This document shows, piece by piece, positions 1 to 64,000 of a stretch of 64,000 nt of DNA. Position 1 is the first letter of the stretch. Every line of letters starts with the position of its first letter. This DNA comes from Planctomycetota bacterium (GTDB taxonomy: Bacteria; Planctomycetota; JAJSAM01; JAJVHW01), in NCBI GenBank assembly GCA_965248445.1, contig CBDFJG010000004.1, positions 1,440,001-1,504,000 of the forward strand, read 5' to 3'. The translations under genes were made by a program, and so were the position numbers. The notes under the pieces were generated by a model. That model made no database searches. It had not been told where the DNA came from and worked only from the letters and a program-made list of their open reading frames with translations.

Positions 1-213
1 CCCGATCTGCGCGCGCACGAAGTCCGCCGGCTTCTCGTCGCCCGGCTCGAAACCCATGTCGGCGAGCAGCTTCCCGAAGTTGGCGATGTGCTGCTCGGCG
101 TCGTCGCGTTCGCCCTCGGCCTTCTCGCGTCGGCCGCGCTCGTCGTCGAGTGCGCGATTGGCGGCGCGGAGTTCGGCGCGCAAGGTGTCGATCTGCTTGT
201 CGGTCGTCGTCAT
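1..213 (-). CDS. Phage-like coiled-coil hypothetical protein (runs off window start)
   Basis: Manual translation from ATG at 213: MTTTDKQIDTLRAELRAANRALDDERGRREKAEGERDDAEQHIANFGKLL..., open to base 1. The ATG overlaps the stop of the upstream ORF (ATGA). Confidence 0.65.
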   Translation of the reverse strand, partial: MTTTDKQIDTLRAELRAANRALDDERGRREKAEGERDDAEQHIANFGKLLADMGFEPGDEKPADFVRAQIG

Positions 214-632
214 GCGCGCCCCTCCGGAATCCTGACGCCGTCAGGTAGTGGCCGAAACCACATGAAGTCGGTGACGCGCGTCAGCCCCGCCCGACTCGGG
301 TGCGGGTCGTGGACCATCTCGGTGCCGATGCCGACGACAGCGTGCGACCGACCGCGAGGTCCGTCACCCCCGATGATCGTCGCAACGTCGGCAGGGACGG
401 CGTGCGCGTTCTCCCCGTCGCAGAGGTAGACGCGTAGTCTCCAGTTCTCGCGCGCGAGATCGACGGTGATGTTGAACCAGTGCCGCTCTACGTCTTCGTT
501 GCTGTGGAACTCCAAGATGTGGGGCACCTGCTCGGCATCAACTCCGAGGATTGACGCGATGCAACAGCGATAGCAGTCGCCGCCGTCTCCGAGAATCGTC
601 TGGTCGACGGGCCAGATGGCCGGCGCGGTCAC
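210..632 (-). CDS. Phage-type hypothetical protein, possible papain-like (Cys-His-Asp) fold
   Basis: GTG start overlapping the upstream TGA (GTGA). Motifs QTILGDGGDCYRCCIASILG ... HAVVG ... HDPHPSRAGL. Confidence 0.65.
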   Translation of the reverse strand: MTAPAIWPVDQTILGDGGDCYRCCIASILGVDAEQVPHILEFHSNEDVERHWFNITVDLARENWRLRVYLCDGENAHAVPADVATIIGGDGPRGRSHAVVGIGTEMVHDPHPSRAGLTRVTDFMWFRPLPDGVRIPEGRA

Positions 633-925
633 GGTTGCACCGCCGGGAACTCCCGGACGCGCAAGTCCTGGGGCCACTCGGCGGGATCGCCGCCCTTGCG
701 GTCGCGGAGACGGACGACAGTCCGCACCTCCTCGGGAGTGAAGCGCCGGCACTCGCAACGGAACCTCGACGAGCTGAACAGTCGATTCGCGCCCCGGGCA
801 CCGCAGCACCGTGACCGGGTGAAGTAGTGCGCGAGGCGCGGGTGCCCGCAGGCGCAGGGCGCGTAGGGATTGGGACGCCGCGCGTCCGTCTTCGCCATGC
901 CGCGGGAGAGCTTTGTGCCGTTCAT
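629..925 (-). CDS. Small Cys/His-rich phage-like protein
   Basis: CACGHPRLAH...CECRRF putative metal-binding motif. C-terminus RKGGDPAEWPQDLRVREFP resembles the tail of phage Gp37Gp68 (DUF5131) proteins, recalled from memory. Coupled by start/stop overlaps on both sides. Confidence 0.6.
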   Translation of the reverse strand: MNGTKLSRGMAKTDARRPNPYAPCACGHPRLAHYFTRSRCCGARGANRLFSSSRFRCECRRFTPEEVRTVVRLRDRKGGDPAEWPQDLRVREFPAVQP

Positions 926-1065
926 CGCCCGACACCCCGGGGACCGCCTCGGGGAACGGTACGCACCGCACAGGGGGCGACGGAGTGCAGCGGAGGCGGT
1001 GAATTCGAGCCCACGGAGGCCCTCGCGCGGGTCCCGGGGTCATTGCAAATCCGTGGCCCCCTCAT
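922..1065 (-). CDS. 47-aa hypothetical peptide
   Basis: Not in the ORF track. ATG at 1065 overlaps the upstream stop and its TGA (922-924) overlaps the next ATG, so it fills the gap exactly. Confidence 0.4.
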   Translation of the reverse strand: MRGPRICNDPGTRARASVGSNSPPPLHSVAPCAVRTVPRGGPRGVGR

Positions 1066-1484
1066 GCGGACGCCTCGGCGACGACGCCGTCGGGCCACGC
1101 GCTGTCAGGCCACGGGTCGGCGTAGTGTCGGTCGCGCAACTTGGGCGGGACGGAGCGGGTTGCGGCTGCGAGGCGGGCGGTCGCGCGCCGCCTCCACTTC
1201 ACCGCGGACTCGTGCATCCGCTGCCGGCGCTTGCACGGGGCGCACCAATCCTCCGGCTCCCGCGTGCCCCACTCCTGGTGGTAGTCGCCGTAGAAGTCCA
1301 TCGACTCGGACGTGACTCGATGGCGCCAGCACGGCGGGTCGTCGCCCTCGACCTTGTCGCCCTTGCGGGTGGCCCAGCCGCGGCTATCCTTCTCCTCGAG
1401 TTCGCACACGACCTGGGCGCGCAGCACCTTCCAGAACTGCGCGAAGCGGCGCGCGCGACCGAGGGCGCGGATCGCACGGCTCAT
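1062..1484 (-). CDS. Phage-like hypothetical protein
   Basis: 140-aa ORF with CxxC (WCAPCKRR), ATGA-coupled at both ends. Confidence 0.6.
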   Translation of the reverse strand: MSRAIRALGRARRFAQFWKVLRAQVVCELEEKDSRGWATRKGDKVEGDDPPCWRHRVTSESMDFYGDYHQEWGTREPEDWCAPCKRRQRMHESAVKWRRRATARLAAATRSVPPKLRDRHYADPWPDSAWPDGVVAEASA

Positions 1485-1532
1485 GCCGCCACCGCCAGGT
1501 CTTCAGCTACACCGGGACGCGTAGCGTGAGCG

Positions 1533-1564
1533 TGGGACACATCCTGGGACACATCTTGGGACAC
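1533..1564. repeat. Three direct copies of TGGGACAC at a 12-bp period
   Basis: TGGGACAC-atcc-TGGGACAC-atct-TGGGACAC at the junction between the phage-like ORFs and rho. Confidence 0.8.
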
Positions 1565-1646
1565 TCGCGAACTCGCGCGAGGTCGTGCCAGGGGGTGGGC
1601 TTGAGGCTGTGAGGGCTCGCGGGGCCGGGGCGGAGTTAGGCTCCAG

Positions 1647-3107
1647 CTACCGGATGTGGAAGTGCTCGAGGAAGCCCTTGTTCGTGCTGGTGGTTTCCAG
1701 CTTGTCGACGAGCAGTTCCATCGCCTCTTCGGGCTTCAGCTTGTTGAGCACGCGGCGGAGGGTCCACGTGAGCTTGAGGACCTCCGCGGGGACGATCTTC
1801 TCCTCCTTGCGCGTGCCGGACTTGCTGATGTCGAGAGCGGGCCAGATGCGCAGTTCGGCGAGCTTCCTGTTGAGGACGATCTCGGCGTTGCCGGTGCCCT
1901 TGAACTCCTCGAAGATCACCTGGTCCATGCGGCTGCCGGTGTCGACGAGCGCCGTTGCGATGACGGTGAGTGAACCGCCGCCCTCGACGTTGCGCGCGGA
2001 ACCGAAGTGTCTCTTGGGGTGCTCCATCGCGCGGCTGTCGAGGCCGCCCGAGAGAGTGCGGGATCCGGAGCCCGTCTCCATGTTGTAGGCGCGTGCCATG
2101 CGGGTGAGCGAGTCGACCAGCATGACGACATCCTCGCCGGCTTCGACGAGCCGCTGCGCGCGGGCGAAGGCCATCTCGGCGACGGCGACGTGGCACGGGG
2201 CCAGGTCGTCGAGCGAGCTCGCGATGATGTCGCCCTTGATGGTGCGGCGGATGTCGGTGACTTCCTCGGGGCGCTCGTTGATGAGCAGGACGAGGACGTG
2301 CACGTCGGGGTAGTAGGTGTTGAGCGCGTTGCCGAGCTTCTGAAGGATGACCGTCTTGCCCGCGCGGGGCGGGGCGACGATCAGGCAGCGCTGCCCGAAT
2401 CCGACGGGAGCCAGCAGGTCGATCACGCGGGTCGTGACGTCCTTCCCGTCGCCTTCGAGCTGCATCCACCGCTCGGGGTCGATGGTCGTCAGGTGCTTGA
2501 ACGGGACCCGGAACTTGTACTCGTCGGGATACTGACCATCGAGCGTTCCGATCTCGTGGCACGTCGGGCGGTGCCCGTTGCGGCCGGGGATCTCGACCTT
2601 GCCCATCACCCGCGTGCCGCTGGCGATGTTGTACTTCTTGACGAGCGCTGCGGGCAGGTAGACGTCGTCGTGTTCGGCGATCAGGTTCTTGTGGATGCGC
2701 CGCAGGTACGCGAAGCCCTCGGGCATGACCTCGGCGATGCCGTCGGCGGTCTCGGGGAGCTCTCCGCCCGGCATGTACGGGGGCTGCTTCTGGTGCCAGC
2801 GCTGCGGACGTGCGCCGCCGCTGCCGCCGCCACGCCGGCCACCGCCGCCACCACCGCCGCGCCGCGCGCGGTTGCCTCCGCGCTTCTGCTGGCGCTTGCC
2901 GCCGCCGCCACCACCGCGGCGTCCGCGGGTCTTCTTGGGCTGGGTGGCGCGGGCGTTGCCGCCGCCACCACCGCCGCCTTGGCCGCCGCCTGCGCCGCGT
3001 CGGCCGCGTCGGCCGCGCCGTTTGCGCCGGCCGCCGCCTGGGCCGCCGCCGGATCCGCCGCCACCACCGCCGCCCGCTGGGGGGCCGCTTGAGTCACTGG
3101 GAGTCAT
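1647..3107 (-). CDS. rho: Transcription termination factor Rho with Gly/Arg-rich N-terminal extension
   Basis: RNA-binding domain (GFAYLR...DDVYLP), P-loop GQRCLIVAPPRAGKT, ERPEEVTD, DSLTRMARAYN, FEEFKGTGNAEI, SKSGTRKEE. Start placed at ATG 3107; the ORF track extends to 3179. Confidence 0.97.
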   Translation of the reverse strand: MTPSDSSGPPAGGGGGGGSGGGPGGGRRKRRGRRGRRGAGGGQGGGGGGGNARATQPKKTRGRRGGGGGGKRQQKRGGNRARRGGGGGGGRRGGGSGGARPQRWHQKQPPYMPGGELPETADGIAEVMPEGFAYLRRIHKNLIAEHDDVYLPAALVKKYNIASGTRVMGKVEIPGRNGHRPTCHEIGTLDGQYPDEYKFRVPFKHLTTIDPERWMQLEGDGKDVTTRVIDLLAPVGFGQRCLIVAPPRAGKTVILQKLGNALNTYYPDVHVLVLLINERPEEVTDIRRTIKGDIIASSLDDLAPCHVAVAEMAFARAQRLVEAGEDVVMLVDSLTRMARAYNMETGSGSRTLSGGLDSRAMEHPKRHFGSARNVEGGGSLTVIATALVDTGSRMDQVIFEEFKGTGNAEIVLNRKLAELRIWPALDISKSGTRKEEKIVPAEVLKLTWTLRRVLNKLKPEEAMELLVDKLETTSTNKGFLEHFHIR

Positions 3108-3619
3108 ACGTCTTGCACCCCATACGGGGAGCCTCTCTCTTCCGGACCCGCTGGTCGCGGGTCTCACTCGAACCGGCATCTCGGCCGCTGGCGTGCTTCC
3201 CCGGTCTCACGGAGACACAGCACACCCGGACGCCCTGCCGGCGGATCGTCGATCTGGCGCTGTGGCGCAGTCGCGGCGATCGGCCGGACGGGACAAAGTT
3301 GCATCGGGGGAGGGAACCGATCCGGCTACAGGCTGCCCGATAGGGTCGGGCCGACCTGAGAGGCCGTCATGGGCTTCTTCCTCGTCCGGCACGCCTGCCA
3401 GTCCTGGCGGGTGCGCGGGCGGTTCCGATGTCCTTTTCTACATCGGCAAGACCGGGTCCTCCCATGGAAATCAACTCGGGCCCCGGGAACTTCCCGAGCC
3501 TGGACAGCCTCGATTGTGTGCCTGACGTCGTCTCTCGCCCCTGCGTGGGGGGCCGCGTAGGCCGCCCCTGCGGTTGAGCCGAGAACCGCCTCAACGGCGT
3601 CAACCGTTGAGCCAAACAT

Positions 3620-4034
3620 GAATGCCGGAGCGGCCCGTAAGCCGGATCCTGTGACCCACCCCCGAAGGGGCGGGCGACGACCATTTCTCTGGGACGACCG
3701 TTGCCGGCCGCCTCGAACGCCCTACCCGGGAGTCATGACGAGACGGGCAGCCTCGCAGAGGGCCGAAGCCCTCATCCCCCCCTATGTGGGCTTTCTCCGG
3801 ACGGGGTTTACCGTGCCGCTGACGTCACCGTCAGCGCGGTGGGCTCTTACCCCACCGTTTCACCCTTGCCTCCTCCCCGGCCCTCGCGGACCGAGGCGAT
3901 CGGCGGTCTGTTCTCTGTGGCACTTTCCCTGGGCTTGCGCCCGGTGGGCGTTACCCACCGTCGTGCCCTGTGGAGCCCGGACTTTCCTCGGCGCCCGCGA
4001 AGGACGCCGCGGCCGTCCGTGCCGCTCCGGCAAC
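3620..4034 (-). ncRNA. rnpB: RNase P RNA (type A)
   Basis: Minus strand carries GAGGAAAGTCCGGGCTCCAC near the 5' end, AGTGCCACAGAGAAC, GGTGAAACGGTGGGGTAAGAGCCCACC and the 3' ACAGGATCCGGCTTAC. The P1 helix ends are complementary (3623-3634 and 4021-4032). Confidence 0.97.
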
Positions 4035-4075
4035 TCTGATTCTAGCACTCCGCGGTCTTTGGCTACGATCTCGGC

Positions 4076-5143
4076 ATGCGGGAGGGGTTGCCGCCGGAAG
4101 TTCCGGCGATCGTATTGGAGCGCGCCGAGGCGCTTGCCGAGGCGGTCGCACTGAGCGCATCGGAGCTGTCGGGACAGCTCGAATTCTCGACGTACAACTG
4201 CGCGGCGGTCGTGCCGCCCGCGTTGGTGGGCGAACTGGGTGTCGAGAAGGACCTCGTGAAGGCGGTCGTGCGGCGGGCGCTGCGCACGCGGCTGAAGTCC
4301 GCTTGGCCGGAGCGCCGCTACGAACCAGAGCGGCCCGAGGTCATCGTGACCGCGCGGTGTGGCGAGGCGCCGGTGGCCGAACTCGCGGCGCTGCCTGTCT
4401 ACGTGGCGGGGCGGTACATGAAGCACGCGCGTGGGCTGTCGCAGACGGTCTTCTACTGCCGGCGTTGTCGCGGTAAGGGACGACTGCGCGGTGCAACGTG
4501 CAGTCGATGCCGCGGCAGCGGGCGGTTCGTGGAGGAGTCGGTGGAGGACTTCGTGCGCCCCGTGATCGAGCGCGCGATGCAGGGGCGCGGCTCGTCGTTC
4601 CACGGAGCGGGGCGCGAGGACGTGGACGTGCGCATGCTCGGCACCGGGCGGCCGTTCGTCGTGACGGTCGAGAGTCCCCGGTTGCGCAGCGTGGATGCAG
4701 CTGCGGTGATCGCGGCCGTCGCAGAGGCGAGCGGCGGACGTGTGACGGTCGCTGATCTGGTGGTGGTCGACCGAGCCGTGCGCCGGCAGATCACCTCGGA
4801 GCACGGCGAGAAGGTGTACATGGTCGAGGTGCGTGCGGTCGGCGGAGCGTTGCCCGAGGGCGCCGCAGCGCTGCTCGCTCCCCTGTCCGGCGCGACGCTC
4901 TCGCAGCGGACTCCTCAGCGGGTCGAGGCGCGGCGTGCAGACAAGGTGCGGGAGCGCCGCGTGCGCGAACTCGAAGTGATCGAGTCGAGTGCGGATCGGC
5001 TGCTGCTGCGGCTGACGACGGATCCCGGGCTCTACGTTAAGGAGTTCGTGTCGGGGGACGACGGGCGGACCGTGCCGTCCGTGGCGGGGGCGCTCGGCAT
5101 TGCGTGCCTCTGCACGGAGTTGGACGTGGTGGCGGTTCGCTGA
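4076..5143 (+). CDS. pus10: tRNA pseudouridine(54/55) synthase, Pus10 family (archaeal/eukaryotic type)
   Basis: YVAGRYMKHARGLSQT; CRRCRGKG...CSRCRGSG; ESVED; catalytic HGAGREDVDVRMLGTGRPFV; QRTPQRVEARRADKVRER; GLYVKEFVSGDDGRTVPS; ELDV. Confidence 0.93.
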   Translation: MREGLPPEVPAIVLERAEALAEAVALSASELSGQLEFSTYNCAAVVPPALVGELGVEKDLVKAVVRRALRTRLKSAWPERRYEPERPEVIVTARCGEAPVAELAALPVYVAGRYMKHARGLSQTVFYCRRCRGKGRLRGATCSRCRGSGRFVEESVEDFVRPVIERAMQGRGSSFHGAGREDVDVRMLGTGRPFVVTVESPRLRSVDAAAVIAAVAEASGGRVTVADLVVVDRAVRRQITSEHGEKVYMVEVRAVGGALPEGAAALLAPLSGATLSQRTPQRVEARRADKVRERRVRELEVIESSADRLLLRLTTDPGLYVKEFVSGDDGRTVPSVAGALGIACLCTELDVVAVR

Positions 5144-5198
5144 GGAGCGTCGCGGTGTGGTGGGGGCGTAGCGGGAGGCGAGGCGCGTCCATGCCGCT

Positions 5199-5352
5199 GC
5201 AGAAGCGGTTGTTGACCGCTTCTGCCCTCCGCTCCGGCGCTCCGCGTTCGCTCCTGCCCTACCGTCCACCGGACGCTGGGCTGCCGCTGTGCGGCACCGT
5301 CGCTCACCCCTCGCGCGCTGACGCGCGTGCTCGGGTCGCGGCCGTTCGCTCG
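5199..5352. repeat. Intergenic hairpin/REP-like mosaic between convergent pus10 and GNAT
   Basis: 11-bp stem GCAGAAGCGGT/ACCGCTTCTGC (5199-5225). The TGAC-loop hairpin plus TCGGGTCGCGGCCGTTCGCTCG (5307-5352) recurs at 15011-15055. Confidence 0.6.
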
Positions 5353-5513
5353 GACCGGCGGGCGTGCGCTCTTCGCCGCGATCGCGCCTGCTCGAACTGA
5401 GTCCGCGCTGGCTGCCGGCGCGAGACCGCAGCGCCGGTCCTCGCTCACCCATCCCAAACCCCCGCCCACCCACTTGGGGGAGGACGCACGGGAAGTGGCT
5501 CTGGTTACGTGCG

Positions 5514-6285
5514 CTACTTGATCGTGTAGCTGCGCAGGCTGGCGGCCTTGTGGAAGCCGACCTTGCGCGCGAGCATCTCGCCGGCGCCGTCGCGGTTCGG
5601 GACGATGGCGCAGGCGAGGCGACCCTGGCCGTGGTGGGCCTTGACCAGGCGGCGCATGCAGGCGGTGGCGTAGCCCTGTCGACGGCTCTCGTCCTTTGTC
5701 GCTACGACCAGGCGTGCGTGATTGACCGACGTGTCAGCCGTCAGCGCGGCGCAGACGACTTCGTCGTTGATCACGATGCCGTAGCCGCCGCCGGCCATCA
5801 GCAGTTCGTTCACGGACTCGTAGGTGCGCAGAAGGCCCGGGATGCCGAGCGCCACGACGGAGTCGGCGTCGGCCAGACGCAGACGGCGGAGTCCCTCGAC
5901 GCGATCCATCTCCGGCGTGTCCTCGATGTCGGAGAACCAGACGACGGAGTGGCTGTCGGCCGACACACCGGCGTGGTGCTCCTCGAAGAGGGGCGCGAGC
6001 TCATCGCTGCAGAGCACCTCGACGGGCCCCGTGAGCGCGGCGAGGTACGTCGCGAGCGGGCCGTTCTCGACGTGACCGAACGCCCAGATCTGGTCCGGTA
6101 CTCCGGGCTCGCTCGGGACGCGAATCGCCACGGCGCCCGGCGCGCTCGGCGAGTCCACGTCGACAGTGCCGCACCTTGCGCTCCAGGGCGTGGAGCGGCG
6201 TGGTCGTCCACGGCGTGTCCGGCATGAACGGCCGCAGCGCGGGGAGCTGCTCCGTCTCGAGGGTCTTGAGAGTTGCTTCGCTCAT
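5514..6285 (-). CDS. GNAT-family N-acetyltransferase (apparent +1 frameshift near 6172)
   Basis: C-terminal acetyl-CoA motif VATKDESRRQGYATACM...LARKVGF. The N-terminus MSEATLKTL... is in another frame; removing one G joins the two. Confidence 0.7.
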
Positions 6286-6289
6286 GGTT

Positions 6290-9200
6290 TCAGTCCTGAC
6301 TGGCGGGAGACCCCGCCTCATTCCGATCGGGGCCTACGCCGCTGCGCTTGAGGATGAAGTCGAGGGCAGCCACGGTGTGCTCGTCGATGTAGACGTTGTC
6401 GTCCCGGCCGTGGCGGCGGGGCCGGGCGCTGCGTTCGGCGAACGCTGCCAGGGTCGCCGGGAGCTCCTCCGCGGCCTCTCGGCTCCGATCCGGGTCGTCC
6501 CAGGCGTCGAACGTGTCGTCGGCGTCCAGGATGACCTCGGTGGTGGTCCCCTCTTGCAGAGCTGCGACGCGGGTGTCGCCCAGCGCGGAGATGACCACGC
6601 TGTGAACGTCATCGATGTCGAACGGTCGTGTCAGCACCCGGTCGATGCCGGCGTGACGCGCCGGCGTGTCGTCGATGCCGTGACCCGGCTCGGCGAGCAG
6701 CACGATCCGGAGAGCCGGCCGGCTGCGACGGGCGAGCCGGCAGAGTTGCCAGCCGCTGTCGCGCCCGAGCGCGAGCTCCGTGATCAGTACGTTCAGCGAG
6801 TTGTTCGTCGTCGTGCCGAGGATCTTCGCCGCCTCCCCGTACGTGCCCACTCCGATCAACTCGACGCCGCGGCTCTCGAGGCCGCACCGCAGACGCTCCG
6901 CAATCCGTCCGTGCGCCGACACGTGCAGGATGCGCGGCGACGGTGGGAGCGCCGCGGAGCCGACGGTGTCCCCGGTCGAGTCGCTGCGCGCGTTGTATGC
7001 CGGCAGCACGATCGTGAACGTGGTGCCGTCCTTCGACGTCCGGACGTCGATGCGGCCGTCGTGCGCGCGCACGATGCCGTAGCAGATCGACAGCCCCAGA
7101 CCTGAACTCGGCCCGGCGGGCTTCGTGGAGAAGAACGGGTCGAAGATCTTGTCGCGCACTTCGGGGTCGATCCCCGTGCCGGTGTCGGTGACCCGCAGGC
7201 CGACCGAGTCCTCGCCGCGGTCGAACGACTCGACGGTGACGGTGCCACCGAGCGGCATCGCGTCGAGCGCGTTGAGCACCAGATTGAGCATCGTCTCGCG
7301 CAGTTCCGACGGGTTGCCGTGGATCTCGCGGCGGGCGTTCTTGCGGCCGACCACGGTGATCGAGATCCCGTGCTCCTGCTCGATCTCGTCGACGCGCTGT
7401 TTCACGAACGCCACGACGTCCTTCACGATCGCGTTGGCGTCCACCGCCTCGGACTCGAGCAGGCCCGAGCGGGGCCGCGTGAACTCGCGGATGCGGCGCA
7501 CGGTCTCCGTGCCGTCGAGCGCCGCGCGCTCGATGACCCGCGCCGCCTCCGCCGCTTCGCCCGTGAGGCCTTCCATGAGGAGGAACTGGGCGTTGCCGAG
7601 GATCGCAGCGAGCACGTTGTTGAAGTCGTGCGCCACGCCGCCGGCCATCTCGCCGAGCGCGCGGAGCTTCTCCGAGCGCGCCGTCTCTCGCTGCGCCTCC
7701 GTGCGCTTGGTGACATCGGTCACCACGCCGCATGCGCCGATGACCCGGCCCTCCTCGTCCATGAGCGGCATGGCCGAGACGATCGTGCGCGCCTTGCGGC
7801 CGTCGGAAACGATCCACGAGACCTCGTAGCGGCCGTTCTCCCCCGCGTGCCGCAGCGCCAGTTCACGCCGGTAGATCGCGATGGAATCGGCCGTGAGCAT
7901 CTCGGGGATGGTGCGGCCGATCACGTCGTCCAGCGATCGCTTGAGCAGGGATGCAAAACGATCGTTGGCGAACGAAATCCGGTCCTCGGAGTCGGTGATC
8001 ACGAATCCCTCGGTCATCGACTGGATGAGCACGGCGATCCGCCGCTGGCTCTCCTGCAGCCGCGCGAGAGTCGACTGGAGCCGTACACGCGACGTGTTGA
8101 GTGCGATTGCCACCGACGCGATCTCGTCTTGCCCGCGCACAGGGATGTGCTTCGACAGATCACCGCTCGCCATCGCAACTGCGGAGTCCTGCAGCGGCGC
8201 GAGGCGTTTTTGAAGCCAGGCTGCGAAGCGCACACCGGCAAACACGGCCATACCACCAAACAGCACGGAGAGCACGAGCATCGCGGCGCCGATCCGCTCG
8301 GCAACGTCGCGGCTCCTGCGCGACGCGTCGAAGGCAGTGTCCACGGCGGTGTATCGCGGCAGAGCCGACACGACGCACCAATCGGAGTTCGGGACGCTGC
8401 ACGCGGCGGAGACCGCCTGCTCGCTCATGAGCGTCATGCCGTTCTCGCTCGCCGGCAGACGGTCCGAGTCCCCGAGCAGCTGAGTCAGCTCGTCGTCGAG
8501 CCGGAGAGCGCGGTTGTCCGTGTCCGGCGCGATTCCGAGCGCGTCGAACGCGGCCTGCGGCACGTGCAGCGGCGTGCGGTCGCGCGCGAGCAGAAGCGTC
8601 GCTGCATGCGGTCGGATTCCACCGCCGGCCTCGAGGACTTCCGCGATCTCGTCGAAGTCGAGCACGACGCGGACCCATGCGTATTCGCTCCCGGCCGCAT
8701 CGGTGATCGCGGTCTGGTACGAAATCGCACGTCCACTCGTCGTCTCGTACGGGCCGTGCCAGCCGTCCGTCGCGGCCGCCTCAACGCGGGACATTTCGAT
8801 CGGCATGGCTCGGAGGAGATCCGACGCCGCGCTCTCGTACCGTCCGGGCGAGGACGGGGGCTCGGCGAGGAGGACGCCTTCGCCCTCGATCCACACGGAC
8901 ACGCTCTGGATCGGGGTGTCGCCGCGGGTGACGACCCGCACGACGTCGCCCAGGTCGGCGGCACGCTCGCAGAGCGAAGCCAGGTGCGCGTCGTCCGTGG
9001 TGGACGCCCGCGCGGCAGCGGTGACGGCGGGAACGCCGGCCTCGATGAAGGCGACGTCACGCTCCTCGAACACGATTCGCTCGACACTGCGGTCCCCGGC
9101 GTCCAACGGTCCCGGCCCGCGACGGCGCACGACGTCGGCGACGGCCGCGGCGGCGAGCTCGACGCGTTCGCGGCGTTCGGCGGCCGCGCGTGCGGCGTGC

Positions 9201-9400
9201 CGCGCCTCGAGCAGTGTGTGGCGGCGCAGCCACGAGAGCGAGTGATCGCGGGTTTCGCGCTGAATGGTGGTGTCGAGTTGCTGCGTCCCGACGAGTGTCA
9301 GCCCGACTCCCGCCGCGAGCATCAGCAGCGCGCACGCCAACGTCACCCAGAGGACCGGCCTCCGGATGCTGTGTCGGTTGTCGTGGCGCGTCCTGAACAC
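6290..9400 (-). CDS. Hybrid sensor histidine kinase (TM-periplasmic Cache-like-HAMP-PAS-HisKA-HATPase-atypical REC)
   Basis: Two TM segments, HAMP (GQDEIASVA), PAS, H-box GVAHDFNNVL, N-box NLVLNALDAM, G boxes DTGTGI and GLGLSI. Confidence 0.93.
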   Translation of the reverse strand: MFRTRHDNRHSIRRPVLWVTLACALLMLAAGVGLTLVGTQQLDTTIQRETRDHSLSWLRRHTLLEARHAARAAAERRERVELAAAAVADVVRRRGPGPLDAGDRSVERIVFEERDVAFIEAGVPAVTAAARASTTDDAHLASLCERAADLGDVVRVVTRGDTPIQSVSVWIEGEGVLLAEPPSSPGRYESAASDLLRAMPIEMSRVEAAATDGWHGPYETTSGRAISYQTAITDAAGSEYAWVRVVLDFDEIAEVLEAGGGIRPHAATLLLARDRTPLHVPQAAFDALGIAPDTDNRALRLDDELTQLLGDSDRLPASENGMTLMSEQAVSAACSVPNSDWCVVSALPRYTAVDTAFDASRRSRDVAERIGAAMLVLSVLFGGMAVFAGVRFAAWLQKRLAPLQDSAVAMASGDLSKHIPVRGQDEIASVAIALNTSRVRLQSTLARLQESQRRIAVLIQSMTEGFVITDSEDRISFANDRFASLLKRSLDDVIGRTIPEMLTADSIAIYRRELALRHAGENGRYEVSWIVSDGRKARTIVSAMPLMDEEGRVIGACGVVTDVTKRTEAQRETARSEKLRALGEMAGGVAHDFNNVLAAILGNAQFLLMEGLTGEAAEAARVIERAALDGTETVRRIREFTRPRSGLLESEAVDANAIVKDVVAFVKQRVDEIEQEHGISITVVGRKNARREIHGNPSELRETMLNLVLNALDAMPLGGTVTVESFDRGEDSVGLRVTDTGTGIDPEVRDKIFDPFFSTKPAGPSSGLGLSICYGIVRAHDGRIDVRTSKDGTTFTIVLPAYNARSDSTGDTVGSAALPPSPRILHVSAHGRIAERLRCGLESRGVELIGVGTYGEAAKILGTTTNNSLNVLITELALGRDSGWQLCRLARRSRPALRIVLLAEPGHGIDDTPARHAGIDRVLTRPFDIDDVHSVVISALGDTRVAALQEGTTTEVILDADDTFDAWDDPDRSREAAEELPATLAAFAERSARPRRHGRDDNVYIDEHTVAALDFILKRSGVGPDRNEAGSPASQD

Positions 9401-9555
9401 GTAGAGAATCCCCCGCGGCCCACCGGCGAGCCACTCCGGTGCGAACAGGGACTCATCGGGCGGCGCCCGCCCGGAACTGGATCACGAGCCTGAGCGAGCG
9501 TGATCCACGGGCCGGATTCGAGCCTGGAACGAGGTCTCGGCGCGGAGTTGGCGCT

Positions 9556-10725
9556 CTAGTCGGCGCCGAGAGCGTTCAGGCCGGTCAGGTCCATTCCCAC
9601 GATCAGCATGTGGATGTCGTGGGTGCCCTCGTACGTGATCACGGATTCGAGGTTGGCCATGTGGCGTCCGCAGACGTACTCGTCGGTGATGCCGCTCGCG
9701 CCCAGGATGTCGCGCGTCGTGCGGGCGCAGTCCAGGGCCATTGCGACGTTGTTGCGCTTGGCCAGCGAGACCTGCACGTGACGCAGCTTGCCTGACTCCT
9801 TCAATCGACCGAGTCGCCAGGCCAGGAGCTGCGCGCGGGTGATCTCCGAGGCCATCGTCACGAGCTTGTTCTGCACCATCTGGAAGCGGCCGATCGGCTT
9901 GCCGTAGATGATCCGGGTCTTGGCGTGCGTGAGTGCTTCGTCGTAGCAAGCCTGTGCCGCGCCCACCGCGCCCCACGCGATGCCGTAGCGCGCGCTGTTC
10001 AAACACAGGAGTGCGCTCTTCAGACCGGTCGTGCCGGGGAGCAGCGCGTCCTCGGGGACGTGGCAGTCGTCGAAGATCAGCTCGCTGGTGATGCTGGCGC
10101 GCAGCGACCACTTCCCGTCGATGTCCGGCGCGGTGAAGCCCTGCGTGCCCTTCTCGACGAGGAATCCGCGGATGCCCTCGGTGGTCTTGGCCCAGACCAG
10201 CGCGACGTCCGCGATGGAGCCGTTGGTGATCCACATCTTGGCGCCGTTCAGCACCCAGCCGTCACTCGTGCGCTTCGCATTCGTGATCATGCCACCCGGG
10301 TCGCTGCCGAAGTCCGGCTCGGTCAGTCCGAAGCAGCCGATCGCGTCGCCAGTCGCGAGCCGGGGCAGCCACTTCTGCTTCTGCTCCTCGGAGCCGAACG
10401 CGTGGATCGGGTACATGACGAGCGACCCCTGCACCGAGCAGAACGAACGCACGCCGCTGTCGCCGCGCTCGAGTTCCTGGCAGATCAGGCCGTACACGAC
10501 GTCACCGAGTCCCGCGCAGCCGTAGCCCTCGAGGCTTGCACCGAGCAGGCCGAGCTCGCCCATCTCGCGCGCCATCTGCCGCGGGAACGTGCCGTCCTTG
10601 AAGTGTTTGGCGATGCCGGGCACGACGCGCTGCTCGACCCAGTCGCGCACCGTGTCGCGGATCATCTGCTCCTCCTCGGTGAGGAGGTCGTCGACGTCGT
10701 AGAGGTCGATCGCGTCGTAGGCCAT
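9556..10725 (-). CDS. gcdH: Acyl-CoA dehydrogenase, glutaryl-CoA dehydrogenase type
   Basis: ELERGDSGVRSFCSVQGSLVMYPI, GCFGLTEPDFGSDPGGM, NLESVITYEGTHDIH. ATG at 10725. Confidence 0.88.
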   Translation of the reverse strand: MAYDAIDLYDVDDLLTEEEQMIRDTVRDWVEQRVVPGIAKHFKDGTFPRQMAREMGELGLLGASLEGYGCAGLGDVVYGLICQELERGDSGVRSFCSVQGSLVMYPIHAFGSEEQKQKWLPRLATGDAIGCFGLTEPDFGSDPGGMITNAKRTSDGWVLNGAKMWITNGSIADVALVWAKTTEGIRGFLVEKGTQGFTAPDIDGKWSLRASITSELIFDDCHVPEDALLPGTTGLKSALLCLNSARYGIAWGAVGAAQACYDEALTHAKTRIIYGKPIGRFQMVQNKLVTMASEITRAQLLAWRLGRLKESGKLRHVQVSLAKRNNVAMALDCARTTRDILGASGITDEYVCGRHMANLESVITYEGTHDIHMLIVGMDLTGLNALGAD

Positions 10726-10751
10726 GGGGAGATCTCCTGAGTCGGGTGAGT

Positions 10752-12587
10752 CTACGCGGCGAACTGCAAGCGGTGGAGCGTCGCGTAGATGCCGTCCTGC
10801 TCGACGAGTTCCGCGTGCGTCCCCTGCTCGCGCAGACGGCCGTGATGGAAGACCAGTATCCGGTCTGCCTTGCGGATGGTGGAGAGGCGGTGGGCGATGA
10901 TGAGCGTCGTGCGTCCCTCTTGGAGACGGTCGAGCGCCATCTGGATCAGATGCTCGGTCTCGGAGTCCACGCTGCTCGTGGCCTCGTCGAGGACGAGCAC
11001 CGCCGGGTCCTGGGCGAGCGCCCGCGCCAGCGCCAGGAGCTGTCTCTCCCCGACCGAGAGGCGGCCTCCCCGCTCGCCGACCTGGCTGTCCAGGCCATCC
11101 GGAAGACGCGCGATGCAGCGGTCGGCGCCCACGGCTGTGCACGCGGCCTCGAGCTGCTCCCGCGTCAGCGACGGATCTCCCATGCGGAGGTTCTCGGCGA
11201 TCGTCCCCGCGAACAGGAACACGTCCTGAGGCACGACGATGATGCCCCCGCGCAGCGAACGCAGGTCGTAGCGCCGCGCGTCCTCGCCATCGATCCGCAC
11301 GACGCCCGCATCGACGTCGTAGAGCCGCGTCACGAGGCTCGCTACCGTCGTCTTCCCCGCGCCGGTTGCGCCCACAAGGGCGACGGTTTCGCCCGGCTCG
11401 ACGTGGAAGGTGATGTCCTCGAGCACCGATTGCTCCGGCAGGTAGCCGAACGTCACGTCCTCGAACGCGACCTCTCCGCGCAGCCGGTCGGGGACGAGCG
11501 GATTCTCCGGTGTCTTGAGTTCGGCCTCGCGGTCGAGCAGGCGGAACAGCCGCTCCGCCGAGGCCATCGAGCCCTGCAAAATGTTGAACTTCTCCGCCAC
11601 GTCGCGGATGGGGCGGAAGAAGATCTCGAGGTAGAACAGGAACTGCGTCAGCTCGCCGAACGAGAGCTGGTCGCCGATGATCCGTTTGGCGCCGAACCAG
11701 ATGACGATCGACTTCCCGATCGCCGAGAGGAGCTCGACGAGGGGGAAGAACACCGCGAAGTTCCGCACCGTCGAGAGGTGCGCGTCGGCGAGTTCGCGAT
11801 CCTGCGCGCGGAAACGGCGTCCGCACTTCTCTTCCTGCACGAACGCCTGCACGACCCGGACGCCTGAGACCGACTCCTGGATGGTCGAGTTCACGACCGC
11901 CAGCTTCTCTCGCACCAATCGGAACGCGCGGCGGGACCAGACCCGGAAGAAGTGCGTCGCGATCATCAGCGGAGGCACCACGACAAGCGCAGTCAGTGCA
12001 AGCCGCGCATTGACCGCCGACATCCAGATGACGATGCCCACGAGCAAGAAGATGTCGTGGAATATGGCGTCGAGTCCCGATGTCAGCAGGTCAGAGAGCG
12101 CCTCGACGTCGTTGACCACGCGGGTCACCAGGCGCCCTACGGGGTTGCGGTCGAAGAACCGCAGCGACTGATGCTGGACGTGCCGGAATGCCTGCACGCG
12201 GAGGTCGCGCATGGCCCGCTGGGCCACGCGGTTGATCCAGCGCACCTGGAACACCCGCAACGTTGCGGAGAGCAGCGCGATCGCGGCGATGCCGCCGGAC
12301 CAGAGCGCCACCGTCCCGGCGACCTCCTCCCACGCAGCCATGCCGCGCCCGCTCGAAACGGCCTCGCGGAGCGGCCCGTCGAGCACCTGCTTGAGCAGCT
12401 CGCCCTGCAGAAGATCCAGGAACACGACGATCGTGACGGCCACGATCGACGTGGCGAACAACGAGCGGTACGGCGTGACGTACCCGAGCATGCGGCGCAC
12501 GAGGGAGACGTCGAACGCCTTGCCCGTGACCTGGTCGGCGTCGTGCTGGAACGAGCTGGAGCCGGAGCCGGAGGCGCGGACGCTCAT
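10752..12587 (-). CDS. ABC exporter, fused permease/ATPase (half B of heterodimer)
   Basis: TM domain, Walker A GATGAGKTT, degenerate signature LSVGE, Walker B LVLDE, AHRLST. Confidence 0.95.
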   Translation of the reverse strand: MSVRASGSGSSSFQHDADQVTGKAFDVSLVRRMLGYVTPYRSLFATSIVAVTIVVFLDLLQGELLKQVLDGPLREAVSSGRGMAAWEEVAGTVALWSGGIAAIALLSATLRVFQVRWINRVAQRAMRDLRVQAFRHVQHQSLRFFDRNPVGRLVTRVVNDVEALSDLLTSGLDAIFHDIFLLVGIVIWMSAVNARLALTALVVVPPLMIATHFFRVWSRRAFRLVREKLAVVNSTIQESVSGVRVVQAFVQEEKCGRRFRAQDRELADAHLSTVRNFAVFFPLVELLSAIGKSIVIWFGAKRIIGDQLSFGELTQFLFYLEIFFRPIRDVAEKFNILQGSMASAERLFRLLDREAELKTPENPLVPDRLRGEVAFEDVTFGYLPEQSVLEDITFHVEPGETVALVGATGAGKTTVASLVTRLYDVDAGVVRIDGEDARRYDLRSLRGGIIVVPQDVFLFAGTIAENLRMGDPSLTREQLEAACTAVGADRCIARLPDGLDSQVGERGGRLSVGERQLLALARALAQDPAVLVLDEATSSVDSETEHLIQMALDRLQEGRTTLIIAHRLSTIRKADRILVFHHGRLREQGTHAELVEQDGIYATLHRLQFAA

Positions 12588-14347
12588 GCCGCTTCGAGCC
12601 GCGCTTCGAGCGACTGCCTCTTCGAGAGCCGGGCGTAGAAGCCGCCTCCCGCGACGAGTTCCTCGTGCGTGCCGACGGCGGTTACGCGACCGTTCTCAAG
12701 CACCACGATGCGATCGGCGAGACGCGCCGCCGACACGCGATGCGTCACGAGCATGGTCGTCCGGCCGCGGAGCACCTCGCGCAGGTTGGCGAGGATCTCC
12801 GTCTCCGTCCGCGCATCGACGGCCGAGAGACAGTCGTCGAGGAGGAGCACCGGCGGATCCACGGCCAGCGCCCGCGCGATCGCCGTGCGCTGCCGCTGCC
12901 CGCCGGAGAGGTTGACGCCGCGCTCCCCCAGCAGGCTGTCCAGACCCTGCGGAAGCCGCTCGATCTCGGGGAGCACGCGGGCGCTCGCGGCGGCCGCACG
13001 AATGACCGGTTCGATGGCGTCCGCGCGCTCTGCCGAGTCATCGAACCCGAACGCGAGGTTGCCGCGGATGGTCGTGCTGAACAGGAACGTCTCCTGGGGC
13101 ACGTAGCCGATCGCGGCGCGGAGTTCCGCGAGGCGGAGTCGATCCACGGGCACACCATCGACCAGCACCGTTCCCGCCGGTGAGCCCAGGAGCCGCGGCA
13201 CCAATGACAGGAGTGTGCTCTTCCCGCAGCCGGTCGGCCCCACCACCGCGACGGTCGTTCCCGCCTCGACGTCGAACGTGACGTTCTCGAGGGATGGTGC
13301 GGACGCGCCGTCGTACGTGAACGTCAGATCGCGGAACGCCAAGGCGCCACAGAACGGCTCGATCGTGACGGGTTGCTCGGGATCGCGGATCGCCGGCGGC
13401 TCACCGAGCAAACTCTCCAAGCGCTCGAGCGCGACCGCGCCGCGCTGCCAGATCGAGATGACCCAGCCGAGCGAGATCATCGGCCACATCAGCATCTGTG
13501 CGTACAGGTGGAACGCCAGGAAGTCGCCGAGCAGCAGTTCTCCGCGCGCCATCATCCGCCCGCCGACACCCAGCGTCAGCGCCAGCGCGACGCCCTTCAT
13601 CAGTCCGATGACGGGTCGGAACAGCGCGCGTGTGTCGGCAAGTCGCACGTTCGCGTCGAGCGATCGCTCAGCGCTCTTCGCGAACGCGTCCACCTCTTCG
13701 TTCTCGCGTGCGAACGACTTGACGACGCGCACGCCGGCGAAGCTCTCCTGCGCCTTGGTCGAGAGCGCGGCCTGGCTCTCCTGCACGTCCACCGACGCCG
13801 TGTGGATGCGCGGCGCGAGGAACCGCGTCGCGACGGCGATGCCCGCGAGCGGGATCAGATTGAGCACGGTCAGCAGGGGACTCATCCCCCACATCAGCCA
13901 GAACGCGATCGGCACGAGGATCGCCGTGCTCGCGACGTACATCATCCCCGGGCCGAGACTCATGCGGACCGCCTCGACGTCGGCCGTGAGCCGGCTCATC
14001 ACGTCGCCTGTGTGGTGCCGCGCGAGCCAGGCCGGACTGCGCCGCAGAAGGCTCTCGTAGAGACGGTCGCGCAGGCTCCGCTCGACTTCGCGAGATGTGG
14101 CGACCAGCGTTCGGCGCATGAGGAAGCGGAAGATGCCGCCGAGCCCGGTCAGCGCGAGCGCAGCGAGGGCCCAACCGCCGACGACCTCGAGCGTGCGCCC
14201 TTCGCCCTGGAGCGCGTTCACGGCGTTGCCGAACGCCCGCGGCACGAAGCTCGAGGCAACGACCGACAGCAGGACAGCCAGGAAGCCGACCACGACGATG
14301 GCCCGGTAGGGGCGGAAGAGGGGCAGGACGAGCCTGAGTCGGCGCAT
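12584..14347 (-). CDS. ABC exporter, fused permease/ATPase (half A of heterodimer)
   Basis: Walker A GPTGCGKST, LSGGQRQR, degenerate Walker B LLLDD. ATGA overlap with its partner. Asymmetric TmrAB/BmrCD-like pair. Confidence 0.95.
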   Translation of the reverse strand: MRRLRLVLPLFRPYRAIVVVGFLAVLLSVVASSFVPRAFGNAVNALQGEGRTLEVVGGWALAALALTGLGGIFRFLMRRTLVATSREVERSLRDRLYESLLRRSPAWLARHHTGDVMSRLTADVEAVRMSLGPGMMYVASTAILVPIAFWLMWGMSPLLTVLNLIPLAGIAVATRFLAPRIHTASVDVQESQAALSTKAQESFAGVRVVKSFARENEEVDAFAKSAERSLDANVRLADTRALFRPVIGLMKGVALALTLGVGGRMMARGELLLGDFLAFHLYAQMLMWPMISLGWVISIWQRGAVALERLESLLGEPPAIRDPEQPVTIEPFCGALAFRDLTFTYDGASAPSLENVTFDVEAGTTVAVVGPTGCGKSTLLSLVPRLLGSPAGTVLVDGVPVDRLRLAELRAAIGYVPQETFLFSTTIRGNLAFGFDDSAERADAIEPVIRAAAASARVLPEIERLPQGLDSLLGERGVNLSGGQRQRTAIARALAVDPPVLLLDDCLSAVDARTETEILANLREVLRGRTTMLVTHRVSAARLADRIVVLENGRVTAVGTHEELVAGGGFYARLSKRQSLEARLEAA

Positions 14348-14535
14348 GGGAGAGGGGGGAGGCGCGACCGCCTCCTCCGGTTCTTCTACACGTCAGCGCG
14401 TGGGCAGGGCGGCGTCTTCCCGGGGCGGCAGGGGTGAGGGGGCCTAGTCCGGACACACTTCCAAGTGCGCCGGGCGCTCGCGCCCGTGCGAATTCGCTCT
14501 CTCGGGGGCTCCGCGCTGGATCGTCGGTTTCCATC

Positions 14536-14577
14536 AGAGAGCGTAAACTATTTTTGACAAAGAGTTTACGCTGTCTC
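14536..14577. promoter_or_regulatory. Operator-like palindrome centred on a TTGACA -35 hexamer
   Basis: AGCGTAAACT (14540-14549) and AGTTTACGCT (14563-14572) flank ATTTTTGACAAAG. Confidence 0.55.
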
Positions 14578-14599
14578 GACGCTCGGGCCGCCAAGTCTG

Positions 14600-14810
14600 G
14601 CCCGCCCCTTGCGCTTGTCCGTGCGACCGGCGGAGGCTACGAGCCGAAGCGGGTCATGACAGGCAGGGCCTGGAACCAGACACGGACAATTAGGAACGTT
14701 TTACGACCCTGATATCCCTGATCTATAGCCCCAACCAACCCCGACCAACTTCAGGTACCTGCCATCGCAATCAAGAAGCCCGGCGCGTAAGCGCCGGGCT
14801 TCGTTTGCTT
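14600..14810 (+). ncRNA. Candidate small structured RNA of unknown family
   Basis: AT-richer non-coding stretch with a closing stem 14662-14674/14750-14763 and C-rich single-stranded segments, followed by a terminator. No downstream + strand gene. Confidence 0.35.
14775..14810. terminator. Intrinsic terminator, possibly bidirectional
   Basis: GAAGCCCGGCGC-GTAA-GCGCCGGGCTTC 12-bp stem with T-rich tails on both strands. Confidence 0.75.
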
Positions 14811-14853
14811 CCGGCCCCGACGGCCGCGGAGCGTCCGTCGGGGCCGGAAGCAA
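14805..14853. repeat. 19-bp perfect inverted repeat
   Basis: TTGCTTCCGGCCCCGACGG / CCGTCGGGGCCGGAAGCAA. Confidence 0.8.
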
Positions 14854-14859
14854 CTCAGA

Positions 14860-14898
14860 TGTCTCCCTCCTACGCGTCCTCCGGACGCTACGGAGGGC
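14860..14898. repeat. Dispersed 39-bp hairpin repeat, copy 1
   Basis: TGTCTCCCTCCTACGCGTCCTCCGGACGCTACGGAGGGC; second copy at 31655-31693. Confidence 0.8.
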
Positions 14899-15082
14899 TG
14901 CGGGCGCACCGGCACCACGGGGCGCTGCGCGCCCCGCCGAACCACTCTGGGGACGCCGCTGGGGGTCGAGCTACTTTCCCGCTGCGAATGCCATTACCTG
15001 TGGCATTCGCCCCCTGTCCGCTGACACGCGGACTCGGGTCGCGGGCGTTCGGTCGCGCCCCTCGGCGGGGCACTCCCATCCC

Positions 15083-17272
15083 TCACTCGTCGAACGTGGC
15101 CTTGACGTGGAGGGTCAGCGCGACGCCCTTCGTGCCCGACTTGACGGCGCCCCTGTCGGTGAGCGGGGGGATGACGGTGGTCATCTCGAAGACCCCGCCG
15201 TTCTTGGTGCTCGTGACGCCCGCGTCCTTCATCTCGACCATCGCGTGTGACCACGCGGGAACCGCCGGTTTGTCTTCGGTCGCGTCCACGCGGTTGGGGA
15301 GGTATCCGAGGGGCTCGCGGCCCCAGTCCATGTGCTTTCCGAACGTACCGATCGAGGAGCCGTTCGGCGCATAGACGGCCACGCGATCACCGCGCAGCAC
15401 GACGAACCCGCCGAGCGGGTACTCGTAGCCGACCTTCTCCTCCGTGTACTGCAGGCGCGGGTCGCTGAACGAGAGCGTTACGGGCTCAGCACCCAGGTTC
15501 TCGAGTTGCAACGTGGCGTTCGCCGTGCCGATGAGCAGGCCGACGAAGCAGATCTGCTTGTCGTCCTCGGTTGACGTCTTGAAGGCCGCCGTGTTTCTGA
15601 TCGCTGCCGCCTGCATGCCCTTGACCGGGATGAACCCGATGCCCTGGGCAGGACCCGTGATGTACACGTGGTCGCCGCCGCTGTCGTCCGGCGTCTGCCG
15701 CTTCAGCCAGCCCGTCGTGCGGCCGGCGTTGACACCGATGAGAGGCTGGCGCTTCTTCTTCGCGTCCGTCTTCGTCCAGTTGGTCGGCTCCTTGCGCGCG
15801 CTCTCCGAAAGACCGACCGGCGGTGGGACGAACTTCCACGGCCCCTGGCCCGAGAAGTCGTTGAAGTTCATCGCGATAAGGACGCCGTAGTCCTTCATTG
15901 GCTGCGCGTACGCGGCGGGGCGGAAGCCCCAGCCCTCGACGCGCGACCTCGAACCCAGCGCGCGCCCGGCGTCCCAGATGCGGTCCGCCGCGAACATCGT
16001 GTAGTCCGCCGCGCCGTAGTACCCGCCGCGCGCAGAGACACTGTGCCCGGCCTGCTTGAAGGGACGTGCTTTCTTGGCGTGCCCCGCATACAGGCGGAAC
16101 GGCTCGAGCACCCACTCGTTGACGTTTCCGGCGAGGTGCCGCAGGCCCTCGGGGGACTCCATCCCATCGCCGGCGTCGACGAGTAGCGGCTCTCGGTAGT
16201 TGCCGGAGTTCTTGAACGCCGCCTTGTCGGTGCTCCACTCGTTGCCCCACGCGAAGCGCCGGCCCTCGGGTCCGCGGGCGGCGTGCTCCCACTCCGCCTC
16301 GGTGGGGATGTGGAGGCCGGCCCATAGGCAAAAGCGCAGACAGTCCTCCCAGGAGACGTAGTTGACGGGCGCCTTGGCGCGACCGTCCTTGATGGCGCCG
16401 TTGTCCGCGAAGCCCACCTCGGGGATCGGGATGCGGTACAGACGGATCGACGTGCCCTTCGGGATCGTGATCTCGTCAGCGCGGGCGAAGAGGGGATCCC
16501 ACTTGGGTCCCTCCTCCGCTTCCGGCTTCTCCGGGTCGTCACCACCGGGCTCCTCCTCACCGTCCCCTTCGTCGCCCGCGCCCTCGTCGCCGGCCGGGTC
16601 GTCTCCGCCGTCCTGGGCGAGCATCTCGGACTTCTTGTCGGTGTCGGCAGGCTTGTCGGTGTCAGCAGGCTTGTCGGTGTCAGCAGGCCTCTCGATCAGT
16701 TGAGGCTTGTCGGCGTCGTCGTCGCCGCCGCCGGCTGCTTCTTCGTCCTTCTTGTCCGGGTTGAAGATGGGCCGGAGGAGTTCCTCGTTCGAGTAGTAGG
16801 TCGTCAGCCACGCGTGCTGGTACGCCGTACCGGCTTCCTCCGGGTCGATCGCGTACTCGTACGTGATGACGTCTTTCAGCGTGCCGGCCGCCGGCAGTTC
16901 GAACACGTAGCTGTTGCGTTCGCTGTTCAGGAAGACGAACCACTGCGCGTTCGTCATCTCGTGGCGCGCCATCGAGTACGGCGACACGGAAACGGTGTGC
17001 GCCGGGGTGGCGTACAGCAGGCCCTGAGGCCACAGCGAGTCCTTGAAGTCGTTGATCTTGCGGGGCTTCTTCTCGAGGTCCACGTCGATGAACTTGTTGA
17101 GGTCCGTTTCGCTCATGCCCATGGGCTGCTCGTCCGCGCCGTCGAACTGGACGTAGCCGAGGAGTCGCTCCTGCGCGTCCGTGGCGTGCGCCTGTCGGGG
17201 CGCGGTGGTGGGGACGACGAACGCCAGGGCCAAGCCGAGCAGAGCGGCCTTGCTGGGTGCGTGTGGACGCAT
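15083..17272 (-). CDS. Secreted FGE-sulfatase (SUMF1/EgtB/PvdO-like) domain protein
   Basis: Signal peptide, PAHTVSVSPYSMARHEMTNAQW, PVNYVSWEDC, PTEAEWEHAARG, HLAGNVNEW, RGG..., GFR. Contains an acidic low-complexity insert. Confidence 0.85.
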   Translation of the reverse strand: MRPHAPSKAALLGLALAFVVPTTAPRQAHATDAQERLLGYVQFDGADEQPMGMSETDLNKFIDVDLEKKPRKINDFKDSLWPQGLLYATPAHTVSVSPYSMARHEMTNAQWFVFLNSERNSYVFELPAAGTLKDVITYEYAIDPEEAGTAYQHAWLTTYYSNEELLRPIFNPDKKDEEAAGGGDDDADKPQLIERPADTDKPADTDKPADTDKKSEMLAQDGGDDPAGDEGAGDEGDGEEEPGGDDPEKPEAEEGPKWDPLFARADEITIPKGTSIRLYRIPIPEVGFADNGAIKDGRAKAPVNYVSWEDCLRFCLWAGLHIPTEAEWEHAARGPEGRRFAWGNEWSTDKAAFKNSGNYREPLLVDAGDGMESPEGLRHLAGNVNEWVLEPFRLYAGHAKKARPFKQAGHSVSARGGYYGAADYTMFAADRIWDAGRALGSRSRVEGWGFRPAAYAQPMKDYGVLIAMNFNDFSGQGPWKFVPPPVGLSESARKEPTNWTKTDAKKKRQPLIGVNAGRTTGWLKRQTPDDSGGDHVYITGPAQGIGFIPVKGMQAAAIRNTAAFKTSTEDDKQICFVGLLIGTANATLQLENLGAEPVTLSFSDPRLQYTEEKVGYEYPLGGFVVLRGDRVAVYAPNGSSIGTFGKHMDWGREPLGYLPNRVDATEDKPAVPAWSHAMVEMKDAGVTSTKNGGVFEMTTVIPPLTDRGAVKSGTKGVALTLHVKATFDE
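16634..16687. repeat. 3 x 18-bp coding tandem repeat (PADTDK)
   Basis: CTTGTCGGTGTC(G/A)GCAGG three times, in frame within the FGE gene. Confidence 0.9.
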
Positions 17273-17475
17273 GGGAACCTCCGGAGGCTGTTGCGTGGCG
17301 ACCCGGAGACACGCGGAGCCCAAACGTGCCGGGGGCGACACGCCAAGGCCGACCGCCCCCGGCACCAGAACGAACGTAGCACGCGCCGTACCGCAGGGGC
17401 CGCGAAACGGCGGTGGCGGCGGGGGGCGGCAGCGGCGTCCGGGGGCTGACGGCGGGGCTCCATTGCGTCAGGCTG

Positions 17476-17558
17476 ATGCGACATCTAGTGGTATACCGAC
17501 ACAAAATCGCAGTATGTAGTGACTTACGGCTTGCAGCAGCGAACGTCCTCGCTAAATT
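17476..17558 (+). promoter_or_regulatory. Tandem NrdR-box-like motifs and candidate sigma70 promoter
   Basis: ATGCGACATCTAGTGG (17476-17491) and TCGCAGTATGTAGTGA (17507-17522), offset by 31 bp. TTGCAG-N16-TAAATT at 17531-17558. Confidence 0.4.
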
Positions 17559-17680
17559 CCCATGCTGGTCGGACTGTCTCTGGTGCCGTCGCGTCCCCCC
17601 CCGGCGATCGCGTGACGTGGTGGCTCTCTAGTGCTTCGGAAGTGCGCGCCCGGCAGAGCGCGAGTAGGGGACGTAGCGGT

Positions 17681-18808
17681 ATGGCCAACGACAGCATGGG
17701 CAACCTTGAGAAACTCGGCATCCTCGTCATCGTGATCCTGGTGGTCGTGGTGGGGGTCGTGGCGATCACGCCGTCGGAGACGCTGTTCGACGCGGACCCC
17801 GAGCCGGCCAAACTCGAGGACGGGCTGCGCGATGGTGAGTTCGCGCCGTCTCCGGACACCCTCCCGAGCGGGTTGGAAGCCAACACCGCCTGGCCCGATC
17901 TCTCAGATCCGGACCCGCTCGCCGAGTGGCTCGTCAAGGGAGAGACCGAGACAGTCGAGATCGGGGAGACCCGCCAGACCGCCGACCTCCCGGACGCCGT
18001 CCCGCACCGCAGCGGCGGCGCGCCGCTCCCGCCTCCGACGAACACCAACGGCACGGACCGTGCGCAGCGGAGGCACGTCGGTTCGACGCCGATAGCGCTG
18101 CGCCCCGTCCCTCCTGCCACGGTTACGCGGCAGCCCGCTCACCCGGCAGTGCGGCCCGCTGCGGTACCGGCGTTCTCCGAGTACGTGATTCGCGACGGCG
18201 ATACTCTGTCAGGCATCGCCAAGCGGCTCACACCGGGGCGTTCTTGGACGCACATCGCGCGCGCCAACCCGGACATCGATCCCAACCTGATCAAGGCCAA
18301 CACGGTCCTGCGCATCCCGGTCGCGGCAGCCAACGTGGCAGTGCCCACCGTGCACGGCTCAGGTGCCCGGACGATCCCCGTCATCAGGCCAGTGACACCT
18401 CCCGTCACGCCGGACGGCGGCATCACGACGTACGTCGTGCGCAAGGGAGACTCGCTCAGCAGGATCGCCGCTCACACGCTGGGGAGCGGCAATCACTGGC
18501 GGAAGGTCTTCGATGCCAACCGCAATCTGCTCTCCGACCCGAACCACGTCCGCGAGGGCATGACGCTGCGCATCCCGTCGACGTCGCGTCCGAGCACCGG
18601 CACGACGCTGACTCCGCTGCCGAAGTTCGGCGTGGTGGGTCGCGAAGGGGATCAGACATACGTCGTCCGAGGGGGCGACACGCTCTCGGGGATCGCGCAG
18701 CGCTTCCTGGGCTCGGCCGCCCGGTGGCGTGAGATTCTCGACCTCAATCGCGACCAGGTGCCCACGCCGGAGAAACTCCGGTCCGGCATCACGATCCGCC
18801 TCCCGTAG
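17681..18808 (+). CDS. Membrane-anchored protein with three LysM peptidoglycan-binding domains
   Basis: N-terminal TM; YVIRDGDTLSGIA, YVVRKGDSLSRIA, YVVRGGDTLSGIA. Confidence 0.92.
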   Translation: MANDSMGNLEKLGILVIVILVVVVGVVAITPSETLFDADPEPAKLEDGLRDGEFAPSPDTLPSGLEANTAWPDLSDPDPLAEWLVKGETETVEIGETRQTADLPDAVPHRSGGAPLPPPTNTNGTDRAQRRHVGSTPIALRPVPPATVTRQPAHPAVRPAAVPAFSEYVIRDGDTLSGIAKRLTPGRSWTHIARANPDIDPNLIKANTVLRIPVAAANVAVPTVHGSGARTIPVIRPVTPPVTPDGGITTYVVRKGDSLSRIAAHTLGSGNHWRKVFDANRNLLSDPNHVREGMTLRIPSTSRPSTGTTLTPLPKFGVVGREGDQTYVVRGGDTLSGIAQRFLGSAARWREILDLNRDQVPTPEKLRSGITIRLP

Positions 18809-19008
18809 GCTCGCCCGGTCGTCCACCGACCTTCCTCTCAGGCTCGGATTCAGCGTGGGAGCGGTCTCCGCGCCGCGCCAATCTGACTCCGGTCTCAGCG
18901 CAGTCTCGGAAGGGATCGCCAATCAGGCGTCAAGTCGGAGCCTCGTACCTCCCGATGGGGAACGGAGCAGTCGCCAGAGGGCCACTGCAAATGGGGAGGC
19001 TGCCAAAG

Positions 19009-19845
19009 ATGTCCCGAAGCATCGCGCTCGCGCTCGCGCTGCTCCTCACGGTGCCGGCTTTGGCCGAGGATCACGAGGTGGAGAAACCGGCCGACGCGCG
19101 GATCGTCGGCGTGCGCTACTCGCTCCTGATGCGCACCGGTCGGGAGATCGGGGGCATCGTCCGGGTGCGCGGCGTCTTCGAGCGCCGCGTCCGGGGTGTC
19201 TGGGAGGAGTGCGACCCCGAGGACAAGGGCGCCGGCGTCCGCCTCTGGTACCCCAAGAAGCAGGACGGCTACACGTTCCACCCGATCATCCAGATCAAGA
19301 AGCTCGACGAGCTCGGCGCGGTCACCGCGGACGAGAGCGCCTCGATCCACCGCGCCCGCCATGCGGCGCAGAGGCGCGCCGACGGCGAGCGCGCCGAGTT
19401 GAAGCGCAAGAGGGAAGAGGCAGCCCGCCGCAGGGCCGAGGCCGAGGCGGCGGAGAAGGGCGAGGACAAGCCCGCCGCCGAAGAGAAGCCGGCCGAAGAC
19501 AAGCCCGCCGACAAGCCGTCTGCGAGCGATGAGGAGAAGAAGCGCGACGAGCGGTTCGAAGAGCTCCTCCTCCAGTATCCGCCGACGGACTGGAAGCCCG
19601 ACCGCCCGAAGAAGATCGAGCGTCGCCGCGTGGTGCTCGGTCTGTTCCCCTCCGACGAGGAGAAGGCGTTCCTCGAGGTCTACGACGAGTGGAACGCAGC
19701 CTACGAATGGTGGGCGGCCAAGATCGCTGACTCGAGCAAGACGGACGGCGAAGAGCCCACCGACGGCGAGGCCGACGGTGAGGGCTCCGAGGACTCCGAA
19801 GCCGGCGCCGCGGACGAGTCCGCCGAGACCGCCGACTCCCGCTAG
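19009..19845 (+). CDS. Secreted hypothetical protein, charged coiled-coil
   Basis: Signal peptide MSRSIALALALLLTVPALA; high-GC3 codon pattern. Confidence 0.8.
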   Translation: MSRSIALALALLLTVPALAEDHEVEKPADARIVGVRYSLLMRTGREIGGIVRVRGVFERRVRGVWEECDPEDKGAGVRLWYPKKQDGYTFHPIIQIKKLDELGAVTADESASIHRARHAAQRRADGERAELKRKREEAARRRAEAEAAEKGEDKPAAEEKPAEDKPADKPSASDEEKKRDERFEELLLQYPPTDWKPDRPKKIERRRVVLGLFPSDEEKAFLEVYDEWNAAYEWWAAKIADSSKTDGEEPTDGEADGEGSEDSEAGAADESAETADSR

Positions 19846-19925
19846 CGCAGACGCTCCGCGAAGCCCGTCCCCCTGCCCGCCGGAAAGCCACCGGGCCCCC
19901 TCTCTCCGGGCGTAGACTCCGCGCG

Positions 19926-20984
19926 ATGACATGCTGCACGACGTACCGCCGCATTCAGAGTGGTGAGGCCGCCGGCCTCGGAGCCGGGCTCGCGCGGGGA
20001 GCCCTGAGCGTGCTGGCCGTCCCGTACCGGCTGACCTCAGCGCTCCTCGAGATCGTGAAGACGGGCCAGGGCGGCGTCGACACCGGCGTACCGACCATCT
20101 CCGTCGGCAACATCACCTGCGGCGGCACGGGGAAGACGCCTGTCGTGGAGCTCATCGTCAAGACGCTCCAAGCGAAGGGGCGCCGGCCGGTGATCCTCTC
20201 CCGCGGCTACAAGGCCGAGGACGACGGGGTCAACGACGAGGCGCGCATGCTCGCGCGCAAGTTCCCGGGTGTGATCCACCTGCAGGGGAAGGACCGCGTC
20301 GAGCTGGCGAAGCACGCGTCCGGCGCTCAGCTCGGTGACTCGATCGTGCTCGACGACGGCTTCCAGTACCACGGTGTCGCGCGCGATCTGAACGTGTGCT
20401 GCATCGACGTCACCAATCCGTTCGGGTACGGGGAGGTGCTGCCGCGCGGCCTGCTGCGCGAGCCGCTCTCGTCGCTCTACCGTGCGCGACCCGTGCTGCT
20501 CACGCGCACGGAACTCGCCACGCCCGGACAGATCGCGGAGATCCGCGCCGAGGTGCTGCGTCACAACGAGCACGCGCTGATCGTGGAGTCGGAGATGCGA
20601 ACGACGTCGGTCACGGACGTGAACGGCGACAGCGGCGCTGGACCGTCGTCGATCGCAGGCAAGCGCGTGCTGCTCGCGAGCGGCGTCGGCAGTCCCGACT
20701 CGTTCGAGCGGACGGTGCGCCGAACCGGTGCCCGCGTCGTCGGCCACGACGAGCGTGGCGACCATCACGCGTGGGACGCCGATGACGTGACGAGGCTCGT
20801 CAGCGCAGCGACCGCGGGGCACGCGGAGTACGTCCTCACCACCGAGAAGGATGCGGTCAAGCTGGCCCGCCTCTCCTGGCCGGACGGGGCGCCTCCGCTC
20901 CGAGTGCTCGCGATCGAGGCGGTCGTCACCGAGGGCACCGAGCTCTGGAACGACCTGATCGACGAGGCCCTGAAGCGAGGCTAG
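19926..20984 (+). CDS. lpxK: Tetraacyldisaccharide 4'-kinase
   Basis: ISVGNITCGGTGKTP, ILSRGY, DEARML, LDDGFQY, LPRGLLREP, TTEKDAVK. Confidence 0.95.
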   Translation: MTCCTTYRRIQSGEAAGLGAGLARGALSVLAVPYRLTSALLEIVKTGQGGVDTGVPTISVGNITCGGTGKTPVVELIVKTLQAKGRRPVILSRGYKAEDDGVNDEARMLARKFPGVIHLQGKDRVELAKHASGAQLGDSIVLDDGFQYHGVARDLNVCCIDVTNPFGYGEVLPRGLLREPLSSLYRARPVLLTRTELATPGQIAEIRAEVLRHNEHALIVESEMRTTSVTDVNGDSGAGPSSIAGKRVLLASGVGSPDSFERTVRRTGARVVGHDERGDHHAWDADDVTRLVSAATAGHAEYVLTTEKDAVKLARLSWPDGAPPLRVLAIEAVVTEGTELWNDLIDEALKRG

Positions 20985-21259
20985 CAGCGGGTTGAATGAC
21001 TCGGCGGGCCACGATCTCGCAACCTGCGGCTTCGGGCTGCGCCCGCGTCGGCAGCCTGGGCTCTGCGCTCACGCGCGGCGCCCAGGCCACCTGCGAGCAG
21101 CCGCAAGTCGCTCGACCGCAAGCGGTTGCGCCCGCCAGCACCGCCTGCTCCGTTGCCGGCACTCAGCGACGCTTCGGCGTCGCATTCGTGCCTCTACGCC
21201 TTGCATCCGGCACCGCCGGACGCAATCGTGGCTCACGCCGACTCCTTCAACCCACAGCT
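20983..21259. mobile_element. MITE-like non-coding element with imperfect terminal inverted repeats
   Basis: AGCAGCGGGTTGAATGACTCGGCG versus the reverse complement of CGCCGACTCCTTCAACCCACAGCT (20/24 match), extended inward by GCCACGAT/ATCGTGGC. Begins at the lpxK stop (CTAG). Confidence 0.6.
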
Positions 21260-21325
21260 GACCTCGCCGCTCCCCGCACTCGCGGGGTTGGAACCGGGCA
21301 GCCGAGCAGGCATGATCCCCTCTCC

Positions 21326-22300
21326 GTGAGCGACACCGGCCCCACGCCCGCCGACCCAAATCGCCCGTTCGACCTCTCGAATGTGCGCACGCGGCCCCTC
21401 GCGGGGCGGCCGACGCTCGTGGACGTGAGCCGATTCGGCAGCCTGCCGCCGGCGGACGCAAGGGTCGGCGAGTTCCTCTCCTCGCTGCCCGACTTCCTCG
21501 GCGCACGCAGCCTGCGTGCGCTGGCAGGACACATCGCCCGGGCGAGCCGCGGCGACCACGGAGTTGCCGCTGCGATGGGTGGCCACGTCGTCAAGACAGG
21601 CTGCTCGCCGATCGTGCTCGACCTGATGGAACGAGGGATCGTGACGTCGCTTCACATGGCCGGCAGCACGGCCATCCACGACTACGAGATCGCCTGCGTC
21701 GGCGAGACGTCCGAGGACGTGGCGGCGGGCCTCGGCGAAGGGCTCTACGGGATGGCCGACGAAACGGGACGCGCGTTCGCCGTTGCGTCCACGCGTGCAC
21801 GGGCAGAGGGTGTCGGTCTCGGCCGCGCGCTCGGCCTCGGCGTGCTGGAGAATGCGCTGCCGCACGCGGACGTTTCACTCCTCGCCGCCGCGGCGAAGCG
21901 CGAGTTGCCCTGCACGGTCCACGTCGCGATCGGCACCGACACCGTGCACATGCACCCGGATGTCGATGGCGCGGACGCCGGTGCGGCGACGCAGCTCGAC
22001 TTCGAGATCGCGTGCAGCGTCGTGGCGGGCCTCGACCACGGCGTGTGGCTGAACATCGGTTCCGCCGTGATCTTGCCCGAGGTGTTCCTGAAGTGCGTGA
22101 CCGTCGCACGCAACACCGGCCATCCAGTGGAGGACCTGACGACGGCGAACTTCGACATGCTCCGGCACTACCGGCCGATCACGAACGTCGTGAAGCGCCC
22201 GCCCGCGCGCGGATACGACATCGCCGGGCATCACGAGATCATGCTTCCGTTGCTCCGCATGGCGGTGCTCGCCGCTCTCGCCGATGGGAGCGGCTCGTGA
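21326..22300 (+). CDS. Deoxyhypusine-synthase-like fold protein (GSU2086-like), function unknown
   Basis: MGGHVVKTG, IHDYEIA, GETSEDV, GMADETG, TVHVAIGTD, NIGSAVILPEVFLK, GHHEIMLPLL. Its stop overlaps the hldE start (GTGA). Confidence 0.7.
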   Translation: MSDTGPTPADPNRPFDLSNVRTRPLAGRPTLVDVSRFGSLPPADARVGEFLSSLPDFLGARSLRALAGHIARASRGDHGVAAAMGGHVVKTGCSPIVLDLMERGIVTSLHMAGSTAIHDYEIACVGETSEDVAAGLGEGLYGMADETGRAFAVASTRARAEGVGLGRALGLGVLENALPHADVSLLAAAAKRELPCTVHVAIGTDTVHMHPDVDGADAGAATQLDFEIACSVVAGLDHGVWLNIGSAVILPEVFLKCVTVARNTGHPVEDLTTANFDMLRHYRPITNVVKRPPARGYDIAGHHEIMLPLLRMAVLAALADGSGS

Positions 22301-23775
22301 AGGACCTCATCGCACGGCTCGCCGAGATGGGCACGCCGACGATCGTCGTGGTCGGCGACGTCATGCTCGATCACTACGTGTTCGGGCGCGTCGAGCGCAT
22401 CTCGCCGGAGGCGCCGATCCAGGTGTTGCGCGCGAACCGCGAGGAGGAGCGGCCGGGCGGTGCTGCGAGCGTGGCGACCAACCTCGTGGCCCTCGGCGCT
22501 GACGCCCGCATCGTCGGGTACATCGGCGACGACGCGGTCGCGACGGCGCTGCGCTGGCTGCTCGAGGAGCATGGCGTCGACTCTGCCGGCCTCGTCGCGG
22601 TCGCCGACCGAGGCACGACGCTCAAGACGCGCATGATCGCCGGCCGCGCGGGTGGCAATCAGCAGGTGTTGCGCGTGGACCGCGAGGATGTCTCGCCGTT
22701 CGAACCGGGACACGAGGAGCAGCTACTCGCTGCGTTCGAGACGGCGCTCGACGGAGCCGCGTGCGTCGTCATATCGGACTACGCGAAGGGAGTGCTGAGC
22801 TGGAACGTGTCGCAGGGCGTCGTCAAGCGCGCCCGCGCGGCCGGCGTGCCGGTGGTCGTGGACCCCAAGGGCAAGGACTTCGCACGCTACGAAGGCGCGA
22901 CGGTCGTCACGCCGAACCGCAAGGAGACGATCGAGGCGACCGGTGTCCAGCTGATCGACCGGGCTGCGATCCTGGATGCGGGGCGCAAACTGCTCGACAT
23001 CGCCGGCGTGGACGCCGCGGTCGTCACTCTCGACAAGGACGGCATCGCGCTGGTCACGCGGGACGGCGACGCCCGCGTAGTCCCGACGACTCCGCGCAGC
23101 GTCCACGACCCCACGGGCGCAGGCGACGTCGTCGTGGCGGCGCTTGGGCTGGGACTCGCCGAGGGGCTGGGCCTCTACGAGGCCGTCCTTCTCGCGAACG
23201 CCGCCGGAGGGGTCGAGGTCTCGAAGGTCGGCGCCGTTCCGGTGACGCGAGAAGAGGTGTCGATCGCACTGGGCTCGCGACCCGTCGGCTCGCACCGCGT
23301 GGTGACCGTGGGCGAGTTGAGCGAGGCGTTGCAGCGCGAACGCGCGGCGGGCCGCGTGATCGTGTTCACGAACGGGTGTTTCGACATCCTGCACGCGGGC
23401 CACGTCCGCTACCTCGACGCCGCGCGCAGCGAGGGCGACGTGCTGGTGGTCGGTCTCAACTCCGACGCGTCGGTGACCCGCCTGAAGGGCGCGGGCCGGC
23501 CGGTCAACTCCCAGGCGGATCGCGCGGAGATGCTCTCGTCGCTCGCGAGCGTCGACTACGTGGTTCCGTTCGAGGAGGACACGCCCGCCGCACTGGTGGA
23601 AGCGGTGCAGCCGGACGTGCTCGTCAAGGGCGAGGATTACCGCGACAAGGTCGTCGTCGGTTCGGACTTCGTCGAGGCCCGTGGCGGCCGCGTCGTGCTG
23701 GTGCCGCTCCTCGCCGGTCGCTCCACTTCCGATCTTGTCGATCGCATTCGGAACGCGGGCGGGAACGCAGACTGA
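22297..23775 (+). CDS. hldE: Bifunctional heptose 7-phosphate kinase / heptose 1-phosphate adenylyltransferase
   Basis: VGDVMLDHY, RISPEAPI, ISDYAKG, VDPKG, TPNRKE, DPTGAGD; C-terminal FTNGCFDILHAGH, GLNSDAS, LVKGEDY. Confidence 0.96.
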   Translation: MKDLIARLAEMGTPTIVVVGDVMLDHYVFGRVERISPEAPIQVLRANREEERPGGAASVATNLVALGADARIVGYIGDDAVATALRWLLEEHGVDSAGLVAVADRGTTLKTRMIAGRAGGNQQVLRVDREDVSPFEPGHEEQLLAAFETALDGAACVVISDYAKGVLSWNVSQGVVKRARAAGVPVVVDPKGKDFARYEGATVVTPNRKETIEATGVQLIDRAAILDAGRKLLDIAGVDAAVVTLDKDGIALVTRDGDARVVPTTPRSVHDPTGAGDVVVAALGLGLAEGLGLYEAVLLANAAGGVEVSKVGAVPVTREEVSIALGSRPVGSHRVVTVGELSEALQRERAAGRVIVFTNGCFDILHAGHVRYLDAARSEGDVLVVGLNSDASVTRLKGAGRPVNSQADRAEMLSSLASVDYVVPFEEDTPAALVEAVQPDVLVKGEDYRDKVVVGSDFVEARGGRVVLVPLLAGRSTSDLVDRIRNAGGNAD

Positions 23776-24842
23776 TGCGCGGCCGTCCGGCCGTGTTCCT
23801 GGACCGCGACGGCACGCTGATCGACCAGGACGGATACCTGGGCGATCCCGACGGCGTGGTCGCGTTCCCCGGAGCCGCCGAGGCGATGCGACTACTGTCC
23901 GAGAAGGGCTGGCAGCGCCTGGTCGTCACCAACCAGAGCGGTGTCGCCCGCGGAATGTTCACCGTCGCGCAGTATCGACAGGTCGAGCAAGCGGTCGCCG
24001 ACGCCGTGGGGGAGCCGGACGGCTCGTTCGCCTGCTTCCACCTGGCTGCCGACGACGGTGGGGCGGTCGAGCCGTGGAACACGGCGTGCACGTGCCGCAA
24101 GCCCGCGCCGGGATTGCTCCTGCGCGCCGCGGAGGAGCGCGCCGTGGATCTGGCGCGGAGCGTCCTGCTCGGCGACGACTTGCGCGACCTGCTTGCAGCG
24201 AAGGCGGCGGGAGTGGAGCCCGTGCTCGTGCGCACGGGCAAGGGCCGGGACAACGAAGCGCGCCTTGCAGAGCACGGACTCGGCGAGGCGTGGGTCGTGG
24301 ATGGAGTGCTCGAGTTCGCGCAGTCGTTGCCGGTGGCCGGGTCAGCGAACGCGCGCGTCACCGGGGCGCCCATCGTGTTGGACCGCGCGCGACTCGGGAC
24401 GCTCCTGTCCCTCGAGCGCTCTCGCGGACGGCAGATCGTGTTCGCGAACGGGTGCTTCGACGTCCTGCATGCCGGGCACGTGCGGTACCTGCAAGGGGCG
24501 GCAGCCGAGGGCGACGTCCTCGTGGTCGCGCTGAACTCGGACGAGAGCGTGCGTCGCAACAAGGGCGAGGGCCGACCGGTTCAGCCCGCGCTCGACCGGG
24601 CCGAGATCATCGCCGCGATCGCGGGCGTCGACTACGTGACGATCTTTGGGGAGGCCACAGCGGACGAGATCCTGCGTGCGCTCCGCCCGCATGTGCACGC
24701 CAAGGGAACCGACTGGCGTGCCGAGGACGTCCCCGAGGCGGCCACCGTGAGCGAGATCGGCGGGCGCGTCGCGATCGTCGGTGACGCGAAGACACGTTCA
24801 TCGACACAGGTGCTCGACCGGGTTCGGGACGGCGGGAACTGA
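23775..24842 (+). CDS. gmhB: Fusion: heptose 1,7-bisphosphate phosphatase (GmhB) plus a second heptose 1-phosphate nucleotidyltransferase domain
   Basis: AVFLDRDGTL, TNQSGVARG, CTCRKPAPG, GD; then FANGCFDVLHAGHVRYL, ALNSDES, HAKGTDW, SSTQVLDR. Confidence 0.9.
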   Translation: MRGRPAVFLDRDGTLIDQDGYLGDPDGVVAFPGAAEAMRLLSEKGWQRLVVTNQSGVARGMFTVAQYRQVEQAVADAVGEPDGSFACFHLAADDGGAVEPWNTACTCRKPAPGLLLRAAEERAVDLARSVLLGDDLRDLLAAKAAGVEPVLVRTGKGRDNEARLAEHGLGEAWVVDGVLEFAQSLPVAGSANARVTGAPIVLDRARLGTLLSLERSRGRQIVFANGCFDVLHAGHVRYLQGAAAEGDVLVVALNSDESVRRNKGEGRPVQPALDRAEIIAAIAGVDYVTIFGEATADEILRALRPHVHAKGTDWRAEDVPEAATVSEIGGRVAIVGDAKTRSSTQVLDRVRDGGN

Positions 24843-24844
24843 GG

Positions 24845-26311
24845 ATGCTCAGCCTTGCCGACGTGCCGTTCCCGACGCCCGAGCGCTGGACGGCCGGTCT
24901 GCTCGATGGGACCCGCGGCACCCTCGTACACGCCAAGCGCGAACGCCGCGTCTGGCGCGTCGAGGAAGGTGATCTGACGTTCTTTGCGAAGCGCGGCACC
25001 GGAAGCAAGGTGCGCGAAGTCGCTCGAGAGGCGGAGATCCACGAGGCGCTCCGGCTGTCGGGCCTGCCCGTGGTGCCACTACTCGGCGCGGGCCGCGCCG
25101 ACGACGGGTTCTGGCTGATCACCGCCGGAGCGCCCGGAGTCACGCTCGGGGCGGCGGTGGACACGGCCATCGACGCTCGGGATGATGCGGCCGTGCGCGG
25201 ATCGCTCGGGCGTGCAGCGGCTGCGCTCGCCGCGCTGCACGTCGACGGCTACCGGTGGCCGGACGCGACGGCGTCGCACTTCTTCGTCGATCCGGCAACG
25301 CCTGCGCCGGGAGGTGTGACGCTGATCGACGTGGCCCGTGCCGAGAAACCGCGGGGCGGCGTGACCGGCGCGCACCGGGCCGAGGACCTGGCGAGCCTGC
25401 TCTTCTCCGTCCCGCTCGCCGTCGGGCGGATCGCGCGGGCTCGGATCGTGCGCGACGTACTCGGCCGCGGGGACGCCGCGCGCCCCCTCCTTCGCCGTCT
25501 GCACCGCGAACTGCGCGCGCGCGCTCGCCGTACGCGGTGGCGCCATGGACATGCGGAGGCGGCTCCCGAGGTCGTGGCGGCGCTCGCCGCGCTCCGCGGC
25601 GATGCCGAGATCGCGGTGCGTGCCGGCCTGTTCGACGCACTGATGTCGACGGAACGCGTCGAACGCGTTCGCACGCTGCCCGACCGCGAGAACCGGCGTT
25701 TTGCCGCTCCGCGTGGCCGCACTTACTTCGCGAAGTGGTATCCCGCGGCGGAGAGCGGCTTCTCCCCGGCGATGCAGGAAGTGCGGGGAGCGCTGCTTCT
25801 CGCCCGCGCCGGCGTACCGACGTGCCGCGTGGTCGCGTACGCGGAGGACCTCGAACAGGGGTCGCTCGTCGTGACACGGGGCTGCGAGGGCGTGCCGCTC
25901 GATGACCTGCTGCGTGACGGAACCACGCCTGGTGAGCGTCGGACCCTGGCTCACGAAGCGGGTGTGCTCTATGGACGGCTGCGAGCCGCGCGGCTGCGGC
26001 ACCGCGATGCGTATCCGTGCCACGTGTTCGCCGACCGGGACACGGACAGGTTCGGGTTGCGGTTCATCGACCTGACGCGCTCCGGGCGCGCGCCGGCTCC
26101 GCGCGAGCGCTGGCACGTCAAGGACGTCGCACAGCTCTGGCACGGCTTGCCCGCGGGGTCCGTCAGTGCGACCGACGCGGTGCGTTTCCTGCGGGCATAC
26201 TTCGCCATCCCGCGGCTGGACGCCCGAGCCAAACGGTTCGCCGCCCGCGTGTTGCGAAAGGAGCGGCGCATCAGCGCCCGGCAGGAGCGCCGCGCGCGCG
26301 CCGCGCGGTGA
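24845..26311 (+). CDS. LPS core kinase (Kdo/WaaP family) with two tandem kinase domains
   Basis: Domain 1 FFAKR...WPDATASHFFV...LIDVARA...EDLASL. Domain 2 YFAKW...HRDAYPCHVF...FIDLTRS...KDVAQL. Confidence 0.8.
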   Translation: MLSLADVPFPTPERWTAGLLDGTRGTLVHAKRERRVWRVEEGDLTFFAKRGTGSKVREVAREAEIHEALRLSGLPVVPLLGAGRADDGFWLITAGAPGVTLGAAVDTAIDARDDAAVRGSLGRAAAALAALHVDGYRWPDATASHFFVDPATPAPGGVTLIDVARAEKPRGGVTGAHRAEDLASLLFSVPLAVGRIARARIVRDVLGRGDAARPLLRRLHRELRARARRTRWRHGHAEAAPEVVAALAALRGDAEIAVRAGLFDALMSTERVERVRTLPDRENRRFAAPRGRTYFAKWYPAAESGFSPAMQEVRGALLLARAGVPTCRVVAYAEDLEQGSLVVTRGCEGVPLDDLLRDGTTPGERRTLAHEAGVLYGRLRAARLRHRDAYPCHVFADRDTDRFGLRFIDLTRSGRAPAPRERWHVKDVAQLWHGLPAGSVSATDAVRFLRAYFAIPRLDARAKRFAARVLRKERRISARQERRARAAR

Positions 26312-26318
26312 ATCCGCC

Positions 26319-27455
26319 GTGCGGGTCGGCTTCCTGATCGACCGGTGGGATCCGCAGAAGGGCGGACTGGAGGCGGCGCTCGCCGCACTCGTGATCCGAC
26401 TCGCTGAGCGTGGCGACACGCCGCTCGTGTTCGCACTCTCCGCGGCGCCGGGTGCACCGGGGGAGTTCGTCGCCCTCGAGGTGTCGACGTCGCGCCGCGG
26501 AACCATGGAAGCGGAGCTCGCGGCGAAGTTCCCGCACTCGGCGCGACTCGCCGACTGCGACGTCACGGTCGCGGTCCGGCACGCGCCGCGCGCTGACGTT
26601 TACTGGCCGCACGGCGGGCTCCACGCGGCGACGCTACGGGCCGGGGAGTCCGCCAAGAGCGGGCTCGCGGGTCCGGTTGCCCGGTTCTTGCATGCGGTGT
26701 CGCCGCGGCACCGGGCGTTCCGCGCCGTCGAGCGTGAGGCGCTGGGGGGCGGAGCACGCCGCATCTGGTGCGTGTCGAAACTGGTGCGCGACGAGATCGT
26801 CGCCGCTCACCCGGATGCGGCTCCGCGAATCGAGGTGCACGCGAACGGCGTCGACCGCCAGCGCTTCCGGCCGGAGTTGCGCGCGGAGCATCGGGACGCG
26901 CTGCGTGCCGAGGTGGGGGTGCCGGCCGGCGTGCCGATCCTGTTGTTCGCGGGAACGAATTGGCGCCTGAAGGGCTGGCCGGACGCGGTGTCGGCGCTCA
27001 CCGATCTGCCCGATCCGTGGACGTGCATGCTGGCAGGCGGCCGCTCGCAAGAGGCCGCTGACTACGCGCGCAGCCGCGGTATCGCTGATCGCGTCGTCGT
27101 CGCACGGACGTCCGACATGGAACGACTGCTCGGTGCGGCTGACGTGTTCGTGCAGCCGACGTATCGCGACCCGTGTTCGCTCACGACGCTGGAGGCTCTT
27201 GCGGCCGGTGTGCCGGTGATCACGACGACCGCCGACGGTGCGGCAGCGGCGGTCACCGCGCCGGTCGCCGGTGCGATCGTGCCCACCGGAGACGTCCCGG
27301 CGCTGCGGCGCGCGTTAGCGGAGCGGCTCGCGATCGCCGGCGATCCGGAGCGTGCCGGATCAGCGCGGGCAGCCGCACGAGAGTCGACTGTCGGGCGTCA
27401 GAAGGACCAGTGGCTCGACGGCCTGTGCGCGTCGCTCGAGGCTCAGTCGGTGTGA
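26319..27455 (+). CDS. Glycosyltransferase family 4 (WaaG-like)
   Basis: KGGLE, VSKLVRDEI, NGVD, WRLKG, ADVFVQPTYRDPCSLTTLEALAAGVPVI. Confidence 0.9.
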   Translation: MRVGFLIDRWDPQKGGLEAALAALVIRLAERGDTPLVFALSAAPGAPGEFVALEVSTSRRGTMEAELAAKFPHSARLADCDVTVAVRHAPRADVYWPHGGLHAATLRAGESAKSGLAGPVARFLHAVSPRHRAFRAVEREALGGGARRIWCVSKLVRDEIVAAHPDAAPRIEVHANGVDRQRFRPELRAEHRDALRAEVGVPAGVPILLFAGTNWRLKGWPDAVSALTDLPDPWTCMLAGGRSQEAADYARSRGIADRVVVARTSDMERLLGAADVFVQPTYRDPCSLTTLEALAAGVPVITTTADGAAAAVTAPVAGAIVPTGDVPALRRALAERLAIAGDPERAGSARAAARESTVGRQKDQWLDGLCASLEAQSV

Positions 27456-27456
27456 C

Positions 27457-27482
27457 GGGCGGGGGTGGAACCCCGCCCCTAC
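27457..27482 (-). repeat. GTAG-type REP palindrome
   Basis: Minus strand GTAG-GGGCGGGG-TTCCAC-CCCCGCCC; related copy at 48625-48650. Confidence 0.65.
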
Positions 27483-28762
27483 TTCCACTTGGAGGTCTCG
27501 ATGATTCGCCAGAAGCCGGCCTTGATGTCGTCTTCGGCGCCGAGGCGCACGGTGATCTCGAAGCGCATGAGGATGTGGTCGACCTTCGTCAGATAGACGC
27601 GCGTCTCGGCCGCGCCCCACGTGCTCCAGATGCCCTTGTTCTCGCCGATCGCCGTGATGACGGTGAATTCGCGGCCGCCGAACTTGGTCTCCTCGACGCC
27701 CGGCTCACCACCCTTTATCTGCGAGAAGCGGTCCTCGTTGAACTGCTTCAGGTAGTAGTCGACGCCGTTCTTCATGGACTTGATGTCGCCGCGAGTCATG
27801 TTCGTCTGCCAGGCGTCGAAACGGCCCCAGCTGTTGTCCTCGTCGTCGCGATTGGCGATGCGCGAGCGCAACTCGCCGTGATCCGGCTCGATGAACGACC
27901 AGCCCGCGCCTTCGGGGAGCGTGAGCGTGTAGCCGTACGCGACGTCCGACCAGTCCTTCAGAGCGGCCCAGTCCGTCGGCGGCGCATCCGGGTCGGGGAA
28001 CTTGAAGCCCTTCTCGTTCTCGTCCCAGAACTCCTTCCACTTGGCCCCGTCGCCGATGTCCACGCCGGTCAGCTCGGCGAGCGTCTCGGTGATCGCGCCC
28101 TTTGCTGCGTCGTACGCCGCGCGCTGCTCCGTGCTCATCTTCGCCGCGCCGCCGCCGCCTCCGCCGGTCGACTCGGTCATCTGCAACCACTTGACGAGGT
28201 TCTCGACCACCTCGCCCTTCGGGACGGTGCCGTACGCGCGGATGGCCTTCGTCGAGAACTGCGGCTTCATCGGCAGGTACTTCTTCACGGCCTTCTCGAG
28301 GGCGCCGCCCATCTTCGGGTCGCGGTAGTGCTTCGCGGCGGTCAGGTACGCCTCGTAGAGCTTCGGCTTGTCCTTCGGCATCTTCTTGTCGCCGATCTTG
28401 GACTTGACCGTCTTCTGGAACTTCGGGTCGTGCCGCCGCGCGACTTCCACGATGCACCACGCGGCGAGCTTGTGGTGCTTGCTCTTCGTCAACTTGATGA
28501 ACGCGGCGGTGACGCGCTGATCGATGTTTTCCTTCAGGCCGACAGCGGCCTTCATCCCGTCCGATTCGCCGTCCTTCGGCTTCGCGGTCGCGAGGAGGCT
28601 TGCGACCTCATCGTCGATCTCGTCGGCGTTCGCGGCCGACGTGACCGGCGGCAGGAGAGGCGTGGACGGGGCGATCGCCAGCGCGGTGAACGCGGCGAGG
28701 GCGCCGAACGCCGCTGCGGCGGCCGTCGCGGCCAGGATGGGGGTGCGCCTGTTCGGGCTCAT
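27479..28762 (-). CDS. Secreted Lys-rich hypothetical protein, HEAT-like N-half
   Basis: Ala-rich signal peptide, helical repeats ending LAELTGVDIGDGAKWKEFW, C-terminal beta domain. Confidence 0.75.
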   Translation of the reverse strand: MSPNRRTPILAATAAAAAFGALAAFTALAIAPSTPLLPPVTSAANADEIDDEVASLLATAKPKDGESDGMKAAVGLKENIDQRVTAAFIKLTKSKHHKLAAWCIVEVARRHDPKFQKTVKSKIGDKKMPKDKPKLYEAYLTAAKHYRDPKMGGALEKAVKKYLPMKPQFSTKAIRAYGTVPKGEVVENLVKWLQMTESTGGGGGGAAKMSTEQRAAYDAAKGAITETLAELTGVDIGDGAKWKEFWDENEKGFKFPDPDAPPTDWAALKDWSDVAYGYTLTLPEGAGWSFIEPDHGELRSRIANRDDEDNSWGRFDAWQTNMTRGDIKSMKNGVDYYLKQFNEDRFSQIKGGEPGVEETKFGGREFTVITAIGENKGIWSTWGAAETRVYLTKVDHILMRFEITVRLGAEDDIKAGFWRIIETSKWK

Positions 28763-28945
28763 TCTGTGGTCCTCCGACGGGGCAGAAGGGTGCCCCGTTC
28801 CCAACACGCAAGGAGCATACCAGCGGGAGCCTGCCGCGCGAACGGCCAGGGCGAGACACCCGGGCGGGTTGGACCGGAGAGGGTGAGCCTGCTCTACTGC
28901 CGCCCCCGCAAGCACTTGCGACGATTCTCTCGGCTCCCCCTCACC

Positions 28946-29671
28946 GTGCGACTGCGTTCCCTCCTGCCGCGATCGTTACGCGATCGCCTCGACCTACATC
29001 GCTCCGCGGTGACGCGATTCGTGGAACGGGTGTCCTCCGAGCTGCCCGCCGGGACAAGCGTTCTGGACGCGGGGGCGGGGGAGGGGCCGTACCGCGAGCT
29101 CTTCGCCGAGACGCGCTACGTCGCCGTGGACGACGGGCGCGGAGACGAGCGCTGGGACTACCGGGGACTTCACGTGTCTGGGGATCTCCTTCGGCTGCCG
29201 ATCGGCGACGGCGCGTTCGACGCAGTCCTCGCGACCGAGACGCTCGAGCACCTGACCGACCCCGGCGCGTTCGTGGCGGAGGCCGCGAGGGTGCTGCGTC
29301 CCGGCGGACAGCTGTTCATGACTGCGCCGCTCTCGTTCAAGGAACACCAGCAGCCGCACGACTACTTCCGGTTCACGCGCTACGGACTGCAGCTCTTGCT
29401 CGAGCGCGCCGGCCTGGAGGCGACGTCGGTCGAGCCGGAGGGCGGGTACTTCCGTTTCCTGGGCGACAAGATCCAGCCGGCGCACCGCTACCTGTTCTCG
29501 AAGGACCGCGCACTCGTTTGGCGCATCCTGTTCCTGATCTTGCAGCCGTTCTCGATGATCTTCTTCACGGTCTTGGTGCCGGGCCTTTGTGCGCTGCTGG
29601 ATCCGCTCGACAGGAAACGCGTGCACACAACCGGGTTCCTCGTCACCGCCACCAAGCCCGGAGAGGCCTGA
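28946..29671 (+). CDS. Class I SAM-dependent methyltransferase
   Basis: VLDAGAGEGPY, FDAVLATETLEHL, RVLRPGG, PHDYFRFTRYGL. Confidence 0.9.
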   Translation: MRLRSLLPRSLRDRLDLHRSAVTRFVERVSSELPAGTSVLDAGAGEGPYRELFAETRYVAVDDGRGDERWDYRGLHVSGDLLRLPIGDGAFDAVLATETLEHLTDPGAFVAEAARVLRPGGQLFMTAPLSFKEHQQPHDYFRFTRYGLQLLLERAGLEATSVEPEGGYFRFLGDKIQPAHRYLFSKDRALVWRILFLILQPFSMIFFTVLVPGLCALLDPLDRKRVHTTGFLVTATKPGEA

Positions 29672-29672
29672 C

Positions 29673-30662
29673 ATGCGTCTGGCCGTTCTGACGCAGGACC
29701 CGGCGGGGCCGGTAACTCGCCACCGTGTGCGCGCGCTCGAGCCGCACCTGCGTGCGGCGGGATTCGACGTGGACGTGCACGCGATCCCCAAGCGCATCCA
29801 CGACCGGATGGTGCTCTTCCGGGCGCTGCGCGATGCCGATGTCGTGCTTCTCCAACGCAAGCTGTTCACGGTCGCCGAGCTGAGGATGCTGCGCCGCGCC
29901 GCGAAGCGGATCGTTTACGACTTCGACGACGCGGTGATGTACCGCGACCCGTTCCGTGGACGGCCGAAATCGCTGGTGCGCGCCCGTCGCTTCCGTGCCG
30001 TCGTGCGGACGGCGGATCTCGTGTTGGCCGGCAACGACTACCTGGCGGAACATGCGCGGGCGGTGGGCGACACCGCGGTGCACGTCGCGCCCACGGCGAT
30101 CGACACCGAGCGATACGTGCCGGGTCCGCAACGCGCTACGAACGGCGTCCGCGTCGGATGGATTGGCTCGCGCAGCACGCGGCCGTATCTGGGCCTGATT
30201 GACGGTGCGCTGTCCCACGCGGCGACCGCCACGAAAGATCTCACGTTCGCGGTCATGGCGGACCGGCCGCCGAACATGTCGTTCCCCGTCGACTTCACGC
30301 CGTGGAGCGAGGAAGCCGAGGTGCCGTTCCTGCAGTCGCTGGACGTGGGCGTTATGCCGCTCAGCGACGACGACTGGAGCCGCGGAAAGTGCGGCTTCAA
30401 GCTGCTCCAGTACATGGCGTGCGCCGTGCCGGCGGTGGCGAGCCGTGTCGGTGTGAACGTCGAGATAGCGCGCGGTGGCGGCTGCGTCGTCGTCGGTCCG
30501 GAGGAGTTCGCCTGGGCCGGCGCGCTGTGCGCGCTGGCGGAGAACGACGAGCAGTGGCTACCCGCAAGGGAGTACGTGGAGTCCACCTACTCCACCCGAG
30601 TGATCGGCCCGAGCGTCGCGGCGTCGCTACAGGAGTTGGTCGCTGCAGGGGCCGCGTCATGA
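29673..30662 (+). CDS. Glycosyltransferase family 4
   Basis: YDFDDAV, GWIGS, DVGVMPL, GKCGFKLLQYMACAVPAVAS. Confidence 0.9.
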   Translation: MRLAVLTQDPAGPVTRHRVRALEPHLRAAGFDVDVHAIPKRIHDRMVLFRALRDADVVLLQRKLFTVAELRMLRRAAKRIVYDFDDAVMYRDPFRGRPKSLVRARRFRAVVRTADLVLAGNDYLAEHARAVGDTAVHVAPTAIDTERYVPGPQRATNGVRVGWIGSRSTRPYLGLIDGALSHAATATKDLTFAVMADRPPNMSFPVDFTPWSEEAEVPFLQSLDVGVMPLSDDDWSRGKCGFKLLQYMACAVPAVASRVGVNVEIARGGGCVVVGPEEFAWAGALCALAENDEQWLPAREYVESTYSTRVIGPSVAASLQELVAAGAAS

Positions 30663-31591
30663 TCGGCGTCGTGATCGTCTCGTACCGGACGCGGGACAGG
30701 ACCGTCCGCGCTGCCGAGAGCGCGCTCGCGGAGGGCACCGATCGCGTTGTGGTGGTGGACAACGCTTCCGACGACGGCACGGTGGGCACCCTCCGCGGGA
30801 TCGCCGATGAGCGCCTGACGGTTTTCGAGAACCCGCGCAATGCCGGCTTCGGGGCGGCGTGCAATCAGGGGGCGGCGGCCTGCGGCGACGTCCGCCACCT
30901 ACTCTTCCTGAACGGTGACACGGTCGTGCTGCCCGGTGCGCTGTCCGCTCTCGTGCAGGCGCTCGACGACGACCCGGACGTCGGGATCGCGGGCCCGGCG
31001 CTCATCGATGACGGGGGCGCACATCAGGCCTCACGCCGCGGAGACCCGACCCCGCTCGCGCTGCTGCATCAGCACACGGCGCTGCGCTTCGTCCGGGTCG
31101 GGTCGGCGGCGTACCGCCGCTACAAGTCACCGAACCCGAAGGCAGCTGTCGAGGTGCTCATGGGCGCCGCACTCGCCGTGCGGGCCAGTGTGTTCCGCGC
31201 AGCGGGCGGTTTCGATCCGCGCTACTTCCTCTACTTCGAGGAGGCCGACCTTTGTCGCCGGGTCCGCGCGGCGGGCCACACGATCCGGCTCGTCGACTAC
31301 GCGGTCATTCAGCACGCCGGCGGAGTGAGCGCAGCGCGGGAGCCCGAGCGGGCGCTCGTGCTCTATCTGCAGAGTCTGTTCACGTACGTGGATCGCTTCC
31401 ACGGCCGCGGCGTCGGACTTGCCTATCGAGCCGTGTTCAAGCCGCTGTTCCTCGTGCGTATGGTGACCGACGCAGTCCGGGATGCGCTGACCCTCGTGTT
31501 CCGGCCGGCCAAACGTGTCGAGAAGCTGTCCGAACTGCGGCTGGCCGCGGGCTTCTTCCTGCGAGGGGTCTGGCGCTTCGCCGTCGCGTGA
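30659..31591 (+). CDS. Glycosyltransferase family 2
   Basis: VVDNASDDGT, NAGFGAACNQG, LFLNGD, GFDPRYFLYFEEADLC. Confidence 0.92.
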   Translation: MIGVVIVSYRTRDRTVRAAESALAEGTDRVVVVDNASDDGTVGTLRGIADERLTVFENPRNAGFGAACNQGAAACGDVRHLLFLNGDTVVLPGALSALVQALDDDPDVGIAGPALIDDGGAHQASRRGDPTPLALLHQHTALRFVRVGSAAYRRYKSPNPKAAVEVLMGAALAVRASVFRAAGGFDPRYFLYFEEADLCRRVRAAGHTIRLVDYAVIQHAGGVSAAREPERALVLYLQSLFTYVDRFHGRGVGLAYRAVFKPLFLVRMVTDAVRDALTLVFRPAKRVEKLSELRLAAGFFLRGVWRFAVA

Positions 31592-31654
31592 CGGCGCAGC
31601 CCTCGCGCGTGGCCCGCGGATCGCGCAGCGATTCTCGGCCACGCTTCGGGCGGG

Positions 31655-31693
31655 TGTCTCCCTCCTACGCGGTCTCCGACCGCTACGGAGGGC
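31655..31693. repeat. Dispersed 39-bp hairpin repeat, copy 2
   Basis: TGTCTCCCTCCTACGCGGTCTCCGACCGCTACGGAGGGC; differs from copy 1 only by compensatory stem changes. Confidence 0.8.
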
Positions 31694-31775
31694 CGCGGTC
31701 ACGGCGATTGCCCTGCAACTGCCGCGCCCTGCGCGATTTGGACTCCGGCTGCAGTCCCCCGCTTACCGTTCGGCG

Positions 31776-32879
31776 ATGGAGGCCTTCGAGCGCATTCTCG
31801 TGTTCCTTCCGACGTGGCTCGGCGACGTCGTGATGGCCACGCCGCTGGTGCGGGCGCTGCGGGAAGCGCAGCCCCGCTCGCGGCTGGATGTGCTCGTGCC
31901 GCCGGGCGGCGCGCGCGTCCTCGAGGGCGTGCCGTACGTGGATCAGGTGATCGTCTACGACAAGAACGGCGCTCATGCGGGACTCGGCGGGATGTGGCGG
32001 CTCGGCCGGTCTCTCGCGGAGACGCGCTACGACCTGGCCGTGTGCTGTCCGAACTCGTTCCGTTCGGCGTTGCTCCTCCGCTTCTCGGGGGCGCGGAGAC
32101 GGATCGGATGGTCGTACGGCGGGCGCGGGTTCCTTCTGACGGACCGGCTGGTACCCGAGATGCGTGGTCACCGTCGCGTGCCGCGCCCGATGCCGCAGTA
32201 CTACCTGGATCTCGCCCGCCGGCTGGGTGTCGAGATCCTCTCCGATCACTCGGAGCTCGCCGTCACGCCGACGGGGGAGGCGGAGGCGGACGCGTTCATC
32301 GAGCGCCACGGGGCTTCCGGCGACGCGCTCCTCGGTCTGAACGTCGGGGCGTCGTTCGGACCGAGCAAGCACTGGCGTGCGGATCGCTTCGCCGAGGTCG
32401 CCGCGCAGTTGCGCGACCAGCGCGGGCTGCGGCCCGTCGTGCTCTGCGGCCCGGGCGAGGAGGCGCTCGGCCGCGAGGTGGAAGACGCCGTCCGCGACGC
32501 AGGTGTGGCGGACGTGATCCGCACGAGCGACGACATGCTCTCCCTCGCGGCGCTGAAGAGCGTCGTCAAGCGGCTGGCGGTGATGGTCACGACGGACACA
32601 GGTCCGCGTCACTTCGCCATCGCGTTCGACGTGCCCGTCATCTGCGTGATGGGCTCGACCGATCCGCAGATGACCGATCAGCCGGACGCGCGGGGCGAAG
32701 TCGTGCGGCTCGACCCACTGCTCGAGTGCATGCCCTGCCACGAGAAGGTCTGTCCCCTCACGCATCACCGCTGCCTCGAAGACCTGGCGGCGGTGCCCGT
32801 CGTGGCGGCGGCCCTCCGCGCCCTCGACGAACCACCTCGCGCACGCACGGCTCCGGAGCACCGCCGCGCCTCGCAATGA
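31776..32879 (+). CDS. waaF: LPS heptosyltransferase II (GT9)
   Basis: PTWLGDVVMATP, PNSFRSA, GASFGPSKHW, TTDTGPRHFA, CMPCHEKVCPLTHHRC. Confidence 0.9.
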   Translation: MEAFERILVFLPTWLGDVVMATPLVRALREAQPRSRLDVLVPPGGARVLEGVPYVDQVIVYDKNGAHAGLGGMWRLGRSLAETRYDLAVCCPNSFRSALLLRFSGARRRIGWSYGGRGFLLTDRLVPEMRGHRRVPRPMPQYYLDLARRLGVEILSDHSELAVTPTGEAEADAFIERHGASGDALLGLNVGASFGPSKHWRADRFAEVAAQLRDQRGLRPVVLCGPGEEALGREVEDAVRDAGVADVIRTSDDMLSLAALKSVVKRLAVMVTTDTGPRHFAIAFDVPVICVMGSTDPQMTDQPDARGEVVRLDPLLECMPCHEKVCPLTHHRCLEDLAAVPVVAAALRALDEPPRARTAPEHRRASQ

Positions 32880-33765
32880 CGCGCTCTGCCACCTATCTCC
32901 TGATGTTCCTGCACGTGGCGCTCGCGGCGGGGAATTACGTTCTGGCGAAACCAGCGACAGAGGAGTTCGCGGACCCCGAGGCGCTGGCCCTCCTGCGGGC
33001 TCTGGGGGCCGGGGCGCTCGCGGTCTTGCTCTCCGATTGGTTGATTCCGCGACCGCGGTTCACTCCTGTCGAGTGGCTGCAGATCGGAGCACTCGGCGGG
33101 CTGCTGGTCGTGTTCCTCCGCGGGTTGGAGGACACGGAGCCTGCGCACGCGGCTCTGCTGTACGCGACCACGCCGGCCGCCGTGCTGGTGCTCTCGTCAC
33201 TGCTCGCCCGACGCCTGCCGACGCTGCTCCGCGCGGCCGGTGTGGGCGTCGCCCTCGTGGGCGTACTGCTGCTGCTTCGGCCGTGGGAGACGAGCGCGGA
33301 CGCCGGCATCCGCCGAAGCGGCAACCTGTGGATCGCGCTCGGAGTGTGCATGTGGGCGGTCTACACCGTTGCGGCCGGCCGATTGACGCGGCGTCACGAT
33401 GCGCGCACAGTCACGGCTTGGTCGCTGGCGCTCGGTGCACTGTGTCTCGTGCCGATCGGAATGCCGTCACTCCTCGCACTTGATGTGTCGAACGTGACGG
33501 TGCGCGGGTACGTCGGACTCGCGTACCTGATCGTCTTCACGAGCATCGCCATGATGCTGCTGTGGAACACGTTGCTGCGCTACCTCGAGCCCGTGCAGGT
33601 GGCGATCTGCGCGAACGCGCAGCCGGTCGCGACCGGACTGCTGGCGGGGGCGCTTGCGGCGGCCGGCTATCTGGCGACGGACCAAGACCTCGGATGGCTG
33701 TTCTGGTCGGGAACCGCCCTGGTGATGGCGGGGGTCACGCTCGTGCAGCGTTCGGAGAGGCCTAG
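32876..33765 (+). CDS. EamA/DMT family transporter, 3' end displaced by IS1380
   Basis: About 10 TM segments with two EamA halves. The frame reads through into the IS to a stop at 34174; the original tail SATPA* can be reconstructed at 35439-35454. Confidence 0.8.
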
Positions 33766-35434
33766 CCGCATCTGTTCACGAGACGTCGCGATGACGGTGC
33801 TTTCGGAGTCCACAGGGTCAGATCTTGGCCAGGCGAGGGCGGATGCTGTCGTCGTTGCCACAAGGGCAACGCGAGTGAGCGGCCGAAACGGCGCGGATTC
33901 TGCGGTGTGGGCAGACCGTAGGCCGGGCGGTGGTGTGGCGGACGGCGCGGCGGGACGTCAGGTCGGCTTCGGGGATGCCAGCAGTCGTTGCGCGCAGCGC
34001 TCGAAGACGTGCTGCCAGGGCCACGACGAGGACATCGAGACCCAGATCCGGCGCGTCGTGATCCGCACGAGCGCGCCGATCTTGAGCAGCCGCAGGCGGA
34101 TCGTGCCGGCTTGCGCACGCGCCATCTCGGTGCCGGCGAGACCGATGCGTCGCAGCGCACAGGTCAGGACGTAGGCCATGGCCGACATGGCCATCCGCAC
34201 GGCGTTGCCCTGCATCGTGTGCACCGACAGACGGGTGCCGAAGAGCTCGAGCTGCTGCTCCTTGATGCGATTCTCCGCCTCGCCCCGGGCGCAGTAGAGC
34301 TGCTCGTAGAGACGCTTGCTGCTCCAGCTACGAGGCGGCAGATTGGTCACCACGAAGCGGGGATTGCGCTTGCCGCCCGGCAGGTGCTCGGCCTTGGCGA
34401 CCACGCGACGCCTCTGGCTCCAGCTCCCCAGCGTGGTCCAGGCAAAGTCGCGAAAGACCCGGGCTGCTCGGCCGGTCTGCACGGCACGGGCTGCGGCCTC
34501 ATCGAGCGCGTCTTCGACGTGTCGCTCAAGGCGCTCATTGCGCGCCATGCCCAGCAGGTAGAAGTGGCCGGCGGCCTCGCACCAGGCCATCAGCTCCTCG
34601 CGGCAAAAGCCCGAGTCTGCGCGCACGAGCACCTTGGCCCGGGGCCAGCGGCGCCGCAGACGTAAGACCAGCGCACGGAGCTCGTCCACGACTCCGCGCG
34701 CGGGATCTCTGTCAGCGGTCTGGAGCCGAGCGAGCAAGAGGTGCTCGCCGCAGAAGACGTACAGCGGCAGGTAGCAGTAGTGCCCGTAGTAGCCGTGGAA
34801 GAAGCGGCCCTCCTGCCGGCCGTGCAGCCGCACGTCGGAGTGGTCCAGGTCCAGCACGAGCAGGCCCGGATCCTCCGGCCCCATGGCCTCGCAGAAGACG
34901 TCGCTGAGCACGCTGTCCACGCGCTCCTGGTCCATCTCGATCTTGGCGTAGCGCGTCTGTGCCGTGGCGCCGAGCTGCGTGGTCTCGAGCCGCGAGAGCG
35001 TCGGGTGCGTGGCCAGAGCACCCTCGCGCTTGCCGCACGCCGCGGCAAACAGCGGGTCCTTGCCGACATGGTCGTGGTCCACCAGATCCTCGTAGCCCGC
35101 GCACAGCCCGAAGACCCGCTGACGCAGCATCTGGCCGACCGTGTGCTCGACCCGACGCGGGTCCCGGTGGTCCCCGAAGCAGCGCGCAAACCGCGAGAGC
35201 AGATCGATGCGACGATCGGTCCGCTCGAGCAGCAGCACGCCCCCGTCGCTCGTCACGGTACCGGCGTCGAAGCGCGTCACCGCGGTGCGTCCACAGATGC
35301 CCGCGAAGAGGGTCCCCTGCGGGCTACAGTCTGTCGTCATCGGGCCGGCGCTCCTGTCGGTGCAAGTACTAGCGAGTACGAGCACTTAGACAGACGACGG
35401 CCCGCTCAGATTCCCGGCTGGTGAACGATTCGGG
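33766..35434 (-). mobile_element. IS1380-family insertion sequence with CTAG target duplication
   Basis: CTAG at 33762-33765 and 35435-35438. Imperfect ends CCGCATCTGTTCAC / GTGAACGATTCGGG. Confidence 0.88.
33958..35340 (-). CDS. IS1380-family DDE transposase
   Basis: FDAGTVTSDGG, GYEDLVDHD, LDLDHSD, HGRQEGRFFHGYYGHYCYLPLY, RADSGF, YCARGEAENRIKEQQ. Confidence 0.95.
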   Translation of the reverse strand: MTTDCSPQGTLFAGICGRTAVTRFDAGTVTSDGGVLLLERTDRRIDLLSRFARCFGDHRDPRRVEHTVGQMLRQRVFGLCAGYEDLVDHDHVGKDPLFAAACGKREGALATHPTLSRLETTQLGATAQTRYAKIEMDQERVDSVLSDVFCEAMGPEDPGLLVLDLDHSDVRLHGRQEGRFFHGYYGHYCYLPLYVFCGEHLLLARLQTADRDPARGVVDELRALVLRLRRRWPRAKVLVRADSGFCREELMAWCEAAGHFYLLGMARNERLERHVEDALDEAAARAVQTGRAARVFRDFAWTTLGSWSQRRRVVAKAEHLPGGKRNPRFVVTNLPPRSWSSKRLYEQLYCARGEAENRIKEQQLELFGTRLSVHTMQGNAVRMAMSAMAYVLTCALRRIGLAGTEMARAQAGTIRLRLLKIGALVRITTRRIWVSMSSSWPWQHVFERCAQRLLASPKPT

Positions 35435-36541
35435 CTAGCGCGACGCCGGCCTGACGACGCGCGCGTACATTTCGACCAGGCCGTCCGCCCAGACGTCCTC
35501 GGCGAACAGGGCTGCTCGCGAGCTCCCTGCGGCGGACAGACGCGTGTGCAGTGCGTCGTCGGCCAAGAGCCGGACCACGGCTGTTCCGAGGGCGGCCGGG
35601 TCGCGCGCTGGGACGTACAGCGCGGCGTCCCCGGCGGCGTCGCGGCAGCCCGCGAGATCTGTCGCCACGACCGGAACGCCCTCCGCGAGCGCCTCGAGCA
35701 CGAAGATCGGGAGCGCTTCGCTATCGGTTGCTAGGACGGCGACGCGCGCTCGACGCAGGAGGCCGCGCACGTCGGTCTCCGGCGGGAGGAAGTGGACGTC
35801 GTGGTCCCCGGCCGCCGCGCGCGCGTCCTCCGCAAGCGCGCCGTCGCCGACGAGCACGAATCGTGCGGAGTGCTCCGGGTCGAGCGCGGCAGCGGCGCGT
35901 ACGAACGTCACGGGGTCCTTCGGAGCGGCCAGCCGTGCGGCCATCACAACCAAGGGCTTGCCATCGTCCGGCAGCGCCGCCTCGTTACGATCAACGGCGC
36001 GCGGGACCGGATTGCGAAGGACGTGTGCGTTCTCGTCCGTCGCCAGGCGGTGCTCCAGCGCGACCGCGCGCTCGGCATCACCGACGCAGTGCAGCAGCGT
36101 GGTGCGTGGCGCGAGTCGCTGCTCGAGACCGAGATACCGCTTCCATTGCGGCGAGTCCTCTTCGTGATACGTGAAGTAGAAGCCGTGGGGGCTGTAGACG
36201 ACCGGCACTCCGCGCTTCATCGGCAGCGCGAGGCGGGCCAGCGCTCCGGCCTTCGCAGCGTGCGCGTGTACCACGTCGTGACCCGGCGCGAGCTTGCGCA
36301 GCCTGTACCCGGCGCCGGTGTCACTCATCGGGCTGATCGAGCGATGTAGGTCCAGGCGCACGACGTCCCAGCCGTGGTCGCTCGCCGCGTCCAAGAGGTC
36401 CTCGCCCTCGAGTGACGACAGCGCCGCCGTGCCGGTCACGCCCCGTTCGGGGAGACGGCGCAGCAGGGCCTCGATCACACGCGCGGCACCGCCGATCCCG
36501 GGACGGGCGCAGACGAGCACGCGCGGCGGGCGAACGCTCAT
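35435..36541 (-). CDS. Glycosyltransferase family 4
   Basis: HAHAAKAG, YSPHG, ARLAAPKD, EALPIFVLEALAEGVPVVATD. Confidence 0.9.
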   Translation of the reverse strand: MSVRPPRVLVCARPGIGGAARVIEALLRRLPERGVTGTAALSSLEGEDLLDAASDHGWDVVRLDLHRSISPMSDTGAGYRLRKLAPGHDVVHAHAAKAGALARLALPMKRGVPVVYSPHGFYFTYHEEDSPQWKRYLGLEQRLAPRTTLLHCVGDAERAVALEHRLATDENAHVLRNPVPRAVDRNEAALPDDGKPLVVMAARLAAPKDPVTFVRAAAALDPEHSARFVLVGDGALAEDARAAAGDHDVHFLPPETDVRGLLRRARVAVLATDSEALPIFVLEALAEGVPVVATDLAGCRDAAGDAALYVPARDPAALGTAVVRLLADDALHTRLSAAGSSRAALFAEDVWADGLVEMYARVVRPASR

Positions 36542-37680
36542 GGGCCCTGACTCCCGGACCATACGTAGTGCAATGAGTAGTCCCCGGCCGCGTGTGTTGC
36601 CCTCGCCTGCGCGGCGCCACGTGCGCCCAGGGAGAGCCGCTGACGGAGGTCCGGGTCGAACAGCACCCGCTCCAGCGCGGACGCCAGCGCAGCCGGATCC
36701 CCGGGTGGCACCAGGAGCCCGGCGGTGCCGTCGAAGACCGCCTCGGGGATGCCGCCGACCCGCGTCGCCACGGTGGGTACGCCGAGTTGCGCGGCCTCGA
36801 GGAGCACCAGTCCGAGGCCCTCGTGTCGAGATGAGAGCACCACGACGTCGGCGGCTGTGAGCGCGTGCCGCGGGTCGTCGACGAACCCGTGCACGATCAC
36901 GCGCGGATCACCGGCCGCCTGCTCACGGATCTCGGATTCGAGCGGCCCGCGCCCGAGCAGGACGAGACGCGCGTCGCCCGGCACGCGCGCGAACGCTTCG
37001 AGGAGCGTGCGGTGGTCCTTCTGCGGCACGAAGCGCGCGAGGCACACGGCCAGCGGGGTACCGGGCAGAACGCCCGCGTCACTCCGGAACGTCGCCCCGT
37101 CACCGGGCGCCATCGCCGGAGGGTCGTACGGGATCACCTGCATGCGCTCCCACTCCTCGCCGAGTGTGTCGACGAAGAAGGTCTGCACCCCCTCGGAGAT
37201 CGCGACCACCGCGTTCGCCCGTCCGGCGACGCGACGCGCCACCGCCCGCAGCGCGCGCGGTTTCGGTCCGTCGCCTGCGAGGTGCGCATCCTCGTTGTGC
37301 TTCGTCGAGACGAGTCGCGGACGCGTGCGGCCCTCGCGGGGTCCGCACAGCGCGGCGCCGAGGCAGTCGGCCTTGAACAGATGGGTGTGCACGACTTCCG
37401 GGTCCAGGTATCGGACCAGGCGCCGCGCCCGCCCGTAGGAACCGGCCTGTCCGAGGAGAGTCCGGCCCAGGTCGTGGACGGTCGCGCCTGCCGCCTCGAA
37501 CTCGGGGGTCAGCTCGCCCGGCCCCTTGAGGTACGCCACCGAGCTCGCCACCTTGGCGCCGTTCACCCTCTTCCGGCGGAAGCTGCGCACCAGGCCCAGC
37601 AGGGCGTTCTCCGCCCCCCCGCGGTCGAGCGTGGTGATCAGGTGCAGCACCCGCAGGCTGCGGTCTCCGGGCGTGCTCAC
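36538..37680 (-). CDS. Glycosyltransferase family 4
   Basis: LHLITTLDRGGAE, HTHLFKAD, PQKDH, EGLGLVLLEAAQLGVPTVATRVGGIPE. Confidence 0.9.
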   Translation of the reverse strand: MSTPGDRSLRVLHLITTLDRGGAENALLGLVRSFRRKRVNGAKVASSVAYLKGPGELTPEFEAAGATVHDLGRTLLGQAGSYGRARRLVRYLDPEVVHTHLFKADCLGAALCGPREGRTRPRLVSTKHNEDAHLAGDGPKPRALRAVARRVAGRANAVVAISEGVQTFFVDTLGEEWERMQVIPYDPPAMAPGDGATFRSDAGVLPGTPLAVCLARFVPQKDHRTLLEAFARVPGDARLVLLGRGPLESEIREQAAGDPRVIVHGFVDDPRHALTAADVVVLSSRHEGLGLVLLEAAQLGVPTVATRVGGIPEAVFDGTAGLLVPPGDPAALASALERVLFDPDLRQRLSLGARGAAQARATHAAGDYSLHYVWSGSQGP

Positions 37681-37712
37681 AGGTGGGCGCCTCCGGACTG
37701 TATCCTGCCCGC

Positions 37713-38783
<1,071 letters not shown>

Positions 38784-38812
38784 TTGCTGCCGCGCGTGAC
38801 GGAGGAGGAAAG

Positions 38813-39869
38813 ATGAGACGCATCCTGATCGGACTCGCCCTCGCGGCGGCCATCGTGACCTCCGCTCCCGTGGTGCACGCCGCGGACAAGAGGGAGATCC
38901 CGGCCGACGTCGATTCGAAGGCTCTCAAGAGCGCCCAGGAGAGCTTCAAGCGCGGATTCGACACCGCCGACATCGAGTTCAAGCTGCGCGCGCTCACGAA
39001 GTACTCCAAGGTCCAGCACAAGACCATCGGCAAGGCGCTGATCAAGATGCTGAAGAGCAAGGACCAGTACGTTCGCGCCGGCGCCGCGAAGGGGCTCTCC
39101 TACCAGCTCTCGTCGGTGAAGTCCGCGGGCCCTAAGCTGAAGAAGCTCGCCGAGACGCAACGACGAGGAGCCGCGGGTCTTGAAGGCGGCCGTGCAGTCC
39201 ATCGGTGTGCTGGACTACCGCAGGGGCACCGAGGCGCCCGAGAAGCTCAGCTTTCACGATGACGACGGAGTCGTGATCGAGGTGATGAAGGTGTTCGGCG
39301 CATGGAAGGACCCCGAGTCCCTCGGCACCATGCGGAAGTTCTTCGATAAGTGGCCCGACGAGAAGGGCTTCATCACCGTCTCGGTGACCGTGGACACCGG
39401 GACAGCCGGTAGCGGCGACCAGACGGCGGCCACGGCGCAGGGCACGGGCATGCTCGCCGCGCACAAGGGCTGGCGCCCGCGTCCGAAGTGCACCGAGGCG
39501 TTGCGCAATGCGGCCAAGGAGATCACCGGCTTCGGATTCCGCCGTCCGAAGGACCTGGTCGACTACCTGAACGACCCGAAGAAGTACGTGGATCCCGAGA
39601 CGGTTGCGGAGCGCGTGGACGAGGACAAGCGCAAGGCGATCTTCGTCGAGTGGGCCGCGGCGAAGAAGACTGCGACGGACCACGCGTCAGAAGAGGTCAC
39701 CGGTGACGATCCTGCAGATGGTGAGCGCCGAGCGAAGGCCTACGGGCGGCGTCTCTACGACATGCGCGACGACATGCTCGAGGCACACACGCTGAAGCTG
39801 TCGGAACTCGACGTGATCATCGAGGAAGGCGAAGAGAAGAAGTGGCCCACGGGGCAGCCCGACGAGTAG
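38813..39869 (+). CDS. Secreted HEAT-repeat-like protein (apparent frameshift near 39155)
   Basis: SD GGAGG, signal peptide, repeats DQYVRAGAAKGL and DEEPRVLKAAVQSIG. Split over two frames (38813-39262 and 39180-39869). Confidence 0.65.
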
Positions 39870-39875
39870 TCGGCC

Positions 39876-40506
39876 GTGAGCGCCGTTTCGAGACGCGTAC
39901 TCGGCGTCGCCGGTGGATCGGCATCCGGTAAGGGCACCCTGATCGCAGCCCTCGTCGACTCCGATCTCGGATCACGCGTGACGGTTGTCGAATGCGATCG
40001 GTACTACCTCGGCATGCCGGGCGTCCCGCTCGACACGAGCGGTGACGGCAACTTCGACCACCCGGATTCGCTCGACGTCGCACTGATGGTCGAGCACGTC
40101 AGCGCGTTTGCGCGGCGGATCGGCGGTGGACCTCCCGAAGTACAGCTTCGCCGCGCAGTCGAGGCTGCCCGAGGTGCAGCGCACGTCGTCGCGCGATCTC
40201 ATCGTCGTGGACGGGATCCTCTCTCTTCGGCTCGCGCCGCTGCGCCCGGTGTACGACGGCTCGGTCCATGTGGATGCGCCCGCGGACCAGCGATACCGCC
40301 GCCGCATCGCCCGCGACGTCCGCGAGCGCGGCCGGCCGCAGGCGGATGTCGAGCGCCAGTGGACGGCGACCGTGGTGCCGATGCACGAGAAGCACGTAGC
40401 ACCGAGCCGGGAGCACGCCGCGCACGTCATCGACTGCCGCGACGGCCGCCGGGACGAAGCCGTCCACGAGTTCCTCGCGATCGCGCGTGCGTTGCTTCCG
40501 CGCTGA
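39876..40506 (+). CDS. udk: Uridine kinase (apparent +1 frameshift in TTT run near 40107)
   Basis: GVAGGSASGKGT, DRYY, NFDHPDSLD; after the shift LPKYSF, VDGIL, RRIARDVRERGR, VVPMHEKHVAPS. Confidence 0.8.
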
Positions 40507-42150
40507 CTAGGACGCTGCGACGTCGGTCAGGGTCGCGTCGAGCAGATCGATTGCCTCGAGGACCTCGCGCGCCAGGACGTCGGTCAGGAACAGCAGCCGG
40601 ATGGCGGCGACGTCGCCCTTGCGCCCGCAGCCGAGGAGCTTCAATCCGTGCCGCCACGCCGACTGTACGACGTCGTGGCGGCGCCTGACCGAGATGCGCG
40701 CCATGCCGCCGCGCACGATGTACGACTCGACGAGTCCCGCGTGCCGCTCGGCCAGGAGCGCTAGGCCCTGCTCGATCAGCTTGCCCTTGAGCATCTGATT
40801 CTCGGGTAGCGAACGTCCGTCGAACAGCGGGTTGTCAGGTCGCGTCAGAACGTGCAGCACGGCGTACGCGACCTGGTTGTCGAGGATGCGGCCACCGCCC
40901 CACGTGTTGGAGTGCCAGCCGCCGTGCAGCAGGTCTCCGAGTTCGCCGCGGGCCACCATCGCGCCGGTGAACAGGCCTTTTGCCAGCGCCATTGCGTCCG
41001 GCGTCACCCCGAGTTGCTCACCGAAGAAGAGTGTCCCGGTGCGCGCGAACGTCTGCACCTCGTCCAGCATGAACAGACCGCCGTGGCGGCGGCAGGTCGC
41101 CTGCATGTCCGCTGCGAACTCCGGGGTCGCCGGCACGTAGCCGCCCTCGCCCTGGAACGGCTCTATGATGAGGCCGGCGAACAGACAGGCCGGTACGCGT
41201 CCCGAATCGATGACGCGCTTCAGTTCGCCGGGCGTGTCGAGGAGTTCGTTCACCGAACGCGCATCGATCAGTTCCTCGAGCGTGCCGGTGGGGGAGTTCA
41301 GCCGGATGTGGCGCACCCAGCGCAGTCGCGGATAGCCGACCTTCTGCGACTTCTTGCTCGCGGTGACCGACAGACTGCCCATCGTGCGGCCGTGGAACGC
41401 GGACTCGAGCCCGATCAGGAAGAACGGGTAGTCCTCGTACACGGTCTCGTCCCGGCTGGGGTCGCCGTCGAGCGGCCGGAAGGGGCGGATGCCGAGTGCG
41501 TCCATCACGCGGGCGAGCGTCTCCTCGCCGTGCGCCGCGAGGAACCGCTTGTAGCGGACCATGCACGCCAGCTTCAGGCACGCCTCGACCGACTCGGTTC
41601 CCGAGTTCGTGAAGAACGACTTCCAGTCACCGCTGTCCGGGTAGCTCCGCCCCACGGTCTCGTTCAGCAGCGCCGCCACGTCCTGCGGCATGTGCAGGCC
41701 CGCCGTGTGCGGTGCCGGGCGCAGGTAGTCGTCGGTGTTGATCTCGCGGTGCACCAGGAGTCCGTACGAGCCGAGCGTCGCGACGGCGGCCTGGATGACC
41801 GGGTTGCGCTCGTCGACGATCCGCTGCGCGACACCCAGCACCAGATCGAGGTGCACGCCGCGCGAGTCGAGCACGTAGTGGCCCGACGTGGGCCAACCGA
41901 GTTCGAGCACCGGCGAGTCCGGATCGAGCGTCGTCGTGAAGACGGCCGCGCGGTGTTCGTCCCGCGTGGACTCGGCATCCGTGGGCTCGTCGCCGGCGGT
42001 GGCGCGCGCCGTCGACCGGTTGAGCGAATGGCCGCCGATCTCGACGTCGGGGATCAGGCGCCTTGCGCGCTCGGTTTCGGCCTCGAAGTCATAACCGTCG
42101 ATCGACGTCGGGAGGGAGGCGGAGAGTGGACGGGTCTGTGTGTCGGACAT
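40507..42150 (-). CDS. Class III PLP aminotransferase, unusually long (547 aa)
   Basis: FFTNSGTESVEACLK, AFHGRTMGSLS, IIEPFQGEGG, DEVQT, LAKG, SNTWGG. Confidence 0.88.
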   Translation of the reverse strand: MSDTQTRPLSASLPTSIDGYDFEAETERARRLIPDVEIGGHSLNRSTARATAGDEPTDAESTRDEHRAAVFTTTLDPDSPVLELGWPTSGHYVLDSRGVHLDLVLGVAQRIVDERNPVIQAAVATLGSYGLLVHREINTDDYLRPAPHTAGLHMPQDVAALLNETVGRSYPDSGDWKSFFTNSGTESVEACLKLACMVRYKRFLAAHGEETLARVMDALGIRPFRPLDGDPSRDETVYEDYPFFLIGLESAFHGRTMGSLSVTASKKSQKVGYPRLRWVRHIRLNSPTGTLEELIDARSVNELLDTPGELKRVIDSGRVPACLFAGLIIEPFQGEGGYVPATPEFAADMQATCRRHGGLFMLDEVQTFARTGTLFFGEQLGVTPDAMALAKGLFTGAMVARGELGDLLHGGWHSNTWGGGRILDNQVAYAVLHVLTRPDNPLFDGRSLPENQMLKGKLIEQGLALLAERHAGLVESYIVRGGMARISVRRRHDVVQSAWRHGLKLLGCGRKGDVAAIRLLFLTDVLAREVLEAIDLLDATLTDVAAS

Positions 42151-42227
42151 CCCCGCAGGCTAGCCGTCGGGAGAGGGGGGCCCGACGAAGGGCGGACGAA
42201 CCTCGGACTTCGCGGGCGGGGCAGCGC

Positions 42228-42704
42228 CTACGCGAAGACGAACTCGTCCTTGGCGATGCGGCGCTCGCAGTAGTGGCAGCGCAGCGTTGTGTCCGGATCG
42301 TGGGCCTCGACGTTGAAGCGCGTCTCCAGGCGATCGTGGTTGCTGATGCAGTTGGGGTTGGGGCAGCGCAGGATGCCGCTGAACTGATCGGGAAGGCCCA
42401 CGCGCACCTTGTCCACGACCTCGAAGTCCTTGATCGTCGCGACCGTGACCTCGGTCCCGAAGATCGCGAGGCTCTGGACCTGCTCCGGGGTCAGCACGAC
42501 CGACTCGAGCTTCAGGATGTCCTTGCGCCCCAGCTTGGTGCTCCGGAGGTTGATCCCCAGCAGCGCCGCGTGGTGCGCCGGGATGCCCAGGAACTCGAGT
42601 GCCTTGAGCGCCATTCCGGGGCTCAGGTGGTCGATCACCGTGCCCTCCCCGAGCGACGAGACCTTCTGCTCTCGGGTCTGCTTCTCGATCTCTGCGTTGC
42701 TCAT
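42228..42704 (-). CDS. pyrI: Aspartate carbamoyltransferase regulatory chain
   Basis: GTVIDHL, KDILKLE, CPNPNCISN, CHYCER. ATGA-coupled to pyrB. Confidence 0.95.
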   Translation of the reverse strand: MSNAEIEKQTREQKVSSLGEGTVIDHLSPGMALKALEFLGIPAHHAALLGINLRSTKLGRKDILKLESVVLTPEQVQSLAIFGTEVTVATIKDFEVVDKVRVGLPDQFSGILRCPNPNCISNHDRLETRFNVEAHDPDTTLRCHYCERRIAKDEFVFA

Positions 42705-43657
42705 TCCGGTAGTGCTCCCAAGAGCAGCGAGAGAAGGGCCTTGCGCACGGTCACCCCGTTCTTCGCTTGTTCGAAGTACGCCGCTTGCGGGGAGGAGTCG
42801 ATGGCCGGATCCACCTCGGTCACCCGCGGCAGAGGGTGCATGACGACCATCTTCGAGTTCCGCTCGAGAGTGGAGAGACCGACCGTATAGGCGTTCTTCA
42901 CGCGCTCGTAGTCGAGCGGGTCCCCGAAGCGTTCCTGCTGGATGCGCGTCACGTAGAGGACGTCCAGCCCCTCGACGGCGCTCGCGAGGTCGGACGTCTC
43001 CGTGAACGTGCACCCCACTGACTCGAGTTCCTCGCGGCGGCGTGCCGGCAGACGAAGCGCCTCCGGCGCGATCAGCACGAGCTCGTTGTCGCCGAGCAGC
43101 CCGCTCGCTTCGATGAGGCTGTGTGCGGCGCGACCGTGTTTCAGGTCGCCCAGGAACCCGATGCGCAGCCCGCTCACGCGATCGAGCCGACGGAGGATCG
43201 TGTAGAGGTCGAGCAGCGTCTGCGTGGGGTGCTGGTTCGCGCCGTCGCCGCCGTTGATCACCGGCTTGACCGTCGCCTCGGAGGCCGCGCGCGCGGCGCC
43301 CTCCTGCGGGTGCCGGATCACGATGAGGTCGCAATAGCCCTCGACCATGCGGATCGTGTCCTGGAGCGACTCTCCCTTGGACGCCGAGCTGATCCGCGCG
43401 TCCGCGAAGCCGATGCACGCGCCGCCCAGCCGGACCATGGCGCTCTCGAAGGACAGCCGCGTCCGCGTGGACGGTTCGAAGAACAGCGCGCCGAGAACGC
43501 GCCCCCGCAGGAGCGGTTCCTCGTACCCCTCGTAGTGACGGATGATCCCGAGAAGTGCGACGAGATCATCCGGACCGAACTGACGCACCGAGATGATGTC
43601 GCGGTGTGCCATGCGCGCGGCCAGCGCGCGCTCGTCGTCGCTCCAGGTCTCCGGCAT
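42701..43657 (-). CDS. pyrB: Aspartate carbamoyltransferase catalytic chain
   Basis: FFEPSTRTRLSFE, KGESLQDT, HPTQTLLDL, GDLKHGR, YVTRIQQERF, HPLPR. Confidence 0.97.
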   Translation of the reverse strand: MPETWSDDERALAARMAHRDIISVRQFGPDDLVALLGIIRHYEGYEEPLLRGRVLGALFFEPSTRTRLSFESAMVRLGGACIGFADARISSASKGESLQDTIRMVEGYCDLIVIRHPQEGAARAASEATVKPVINGGDGANQHPTQTLLDLYTILRRLDRVSGLRIGFLGDLKHGRAAHSLIEASGLLGDNELVLIAPEALRLPARRREELESVGCTFTETSDLASAVEGLDVLYVTRIQQERFGDPLDYERVKNAYTVGLSTLERNSKMVVMHPLPRVTEVDPAIDSSPQAAYFEQAKNGVTVRKALLSLLLGALPE

Positions 43658-43736
43658 CCGACCTCCGGCCGCGGACACTAACCGGAGACGACGGAGAGGG
43701 AGCGCGGAGAAACGCCCGGTGACGGTCCGGCCGCGC

Positions 43737-45365
43737 TCAGACGGCCGCAGGCTGGGCGGCGGTGACGCTCAGGCGCAGCGGCAGCTCGATCGTGAACCGG
43801 GCGCCCTCGCCCGGCCGCGTGTCGAGGGTCACGGAGCCGCCGTGCTCCTCGATGAGCTTCTTCGTGATCGCCAGGCCGAAGCCCGTGCCACGCGAGCCCT
43901 TGGTCGAGAAGAGCAGGTCGAAGACGCGCTCACGGTCCGCGGGGGGGATACCCGGGCCGTTGTCCTGCACCACGATCCGGACGAGGTCGCCGCTGCGGCT
44001 TGGCTCGGTGGCCACGCTGACAACGCCGACGTTGTCCGGCGCCGCGTCGATTCCGTTCGAGATGAGGTTCATCAGGCAGCGCTCGATCGACTGCGAGTCG
44101 AAGTAGAAGAGCTCGATGGTCGGATCGACCAGTTCGGTGATCTGGACGCTCTTCTCCTTGGCGTGGTCGCGCGAGAACGCGACGGCGGCCAGTACGACCT
44201 GGTTGATATCGCCCTGGGCCCAGCTCGGCTCGCGCGGCTTGCTGTAGTTCACCATGTCCTGCACGAGGCCGGCGATCGAGTCCTGACCGTGCTTGACCAC
44301 ATCCCACGCCTCGCGCAGGTCGGCATCGCTGTTTTCCTGCAACTGCGAGTCGAGGATGTAGATGCCGCCCTTCAGCGCCGTCAGCATGTTGCGGATGTCG
44401 TGGCCGAGGCCGGCGATCACCTGGCCGATGGCCGCCATGCGCGCCTGCTGCAGGTTGCGCTTGAACAGGCGGATGTTCTCGATACCGGTGCCGGCCACGA
44501 CACCGACCGTCGTGAGCACGTGCAGGTCGTCTTTGCCGAAGACACCGATCGAGAGCATCGTGTCGACGTAGAGCGCGCCGAGCGTCTTGCGCTTACCGCG
44601 GATCGGCACGCACATCGCCGAGCGGATGTTGTGCGCGATGATGCTCGCTCCGCTCGACAGGCGTGTGTCGGCGCCTGCGTCGGCGGTCAGGATCGACATG
44701 CCGCCGTCCACGACCTTCGACAGGATAGTGCGTGAGACGTGGATCTCGCTGGCGCTCGCATCCGCGGTCACTCGGGTGACCCGCGCCGTGGGAGCGCCGT
44801 CCTTGTCGACCAGGAGCAGGGCTCCACGGTCGGCCGGGAGCATCGTGAAGACGAGATCCATCAGCCGAGTCAGGAACCGGTCTTCGTCGCGCTCGGTCGA
44901 AAGCAGCGCGCCGACCTCGTGCAGCACGGCCAGGTTGCGCTGCGCTTTGGTCATGTTGCGCGAGGCCGGGTCGCCGGGACCCTGCATCTCGAGATCGCGG
45001 ATGGTGTCGATCTGCGCGCGAATCGTGGTGCGCGGGGAGGAGTCGATCTGGAAGTGACTCGCGTCGGCCGGCGCACGGACCTCGAGAACGCTGTTGCCGA
45101 CGACGATCTCCGCGCCGTGAGTCACGGTTTTCGAACCCACGACCGAGCGGCCGGACACGAACGTTCCGTTCTTCGAACCGAGGTCGGTCACCGTGACCTC
45201 GGTGCCGTCGATCTCGATGCGCGCGTGGCGGGAGCTCACCTTGCTGTCGCGCAGGACCAGGACGTTGTCCGGCGCGCGACCGATCGTGATCGGCTCGGAC
45301 GGCGACAAGGGCACGTGCTGGCCCTTGGACGGTCCGCGGGTCACGACGATCTTGCTGGCAGGCAC
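43737..45365 (-). CDS. Cytoplasmic FHA-GAF histidine kinase
   Basis: FHA (IGR...VSSRHA...DLGSKNGT), GAF (RSAMCVPI...LYVD), H-box GHDIRNML, NLISNG, DNGPGI, GTGFGL. Confidence 0.93.
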   Translation of the reverse strand: MPASKIVVTRGPSKGQHVPLSPSEPITIGRAPDNVLVLRDSKVSSRHARIEIDGTEVTVTDLGSKNGTFVSGRSVVGSKTVTHGAEIVVGNSVLEVRAPADASHFQIDSSPRTTIRAQIDTIRDLEMQGPGDPASRNMTKAQRNLAVLHEVGALLSTERDEDRFLTRLMDLVFTMLPADRGALLLVDKDGAPTARVTRVTADASASEIHVSRTILSKVVDGGMSILTADAGADTRLSSGASIIAHNIRSAMCVPIRGKRKTLGALYVDTMLSIGVFGKDDLHVLTTVGVVAGTGIENIRLFKRNLQQARMAAIGQVIAGLGHDIRNMLTALKGGIYILDSQLQENSDADLREAWDVVKHGQDSIAGLVQDMVNYSKPREPSWAQGDINQVVLAAVAFSRDHAKEKSVQITELVDPTIELFYFDSQSIERCLMNLISNGIDAAPDNVGVVSVATEPSRSGDLVRIVVQDNGPGIPPADRERVFDLLFSTKGSRGTGFGLAITKKLIEEHGGSVTLDTRPGEGARFTIELPLRLSVTAAQPAAV

Positions 45366-45556
45366 GTTGATCCCTCTCGCTCGCGCACCCGAGGGCCGAG
45401 TAGCGCTGACGGAGACCTATCGGTCAGGCAGGGCCCGAGGCTGAAGGGAGGCCGGTCCCGGGGATCGGCGGGGGTGACATGGCAACGGCGGGCCGGAGGC
45501 GGCCCGCCAGGAGATTTCGAGGCTGCGCGTCACCTTTAGAGAACGCCTGGAACGAA

Positions 45557-46702
45557 CTAGAACGCCGGTGGATCGAACTCCCAGTCCCTCCGGCGCTCCT
45601 CCTCGGCGTCGCCGAGGGGTTGGTTCTGCGCGGGACGGGCGGCGTCGATCTCGTCGGGTGGTAGGCGGTTCACGATGATCTCGTCATCGATGAACGCGCG
45701 CTCCGGCGGTGCGACGTCGACCGTCTCAGCGACCAGTGGCGAATCTGCCGCGGGCGCGCCTTCCGGCATCCGGATCCACGCCTCGCCAGGCGCCGGCTCG
45801 TCGGCCACCGGTGCGGGGACCTCCCGGATGATCGGCTGCACCACCGGCACCACTACAGGGACACTGGTGTCGTCGAGCGGCAGCCCGAGGACTTCGCGCC
45901 CGAGCTGCAGGTAGTCCTTCGCGCCGTTGCACTTCGGCTCGTAGCTGAAGATGGTCTTGCCGTGACTCGGTGACTCCGCCAGCTTCACGTTCTTGCGGAT
46001 CTCCGTCTCGGTGACGATTTCTCCGAAGTACTCGCGCACTTCCGCAATCACGTCCCGCGCGAGCGTCGTGCGCCGGTCCACCATGCACGGCACGACCATC
46101 GAGAGACGCAGTCCGCGGTTCAGCCGCTGCACGGCCTTGACGGACTCGAGAATCCCCGCCACTCCTTGCAGCGCGAAGAACTCGGTCTGGATCGGCAGCA
46201 GCACTTCGTTGGCCGCACAGAGCGCGTTCATCGTGAGCGTGCCGAGCGAGGGCGGGCAGTCGATCAGCACGAAGTCCGTGCCGCGATCTTTCGCTTCGTC
46301 GCTGTCCACCTTCACGCCGCCGCCGGCCTCGAAGAAGGGCACCGGCCCGTCCAGGTACTCGTCGAGCGCCTCGCGGAGCACCAGCTCGCGCCCCACGGTG
46401 GAGGCCAGCTGGATCTCTGCGTTGGCGAGCGCGAGCGTCGACGGCACCACCCGGAGTCCGGGTGTGTCCGTTTCTTGCACCGACTCCGTCAGGCCGTGGC
46501 GACCCAGCAGGAGCGAGTACGTGGTCTTGGTCAACTCGTGCGGCTCGAGACCGACATGGACCGTCAGGTTGGCCTGCGGGTCCATGTCGACCAGCAGGAC
46601 GCGCTGGCCGAGCAGCGCGAGCGCTGCCCCTAGGTTGACGGTGGACGTCGTCTTTCCGACGCCGCCCTTCTGGTTGAGCACAGCAATGATGCGAGTAGCC
46701 AT
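45557..46702 (-). CDS. parA: ParA/Soj-family ATPase with internal insert and acidic C-terminal tail
   Basis: NQKGGVGKTT, DMDPQAN, IDCPPSLG, QTEFFALQG, LAESPSHG. Confidence 0.92.
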   Translation of the reverse strand: MATRIIAVLNQKGGVGKTTSTVNLGAALALLGQRVLLVDMDPQANLTVHVGLEPHELTKTTYSLLLGRHGLTESVQETDTPGLRVVPSTLALANAEIQLASTVGRELVLREALDEYLDGPVPFFEAGGGVKVDSDEAKDRGTDFVLIDCPPSLGTLTMNALCAANEVLLPIQTEFFALQGVAGILESVKAVQRLNRGLRLSMVVPCMVDRRTTLARDVIAEVREYFGEIVTETEIRKNVKLAESPSHGKTIFSYEPKCNGAKDYLQLGREVLGLPLDDTSVPVVVPVVQPIIREVPAPVADEPAPGEAWIRMPEGAPAADSPLVAETVDVAPPERAFIDDEIIVNRLPPDEIDAARPAQNQPLGDAEEERRRDWEFDPPAF

Positions 46703-46870
46703 GGCCTCGAAAAACTAGCAGCCCCCGGGGACGAGGATCGGGCGGCGGGGTGTCGCCGGCGCCTGACGGGTCGGGCGCGGTGATTCCGCGTGGCGAAGCG
46801 GTGTCCTGTACGGGTCGCGGGCTCGCGACGCTCCGATCTTGGGGGTCCCCGAGCATACATTCCCGCGTGG

Positions 46871-48610
46871 ATGTCAGGCCAACCCGATCCCGATGCGGAC
46901 GACCCCTCGGATCCGGGCTGGGGAGGCTCCCCTGGGGACGGCCGTGCCGGCCGGCCGGCCCGGCCCGGCGGGAGTGGTGGGGCTGGGTGGAATGGTGGGG
47001 CCGGCGGGAAGGGCGGTCTGCGGGCGCGTCTGAAGCGGGTCCGCGCCTCCGGGGACCGGCGGGCCACATCGGGCCTCCTCGAACTCCTGCGCGACGCGGA
47101 CCTCGACATCCGGTCGCTCGATGCGCTCTGCTCCACGCTGACGTCGCTCGAGGACCTCCGCGCGGTTCCGGCGCTCGAGAGCCTCCTGTCCGACCGGACA
47201 CAGAGCCCGATCCGGCGCGAAGTGGCCCTCGAGATCCTGGCCGGACTCCCGCGGACCGATCCGCCGCCGGCGCAGGTGCGCGCCTGGGTCGTGGACCCCG
47301 ACCCGATCCTGCGGGCCCATGGCGCCACGTTCCTCGACGCTCCGGACGCCGACCTGCTGGCGCCTCTGTTCCACGATCCACATGCTGTGGTTCGCCGCGC
47401 GGCCGCCCGGTCGCTGATGGGCCTGGTGCGCACACCGCTTCTCGTCGGGGCGACGAAGCGCGCCCTCGCCGACGATGATCCGGTCGTGCGCGAGTGGGCC
47501 TGCCAGGCGGCCTACATGGACGAGCCGATGCCGCTGCTGTTCGACGTGGCGCGCCTGCTCCGCGACCCCGAGCCGGCGGTGCGCCAGGCGGCCACCGACG
47601 CGATCGAGGAGTTCCCGTGCGTCTCCGCCATCCTCGCGCTGGCCGACGTGCGCTACGCGCGGGAGGGTGTTGAGGTAGCGAAGGAGACCGCGGAGGCCGA
47701 CCAGGCGCTCTCGGCGCTGCTCGGCACGGTGACCCGCGCGGTCGCCACATGTGGCTCGCGCGTCGCGGACCGGCTTGCGCGCTGGATGGCTCCGGCGGCA
47801 TGGCTGCTCGAGCGCTATGCGGGGCGGCTGGACGGCGAGGCCATGGCCGTCACGACGGAGACTGCGCGTGATGGCGAGTGCGCACGCACGTTCGCGCGAC
47901 CGGAGCGTCCGGACGTGGACCTCGAGCAGGCGCGCGAAGTTCTGCTCGATCCGGACGCCCCCGCGCGTGCGCAGCGCGACTTGCTCACCGCGTTCGACTG
48001 GGCTGAGTCGGGGCCGGAGGGCTGTCACGTCCTGTGCCGCAGCGAGCCGGTGCTCGACGGCTTCCGCACGCGACGCGGGCTGACGAGCGCGTTCGGCGAC
48101 CTGGCGTGCCGCGGTGACGAGATCGCGCGGGCGCGACTGGTGGACTTGGCGGCGGACGACGACTCCGCGGTGCGTCACGCCGCGATCTCCTCGTTCGTGC
48201 GCGTGAGAGACAGGGCGGTGCTCCCCGCAGCGCTCGACACGCTTGCCGACGAACGTCACCGGCCGCTCGCCGGCGACGTTGCGCTCAGCGCCGTGGTCGC
48301 GCTGGGGGATCAGGACACGGCGGCAAGCGCCGTGCGCGCGGAGCTGGATCGCGACGATGTCGATGGCCTGCGGCTGGGCGCGATCCACCAGGCTGAGTGT
48401 CTCGGCCTCTCGTCCGCGATCCCGTCGCTCGAGCGCATCGTCGAAGCACCGGTCGTCGCGGGCGTCGCGTGCCATGTGGCGTCCCTGCGCACCCTCCGCG
48501 GACTCGGCCACAGCACCGTCCCCGACGTCACGCACCTCGCCGACCTGGACCACCTGGACGTGCAACGCGAGATGGGCGCCTGGGGCATCCGCGGCGCCCG
48601 CTACGGGTAG
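46871..48610 (+). CDS. HEAT-repeat protein
   Basis: Repeats DPDPILRAHGA, DPHAVVRRAAA, DDDPVVREWAC, DPEPAVRQAAT, DDDSAVRHAAI. Confidence 0.85.
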   Translation: MSGQPDPDADDPSDPGWGGSPGDGRAGRPARPGGSGGAGWNGGAGGKGGLRARLKRVRASGDRRATSGLLELLRDADLDIRSLDALCSTLTSLEDLRAVPALESLLSDRTQSPIRREVALEILAGLPRTDPPPAQVRAWVVDPDPILRAHGATFLDAPDADLLAPLFHDPHAVVRRAAARSLMGLVRTPLLVGATKRALADDDPVVREWACQAAYMDEPMPLLFDVARLLRDPEPAVRQAATDAIEEFPCVSAILALADVRYAREGVEVAKETAEADQALSALLGTVTRAVATCGSRVADRLARWMAPAAWLLERYAGRLDGEAMAVTTETARDGECARTFARPERPDVDLEQAREVLLDPDAPARAQRDLLTAFDWAESGPEGCHVLCRSEPVLDGFRTRRGLTSAFGDLACRGDEIARARLVDLAADDDSAVRHAAISSFVRVRDRAVLPAALDTLADERHRPLAGDVALSAVVALGDQDTAASAVRAELDRDDVDGLRLGAIHQAECLGLSSAIPSLERIVEAPVVAGVACHVASLRTLRGLGHSTVPDVTHLADLDHLDVQREMGAWGIRGARYG

Positions 48611-48624
48611 GGACGCAATCCCCT

Positions 48625-48650
48625 GTAGGGGCGGGCCGCCGCGCCCGCCC
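48625..48650 (+). repeat. GTAG-type REP palindrome
   Basis: GTAG-GGGCGGGC-CGCCGC-GCCCGCCC between convergent genes. Confidence 0.65.
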
Positions 48651-48666
48651 GATCGCGATGTTCTGA

Positions 48667-49890
48667 CTACTCCGTCTCCGATTTCCCCTTCATCACCTCG
48701 CGCAACACCGCCGTTGCAAACGACCCGCGGGGCAACGTGAACGCGAGATCGAGCACGTGTTCGCCATCGCCGCTCTCACTCCCGACCGCGACATCCGTGA
48801 TCGGCACCCGCACCGCACGCCGCTCCCCGCGCATCTCACCTGCGAGCGGCACCTTGAAATCCGCGAGCGCGAGCCCCTCTTCCGCAAGCAACGCGCGTTC
48901 CCGTTCGCCCGGTCCGCCGCTCGCCAGTGACGATCGCGTCCCGAACAACGGCGCGCTTGGCGATATCTCCAACGCATCCGCCCGCGCCTGCTCCGGCGCG
49001 ACGTTCTCGACGGTGAACGCCGCTCCGCGGTCGTGCAGGTACGCCAGGTCGCCCTCTTCCAGCCGGCCGAGATCCTCCGCCCGGGCCGCGGCGAGTCGAT
49101 TGAACAACGCACTCTGGTACGCCGACACCAGCAGCCGCAGCACGCGACGCGGAACGGCCCGGAGGGCGACGTGAGGCGGCTGCCCATTCGCCAGGCGGGC
49201 GAGCAACTCGCGCTCCTCCCGCCGCCGGGACGGCAGCAACGACTCCGCCGCTGCGAAGTCCTCGGCGTCGAACGCGGCAAGGACGCTGTCGGTCTCCGCC
49301 GCCGCGTTCCGCAGCATCTCGCGGATCGCGCGCACGTGCTTCTTCTGCACCAGCGCCTTGCCGACGGCGTCGTTGCCGCCATGTGCCCCGAAGCGCTGCT
49401 CCCCGAACCAGTTCGGCGCGCCGCGCGCCACCAGCACGTCGAGCACCGCCCGCGCCCGCTTATCGGCATCGTCGGTGACCCCGCGTACGACGATCCGGAA
49501 GCGGTTCCCCCGCAGATGCCCGAGCCGCAGCTTGTTCCCGTACCGTGCGCACGAGAGCAACCGCAGGTCCGGCACCTCGGCCAGCGCCTCCCGCGCCGCC
49601 GCCTCGTCCACCCGTTCGACCGACAGTGTCTGCCGGGTGACCGCCCGTGCGTCCTTCAGCCCCGCGTAGCCGATGTCGCGCGGCATCTTCTGCAGCGCGC
49701 GCGCAACGCGCTTCACAGCGGCGTGCGTCGGGATGCCGCACTTCTCGATCAGGAGGTAGAGGTGATCCCCGACACCGCTCGGCTCATACGCGGGCACCTC
49801 CTCGACCACGAAGTCCTCGACGCGCGTGCGTACCCGCCCGCCGGTTCCCGGCAGGTCAGCGGTGACGTACGGCAGTGATGACGTCTTCAT
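48667..49890 (-). CDS. truD: tRNA pseudouridine(13) synthase
   Basis: EDFVVEE, YAGLKDARAVTRQ, GHLRGNRF, PNWFGEQRFG, SAYQSALFN, FTLPRGSFAT. Confidence 0.96.
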   Translation of the reverse strand: MKTSSLPYVTADLPGTGGRVRTRVEDFVVEEVPAYEPSGVGDHLYLLIEKCGIPTHAAVKRVARALQKMPRDIGYAGLKDARAVTRQTLSVERVDEAAAREALAEVPDLRLLSCARYGNKLRLGHLRGNRFRIVVRGVTDDADKRARAVLDVLVARGAPNWFGEQRFGAHGGNDAVGKALVQKKHVRAIREMLRNAAAETDSVLAAFDAEDFAAAESLLPSRRREERELLARLANGQPPHVALRAVPRRVLRLLVSAYQSALFNRLAAARAEDLGRLEEGDLAYLHDRGAAFTVENVAPEQARADALEISPSAPLFGTRSSLASGGPGERERALLAEEGLALADFKVPLAGEMRGERRAVRVPITDVAVGSESGDGEHVLDLAFTLPRGSFATAVLREVMKGKSETE

Positions 49891-49903
49891 TCGGATTCAC
49901 AAC

Positions 49904-52900
49904 TCATTCGGAGCCGGCGCCCGGTGCGGTCCAGACGCGCACCGTGCTGCCGGCGTCCTCGTCGGAGCCGCCGCCGGAGAGGATGTAATCGCCGTCCGGG
50001 CTGACCTCCACGCAGTGCACCGCGTGCACGTGGCCGTGCAGCACGAGTACCGACTCGCCCGTCGGTGCGTCCCAGAGTCGCACGGTCGCGTCGTGCGATG
50101 ACGTCACGATGCGTCGCCCGCCGGGAAGGAACGCCGCATCGGTCACGGGACCGGAGTGTCCCATCAGTACGAAGAGCGTTGCGACATCGTCCGCGTTCAG
50201 AACCCGCGCGCTGCCATCCTCCCCGACGCAGACGATGCGGTCGCCGGCGTCGTTGAAAGCGAGCTCGACGATCGCCCTGTCGTGCACCCGGCGCTCGACA
50301 CGCTCGGCAGGATCGTCCGGGCGGAACAGCACCACGACGCCGTCCGGTCCGCCGACCGCCATGCGGCGCGTGCGCTCGTGCCATGCGATCGAACGGCAGC
50401 GGAACGGCAGCGTCACGGTGACCGACGCGCGGTCGTTCGCGTCAGCGAGGATGTCGGTCGTCAGATCCGCGCCCACCCTCGAGCTGCGCGCGTACCAGCT
50501 TACGCGGCCGTCCGGCGTCGCGGTCCAGTTGTGGATGCCCAACCGCAAGGGTGCTGCCGCCAGCGGCGTGACGCGCGCCGAGAATGGGCTCTCCCAGCGC
50601 CATGCGTAGAGGGTCCCGCGCTCGTTGTTCACCACGAGGCGCCGGTCCCCGACGAAGCGCACGGTCCGCGGCGACCACTCCACCTCCCCCAACCGTGTGA
50701 TCAACTCAGTCGTGCGCGTGTCGAAGAGCCAGATCGCGCCGCGCACCGTTGCCGCCGCTGCCACGTCACCACTGGGGTGCACAGCCACGTCCACGATGGC
50801 ATCGCGGATCGAGGCGACCGTCGGGACCTCCACACTGCGGAGGTTCCAGCGTCGCGCCGTCCCGTCGCGCGCAAAAGAGAATACGGCGTCCGTCTCGGTC
50901 GCGAACGCGAGGTGCCGGATGCGGCCCTCGTGGCCACGCAACAGTCCTCTCTCGTCGCCTGTCTCGCTCCCCCACACGCGCAACGTGCCATCCCACGACG
51001 CGCTGACGTACACCTCCCCGGTCGGATCGAACACCACCTCCGCGACGTTGCTCGTGTGGGATGAACCGACCGCAATCAGCTTTCCGTTCGTGAGATCCCA
51101 CAGCCGCACAGTGTGGTCTCGGGAGGCGGAGGCCAAGCGCCGTCCGTCTGGGCTGACGTCGAGTCCATCGACGCTCGCAAGGTGCCCGGACAGCGTGAGG
51201 ATGTGCGTTCGCTCGTGAACATCCCACAGCGTGACGTCACCGTTGCGGCAACCCGTCGCGAGCCTCCCTCCGCCGTCATAGAACGCGAGAGAGATGACAC
51301 GATCCGGGTGTCCGCCGAGCGTGCCGAAGTGCGCGTTGCCGGCGGTCTTCCACAGAGCCACGGCCCCGTCGGCACACCCAGCCGCCAGCTGCGTGCCGTC
51401 CGGCGAGAACTCCAGTGACGTGATCGCCCCCCCGAGCGTCGCGATCTCCGCCAGATCTCCCAGTCGCGCGACCGAACCGAGCCAGACAGTGCCCTCCAGG
51501 CTGCCGAGTGCCAGTTTGCCGGTCACCTCGCACAGCGCGACGGCCCTCACGCGGCCGTCCGGCACCGATCGCGCGGTGACGTGCCCTGTGCCGTCGAGCA
51601 CCGAGACCTCGTAGCTGTTTCGCACACCGTCCACCTTCCGCCCTCCGGTCACGACGATGAGTTCTCCATCGGAGCGGACCGAAGCGCCGATCGCTTCCGC
51701 GTACGGCAGTGGGATCACTGCATCGGAGAGTTCCAGCCGTGCGGACAGGTGGTGCCACTCCCAGTCGCGTAGCTGCTGCGGCACGCGTGCGAGGCGCCGC
51801 CGCGCGTCGCCGACATCGTGCACGCGAAGTGCGGTGGCCGCCGCCGACATGCCGGCGACGTACGACTGGAACTCCGCTCGACGCCGAGCGCGCTGACTGT
51901 CGTAGGCGAACTCGAGACTGAGCGCGGTCGCGACGACGATGGTCACGGCCACGACCGCGATCGCGAGCGTCGCCGCACGCCTGCGACGCGCGAACTTCCG
52001 CATGTGGTAGAGCGTCCCGCCAGCGTGTGCCTGGACCGGTCGATCTGTCAGCCACCGTTGCAAGTCCTCCGAGAGGGCGGCGACCGAGGGATAGCGCTCC
52101 TCCCGGTCCGGCGCGAGTGCGCGTGACACGATCGACGCGAGGTCCGCAGGCACGTCGGGCGCCCGCTCCCGCAGCGGCACGGCCGGCCGAGTCGAGATGC
52201 GTCGTGCGGCTTCCGTGATCGACAGCGCTGTCACGTCGTGAGGCAACGCGCCCGAGAGGATCTCGTAGCAGAGCACGCCCAGTCCGTACACGTCGCTGCG
52301 CACGTCGGTGCCCGCTTCGCCAGGGGCCAGCTGCTCGGGGCTCATGTACGGAAGCGTGCCGACGACCTCATCGTCGCGCCCGGCGGTCTGCGCCGCCGAC
52401 GCAATCCCGAAGTCGACGGCCTTCGACCTGGCGCTCGAATCGACCAGCACGTTGGCCGGTTTGACGTCGCGGTGGATCACGCCGCGTTGATGCGCGTGGT
52501 GCAGCGCATCGCAAGCTGACAGAAGGAGCTCGATGCGTTCGCGCACGGAGAGGTCGCGCTCCGCGGCGAACGCGACGATGTCAGAGGCGTCCGGGACCAG
52601 CTCCATCGCGATCCACGGCGTCTCCCGGTCCTCGCCATCGAGCACGCCGGCGGCATAGACATGTGCGATCCCCGGATGCTGCAGCGACGCGAGCGTCGCT
52701 GCCTCCTCCCGGAAACGATGCAGGGCACCCGCGGATCCGATGGCCGGTCGCAGCACCTTCAGCGCGACGCGGCGGCGCGGGTGCTGCTGCTCGGCTTCGT
52801 AGACGGCGCCGCCGCCACCCTCACCCAGGCGTCGCGTGATCGTGAAATCGCCGACGGTGTCGCCGGGGGCGAGCTGCGCATCCGGAAGCTGCTCACGGAC

Positions 52901-53092
52901 AACGCGATCGAACGCCGGCGTCTCGAGAAAACCACCGATGCGGCCCCCGGCGGCCAGGAGCTCCGAGACCTCCGCGCGCAGCGCCGCGTCGTTGACGCTG
53001 CCTTCGTTCAGGACGGACTCGCGCGCCGACTCCGGCGCGTCGAGGACTCGCTCGAACAGCTCCTTCACACGCCGGTCGTGACGGAGGCTCAC
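49904..53092 (-). CDS. Ser/Thr protein kinase with TM segment and C-terminal WD40 propellers
   Basis: GEGGGGAVY, VALKVL, HRDVKPAN, DFG, GTLPYMSPE, many GH...WD repeats. GTG start overlaps the ECF stop (GTGA). Confidence 0.95.
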   Translation of the reverse strand: MSLRHDRRVKELFERVLDAPESARESVLNEGSVNDAALRAEVSELLAAGGRIGGFLETPAFDRVVREQLPDAQLAPGDTVGDFTITRRLGEGGGGAVYEAEQQHPRRRVALKVLRPAIGSAGALHRFREEAATLASLQHPGIAHVYAAGVLDGEDRETPWIAMELVPDASDIVAFAAERDLSVRERIELLLSACDALHHAHQRGVIHRDVKPANVLVDSSARSKAVDFGIASAAQTAGRDDEVVGTLPYMSPEQLAPGEAGTDVRSDVYGLGVLCYEILSGALPHDVTALSITEAARRISTRPAVPLRERAPDVPADLASIVSRALAPDREERYPSVAALSEDLQRWLTDRPVQAHAGGTLYHMRKFARRRRAATLAIAVVAVTIVVATALSLEFAYDSQRARRRAEFQSYVAGMSAAATALRVHDVGDARRRLARVPQQLRDWEWHHLSARLELSDAVIPLPYAEAIGASVRSDGELIVVTGGRKVDGVRNSYEVSVLDGTGHVTARSVPDGRVRAVALCEVTGKLALGSLEGTVWLGSVARLGDLAEIATLGGAITSLEFSPDGTQLAAGCADGAVALWKTAGNAHFGTLGGHPDRVISLAFYDGGGRLATGCRNGDVTLWDVHERTHILTLSGHLASVDGLDVSPDGRRLASASRDHTVRLWDLTNGKLIAVGSSHTSNVAEVVFDPTGEVYVSASWDGTLRVWGSETGDERGLLRGHEGRIRHLAFATETDAVFSFARDGTARRWNLRSVEVPTVASIRDAIVDVAVHPSGDVAAAATVRGAIWLFDTRTTELITRLGEVEWSPRTVRFVGDRRLVVNNERGTLYAWRWESPFSARVTPLAAAPLRLGIHNWTATPDGRVSWYARSSRVGADLTTDILADANDRASVTVTLPFRCRSIAWHERTRRMAVGGPDGVVVLFRPDDPAERVERRVHDRAIVELAFNDAGDRIVCVGEDGSARVLNADDVATLFVLMGHSGPVTDAAFLPGGRRIVTSSHDATVRLWDAPTGESVLVLHGHVHAVHCVEVSPDGDYILSGGGSDEDAGSTVRVWTAPGAGSE

Positions 53093-53646
53093 TGCCCGAG
53101 TTCTCGGAACAGCCAGGTACGCGCCCGTTCCCATGCTCTGTAGACCGTCGGCTCCGAGACTCCGAGCGCCTCGGCGGTCTCCGGCTCGGTCAGGCCACCG
53201 AAGAATCGCAGTTCGACGACCTCCGCCCAGCGCGGATCAAGCGCCTCCAGGCGCACGAGCGCCTCGTTGACGACGACCAGGTCGATGTCCGGCGCGGCGG
53301 CAACAGCGGAGTCGTGATAGAGCGTCACCCGCAGGCGGTCCCCTCCGCGTTTTTGCGCTGACTTGGCGCGAGCCATGTCGACGAGCACGGAGCGCATGGC
53401 GCGGGCCGCAGCCGCCAGGAAGTGGCGCCGGTCACCGAACGAGGGGTTCTCGTCCGCGAAGAGCCGCAGATACGCCTCATGCACGAGAGCGGTCGGTTGC
53501 AGCGTGTGCGCGGGGGTCTGACCACGCATCTGTGCACCCGCAACCCGCCGGAGCTCTTCGTGGAGCGTCCGGACGAGCTGGTCGCGCGCGTCCGTGGACC
53601 CGGCCTCCACCTCACGCAGCAGGCGTGTCACCTCACCGCTCGCCAT
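53089..53646 (-). CDS. ECF sigma factor, kinase-associated (TIGR02999-like)
   Basis: GEVTRLL, HTLQPTALVHEAYLRL, HFLAAAARAMRSVLVD, KRGG, VELRFFGGL. Confidence 0.95.
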   Translation of the reverse strand: MASGEVTRLLREVEAGSTDARDQLVRTLHEELRRVAGAQMRGQTPAHTLQPTALVHEAYLRLFADENPSFGDRRHFLAAAARAMRSVLVDMARAKSAQKRGGDRLRVTLYHDSAVAAAPDIDLVVVNEALVRLEALDPRWAEVVELRFFGGLTEPETAEALGVSEPTVYRAWERARTWLFRELGQ

Positions 53647-53821
53647 GTCCCCCGGTCCCTCCCGCAGCTCCGGACATCGGAGCCTAGCGGACCCTCCAAC
53701 CGCCTCGCCACGTCGGGCCACCAGTTTGCAATCCGGGAATTCGTGAGAGGGTCCGCCACGCGATTGCGTGCTCGTAGGTAGCGGCCGCCACGACGGCGGA
53801 ACGACCCGAAGGAGACCCGCC

Positions 53822-54733
53822 ATGCGTTACGTCCTGAGCCTGCTACTGATCGTGCTGTTCGCCCTCCCGTCCAACGCTGCGGATGTCACCACCGAGATCG
53901 ATCAGCTCGTCGCCGCCGTCGACGCCCGCCTGTCCGCCGGGGCCACGGGCAAGGAGGCGAGGAAGCTGCGCCGCGTGGTCACCGTTGCCGGCAAGACGTC
54001 CCCACCGGTGCTCGCGGATCAGGTCGCCAAGGTTCTGCTCGCCGTGCTGGCCGCGAAGTCGACCGACACGGCGGTCGAGGCCGAACTGGCCGATCTCCTG
54101 CAGTGCCTCTGCGACGACCTCAACGAGCGCCGGGACGAGTTGCCGAACATAATCGGCCAGGCCCCGAATCCCGGCGACCGGGTCAAGCTCAACAAGAAGG
54201 TCCCGGCGGTGATCGCCAAGATCGACAAGGCGAAGGCCCTCGTCGCGACCAACCCGAAGCGCGCGGTGAAGCTCCTACGCAGTGCCTTCCGGACGATCGT
54301 GCGCGTCGTGCAGAAGGTGAAGAAACTGGTGCAGAAGGGGCCCACCGGTTCCGGCGGATTGCCGCGAAATCTGTCGATCTTCCAGAACGGCACGAACGTC
54401 TATGCGTTCGTCAACGGAACGAAGAAGAGCTTCTTCGTGAAGGACATCATCCTCGACGGGAACATCCTCGTCGATGGCGCGCAGTTCGCTCCGCTGAACA
54501 AGGCGTCGTCGAAGGCGGCGGCTCCCCAGCTCTACACGGGTTTCAACACGCAGGTAATCAACGACCGGTCGTTCTTCTGCATGAGCGAACTGATGAACCC
54601 GTTGCTGCCCGCGAACACACCGCGTGACTTCAACGTCGTGGTCCGGATCGTCGGCAACATCACCATCAAGACGGACCACTTCGGGAAGATCAAGCTGCCG
54701 ATCGACTTCCGCATCTTCAAGACGGGCGACTGA
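53822..54733 (+). CDS. Secreted hypothetical protein, divergent from the ECF-STK pair
   Basis: SD AAGGAG, signal peptide MRYVLSLLLIVLFALPSNAA, helical N-half and beta C-half. Confidence 0.8.
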   Translation: MRYVLSLLLIVLFALPSNAADVTTEIDQLVAAVDARLSAGATGKEARKLRRVVTVAGKTSPPVLADQVAKVLLAVLAAKSTDTAVEAELADLLQCLCDDLNERRDELPNIIGQAPNPGDRVKLNKKVPAVIAKIDKAKALVATNPKRAVKLLRSAFRTIVRVVQKVKKLVQKGPTGSGGLPRNLSIFQNGTNVYAFVNGTKKSFFVKDIILDGNILVDGAQFAPLNKASSKAAAPQLYTGFNTQVINDRSFFCMSELMNPLLPANTPRDFNVVVRIVGNITIKTDHFGKIKLPIDFRIFKTGD

Positions 54734-54847
54734 AGACACCGCGAACGCGAATACCGAGACTGGTGATGCGAATAGAAATTCACCGTTCTCGGTACTCCGA
54801 GCGCTGAGATCGCCGTAGCAGCGGCCGCGCACGGGCACCCGCGTCGA

Positions 54848-56863
54848 TCACTTGCGCGACCGGCCCCACGCTAGCCGCCACTTCACGGCGGCCGCGGCGG
54901 CCTGGCCCGCGAACGGGCTGTCCGGGTACCGCCACGCCATCGCCTCGAACGTCTCGATCGCGAGGCGGCGGTGCCGCTCCCGTTCGTCGTGCCCGATCGC
55001 ACGGACGATCGCCGAGTCCGCCGCCTTCACGTGGCAGGTGCCGATCGTGAAGAGCGCTCCGTCGGCCAGGGCATACGAGGGATCGCGGCGCAGAACTTCC
55101 TCGAAGTGGCCGATCGCCCGCTTCCAGCTGACGATGTAACGGCGGTAGTCCTGCGCGGCGGCGTCGAGATGGTCGTCGTCGTCGAGCGCGCGGGACAGCG
55201 GGAGGTGGCCGCGCGAGCGCATGGGGAGCGAGCACGCGGGATAGGCCACGCCCGCGTCGAAGTAGTGGACCGCGGCCTGTTTGTAGATCAGGTCGAGTGC
55301 GTCGTCGGGCGGTGCGTTCGCCTCGCGGCGCTCTAGCTCCGCCAGCGTCTCCCAGGCCCGGAACTGGTTTCGCAGCCGCGCGGACGCAATCTCGACCGCA
55401 TCCGTGATCGTCTCGGTGCGGAGCGCTTGCGGCGGGGAGGGGCTCATCCAGCGCGTCGTGCGCTGGATGTCCTCCGATGGAGATCGCGGCGCGACGCGCC
55501 GGAGCGAGTCGCCCGCGGGGAGACGCGTCTCCCCGCTGTCCACACCGCGCGTGACCGGCGCACTCCACCGGGCGCGGTAGGCAACCGAGAGGTGCAGAGC
55601 GGGCTCCGCCGTCGCGATGGACTCGAGGTCGCCCAGCGCTGCGTCGTACCCGCGCGTGCGTGCGCGACGAAGAGTGCGGAGGTACAGCAGTAGCTCGCGG
55701 TTGCGATCGGGGAACTCCGGATCGATGACGTGCTGCGCGACGGGATCGCCGGGAGGTGCGAGCGCAACGAGCGAGATCATCAGCGCGACCGCGGCGTACT
55801 GCATGTCGTCGTCGGGCTCGACCGCCGCTCGTGACGCCCAGCGCAGCGCCTCGACCGAACGCCCCGATGCGTGGTGGAGGAGCGCGACCCGGTACGCCAT
55901 GTTGTCCGAGCCGCAGTGCCCGGGATAGCGTCGCAGCCAGGCCGTGAGCAGGCGCCGCGTCGTGTCGTCGTCCGCGGTGGCGTCGTGCGCCCACGGGAAC
56001 GGCGCCCCCTGGTTGTTGTAACTCCGCGCGTGACGGTGGAAGTATGGGCGGTCGCCGAGCACTTCGATGCAGCGGTAGCTCCGCAGGACGTCACGCTCGC
56101 CGCGTTTCTCGATCGGGGTCGTGGCCGACACCCAGAAGATCCGGCGACGGACTCTCGCCTCGGACGGCGCGGCTGCGAGCCGCTCGAATTGCGCGACGGC
56201 GCCCCGGTCGCCGGCGAATGCCAGCGCGCAGATCGCGTCCTCGGCGTCGCCTGGGTCCTGGCCGTTCGCCAGCGCCCGCAGCATCGGAAAGCCCACGTCC
56301 GGAGGCAGGGCGATTGCCATGTGGAAGATCAGGGCCTGGCGAGCCACGACGCTCTGTGCACCGGCGAGCGCCTCGTTCAGGACGTCCGCCATGGGCTCCG
56401 GCTCCCAGTGGAACCGAGTGCTCGCCTCGGCCAGCGGGCGCTCCGGGTCGTCCGCGGCCGTCCTGACAGGGAGTCCGCCGATGCGGTGCATCGTGCGAAG
56501 GAAGTGCGGATATCGGGTCGCAGAGCTGAGCGCCGGAGTGAGCAGCGGGATCTCGTGCTGCGCAGCGAAGTAGCGCGGATTGCGCGACCCGAACGGCCAT
56601 CGACGCTCTTGCTCAGGGGGGGCGATCTGAGCTCGGTCGCGCGCGCGTCGCGTCCCGCGGAGCGACTCACTCTCGTCGCTGTCGCCGAATGAGGCGTCGC
56701 CGCGCTGATCCGGCGCCAGCTCGCGGGCGACGGTCCATGTGTCTGCTGCGTCCGACACCGTCTCCGGTGTGTCGCGCAAGACGACGACGGCGCCCGCCAT
56801 CGCGGCGATGAGCGCGGCCCCCGCCACGATTACGAACAGATTTCTCCCCACTGCGCGCTTCAT
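54848..56863 (-). CDS. Membrane-anchored TPR/HEAT-like hypothetical protein
   Basis: N-terminal TM; TPR-like motifs WLRRYPGHCGSDNMAY and FEAMAWRYPDSPFA. Confidence 0.7.
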   Translation of the reverse strand: MKRAVGRNLFVIVAGAALIAAMAGAVVVLRDTPETVSDAADTWTVARELAPDQRGDASFGDSDESESLRGTRRARDRAQIAPPEQERRWPFGSRNPRYFAAQHEIPLLTPALSSATRYPHFLRTMHRIGGLPVRTAADDPERPLAEASTRFHWEPEPMADVLNEALAGAQSVVARQALIFHMAIALPPDVGFPMLRALANGQDPGDAEDAICALAFAGDRGAVAQFERLAAAPSEARVRRRIFWVSATTPIEKRGERDVLRSYRCIEVLGDRPYFHRHARSYNNQGAPFPWAHDATADDDTTRRLLTAWLRRYPGHCGSDNMAYRVALLHHASGRSVEALRWASRAAVEPDDDMQYAAVALMISLVALAPPGDPVAQHVIDPEFPDRNRELLLYLRTLRRARTRGYDAALGDLESIATAEPALHLSVAYRARWSAPVTRGVDSGETRLPAGDSLRRVAPRSPSEDIQRTTRWMSPSPPQALRTETITDAVEIASARLRNQFRAWETLAELERREANAPPDDALDLIYKQAAVHYFDAGVAYPACSLPMRSRGHLPLSRALDDDDHLDAAAQDYRRYIVSWKRAIGHFEEVLRRDPSYALADGALFTIGTCHVKAADSAIVRAIGHDERERHRRLAIETFEAMAWRYPDSPFAGQAAAAAVKWRLAWGRSRK

Positions 56864-56957
56864 ATCGGTCTCCACGCCACGCAGTCCTGTAGGGGACGTG
56901 TCATTGTCCGGGACACGTCGAGGAGCAATCGGGCACATGCAACGCGCGTCGCCGCGT

Positions 56958-57368
56958 TCACCCGCAGAACGGATTGACGACCTTCACGCCGCCGAACGTC
57001 TGACCGTCTTGCATGTCCTCGGTGAGTACGCGCCGGCAGCCCGCGATCGTCGCGGCGCGCACGATCAACGCGTCCCAGAACGAGACGGAGTGCAGACGCG
57101 TGATGTCGATCGCATCGAGGATCATCGGCACTTCGACGCGGACGGTCTCGAGTGTCGCGAACAGCTCTACCTGACGACGAGCAGCGACGACGTCGATGCC
57201 GAGCTTGCGCGTTGCGATGACGAAGTACTCCTGCAGCACCTGCGTCGACACGACGGCACTCCGCGTGCGCATGGCATCGCGCACGATCTCCCGCGCGCGC
57301 TCACACTTGTCACCGGCGTCGGCGTCGGCCGCGTAGACGAGGACGTTCGTGTCGAGGAAGTCGCGCAT
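56958..57368 (-). CDS. vapC: PIN-domain toxin
   Basis: FLDTNVLVYA, STQVLQE, SFWDALI, LTEDMQDG, NPF. Confidence 0.93.
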   Translation of the reverse strand: MRDFLDTNVLVYAADADAGDKCERAREIVRDAMRTRSAVVSTQVLQEYFVIATRKLGIDVVAARRQVELFATLETVRVEVPMILDAIDITRLHSVSFWDALIVRAATIAGCRRVLTEDMQDGQTFGGVKVVNPFCG

Positions 57369-57370
57369 GC

Positions 57371-57601
57371 TCAGGTGCGGTCCTCGTATGCCGCATCGCG
57401 GCCGATGCGGCGTCCTCCCGAGCGGCCCACGTGCTCGGTGAGCAGGTCCATGAGCTCGTCGGCCACCTCGCGGGTCGGCCGCTCGCCGGCCAGCGCGCGG
57501 AGGCACCCACGGAGGTACTCCTGGAGGCTCAGCCCGCGCTCCTGGGCGGCCACCCGGGAGCGACGGAGGAGTTCATCGTCGACGGCGATCGTCACGTTCA
57601 T
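57371..57601 (-). CDS. vapB: Ribbon-helix-helix antitoxin
   Basis: MNVTIAVDDELLRRSRVAAQERGLSLQEYLR, immediately upstream of the PIN gene. Confidence 0.85.
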   Translation of the reverse strand: MNVTIAVDDELLRRSRVAAQERGLSLQEYLRGCLRALAGERPTREVADELMDLLTEHVGRSGGRRIGRDAAYEDRT

Positions 57602-57609
57602 TCACACAG

Positions 57610-57633
57610 GATACGTGTACACGTGATACGTGT
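57610..57633. promoter_or_regulatory. Probable vapBC autoregulatory operator
   Basis: Perfect palindrome ACGTGTACACGT (57613-57624) and two direct copies of GATACGTGT just upstream of the antitoxin start. Confidence 0.6.
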
Positions 57634-57808
57634 CCATTCGGAACGGGCGTTTCTCGGGGAACGCTGAGGAGGACGGGCCGGCTCGGGCAGCGGGTCACAC
57701 GGCCGGTCCGTGATGCGGGCTGCGTCGCGGGCTGCGTCGCGGGTTGTGCCGCGGGAGGCTGAGCGCCGGAGAACTAGACCCCGCCCCGGGCCCGTCGATC
57801 ATGGCGGC

Positions 57809-59368
57809 GTGACGAGTCAGGCGACGGAACGAGGCGGCAGGGCGCGACGACTGTGGGTGATCGCGGCCGTCATCGCGCTTTGCGCCGCCTGCAACGACGA
57901 CGGCAAGACACCGGCGAACCCGCCCGCGCTGCCGCCGGCCGACGAGCGGCCGATCGAAGAGCGCGTTCGGGACTGGTGCGCGCAGTGTCATAAGTTCCCG
58001 CAGCCCGGGTCGCTGCCTGCGAAGAAGTGGGCGGCGCAGGTCCGCGCGATGTACGACCTCGCCACGTCGGATCCGCGCATCGAGCCCGAGCCGGACCTGC
58101 GCGAGACGATCCGGTGGTTCGAGAAGCGCGCGCCCCGCGAACTTCGGCTACCGAGATCGCAGGCCGCGAACGGTCCGGGTTCGCTCGTGTTGCGCCGGCA
58201 CGGATGGAAGCCACCGCCGGCCGGACCGGACCCGGCGGTCGCGCTGGTCCACTTCGCCCACCTCGCGGACGCGGATCGCCTCGACCTCGTCATGTGCGAC
58301 ATGCGACACGGCTTCATCCTGCGGATGCGGCCGTCTCGCGACGATGCCGAGTGGCACATGATCGCGCGGGCACCCCATCCCGGCCGCGCCATCGCCGTAG
58401 ACCTGAACGAAGACGGGAACAAGGACCTGCTCGTGGCGGACCTTGCCACGCTGCAGCCGGGCGACACCCGCGACGGGAAGGTGCTGTGGTACGGGGGCAA
58501 GGGGGACGGCTCGTTCGGACAGCCGCTCGTGCTGCTCGCCGGCGTCGGCCGGGTGGCCGACGTGCACGCGAGCGACATCGACGCCGACGGCGATACCGAC
58601 ATCGTGGTGGGCGTGTTCGGCTCGCGCAAGACGGGCAAGCTGCTCGTGCTCGCCAACCGGGGCAAGAAGGACAAGAACGGCATGCCGCTGTTCGACGAGT
58701 GGGTGCTCGACAACAGGCCGGGTGCGATCGACACGCCCGTCGTGGACATGGACGGAGACGGACAGGGCGATGTCGTCGCGCTGATGGCGCAGGAGATCGA
58801 GTCGGTGATCGTCCATCTCTACCGCGGGCCGAACAGCTTCGAGCGTCGCGTCATCTTCGAGGGACCGCACCCCGGTTGGGGGGCGAGCGGCATGGAAGTC
58901 GTCGACGTCGACGGCGATGGCGACTTGGACGTGGTCGTCGTCAACGGCGACACCACGGACGCCTCGGTCGTCCGGCCGGATCACGGCGTGACCTACCTCG
59001 AGAATCGTGGCGAGTATCCGTTCTTCGCACACGATCAATGGAAGCTGCCGGCAGCGTATGCCGTGCGCGCGCGGGACATGGACGCCGACGGGGACATCGA
59101 CATCGTCGCCGCCACGTTCCGTCCGCAGGAGACCGACGAGGACGCCGCGAAGTTCGAGTCTCTCATCTGGCTGGAGCAGACCGAGCCGGGGGAGTTCGCG
59201 CGGTTCTCGCTCGAGTCCGGCAACGGCCATCACATGTGCCTGGACGTCGCGGACTACGACGGAGACGGTGACATGGACATCGTGACCGGGAACGCGACGT
59301 TCCACCCCGAGCGGCCGGGGCCCCCGCTCCCGGACTGGATCTCCGTCTTCGAGAACGTGAGCCGGTAG
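57809..59368 (+). CDS. Lipoprotein with monoheme cytochrome c motif and FG-GAP/VCBS repeats
   Basis: Lipobox CAAC, CAQCH, repeated DxD/NxDGxxD motifs. Confidence 0.85.
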   Translation: MTSQATERGGRARRLWVIAAVIALCAACNDDGKTPANPPALPPADERPIEERVRDWCAQCHKFPQPGSLPAKKWAAQVRAMYDLATSDPRIEPEPDLRETIRWFEKRAPRELRLPRSQAANGPGSLVLRRHGWKPPPAGPDPAVALVHFAHLADADRLDLVMCDMRHGFILRMRPSRDDAEWHMIARAPHPGRAIAVDLNEDGNKDLLVADLATLQPGDTRDGKVLWYGGKGDGSFGQPLVLLAGVGRVADVHASDIDADGDTDIVVGVFGSRKTGKLLVLANRGKKDKNGMPLFDEWVLDNRPGAIDTPVVDMDGDGQGDVVALMAQEIESVIVHLYRGPNSFERRVIFEGPHPGWGASGMEVVDVDGDGDLDVVVVNGDTTDASVVRPDHGVTYLENRGEYPFFAHDQWKLPAAYAVRARDMDADGDIDIVAATFRPQETDEDAAKFESLIWLEQTEPGEFARFSLESGNGHHMCLDVADYDGDGDMDIVTGNATFHPERPGPPLPDWISVFENVSR

Positions 59369-59489
59369 CCCGCGTAGAGGGAGGCTCAGACGGCGTCTCA
59401 GACGGGGGCTCAGGCCGGGATCGAGCGTGGCCGATCAGGAACCTCGGGCGCACGTGCGCCCGTCCAAGCCGCGGAGGTAACCTCTGAAC

Positions 59490-60065
59490 ATGCGCTCGCG
59501 AGTCCCCTCGGCATCCGTGCCCCTCCCCCTGCCTCTGCCCCTGATCCTCGCGCTCGGGCTGGGGGCGCTTGCGTTCGCACCGGACCCTGCTCCGGCGCAG
59601 GACGAGGACGACTTCCCGTTCCTCGAGGATGCGCCCGTCGACAACGACCCGCCGGACGACGACGTGGACGTGGACGGCGACGGCGTGCCGGAGCGCTCCA
59701 CCGATGACTCGACCGAGGCGTACCTGAAGGCCCTCGACCTACAGCGGAAGCGCAAGTGGCGCTCCGCGCAGAAGGCCTTCCAGAAGATGCTCAAGAAGCA
59801 CCCCGAGTCGGTGCACAAGGAAGACGCGCTGAACCGGTCCGAGCCGAACCACTTCGCGGGCGTGACCGTCATCCACGAGAGCGGTCCCTCGTCGCGGCGC
59901 ATCGACGTCGCCGTGATGGGGGACGGCTTCACGCACGAGAAGAGCTCGCAGAAGAAGCAGGAGGACTGGGCCGAGCTCTGCCTGGACGTGCTGTGGAGCG
60001 AGGCGTCGTTCGAGGAGTACAAGGACTACTTCAACTACTACTTCGTGCGTCTCGTCAGCGAGGAC
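59490..60065 (+). pseudogene. Secreted peptidase M64-like protein truncated by IS66
   Basis: Signal peptide, TPR-like helix, then RRIDVAVMGDGFT...FEEYKDYFNY...S (start of an M64 domain). No HExxH before the IS end at 60066. Confidence 0.7.
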
Positions 60066-61565
60066 GTAACCGTTCACCCCTTGACAGCGTGTGAGCCTCA
60101 GCGTGCGAGGGGCAGCGGGACCATGACGGGCGGGTCGGCGCCGGTGAGGTGCGCGGCGACCGAGTCGGCGAGGAAGTCGAAGACTTGGTCGCCACGGCGT
60201 CGCAGCGTGGCCGCGGCGGTCAACACGCGCTCGGCGAAGCGGAGTCCGCGAGCGGACTGGCTTCCGAAGGAGCCCTTGCGCCAGAGCACCGCTTTGCGGA
60301 CCGCGCGCTCGGCGGCGTTGTTCGTCGGACTCACGTCCTGGGTCCGCGCATAGGTGAAGAGGGCGACCACGCGGGGGCGCAGATGGTTGGCCAGAGCCGA
60401 GTCGTCGTTCGCGATCAGTCGCTCGAGCCGTCCGCGCAGCACAGCGGCTTCGCCTTGCAGCCGGTCACGGTCGCCGTGCTCACCGAAGAGCCGGTAGCTG
60501 CGCATGACCGACTGCGCGATCATGACGCCCTTGTTGCCGAAGCGGCGATGTCCTCGCGGGCCTTCGGCCAGCGCACGGAAGGCGCGCTCGATGTGCGCCC
60601 AGCAGAGCTGGCGGCGGGCAAGTGGGTGTGACTCGTAGGCACCCATCCGGTCGCTGATCACCGTGCCACCGAAGCGCCGCCCGATCAGCCGCCCTTTCGC
60701 CTTGGCACTGCGGCGGCGATCGATCCCGAAGGCTGTGGCGTGCTCGCTCTCCGCCGCCCACAGCCAGCACACCCGGCCCCGTTCCTTCCACGACGTCTCG
60801 TCCACGTTGGCTCGCAGCGACGTGCGGACTGCCCCGAGGGCTTCGAGGTACGACGAGTGCAGAGCGTCACTGAGCCGACGCTCACAGTCGCTGATCTTGC
60901 CCAGCGACATCTTCACACCGAAGATCTCACCGAGCAGCCGCTGCGTCTCCCGCACGCTCACGCGGTACACGCCGCGCAGCGCGCCGGCAAGTGTGGTCAG
61001 CCGCGGACCGAAGGCCCCGGTCGGCACGCCATCGGGCAGGACCGCCGTCGTGACCGCACGACAGCGCCGGCACCGCGCCTTGTGCAGCCGGTGCTCCCGC
61101 ACCGTGACGAGCACGCGCGGGAGCACCGTCACCTGGTGCCGGTACGGATCGCCGATGCCCTGCTCGAGATCGTCGTGTCCGCACGCGTCGCAGAGGTCGG
61201 GACGGTGCTCCTTGGTCTCATCGACGTTGGACGGATCCACCAGCTCGCGCGCCGTGCCCTCATGGCCCGGCTGTCCGCCCTGCTTGCGACCGCTACGCGG
61301 CCTTCGGCCGCGACGGCGCTTGGACCACGCCGGGTCCGACGACGGAGGCCTCGAGCTGTTGCGGGAGTCACGCTTCAGACGCGACTCGAGCTCGTCGATG
61401 CGGCGCAGATGCTTCGCTTCGCGACGCTCCAGCTCCTCGATCCAGGCCAGAAGGCCCTCGACCATCGCCCGCAGATCCTCGTCCTGCCGCTCGCCCACAA
61501 CATCTTGATCGACCGATGGCCGAACGATCTGGATCCTGGCTCGCGACGAAGGGGTGAACGGTTAC
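60066..61565 (-). mobile_element. IS66-family element, single-ORF (ISBst12-like)
   Basis: Perfect 17-bp TIRs GTAACCGTTCACCCCTT / AAGGGGTGAACGGTTAC. Flanking 8-mers differ (GCGAGGAC vs GGCCAGCG). Confidence 0.93.
60098..61498 (-). CDS. IS66 transposase TnpC
   Basis: DSRNSSRPPSSD, GGQPGHEG, CDACG...CRRC, VDETSW, ISDRMGAY, QLCWAH, TNNAAERAVR. Confidence 0.95.
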   Translation of the reverse strand: MGERQDEDLRAMVEGLLAWIEELERREAKHLRRIDELESRLKRDSRNSSRPPSSDPAWSKRRRGRRPRSGRKQGGQPGHEGTARELVDPSNVDETKEHRPDLCDACGHDDLEQGIGDPYRHQVTVLPRVLVTVREHRLHKARCRRCRAVTTAVLPDGVPTGAFGPRLTTLAGALRGVYRVSVRETQRLLGEIFGVKMSLGKISDCERRLSDALHSSYLEALGAVRTSLRANVDETSWKERGRVCWLWAAESEHATAFGIDRRRSAKAKGRLIGRRFGGTVISDRMGAYESHPLARRQLCWAHIERAFRALAEGPRGHRRFGNKGVMIAQSVMRSYRLFGEHGDRDRLQGEAAVLRGRLERLIANDDSALANHLRPRVVALFTYARTQDVSPTNNAAERAVRKAVLWRKGSFGSQSARGLRFAERVLTAAATLRRRGDQVFDFLADSVAAHLTGADPPVMVPLPLAR

Positions 61566-62363
61566 GGCCAGCGCGGTCTTCGAGGACGGTTTACAGATCG
61601 TGATGTGATCGGCGTCCATGGGGATCGGGACGACCCCAGCCATGCCCGGATCCGCCGACCCTTCGTCGACGACGCGCAGGCCCGCGATGTTCTGCGTCTC
61701 GAAGTAGACCTGCGTCGCGATGCCCAACTTGCCGGCGTTGGCGCGATACCACTGGTTGAGAGAGCGGAGTGCGGGATCGTGGGCCTTCAGTCCGTCTATC
61801 GAGACGCTCGGGCGGAGCAGAACGGCCGGCAGCTTCTCGACGAACGTGGCGATGCCCGATCCGGTGTGCGGCGTCGAGAGGAAGACGATTCCCTTCGTCT
61901 GATCCACGATCGCGCCCCACTTCGGGTCGTCACTGAAGTCGGACGCCTGCCGGAGGAGTTCCTTTGCGAGCAGCCCGCCCATGCTGTGGGAGATGAAGAG
62001 TACCGGCCGCGCTCCGAGGCCGTGCGCGGCGAGCAGGGCGAGCGTGTTGGTCGCGCGGTCCGTGAGCGGCATCGCGCGGCCTCTCCAGTCGGAGGAACTC
62101 ACGGCGTAGCCCAGCGTCCACACGCGTAGTTGCGGGTGGTCCTCGGCGACCCAGCGCGGCCAGAAGTCGTCTGGCCTCTCGTCCGGATGCCACGACGCGA
62201 CGGGGTCCCCGTCGAGGCCGTGCACGAAGACGAGGTCAGCGGTGTACTCCGCTCCGTGCCGCTGGGCCACCGGCATGAGCCGCGATTCCGAAGACGCTTC
62301 GGCGGGCCGGAACCCGCGCAGCGTCCAGCGCACGACCTGCTTCAGTCGCTCTCTCACGCCCAT
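61566..62363 (-). pseudogene. SERAC1/DUF676-like alpha/beta hydrolase, C-terminus cut by IS66
   Basis: VFVHGLDGD, FWPRW, nucleophile elbow SHSMGG, FLSTPHTGS, DADHITICKP. The frame enters the IS TIR directly afterwards. Confidence 0.8.
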
Positions 62364-62508
62364 CGTCGGTTGCTCTCCCCCCCGAGTCGAGCGGTGGCGA
62401 GCCTACCGGTCGGCGCAGGTCGGCGACAGCGTCACGTCGCGCTCGGAGCCTGGGACGCGCACGGAACCGCCTCGCGCCTCGCCGAGCCTCCTGCGCAAGG
62501 CGGGTACG

Positions 62509-63474
62509 ATGACCCCGATGAGACCCCGCCACGCCCTCGGCGCCCTCCTCGCACTCGGGGCCCTCACCACGCTCACGGCCTGCGGCGACGACCCCCTCGC
62601 CCCCCTCCCCGCACCCGCTGCCAACGGCGACTCCCCCGGCGGCATGACTCCGGTCGCTGACGACGGCGGCGCGGCACCCGTGGACCCCCCGCCTCGCCCG
62701 CTGACCAAAGAGGAACTCGAAGCCGGCCGTAAGCGCGCCGCCGCAGTCCGCGAGGACATGAACCGTCTGGGCCGCGAGCTGCTCGCCTCGTTCGAGGGCC
62801 GCACCTACAGCCCCGTCAAGAACGTCGGCGTCACCTACGCCGAGGGCCGCGTCATGGTCAAGACAGCGGGCGTCGAGGCGACGTACGCGTTCACGTTCGA
62901 CGCGAGCAAGGACCTCGATCAGCGCACGATCGTCACGCGCACCGACAAGTCAAAGGACGGCACCAAGCGCCCGAACGTCCCCACCGGCACCGCGAAGCAG
63001 ATCTCTGACTTCGCGCAGCTGTCACTGAATGGCGCGTACCGCTTCGTCGTCAACTACCTGCCGCCGACGCAGGTCCTGTTGACCCCTGCGAAGAAGGGCA
63101 CGAACAAGGTCGTCACCGCGCAGCAGCACAAGCACCCGATCCAGACCTCGTACAGCGTGGACGAGCGCGACCTCGTCGTGATCCGCGGCACGAGCGTGCG
63201 GACCCAGAGCGAGATCGTCTACTTCGCATGGGAGGAGTGGCGCGGCCGCTACCTCCTCAAGGAGACGACCTTCCACGGCACCGACGCCGTCACCGAACTC
63301 GAGTACGAGGAGACCGATGACGCGGTCCTCCTCTCCCGCGCCAAGATCCGCAAGGACGGCGCAGGCTGGGACGCGACGTTCACCTACGACCGCATCGATC
63401 GCGACGACCCGGAGGATCCGCTCCAGGCCGAGATCAAGGTCGTGCCGCCGCCCGAGGAAGACGACGGGAAGTAG
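62509..63474 (+). CDS. Hypothetical lipoprotein
   Basis: Lipobox LTAC, Pro-rich linker, beta-rich body. Confidence 0.8.
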   Translation: MTPMRPRHALGALLALGALTTLTACGDDPLAPLPAPAANGDSPGGMTPVADDGGAAPVDPPPRPLTKEELEAGRKRAAAVREDMNRLGRELLASFEGRTYSPVKNVGVTYAEGRVMVKTAGVEATYAFTFDASKDLDQRTIVTRTDKSKDGTKRPNVPTGTAKQISDFAQLSLNGAYRFVVNYLPPTQVLLTPAKKGTNKVVTAQQHKHPIQTSYSVDERDLVVIRGTSVRTQSEIVYFAWEEWRGRYLLKETTFHGTDAVTELEYEETDDAVLLSRAKIRKDGAGWDATFTYDRIDRDDPEDPLQAEIKVVPPPEEDDGK

Positions 63475-64000
63475 CTGCGGGCGGCGCGTTGGCGGTGGTC
63501 GCGTGGACGCCGAGCGGGGCGCGGGGTCGCTGTAACCTCTTGGGATGCCGTGCCTTACGGCGGATCCTCGCCCTGGCCGATGCGAGCGTTCCTGCCGCTT
63601 GAGCCAGCCTCGCCCCGAGCCTATGCGGCTCAAGTTCGCTAGCCGATTCGATCGATCTTCGATCGGAGGTTCCTCTCGGTTTTGAGCGACGCAGAGAAGC
63701 GCGTCAGCGCGAGACGGTACGAGTTGTCCGGAGCGTTCGCCTCGCAGGCGCGCGGAGTCTCGCCGAACGCCGTCGCTTGCGGGGAGCCGGCATTCGCCCG
63801 GTGGGATCGAATCGCTGCAGACGACGTCGCGACAGAGGCACCTGACGCGGACGTCCCCCTTTGCGGCCCGCGGGCCGAGCAACGCGCGCTACTCCACCTC
63901 TGTCACCCCGCGATACCGACGCCCCTCGGACTCATCTACACGGGTACCTCGGTCGTCGCGTTCAGCGAGTTCCGTCAGGGAGTTCCACTCCTTGACGCCG

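Follow-up and report, generated by a model that had tools for sequence, protein, structure and literature searches.

A Pus10-type pseudouridine synthase gene beside rnpB in a planctomycete, a probable stand-in for TruB

The window analysed here is a stretch of 64,000 nucleotides from a Planctomycetota genome of 5.4 Mb, which is 92.1% complete in 4 contigs. It carries a gene for a Pus10-type pseudouridine synthase, pus10, next to the gene for the bacterial RNase P RNA, rnpB, the latter being the only Rfam match at gathering score in the 64 kb (Table 1). Because the 5' end of rnpB is at 4029 on the minus strand, 46 nt separate it from the pus10 ATG at 4076, and the two genes diverge; the initial annotation had them head-to-head at about 40 bp. 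The open frame of pus10 comprises 365 codons only, and hence offers no alternative start further 5'. As that annotation had also held, the 355-residue frame is intact and its GC content is host-like, since the values lie at 0.69-0.72 over positions 1-12000 and pus10 is the same as its surroundings.

Table 1. Coordinates of pus10, its domains and motifs, and the neighbouring features in the window
Feature	Position	Strand	Remarks
Transcription terminator Rho, Gly/Arg-rich N-terminal extension	1647..3179	-	Pfam Rho_RNA_bind, ATP-synt_ab; backbone neighbour
rnpB, bacterial RNase P RNA class A (RF00010), full length	3622..4029	-	259.3 bits, gathering score 100, E 2.1e-83, model 1-367/367
Divergent intergenic region	4030..4075		46 nt; sequence read
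pus10 coding sequence	4076..5143	+	ATG start, 355 aa, stop codon counted in coordinates; ORF list, profiles, predicted model
N-terminal accessory (THUMP-related) domain	4076..4390	+	residues ~1-105; predicted model vs human PUS10; without four-Cys zinc cluster
Pseudouridine synthase catalytic domain	4391..5140	+	residues ~106-355; Pus10_C 109-354; other pseudouridine synthase structures align to 106-355 only
Forefinger-loop Cys knuckle	4457..4510	+	C128-x2-C131 ... C142-x2-C145; 8-residue insert vs archaeal sequences
Active-site motif H176-G-A-G-R180-E-D182-V-D184	4601..4627	+	D182 = catalytic Asp
GNAT-type acetyltransferase gene	5514..6158	-	PF12746 39.4 bits; convergent with pus10; part of f1 block between rnpB and kinase gene
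Hybrid sensor histidine kinase	6290..9400	-	Pfam HAMP, PAS, HisKA, HATPase_c, Response_reg; backbone neighbour

Every Pus10 motif named at the outset is found in the translation, namely GRYMKHARGLSQT, the pair CRRCRGKG and CSRCRGSG, GREDVDVRMLGTGRPF, QRTPQRVEARR and GLYVKEFVSGDDGRTVPS. Profile searches place the product in the Pus10 family, with 286.6 bits against the NCBIfam model TIGR01213 (cut-off 200; residues 27-354 on profile positions 74-401 of 402) and 184.8 bits against Pfam Pus10_C, PF21238 (cut-off 27; residues 109-354). Human PUS10 (2v9k) is the sole sequence match in the PDB (E 1.1e-22). Other pseudouridine synthase identities were considered and rejected. No TruB family appeared on the profile scan, where Cbf5 models alone came up, and these, with 19.6-23.4 bits, stayed below their cut-offs of about 240. 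A TruA, TruB or RluA type, the confusion that had been feared for this frame, is excluded by the TIGR01213 score above cut-off and by human PUS10 as the top fold match, Cbf5, TruB and TruA reaching Z scores of 14 at most. Judged by profiles and predicted structure together, the frame at 4076-5143 encodes a genuine Pus10.

The AlphaFold model of the protein (pLDDT 94.4) matches human PUS10 in Foldseek with E 1.3e-25 and a TMq of 0.74. In the structure alignment, model residues 1-355 superpose on residues 33-520 of 2v9k with Z 25.0 and an rmsd of 3.8 A over 324 aligned residues at 26% identity, and this whole-length match points to the presence of the THUMP-related accessory domain. The Pfam model of that domain, PF22023, has no match in the planctomycete protein at E<=0.01, whereas archaeal Pus10 matches carry it. 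Structures of Cbf5, TruB and TruA score Z 14 or less, with TruB at about 13 over residues 106-355. The active site is complete, comprising R180, D182, D184, Y248, V321-K322 and L349. The last three positions, placed by their offset from D182 and D275 and by alignment with archaeal sequences, are the counterparts of Y339, I412-K413 and L440 in the Pus10 of Methanocaldococcus jannaschii (MjPus10). Across the 21 members of the clade, whose mean identity is about 50%, the catalytic residues are nonetheless invariant: R180, E181, D182 and D184 are found in 21 of 21, Y248, K322 and L349 do not vary either, while the conservation of H176 is 90% or more. The GREDxD motif, with a His six residues ahead of the Asp, is described in passages of PMC3753934. 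The four knuckle cysteines are likewise invariant in all 21; the knuckle (128-145) lines up with the forefinger loop of the archaeal sequences and the segment QRTPQRVEARRADKVR (277-292) with their thumb loop, and the knuckle region corresponds to ffl1/ffl2 of MjPus10 as laid out in the same source. From these alignments, the paired CxxC knuckle is best read as an ordinary forefinger-loop trait of archaeal Pus10 and no bacterial peculiarity.

With archaeal Pus10 (M. jannaschii, Pyrococcus furiosus), the planctomycete form has in common the catalytic domain with its motifs GRYxK, GREDxD, QRTPxRV and YxKE, the CxxC...CxxC knuckle, the thumb loop and the THUMP-related accessory domain, at an identity of 37-44%. 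It differs in lacking the first ~70 profile positions including the four-Cys zinc cluster, in an 8-residue insert between the forefinger-loop Cys pairs, in having Ala for thumb His376, and in its setting, which is a bacterial host that has no TrmY partner and whose tRNA genes and rnpB are otherwise bacterial. The lack of the N-terminal cluster, noticed from the start, is borne out by residues 1-108, which hold C42 and C95 only, neither in a CxxC pair, and in one alignment the CxxC...CxxC cluster is present in 5 euryarchaeal sequences and in 0/5 long-form planctomycete ones. In MjPus10 the zinc cluster consists of C31, C34, C106 and C109, and a C106A/C109A mutant was active for both sites in vivo, according to passages of PMC3753934; by analogy with that mutant, the cluster is taken as an accessory feature of Pus10.

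No structure matches the two domains better than human PUS10. With its 530 aa the human protein is longer than the planctomycete form, its accessory domain is larger, and it has a zinc site at the N terminus; conversely, the human enzyme shows an alignment gap at the Cys knuckle, which the planctomycete form has. Passages of PMC9957541 describe human PUS10 as coexisting with TRUB1/2 and having extra non-catalytic roles. Bacterial TruB (TIGR00431) shares with the planctomycete Pus10 the presumed product, Psi55, and the catalytic-core fold of the superfamily, but is a separate family: it carries a PUA domain where Pus10 has THUMP, its active site reads HxGxLD, and it is without the forefinger loop (passages of PMC3753934). 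Other members of the phylum, in families f7, f45, f76 and f84, have a short Pus10 of the same protein family that lacks THUMP, and they too are without TruB. This short form covers only profile positions ~160-401 in frames of ~270-300 aa; in the protein of the window, by contrast, the accessory domain has been retained.

Given a Pus10 in a bacterium, truB, trmA, trmFO and trmY were the genes to look for, and none was found in the host genome. The TruB profile TIGR00431 has no match there at E<=0.001, while the control of that search was detected in 14/14 genomes; TruB_N reaches 11.8 bits at best. In tblastn, four planctomycete TruB proteins gave a best E of 0.012 against the host genome and find each other at E<=6e-44. 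The matches of an additional query, a 707-aa frame of L014 in another reading frame (best E 7e-9), were left out, as they fall in the part of it downstream of truB and are not TruB. At 92.1% completeness in 4 contigs, this genome does not by itself prove the absence of TruB. The TrmA/RumA-type profile TIGR02143 has zero matches in it, cross-matches included, PF05958 reaches 14.2 bits at best (cut-off 23), and TrmFO has no match. TrmY, which acts after Psi54 in many archaea, was not found either. The other pseudouridine synthases of the genome are five of RluA/RsuA type and one TruA. By a simple register, 48 of the 56 predicted tRNA genes have a T-loop beginning with TTC[GA]A, and two more are off by two bases; as predicted from these genes, the substrate of Pus10, the tRNA T-loop, is present in the host.

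A survey of 401 Planctomycetota genomes (Pus10 above cut-off, TruB at E<=0.001) found Pus10 in 62, TruB in 204, both in three (G057, G083, G350) and neither in 138. TruB is thus missing from 59/62 Pus10 carriers versus 138/339 non-carriers, and 17 of the 19 families with Pus10 have no TruB in any sampled genome (counted from the tables). Among 41 relatives, Pus10 occurs in 16, TruB above cut-off in 16, and both in none. Five genomes with neither gene, 90-97% complete, have no TruB_N match even at E<=1, which implies that TruB can vanish from the phylum without Pus10; as judged by these searches, its loss is not specific to Pus10 carriers. On the RpoB tree, six independent pairs gave TruB changing in the same direction as Pus10 in 0 and in the opposite direction in 4.3 on average, in a test whose direction is consistent but which is not significant and underpowered (median sign-test p 0.125; 57 genomes picked with state known). 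A contig survey gave at least 80 Pus10 loci, 74 archaeal and 6 bacterial-labelled among the matches listed.

The window's lineage, made up of its own family f1 and the sister family f2, is placed among TruB-bearing relatives on the RpoB tree. It probably gained pus10 secondarily, between rnpB and the histidine-kinase gene, and the trees suggest that the cross-domain step was deeper in the phylum, with f1 and f2 probably receiving the gene from another planctomycete. The old cross-domain acquisition put forward in the initial annotation is therefore upheld for the phylum, with a likely archaeal origin, but probably not as an event in the window's lineage itself. The short Pus10 forms a clade of its own (99/91) that branches with three archaeal sequences of DPANN type (100/99), and its hosts are a single RpoB clade (99). 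Two groupings were set aside. A single clade of 37 long-form planctomycete rows, seen in a quick tree (SH-aLRT 87), needs two changes in the careful tree and is recovered intact in 10% of the 200 bootstrap replicates. Two independent cross-domain acquisitions, of the long and the short form, are not established, as an AU test does not reject one clade of all 53 bacterial rows, a group named after tree inspection (delta lnL 18.2, p 0.166).

The synteny around rnpB fits this history. Rho is syntenic across the f1, f2 and f3 loci, and the f1 order is Rho-rnpB-pus10-GNAT-kinase, whereas the sister family f3 has Rho-rnpB-kinase without pus10; in the f3 genome G013 a kinase homologue directly adjoins rnpB. 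The GNAT gene stands beside pus10 in five f1 loci (L008, L009, L011, L129, L130). The rnpB-pus10 arrangement, with a spacing of 25-115 nt across f1 and f2, is shared with eight related genomes (nine with the window's own): it is found in 7/7 f1 and 2/4 f2 genomes, and in 0/30 loci of other families. Because it is confined to two families, the adjacency may only mark the insertion site. The divergent tRNA-maturation locus first envisaged here holds as an arrangement that recurs in relatives, and is at most putative as a functional unit. Both the rnpB promoter and, for pus10, at least the -10 region must lie within the 46 nt between the genes. The hexamer TACGAT at 4064-4069 lies 6 nt ahead of the pus10 ATG, which suggests a possible leaderless or near-leaderless pus10 mRNA, and by eye a TAnnAT-like hexamer precedes the start codon by 6-10 nt in most of nine aligned loci. 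A consensus scan of 3500-5600 returned no sigma-70 promoter and no intrinsic terminator. RNA run X5 covers 3681-3989 only, the conserved rnpB core, with reads probably from other organisms.

Psi55 is among the most conserved RNA modifications. Gene content, distribution and the predicted model suggest, with a probability of roughly three in four, that Pus10 makes tRNA Psi55 in place of TruB in the window's planctomycete. The initial annotation had offered either a replaced TruB or an archaeal-style Psi54; the lack of a TruB gene and the near-exclusive distribution argue for the former, and Psi54 is kept as a possibility. We propose that Pus10 would be an active, stand-alone tRNA pseudouridine synthase, converting the conserved T-loop U55 into pseudouridine, which is TruB's job elsewhere. 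By analogy with archaeal and human Pus10, the accessory domain would dock the acceptor end of the tRNA, the thumb and forefinger loops would pinch the T-loop, and the target uridine would be flipped into the pocket, where D182 would catalyse the isomerisation. The gene distribution suggests that Pus10 passed from Archaea to Planctomycetota long ago, that pus10 reached the common ancestor of f1 and f2 secondarily, landing between rnpB and the histidine-kinase gene, and that truB would then have been lost through redundancy.

Passages of reviews from 2021-2025 (PMC7912444, PMC9957541, PMC12710931) assign Psi55 to TruB in Bacteria and Pus10 to Archaea and Eukarya only, with none in bacteria, a statement which PMC7912444, in the passage concerned, takes from Fitzek et al. 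2018 on Pus10 evolution. Our literature search found no description of a bacterial Pus10, so that the enzyme does not appear to have been characterised already. With about one-sixth of the sampled Planctomycetota genomes having Pus10, nearly always without TruB, this would be a clear cross-domain non-orthologous displacement. It would offer a natural system for TruB roles beyond Psi55, such as the proposed tRNA chaperone role, and the compact, zinc-cluster-free Pus10 suits structure-function work on the choice between Psi54 and Psi55. TruB is also unsafe as a universal marker in scoring the completeness of planctomycete genomes, and for the 138 of 401 genomes that lack both genes one may ask whether they make Psi55 at all.

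A dual-specific enzyme like MjPus10, making both Psi54 and Psi55 and thus an archaeal-style T-loop without ribothymidine, is plausible, though we put it somewhat below an even chance; it refines the Psi55 reading and does not exclude it. The m5U54 enzymes sought with TIGR02143, PF05958 and TrmFO models were not found in the host genome, and several features tied to Psi54 in passages of PMC3753934 are in place: the forefinger loop is of full size and has its two Cys pairs, R180, Y248 and L349 are there, and six residues ahead of the catalytic Asp stands His (H176), a position taken by Lys in the Psi55-only Thermococcales. However, most of the listed determinants are also kept in the Psi55-only Pyrococcus enzyme, the thumb-loop His376-Arg377 of MjPus10 is Ala285-Arg286 here, and TrmY is absent from the host. 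In f2, the sister family, 5/5 genomes carry a gene of the PF05958 family, hence the lack of an m5U enzyme is no trait of all carriers. The missing N-terminal Cys cluster weighs in the same direction, as MjPus10 C106A/C109A gave less Psi54 in vitro (PMC3753934, in part). A further-reaching version, in which one imported enzyme of f1 and f2 writes Psi54-Psi55 on all tRNAs without ribothymidine, and back-to-back, overlapping pus10 and rnpB promoters couple tRNA 5' processing with T-loop modification, is speculative and rather unlikely.

A distinctly improbable reading has Pus10 working on a different target from the tRNA T-loop, be it rRNA, RNase P RNA or some further RNA, or serving chiefly as an RNA chaperone, with truB lost independently. 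The 138 genomes without either gene, the three that keep both and the nine in which pus10 adjoins rnpB would fit such a role, as would the non-catalytic part of human PUS10 in microRNA processing described in passages of PMC9957541. Yet all characterised Pus10 enzymes act on tRNA U54/U55, as far as passages of PMC7912444 and PMC9957541 go, the active site is invariant among clade members, TruB is missing far more often from carriers than from non-carriers, and the rnpB adjacency is missing from 30/30 loci of other families.

That an archaeal fragment was mis-assembled or mis-binned into a bacterial genome, a worry that the initial annotation had raised, is next to impossible: metagenome-assembled genomes can be chimeric, and an 'Elusimicrobia' contig (L064) does carry a Thermoplasmatota-like Pus10, but here pus10 equals its neighbours in GC, lies within a contig of ~2.04 Mb, where a bacterial rnpB and Rho flank it to one side, GNAT and histidine-kinase genes to the other, recurs in the identical five-gene order in other f1 genomes, and encodes a protein that groups with planctomycete sequences (48-59% identity versus 37-44% for archaeal ones). 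Separately assembled contigs from runs X1 and X2 bridge the junction, over 3904-6500 and 3904-5993 respectively, with zero differences.

The pus10 gene of the window is a real, intact and conserved bacterial Pus10 gene. Its protein scores 286.6 bits against the NCBIfam Pus10 equivalog TIGR01213 (cut-off 200), with residues 27-354 aligned to positions 74-401 of the 402-position profile, and 184.8 bits against Pfam Pus10_C (cut-off 27; residues 109-354). The idea that it is a misread TruA-, TruB- or RluA-type enzyme is readily dismissed, as the matches are to Pus10 and the best that any NCBIfam Cbf5 model gives is about 20 bits. Human PUS10 (2v9k) was the sole match in a PDB sequence search (E 1.1e-22), and ranked first in Foldseek (E 1.3e-25, TMq 0.74) for an AlphaFold model built with 21 clade members as input (mean pLDDT 94.4, pTM 0.88). 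In VIA-align, the model aligned with 2v9k over 324 residues (Z 25.0, rmsd 3.8 A), model residues 1-355 lying on chain residues 33-520, while the runners-up Cbf5, TruB and TruA gave Z of at most 14 and covered residues 106-355 only. This difference in coverage indicates that the predicted structure holds both Pus10 domains, the THUMP-related accessory domain (about residues 1-105) and the catalytic domain.

The initial annotation had described an intact ORF of 355 residues bearing the Pus10 motifs, and translation and alignments bear out its list. Across an alignment of the 21 clade proteins, with a mean column identity of 50%, R180, E181, D182 and D184 (GREDxD), Y248, K322 and L349 are invariant, as are the four cysteines C128, C131, C142 and C145. 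This Cys knuckle is the normal forefinger-loop feature of archaeal Pus10, although the window protein carries an 8-residue insert within it. Archaeal Pus10 also has an N-terminal CxxC...CxxC zinc cluster, which the window protein and the other long planctomycete forms (those with the THUMP-related domain) lack in alignment with archaeal sequences, as had been claimed. The nearest 45 database proteins (P0002-P0046) share 48-59% identity with it at 271-361 bits; beyond P0046, scores are at most 221 bits and identity falls to 37-44%, those proteins that have names being archaeal Pus10. Among the matches listed (at least 80 loci), 74 of 80 are archaeal, and the closest titled public loci are MAG contigs of 'Planctomycetota bacterium' (L017, L018, L056).

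Passages of three papers place Pus10 'not in Bacteria' (PMC7912444, 2021), 'not in Bacteria and yeast' (PMC5682645) or 'absent in bacteria' (PMC12710931, 2025). No published report of a bacterial Pus10 was found in the open literature. Public pipelines (JGI names) already label such proteins Pus10; as far as we have seen, bacterial pus10 genes are annotated and apparently not discussed. The gene extends a known enzyme family to a domain where it was not expected; it should be of real interest to specialists in tRNA modification, and its role can be tested directly.

Features around pus10 in the window
Feature	Position	Strand	Remark
Rho	1647-3179	-	neighbour
rnpB, class-A bacterial RNase P RNA	3622-4029	-	complete; RF00010, 259.3 bits, E 2.1e-83, model 1-367/367
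pus10	4076-5143	+	ATG start, 355 aa
GNAT-type acetyltransferase	5514-6158	-	neighbour
hybrid sensor histidine kinase	6290-9400	-	neighbour

The open frame of pus10 spans 365 codons, only ten beyond the ATG upstream, and therefore there is no longer form. The proposed head-to-head arrangement about 40 bp from rnpB is confirmed, the pair being divergent and 46 nt apart from rnpB 5' end to ATG. The host-like GC likewise holds, at 0.69-0.72 all along 1-12000. ARAGORN found no tRNA genes in the window. Ahead of its RNA-binding domain, the Rho protein is extended at the N-terminus by about 125 residues, nearly all Gly and Arg/Lys runs. Separately assembled contigs of two sequencing runs show zero differences over 3904-6500 (X1) and 3904-5993 (X2), and X1 contigs additionally cover 2500-3862; the sole break (3863-3903) falls inside the conserved rnpB core, a meeting point of many organisms' sequences. 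Both runs come from one sample, possibly the source of the assembly, and are a check on the assembler and not on the biology; the independent check on locus integrity is synteny conserved in relatives. Both speak against a chimeric contig.

Divergent adjacency of rnpB and pus10 occurs in the window, in 6/6 scanned loci of its own family f1 (L130, L017, L009, L008, L011, L129) and in two of four loci of the adjacent family f2 (L007, L006); in the remaining loci scanned it was found in 0/30. Among the loci scanned, rnpB-pus10 synteny is thus a property of f1 and part of f2. In the f2 genome G012 (contig L202) the two genes share a contig and are still divergent, yet lie about 4.8 kb apart, and therefore something was inserted between them in its genus. 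Across loci, 25-115 nt separate the rnpB 5' end from the likely start codon (four of the f1 loci have 25, 25, 25 and 34), so that the two promoters must overlap or sit within each other's genes. In most loci a TAnnAT-like hexamer can be seen by eye 6-10 nt ahead of the start codon (in the window TACGAT, 4064-4069), which suggests that pus10 mRNA may be leaderless; a consensus promoter scan of the window locus found none. pus10 and RNase P RNA may be co-regulated.

In f1 loci with sufficient flanking sequence, the order is always Rho-rnpB-pus10-GNAT-kinase (GNAT in 5 loci, Rho or kinase in 4). Genomes of f3, a TruB-bearing related family, show Rho-rnpB-kinase with pus10 absent; in G013, 20 nt separate the end of rnpB from the kinase ORF, and G009 has kinase, an 840-nt gap, rnpB and Rho. 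The kinases share only 32-37% homology and their orthology is not certain. These gene orders would be most simply explained if pus10, accompanied by GNAT in f1, had been inserted next to rnpB in an ancestor of f1+f2. In family f24, 2/5 loci scanned have a co-directional tRNA gene directly after pus10 (L132, 2795-2868; L108, 1312-1385), so that here too pus10 neighbours an RNA gene involved in the tRNA pathway.

Profile searches of the own assembly (5.40 Mb, 4 contigs, 92.1% complete, 0.17% contaminated) found none of truB, trmA, trmFO and trmY. For TruB, TIGR00431 gave no match at E<=0.001 and matched in 14/14 control genomes, the best TruB_N match (11.8 bits) lies within an RluA-type gene, and tblastn with four planctomycete TruB proteins reached E 0.012 at best, against mutual matches at E<=6e-44. 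TrmFO and TrmY (PF04013) had no match; neither had the TrmA-type model TIGR02143, whose RumA-type cross-matches, present in 12/14 controls, were also absent. The remaining pseudouridine synthases found are five of RluA/RsuA type and one TruA. The tRNA substrate is ordinary, with a T-loop start TTC[GA]A in 48 of 56 predicted tRNA genes by simple register and two more off by two bases. We put at roughly three in four the probability that the window Pus10 makes Psi55 in a lineage from which TruB has been lost.

The phylum-wide distribution bears on this reading from both sides. Among 41 relatives, own genome included, Pus10 exceeds the cut-off in 16 and TruB in 16 plus one split copy (G009); none has both and 8 have neither. 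An even draw of 401 Planctomycetota genomes gave Pus10 over the cut-off in 62 and TruB at E<=0.001 in 204 (198 over cut-off): Pus10 alone in 59, TruB alone in 201, neither in 138 (e.g. G027, G028, G030, G021, G022) and both in 3 (G057 and G083 of f44, G350 of f87). Coexistence is real in G350, because this genome is a single 9.2-Mb contig. By our own count from the genome tables, Pus10 occurs in 19/104 families, TruB in 61/104, and both only in f44 and f87. Whole families are uniform, e.g. f7 (Pus10 12/12, TruB 0/12), f24 (11/11, 0/11) and f6 (0/20, 20/20). TruB is missing from 59/62 Pus10 carriers versus 138/339 non-carriers, and five 'neither' genomes of 90-97% completeness have no TruB_N match even at E<=1. 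TruB loss without Pus10 is therefore common in the phylum, and this weighs most heavily against seeing Pus10 as a necessary replacement. In family f15, TruB occurs in 4/23 genomes and Pus10 in 0/23. In 'neither' genomes, Psi55 is either missing or formed by a third enzyme. Diverged TruB-like genes far below the cut-off (E 1e-11 to 1e-25) occur in G072 and G096 (f52), G079 (f57), G246 (f66) and, in f88, G211, G256, G284 and G298. Some of this class also touch Pus10 profile positions 291-373, and five further weak Pus10 matches, at 20-36 bits, coincide with TruB-like genes that have diverged.

Formation of Psi54 is a separate question. For Methanocaldococcus jannaschii Pus10 (MjPus10), part of Joardar et al. 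2013 (PMC3753934) gives forefinger-loop segments C227-R231 and C238-V249, together with R273, Y339 and L440, as Psi54 determinants, the requirement being less strict for H376/R377 of the thumb and for the Cys pair of the N-terminus; archaea expected to be dual-modifying have His six residues ahead of the catalytic Asp, with Lys in Thermococcales. The window protein shares the full forefinger loop, R180, Y248, L349 and H176, but has A285-R286 at the thumb position and no N-terminal Cys cluster. Because Psi54 determinants are present and no m5U54 enzyme gene was found in the own genome, Psi54 formation by this protein is plausible, if only tentatively so. A PF05958-family gene is present in 5/5 f2 genomes, and therefore the trait need not be common to f2. 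In the own genome no member of this m5U methyltransferase family (TrmA, RlmC, RlmD) was found (best 14.2 bits, cut-off 23); if so, the 23S rRNA m5U modifications would be missing too. MnmG (GidA) was not found there either (no TIGR00136 match), and MnmG cross-matches of the TrmFO model occur in 0/7 genomes of f1, 0/5 of f2 and, weakly, 1/4 of f3, whereas 21/24 of the further families sampled have them; the order may be without the mnm5U34 pathway.

On a host RpoB tree (FastTree; 57 genomes, one or few per family, picked with Pus10/TruB states known), well-supported branches place f1 beside f2 (98), then f3 (99; TruB, no Pus10), then f53 and f28 (99; TruB). Parsimony puts both the pus10 gain and the truB loss on the f1+f2 stem. 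Further carriers form separate groups (f5/f44/f65; f99/f67/f24/f74; f75/f87; f40; f16; f12), and the Pus10 label changes 9 times, 6 of them forced by well-supported branches. In 6 independent pairs differing in Pus10, TruB differed in the opposite sense in 4.3 on average and the same way never (median sign-test p 0.125, with few pairs). Hosts of the short, THUMP-less form (f45, f84, f7, f76) are one well-supported clade (99).

A careful Pus10 tree, unrooted and without eukaryotes, holds 89 rows: 53 bacterial, one 'Elusimicrobia' contig and 35 archaeal, the last thinned to at most three per order from the archaeal loci among the matches listed. It recovers f1 (100/99), f2 (100/98) and f1+f2 (100/96) with good support. 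A well-supported split (98/99) sets 32 archaeal rows and the 'Elusimicrobia' contig against all planctomycete rows and three DPANN-type archaeal rows. A single clade of long forms was not recovered (10% of bootstrap trees), and one of all bacterial rows was not rejected by the AU test (p 0.166). Of the initially proposed old cross-domain acquisition, the age stands: pus10 can be said to be old in the phylum and to evolve with its hosts inside families. The f1+f2 copy, however, can be said to have come from within the planctomycete pool, and the unrooted tree leaves one or two cross-domain events in either direction. The three DPANN-type rows (L025, L044 and L062, one titled Iainarchaeum) stand apart from the other 32 archaeal rows, and the short forms, themselves one well-supported clade (99/91), join them (100/99); transfer between DPANN-type archaea and short-form planctomycetes, either way, is possible. 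The Pus10 of the 'Elusimicrobia' contig, L064, is nested within Thermoplasmatota sequences, which points either to recent transfer or to mis-binning of an archaeal contig.
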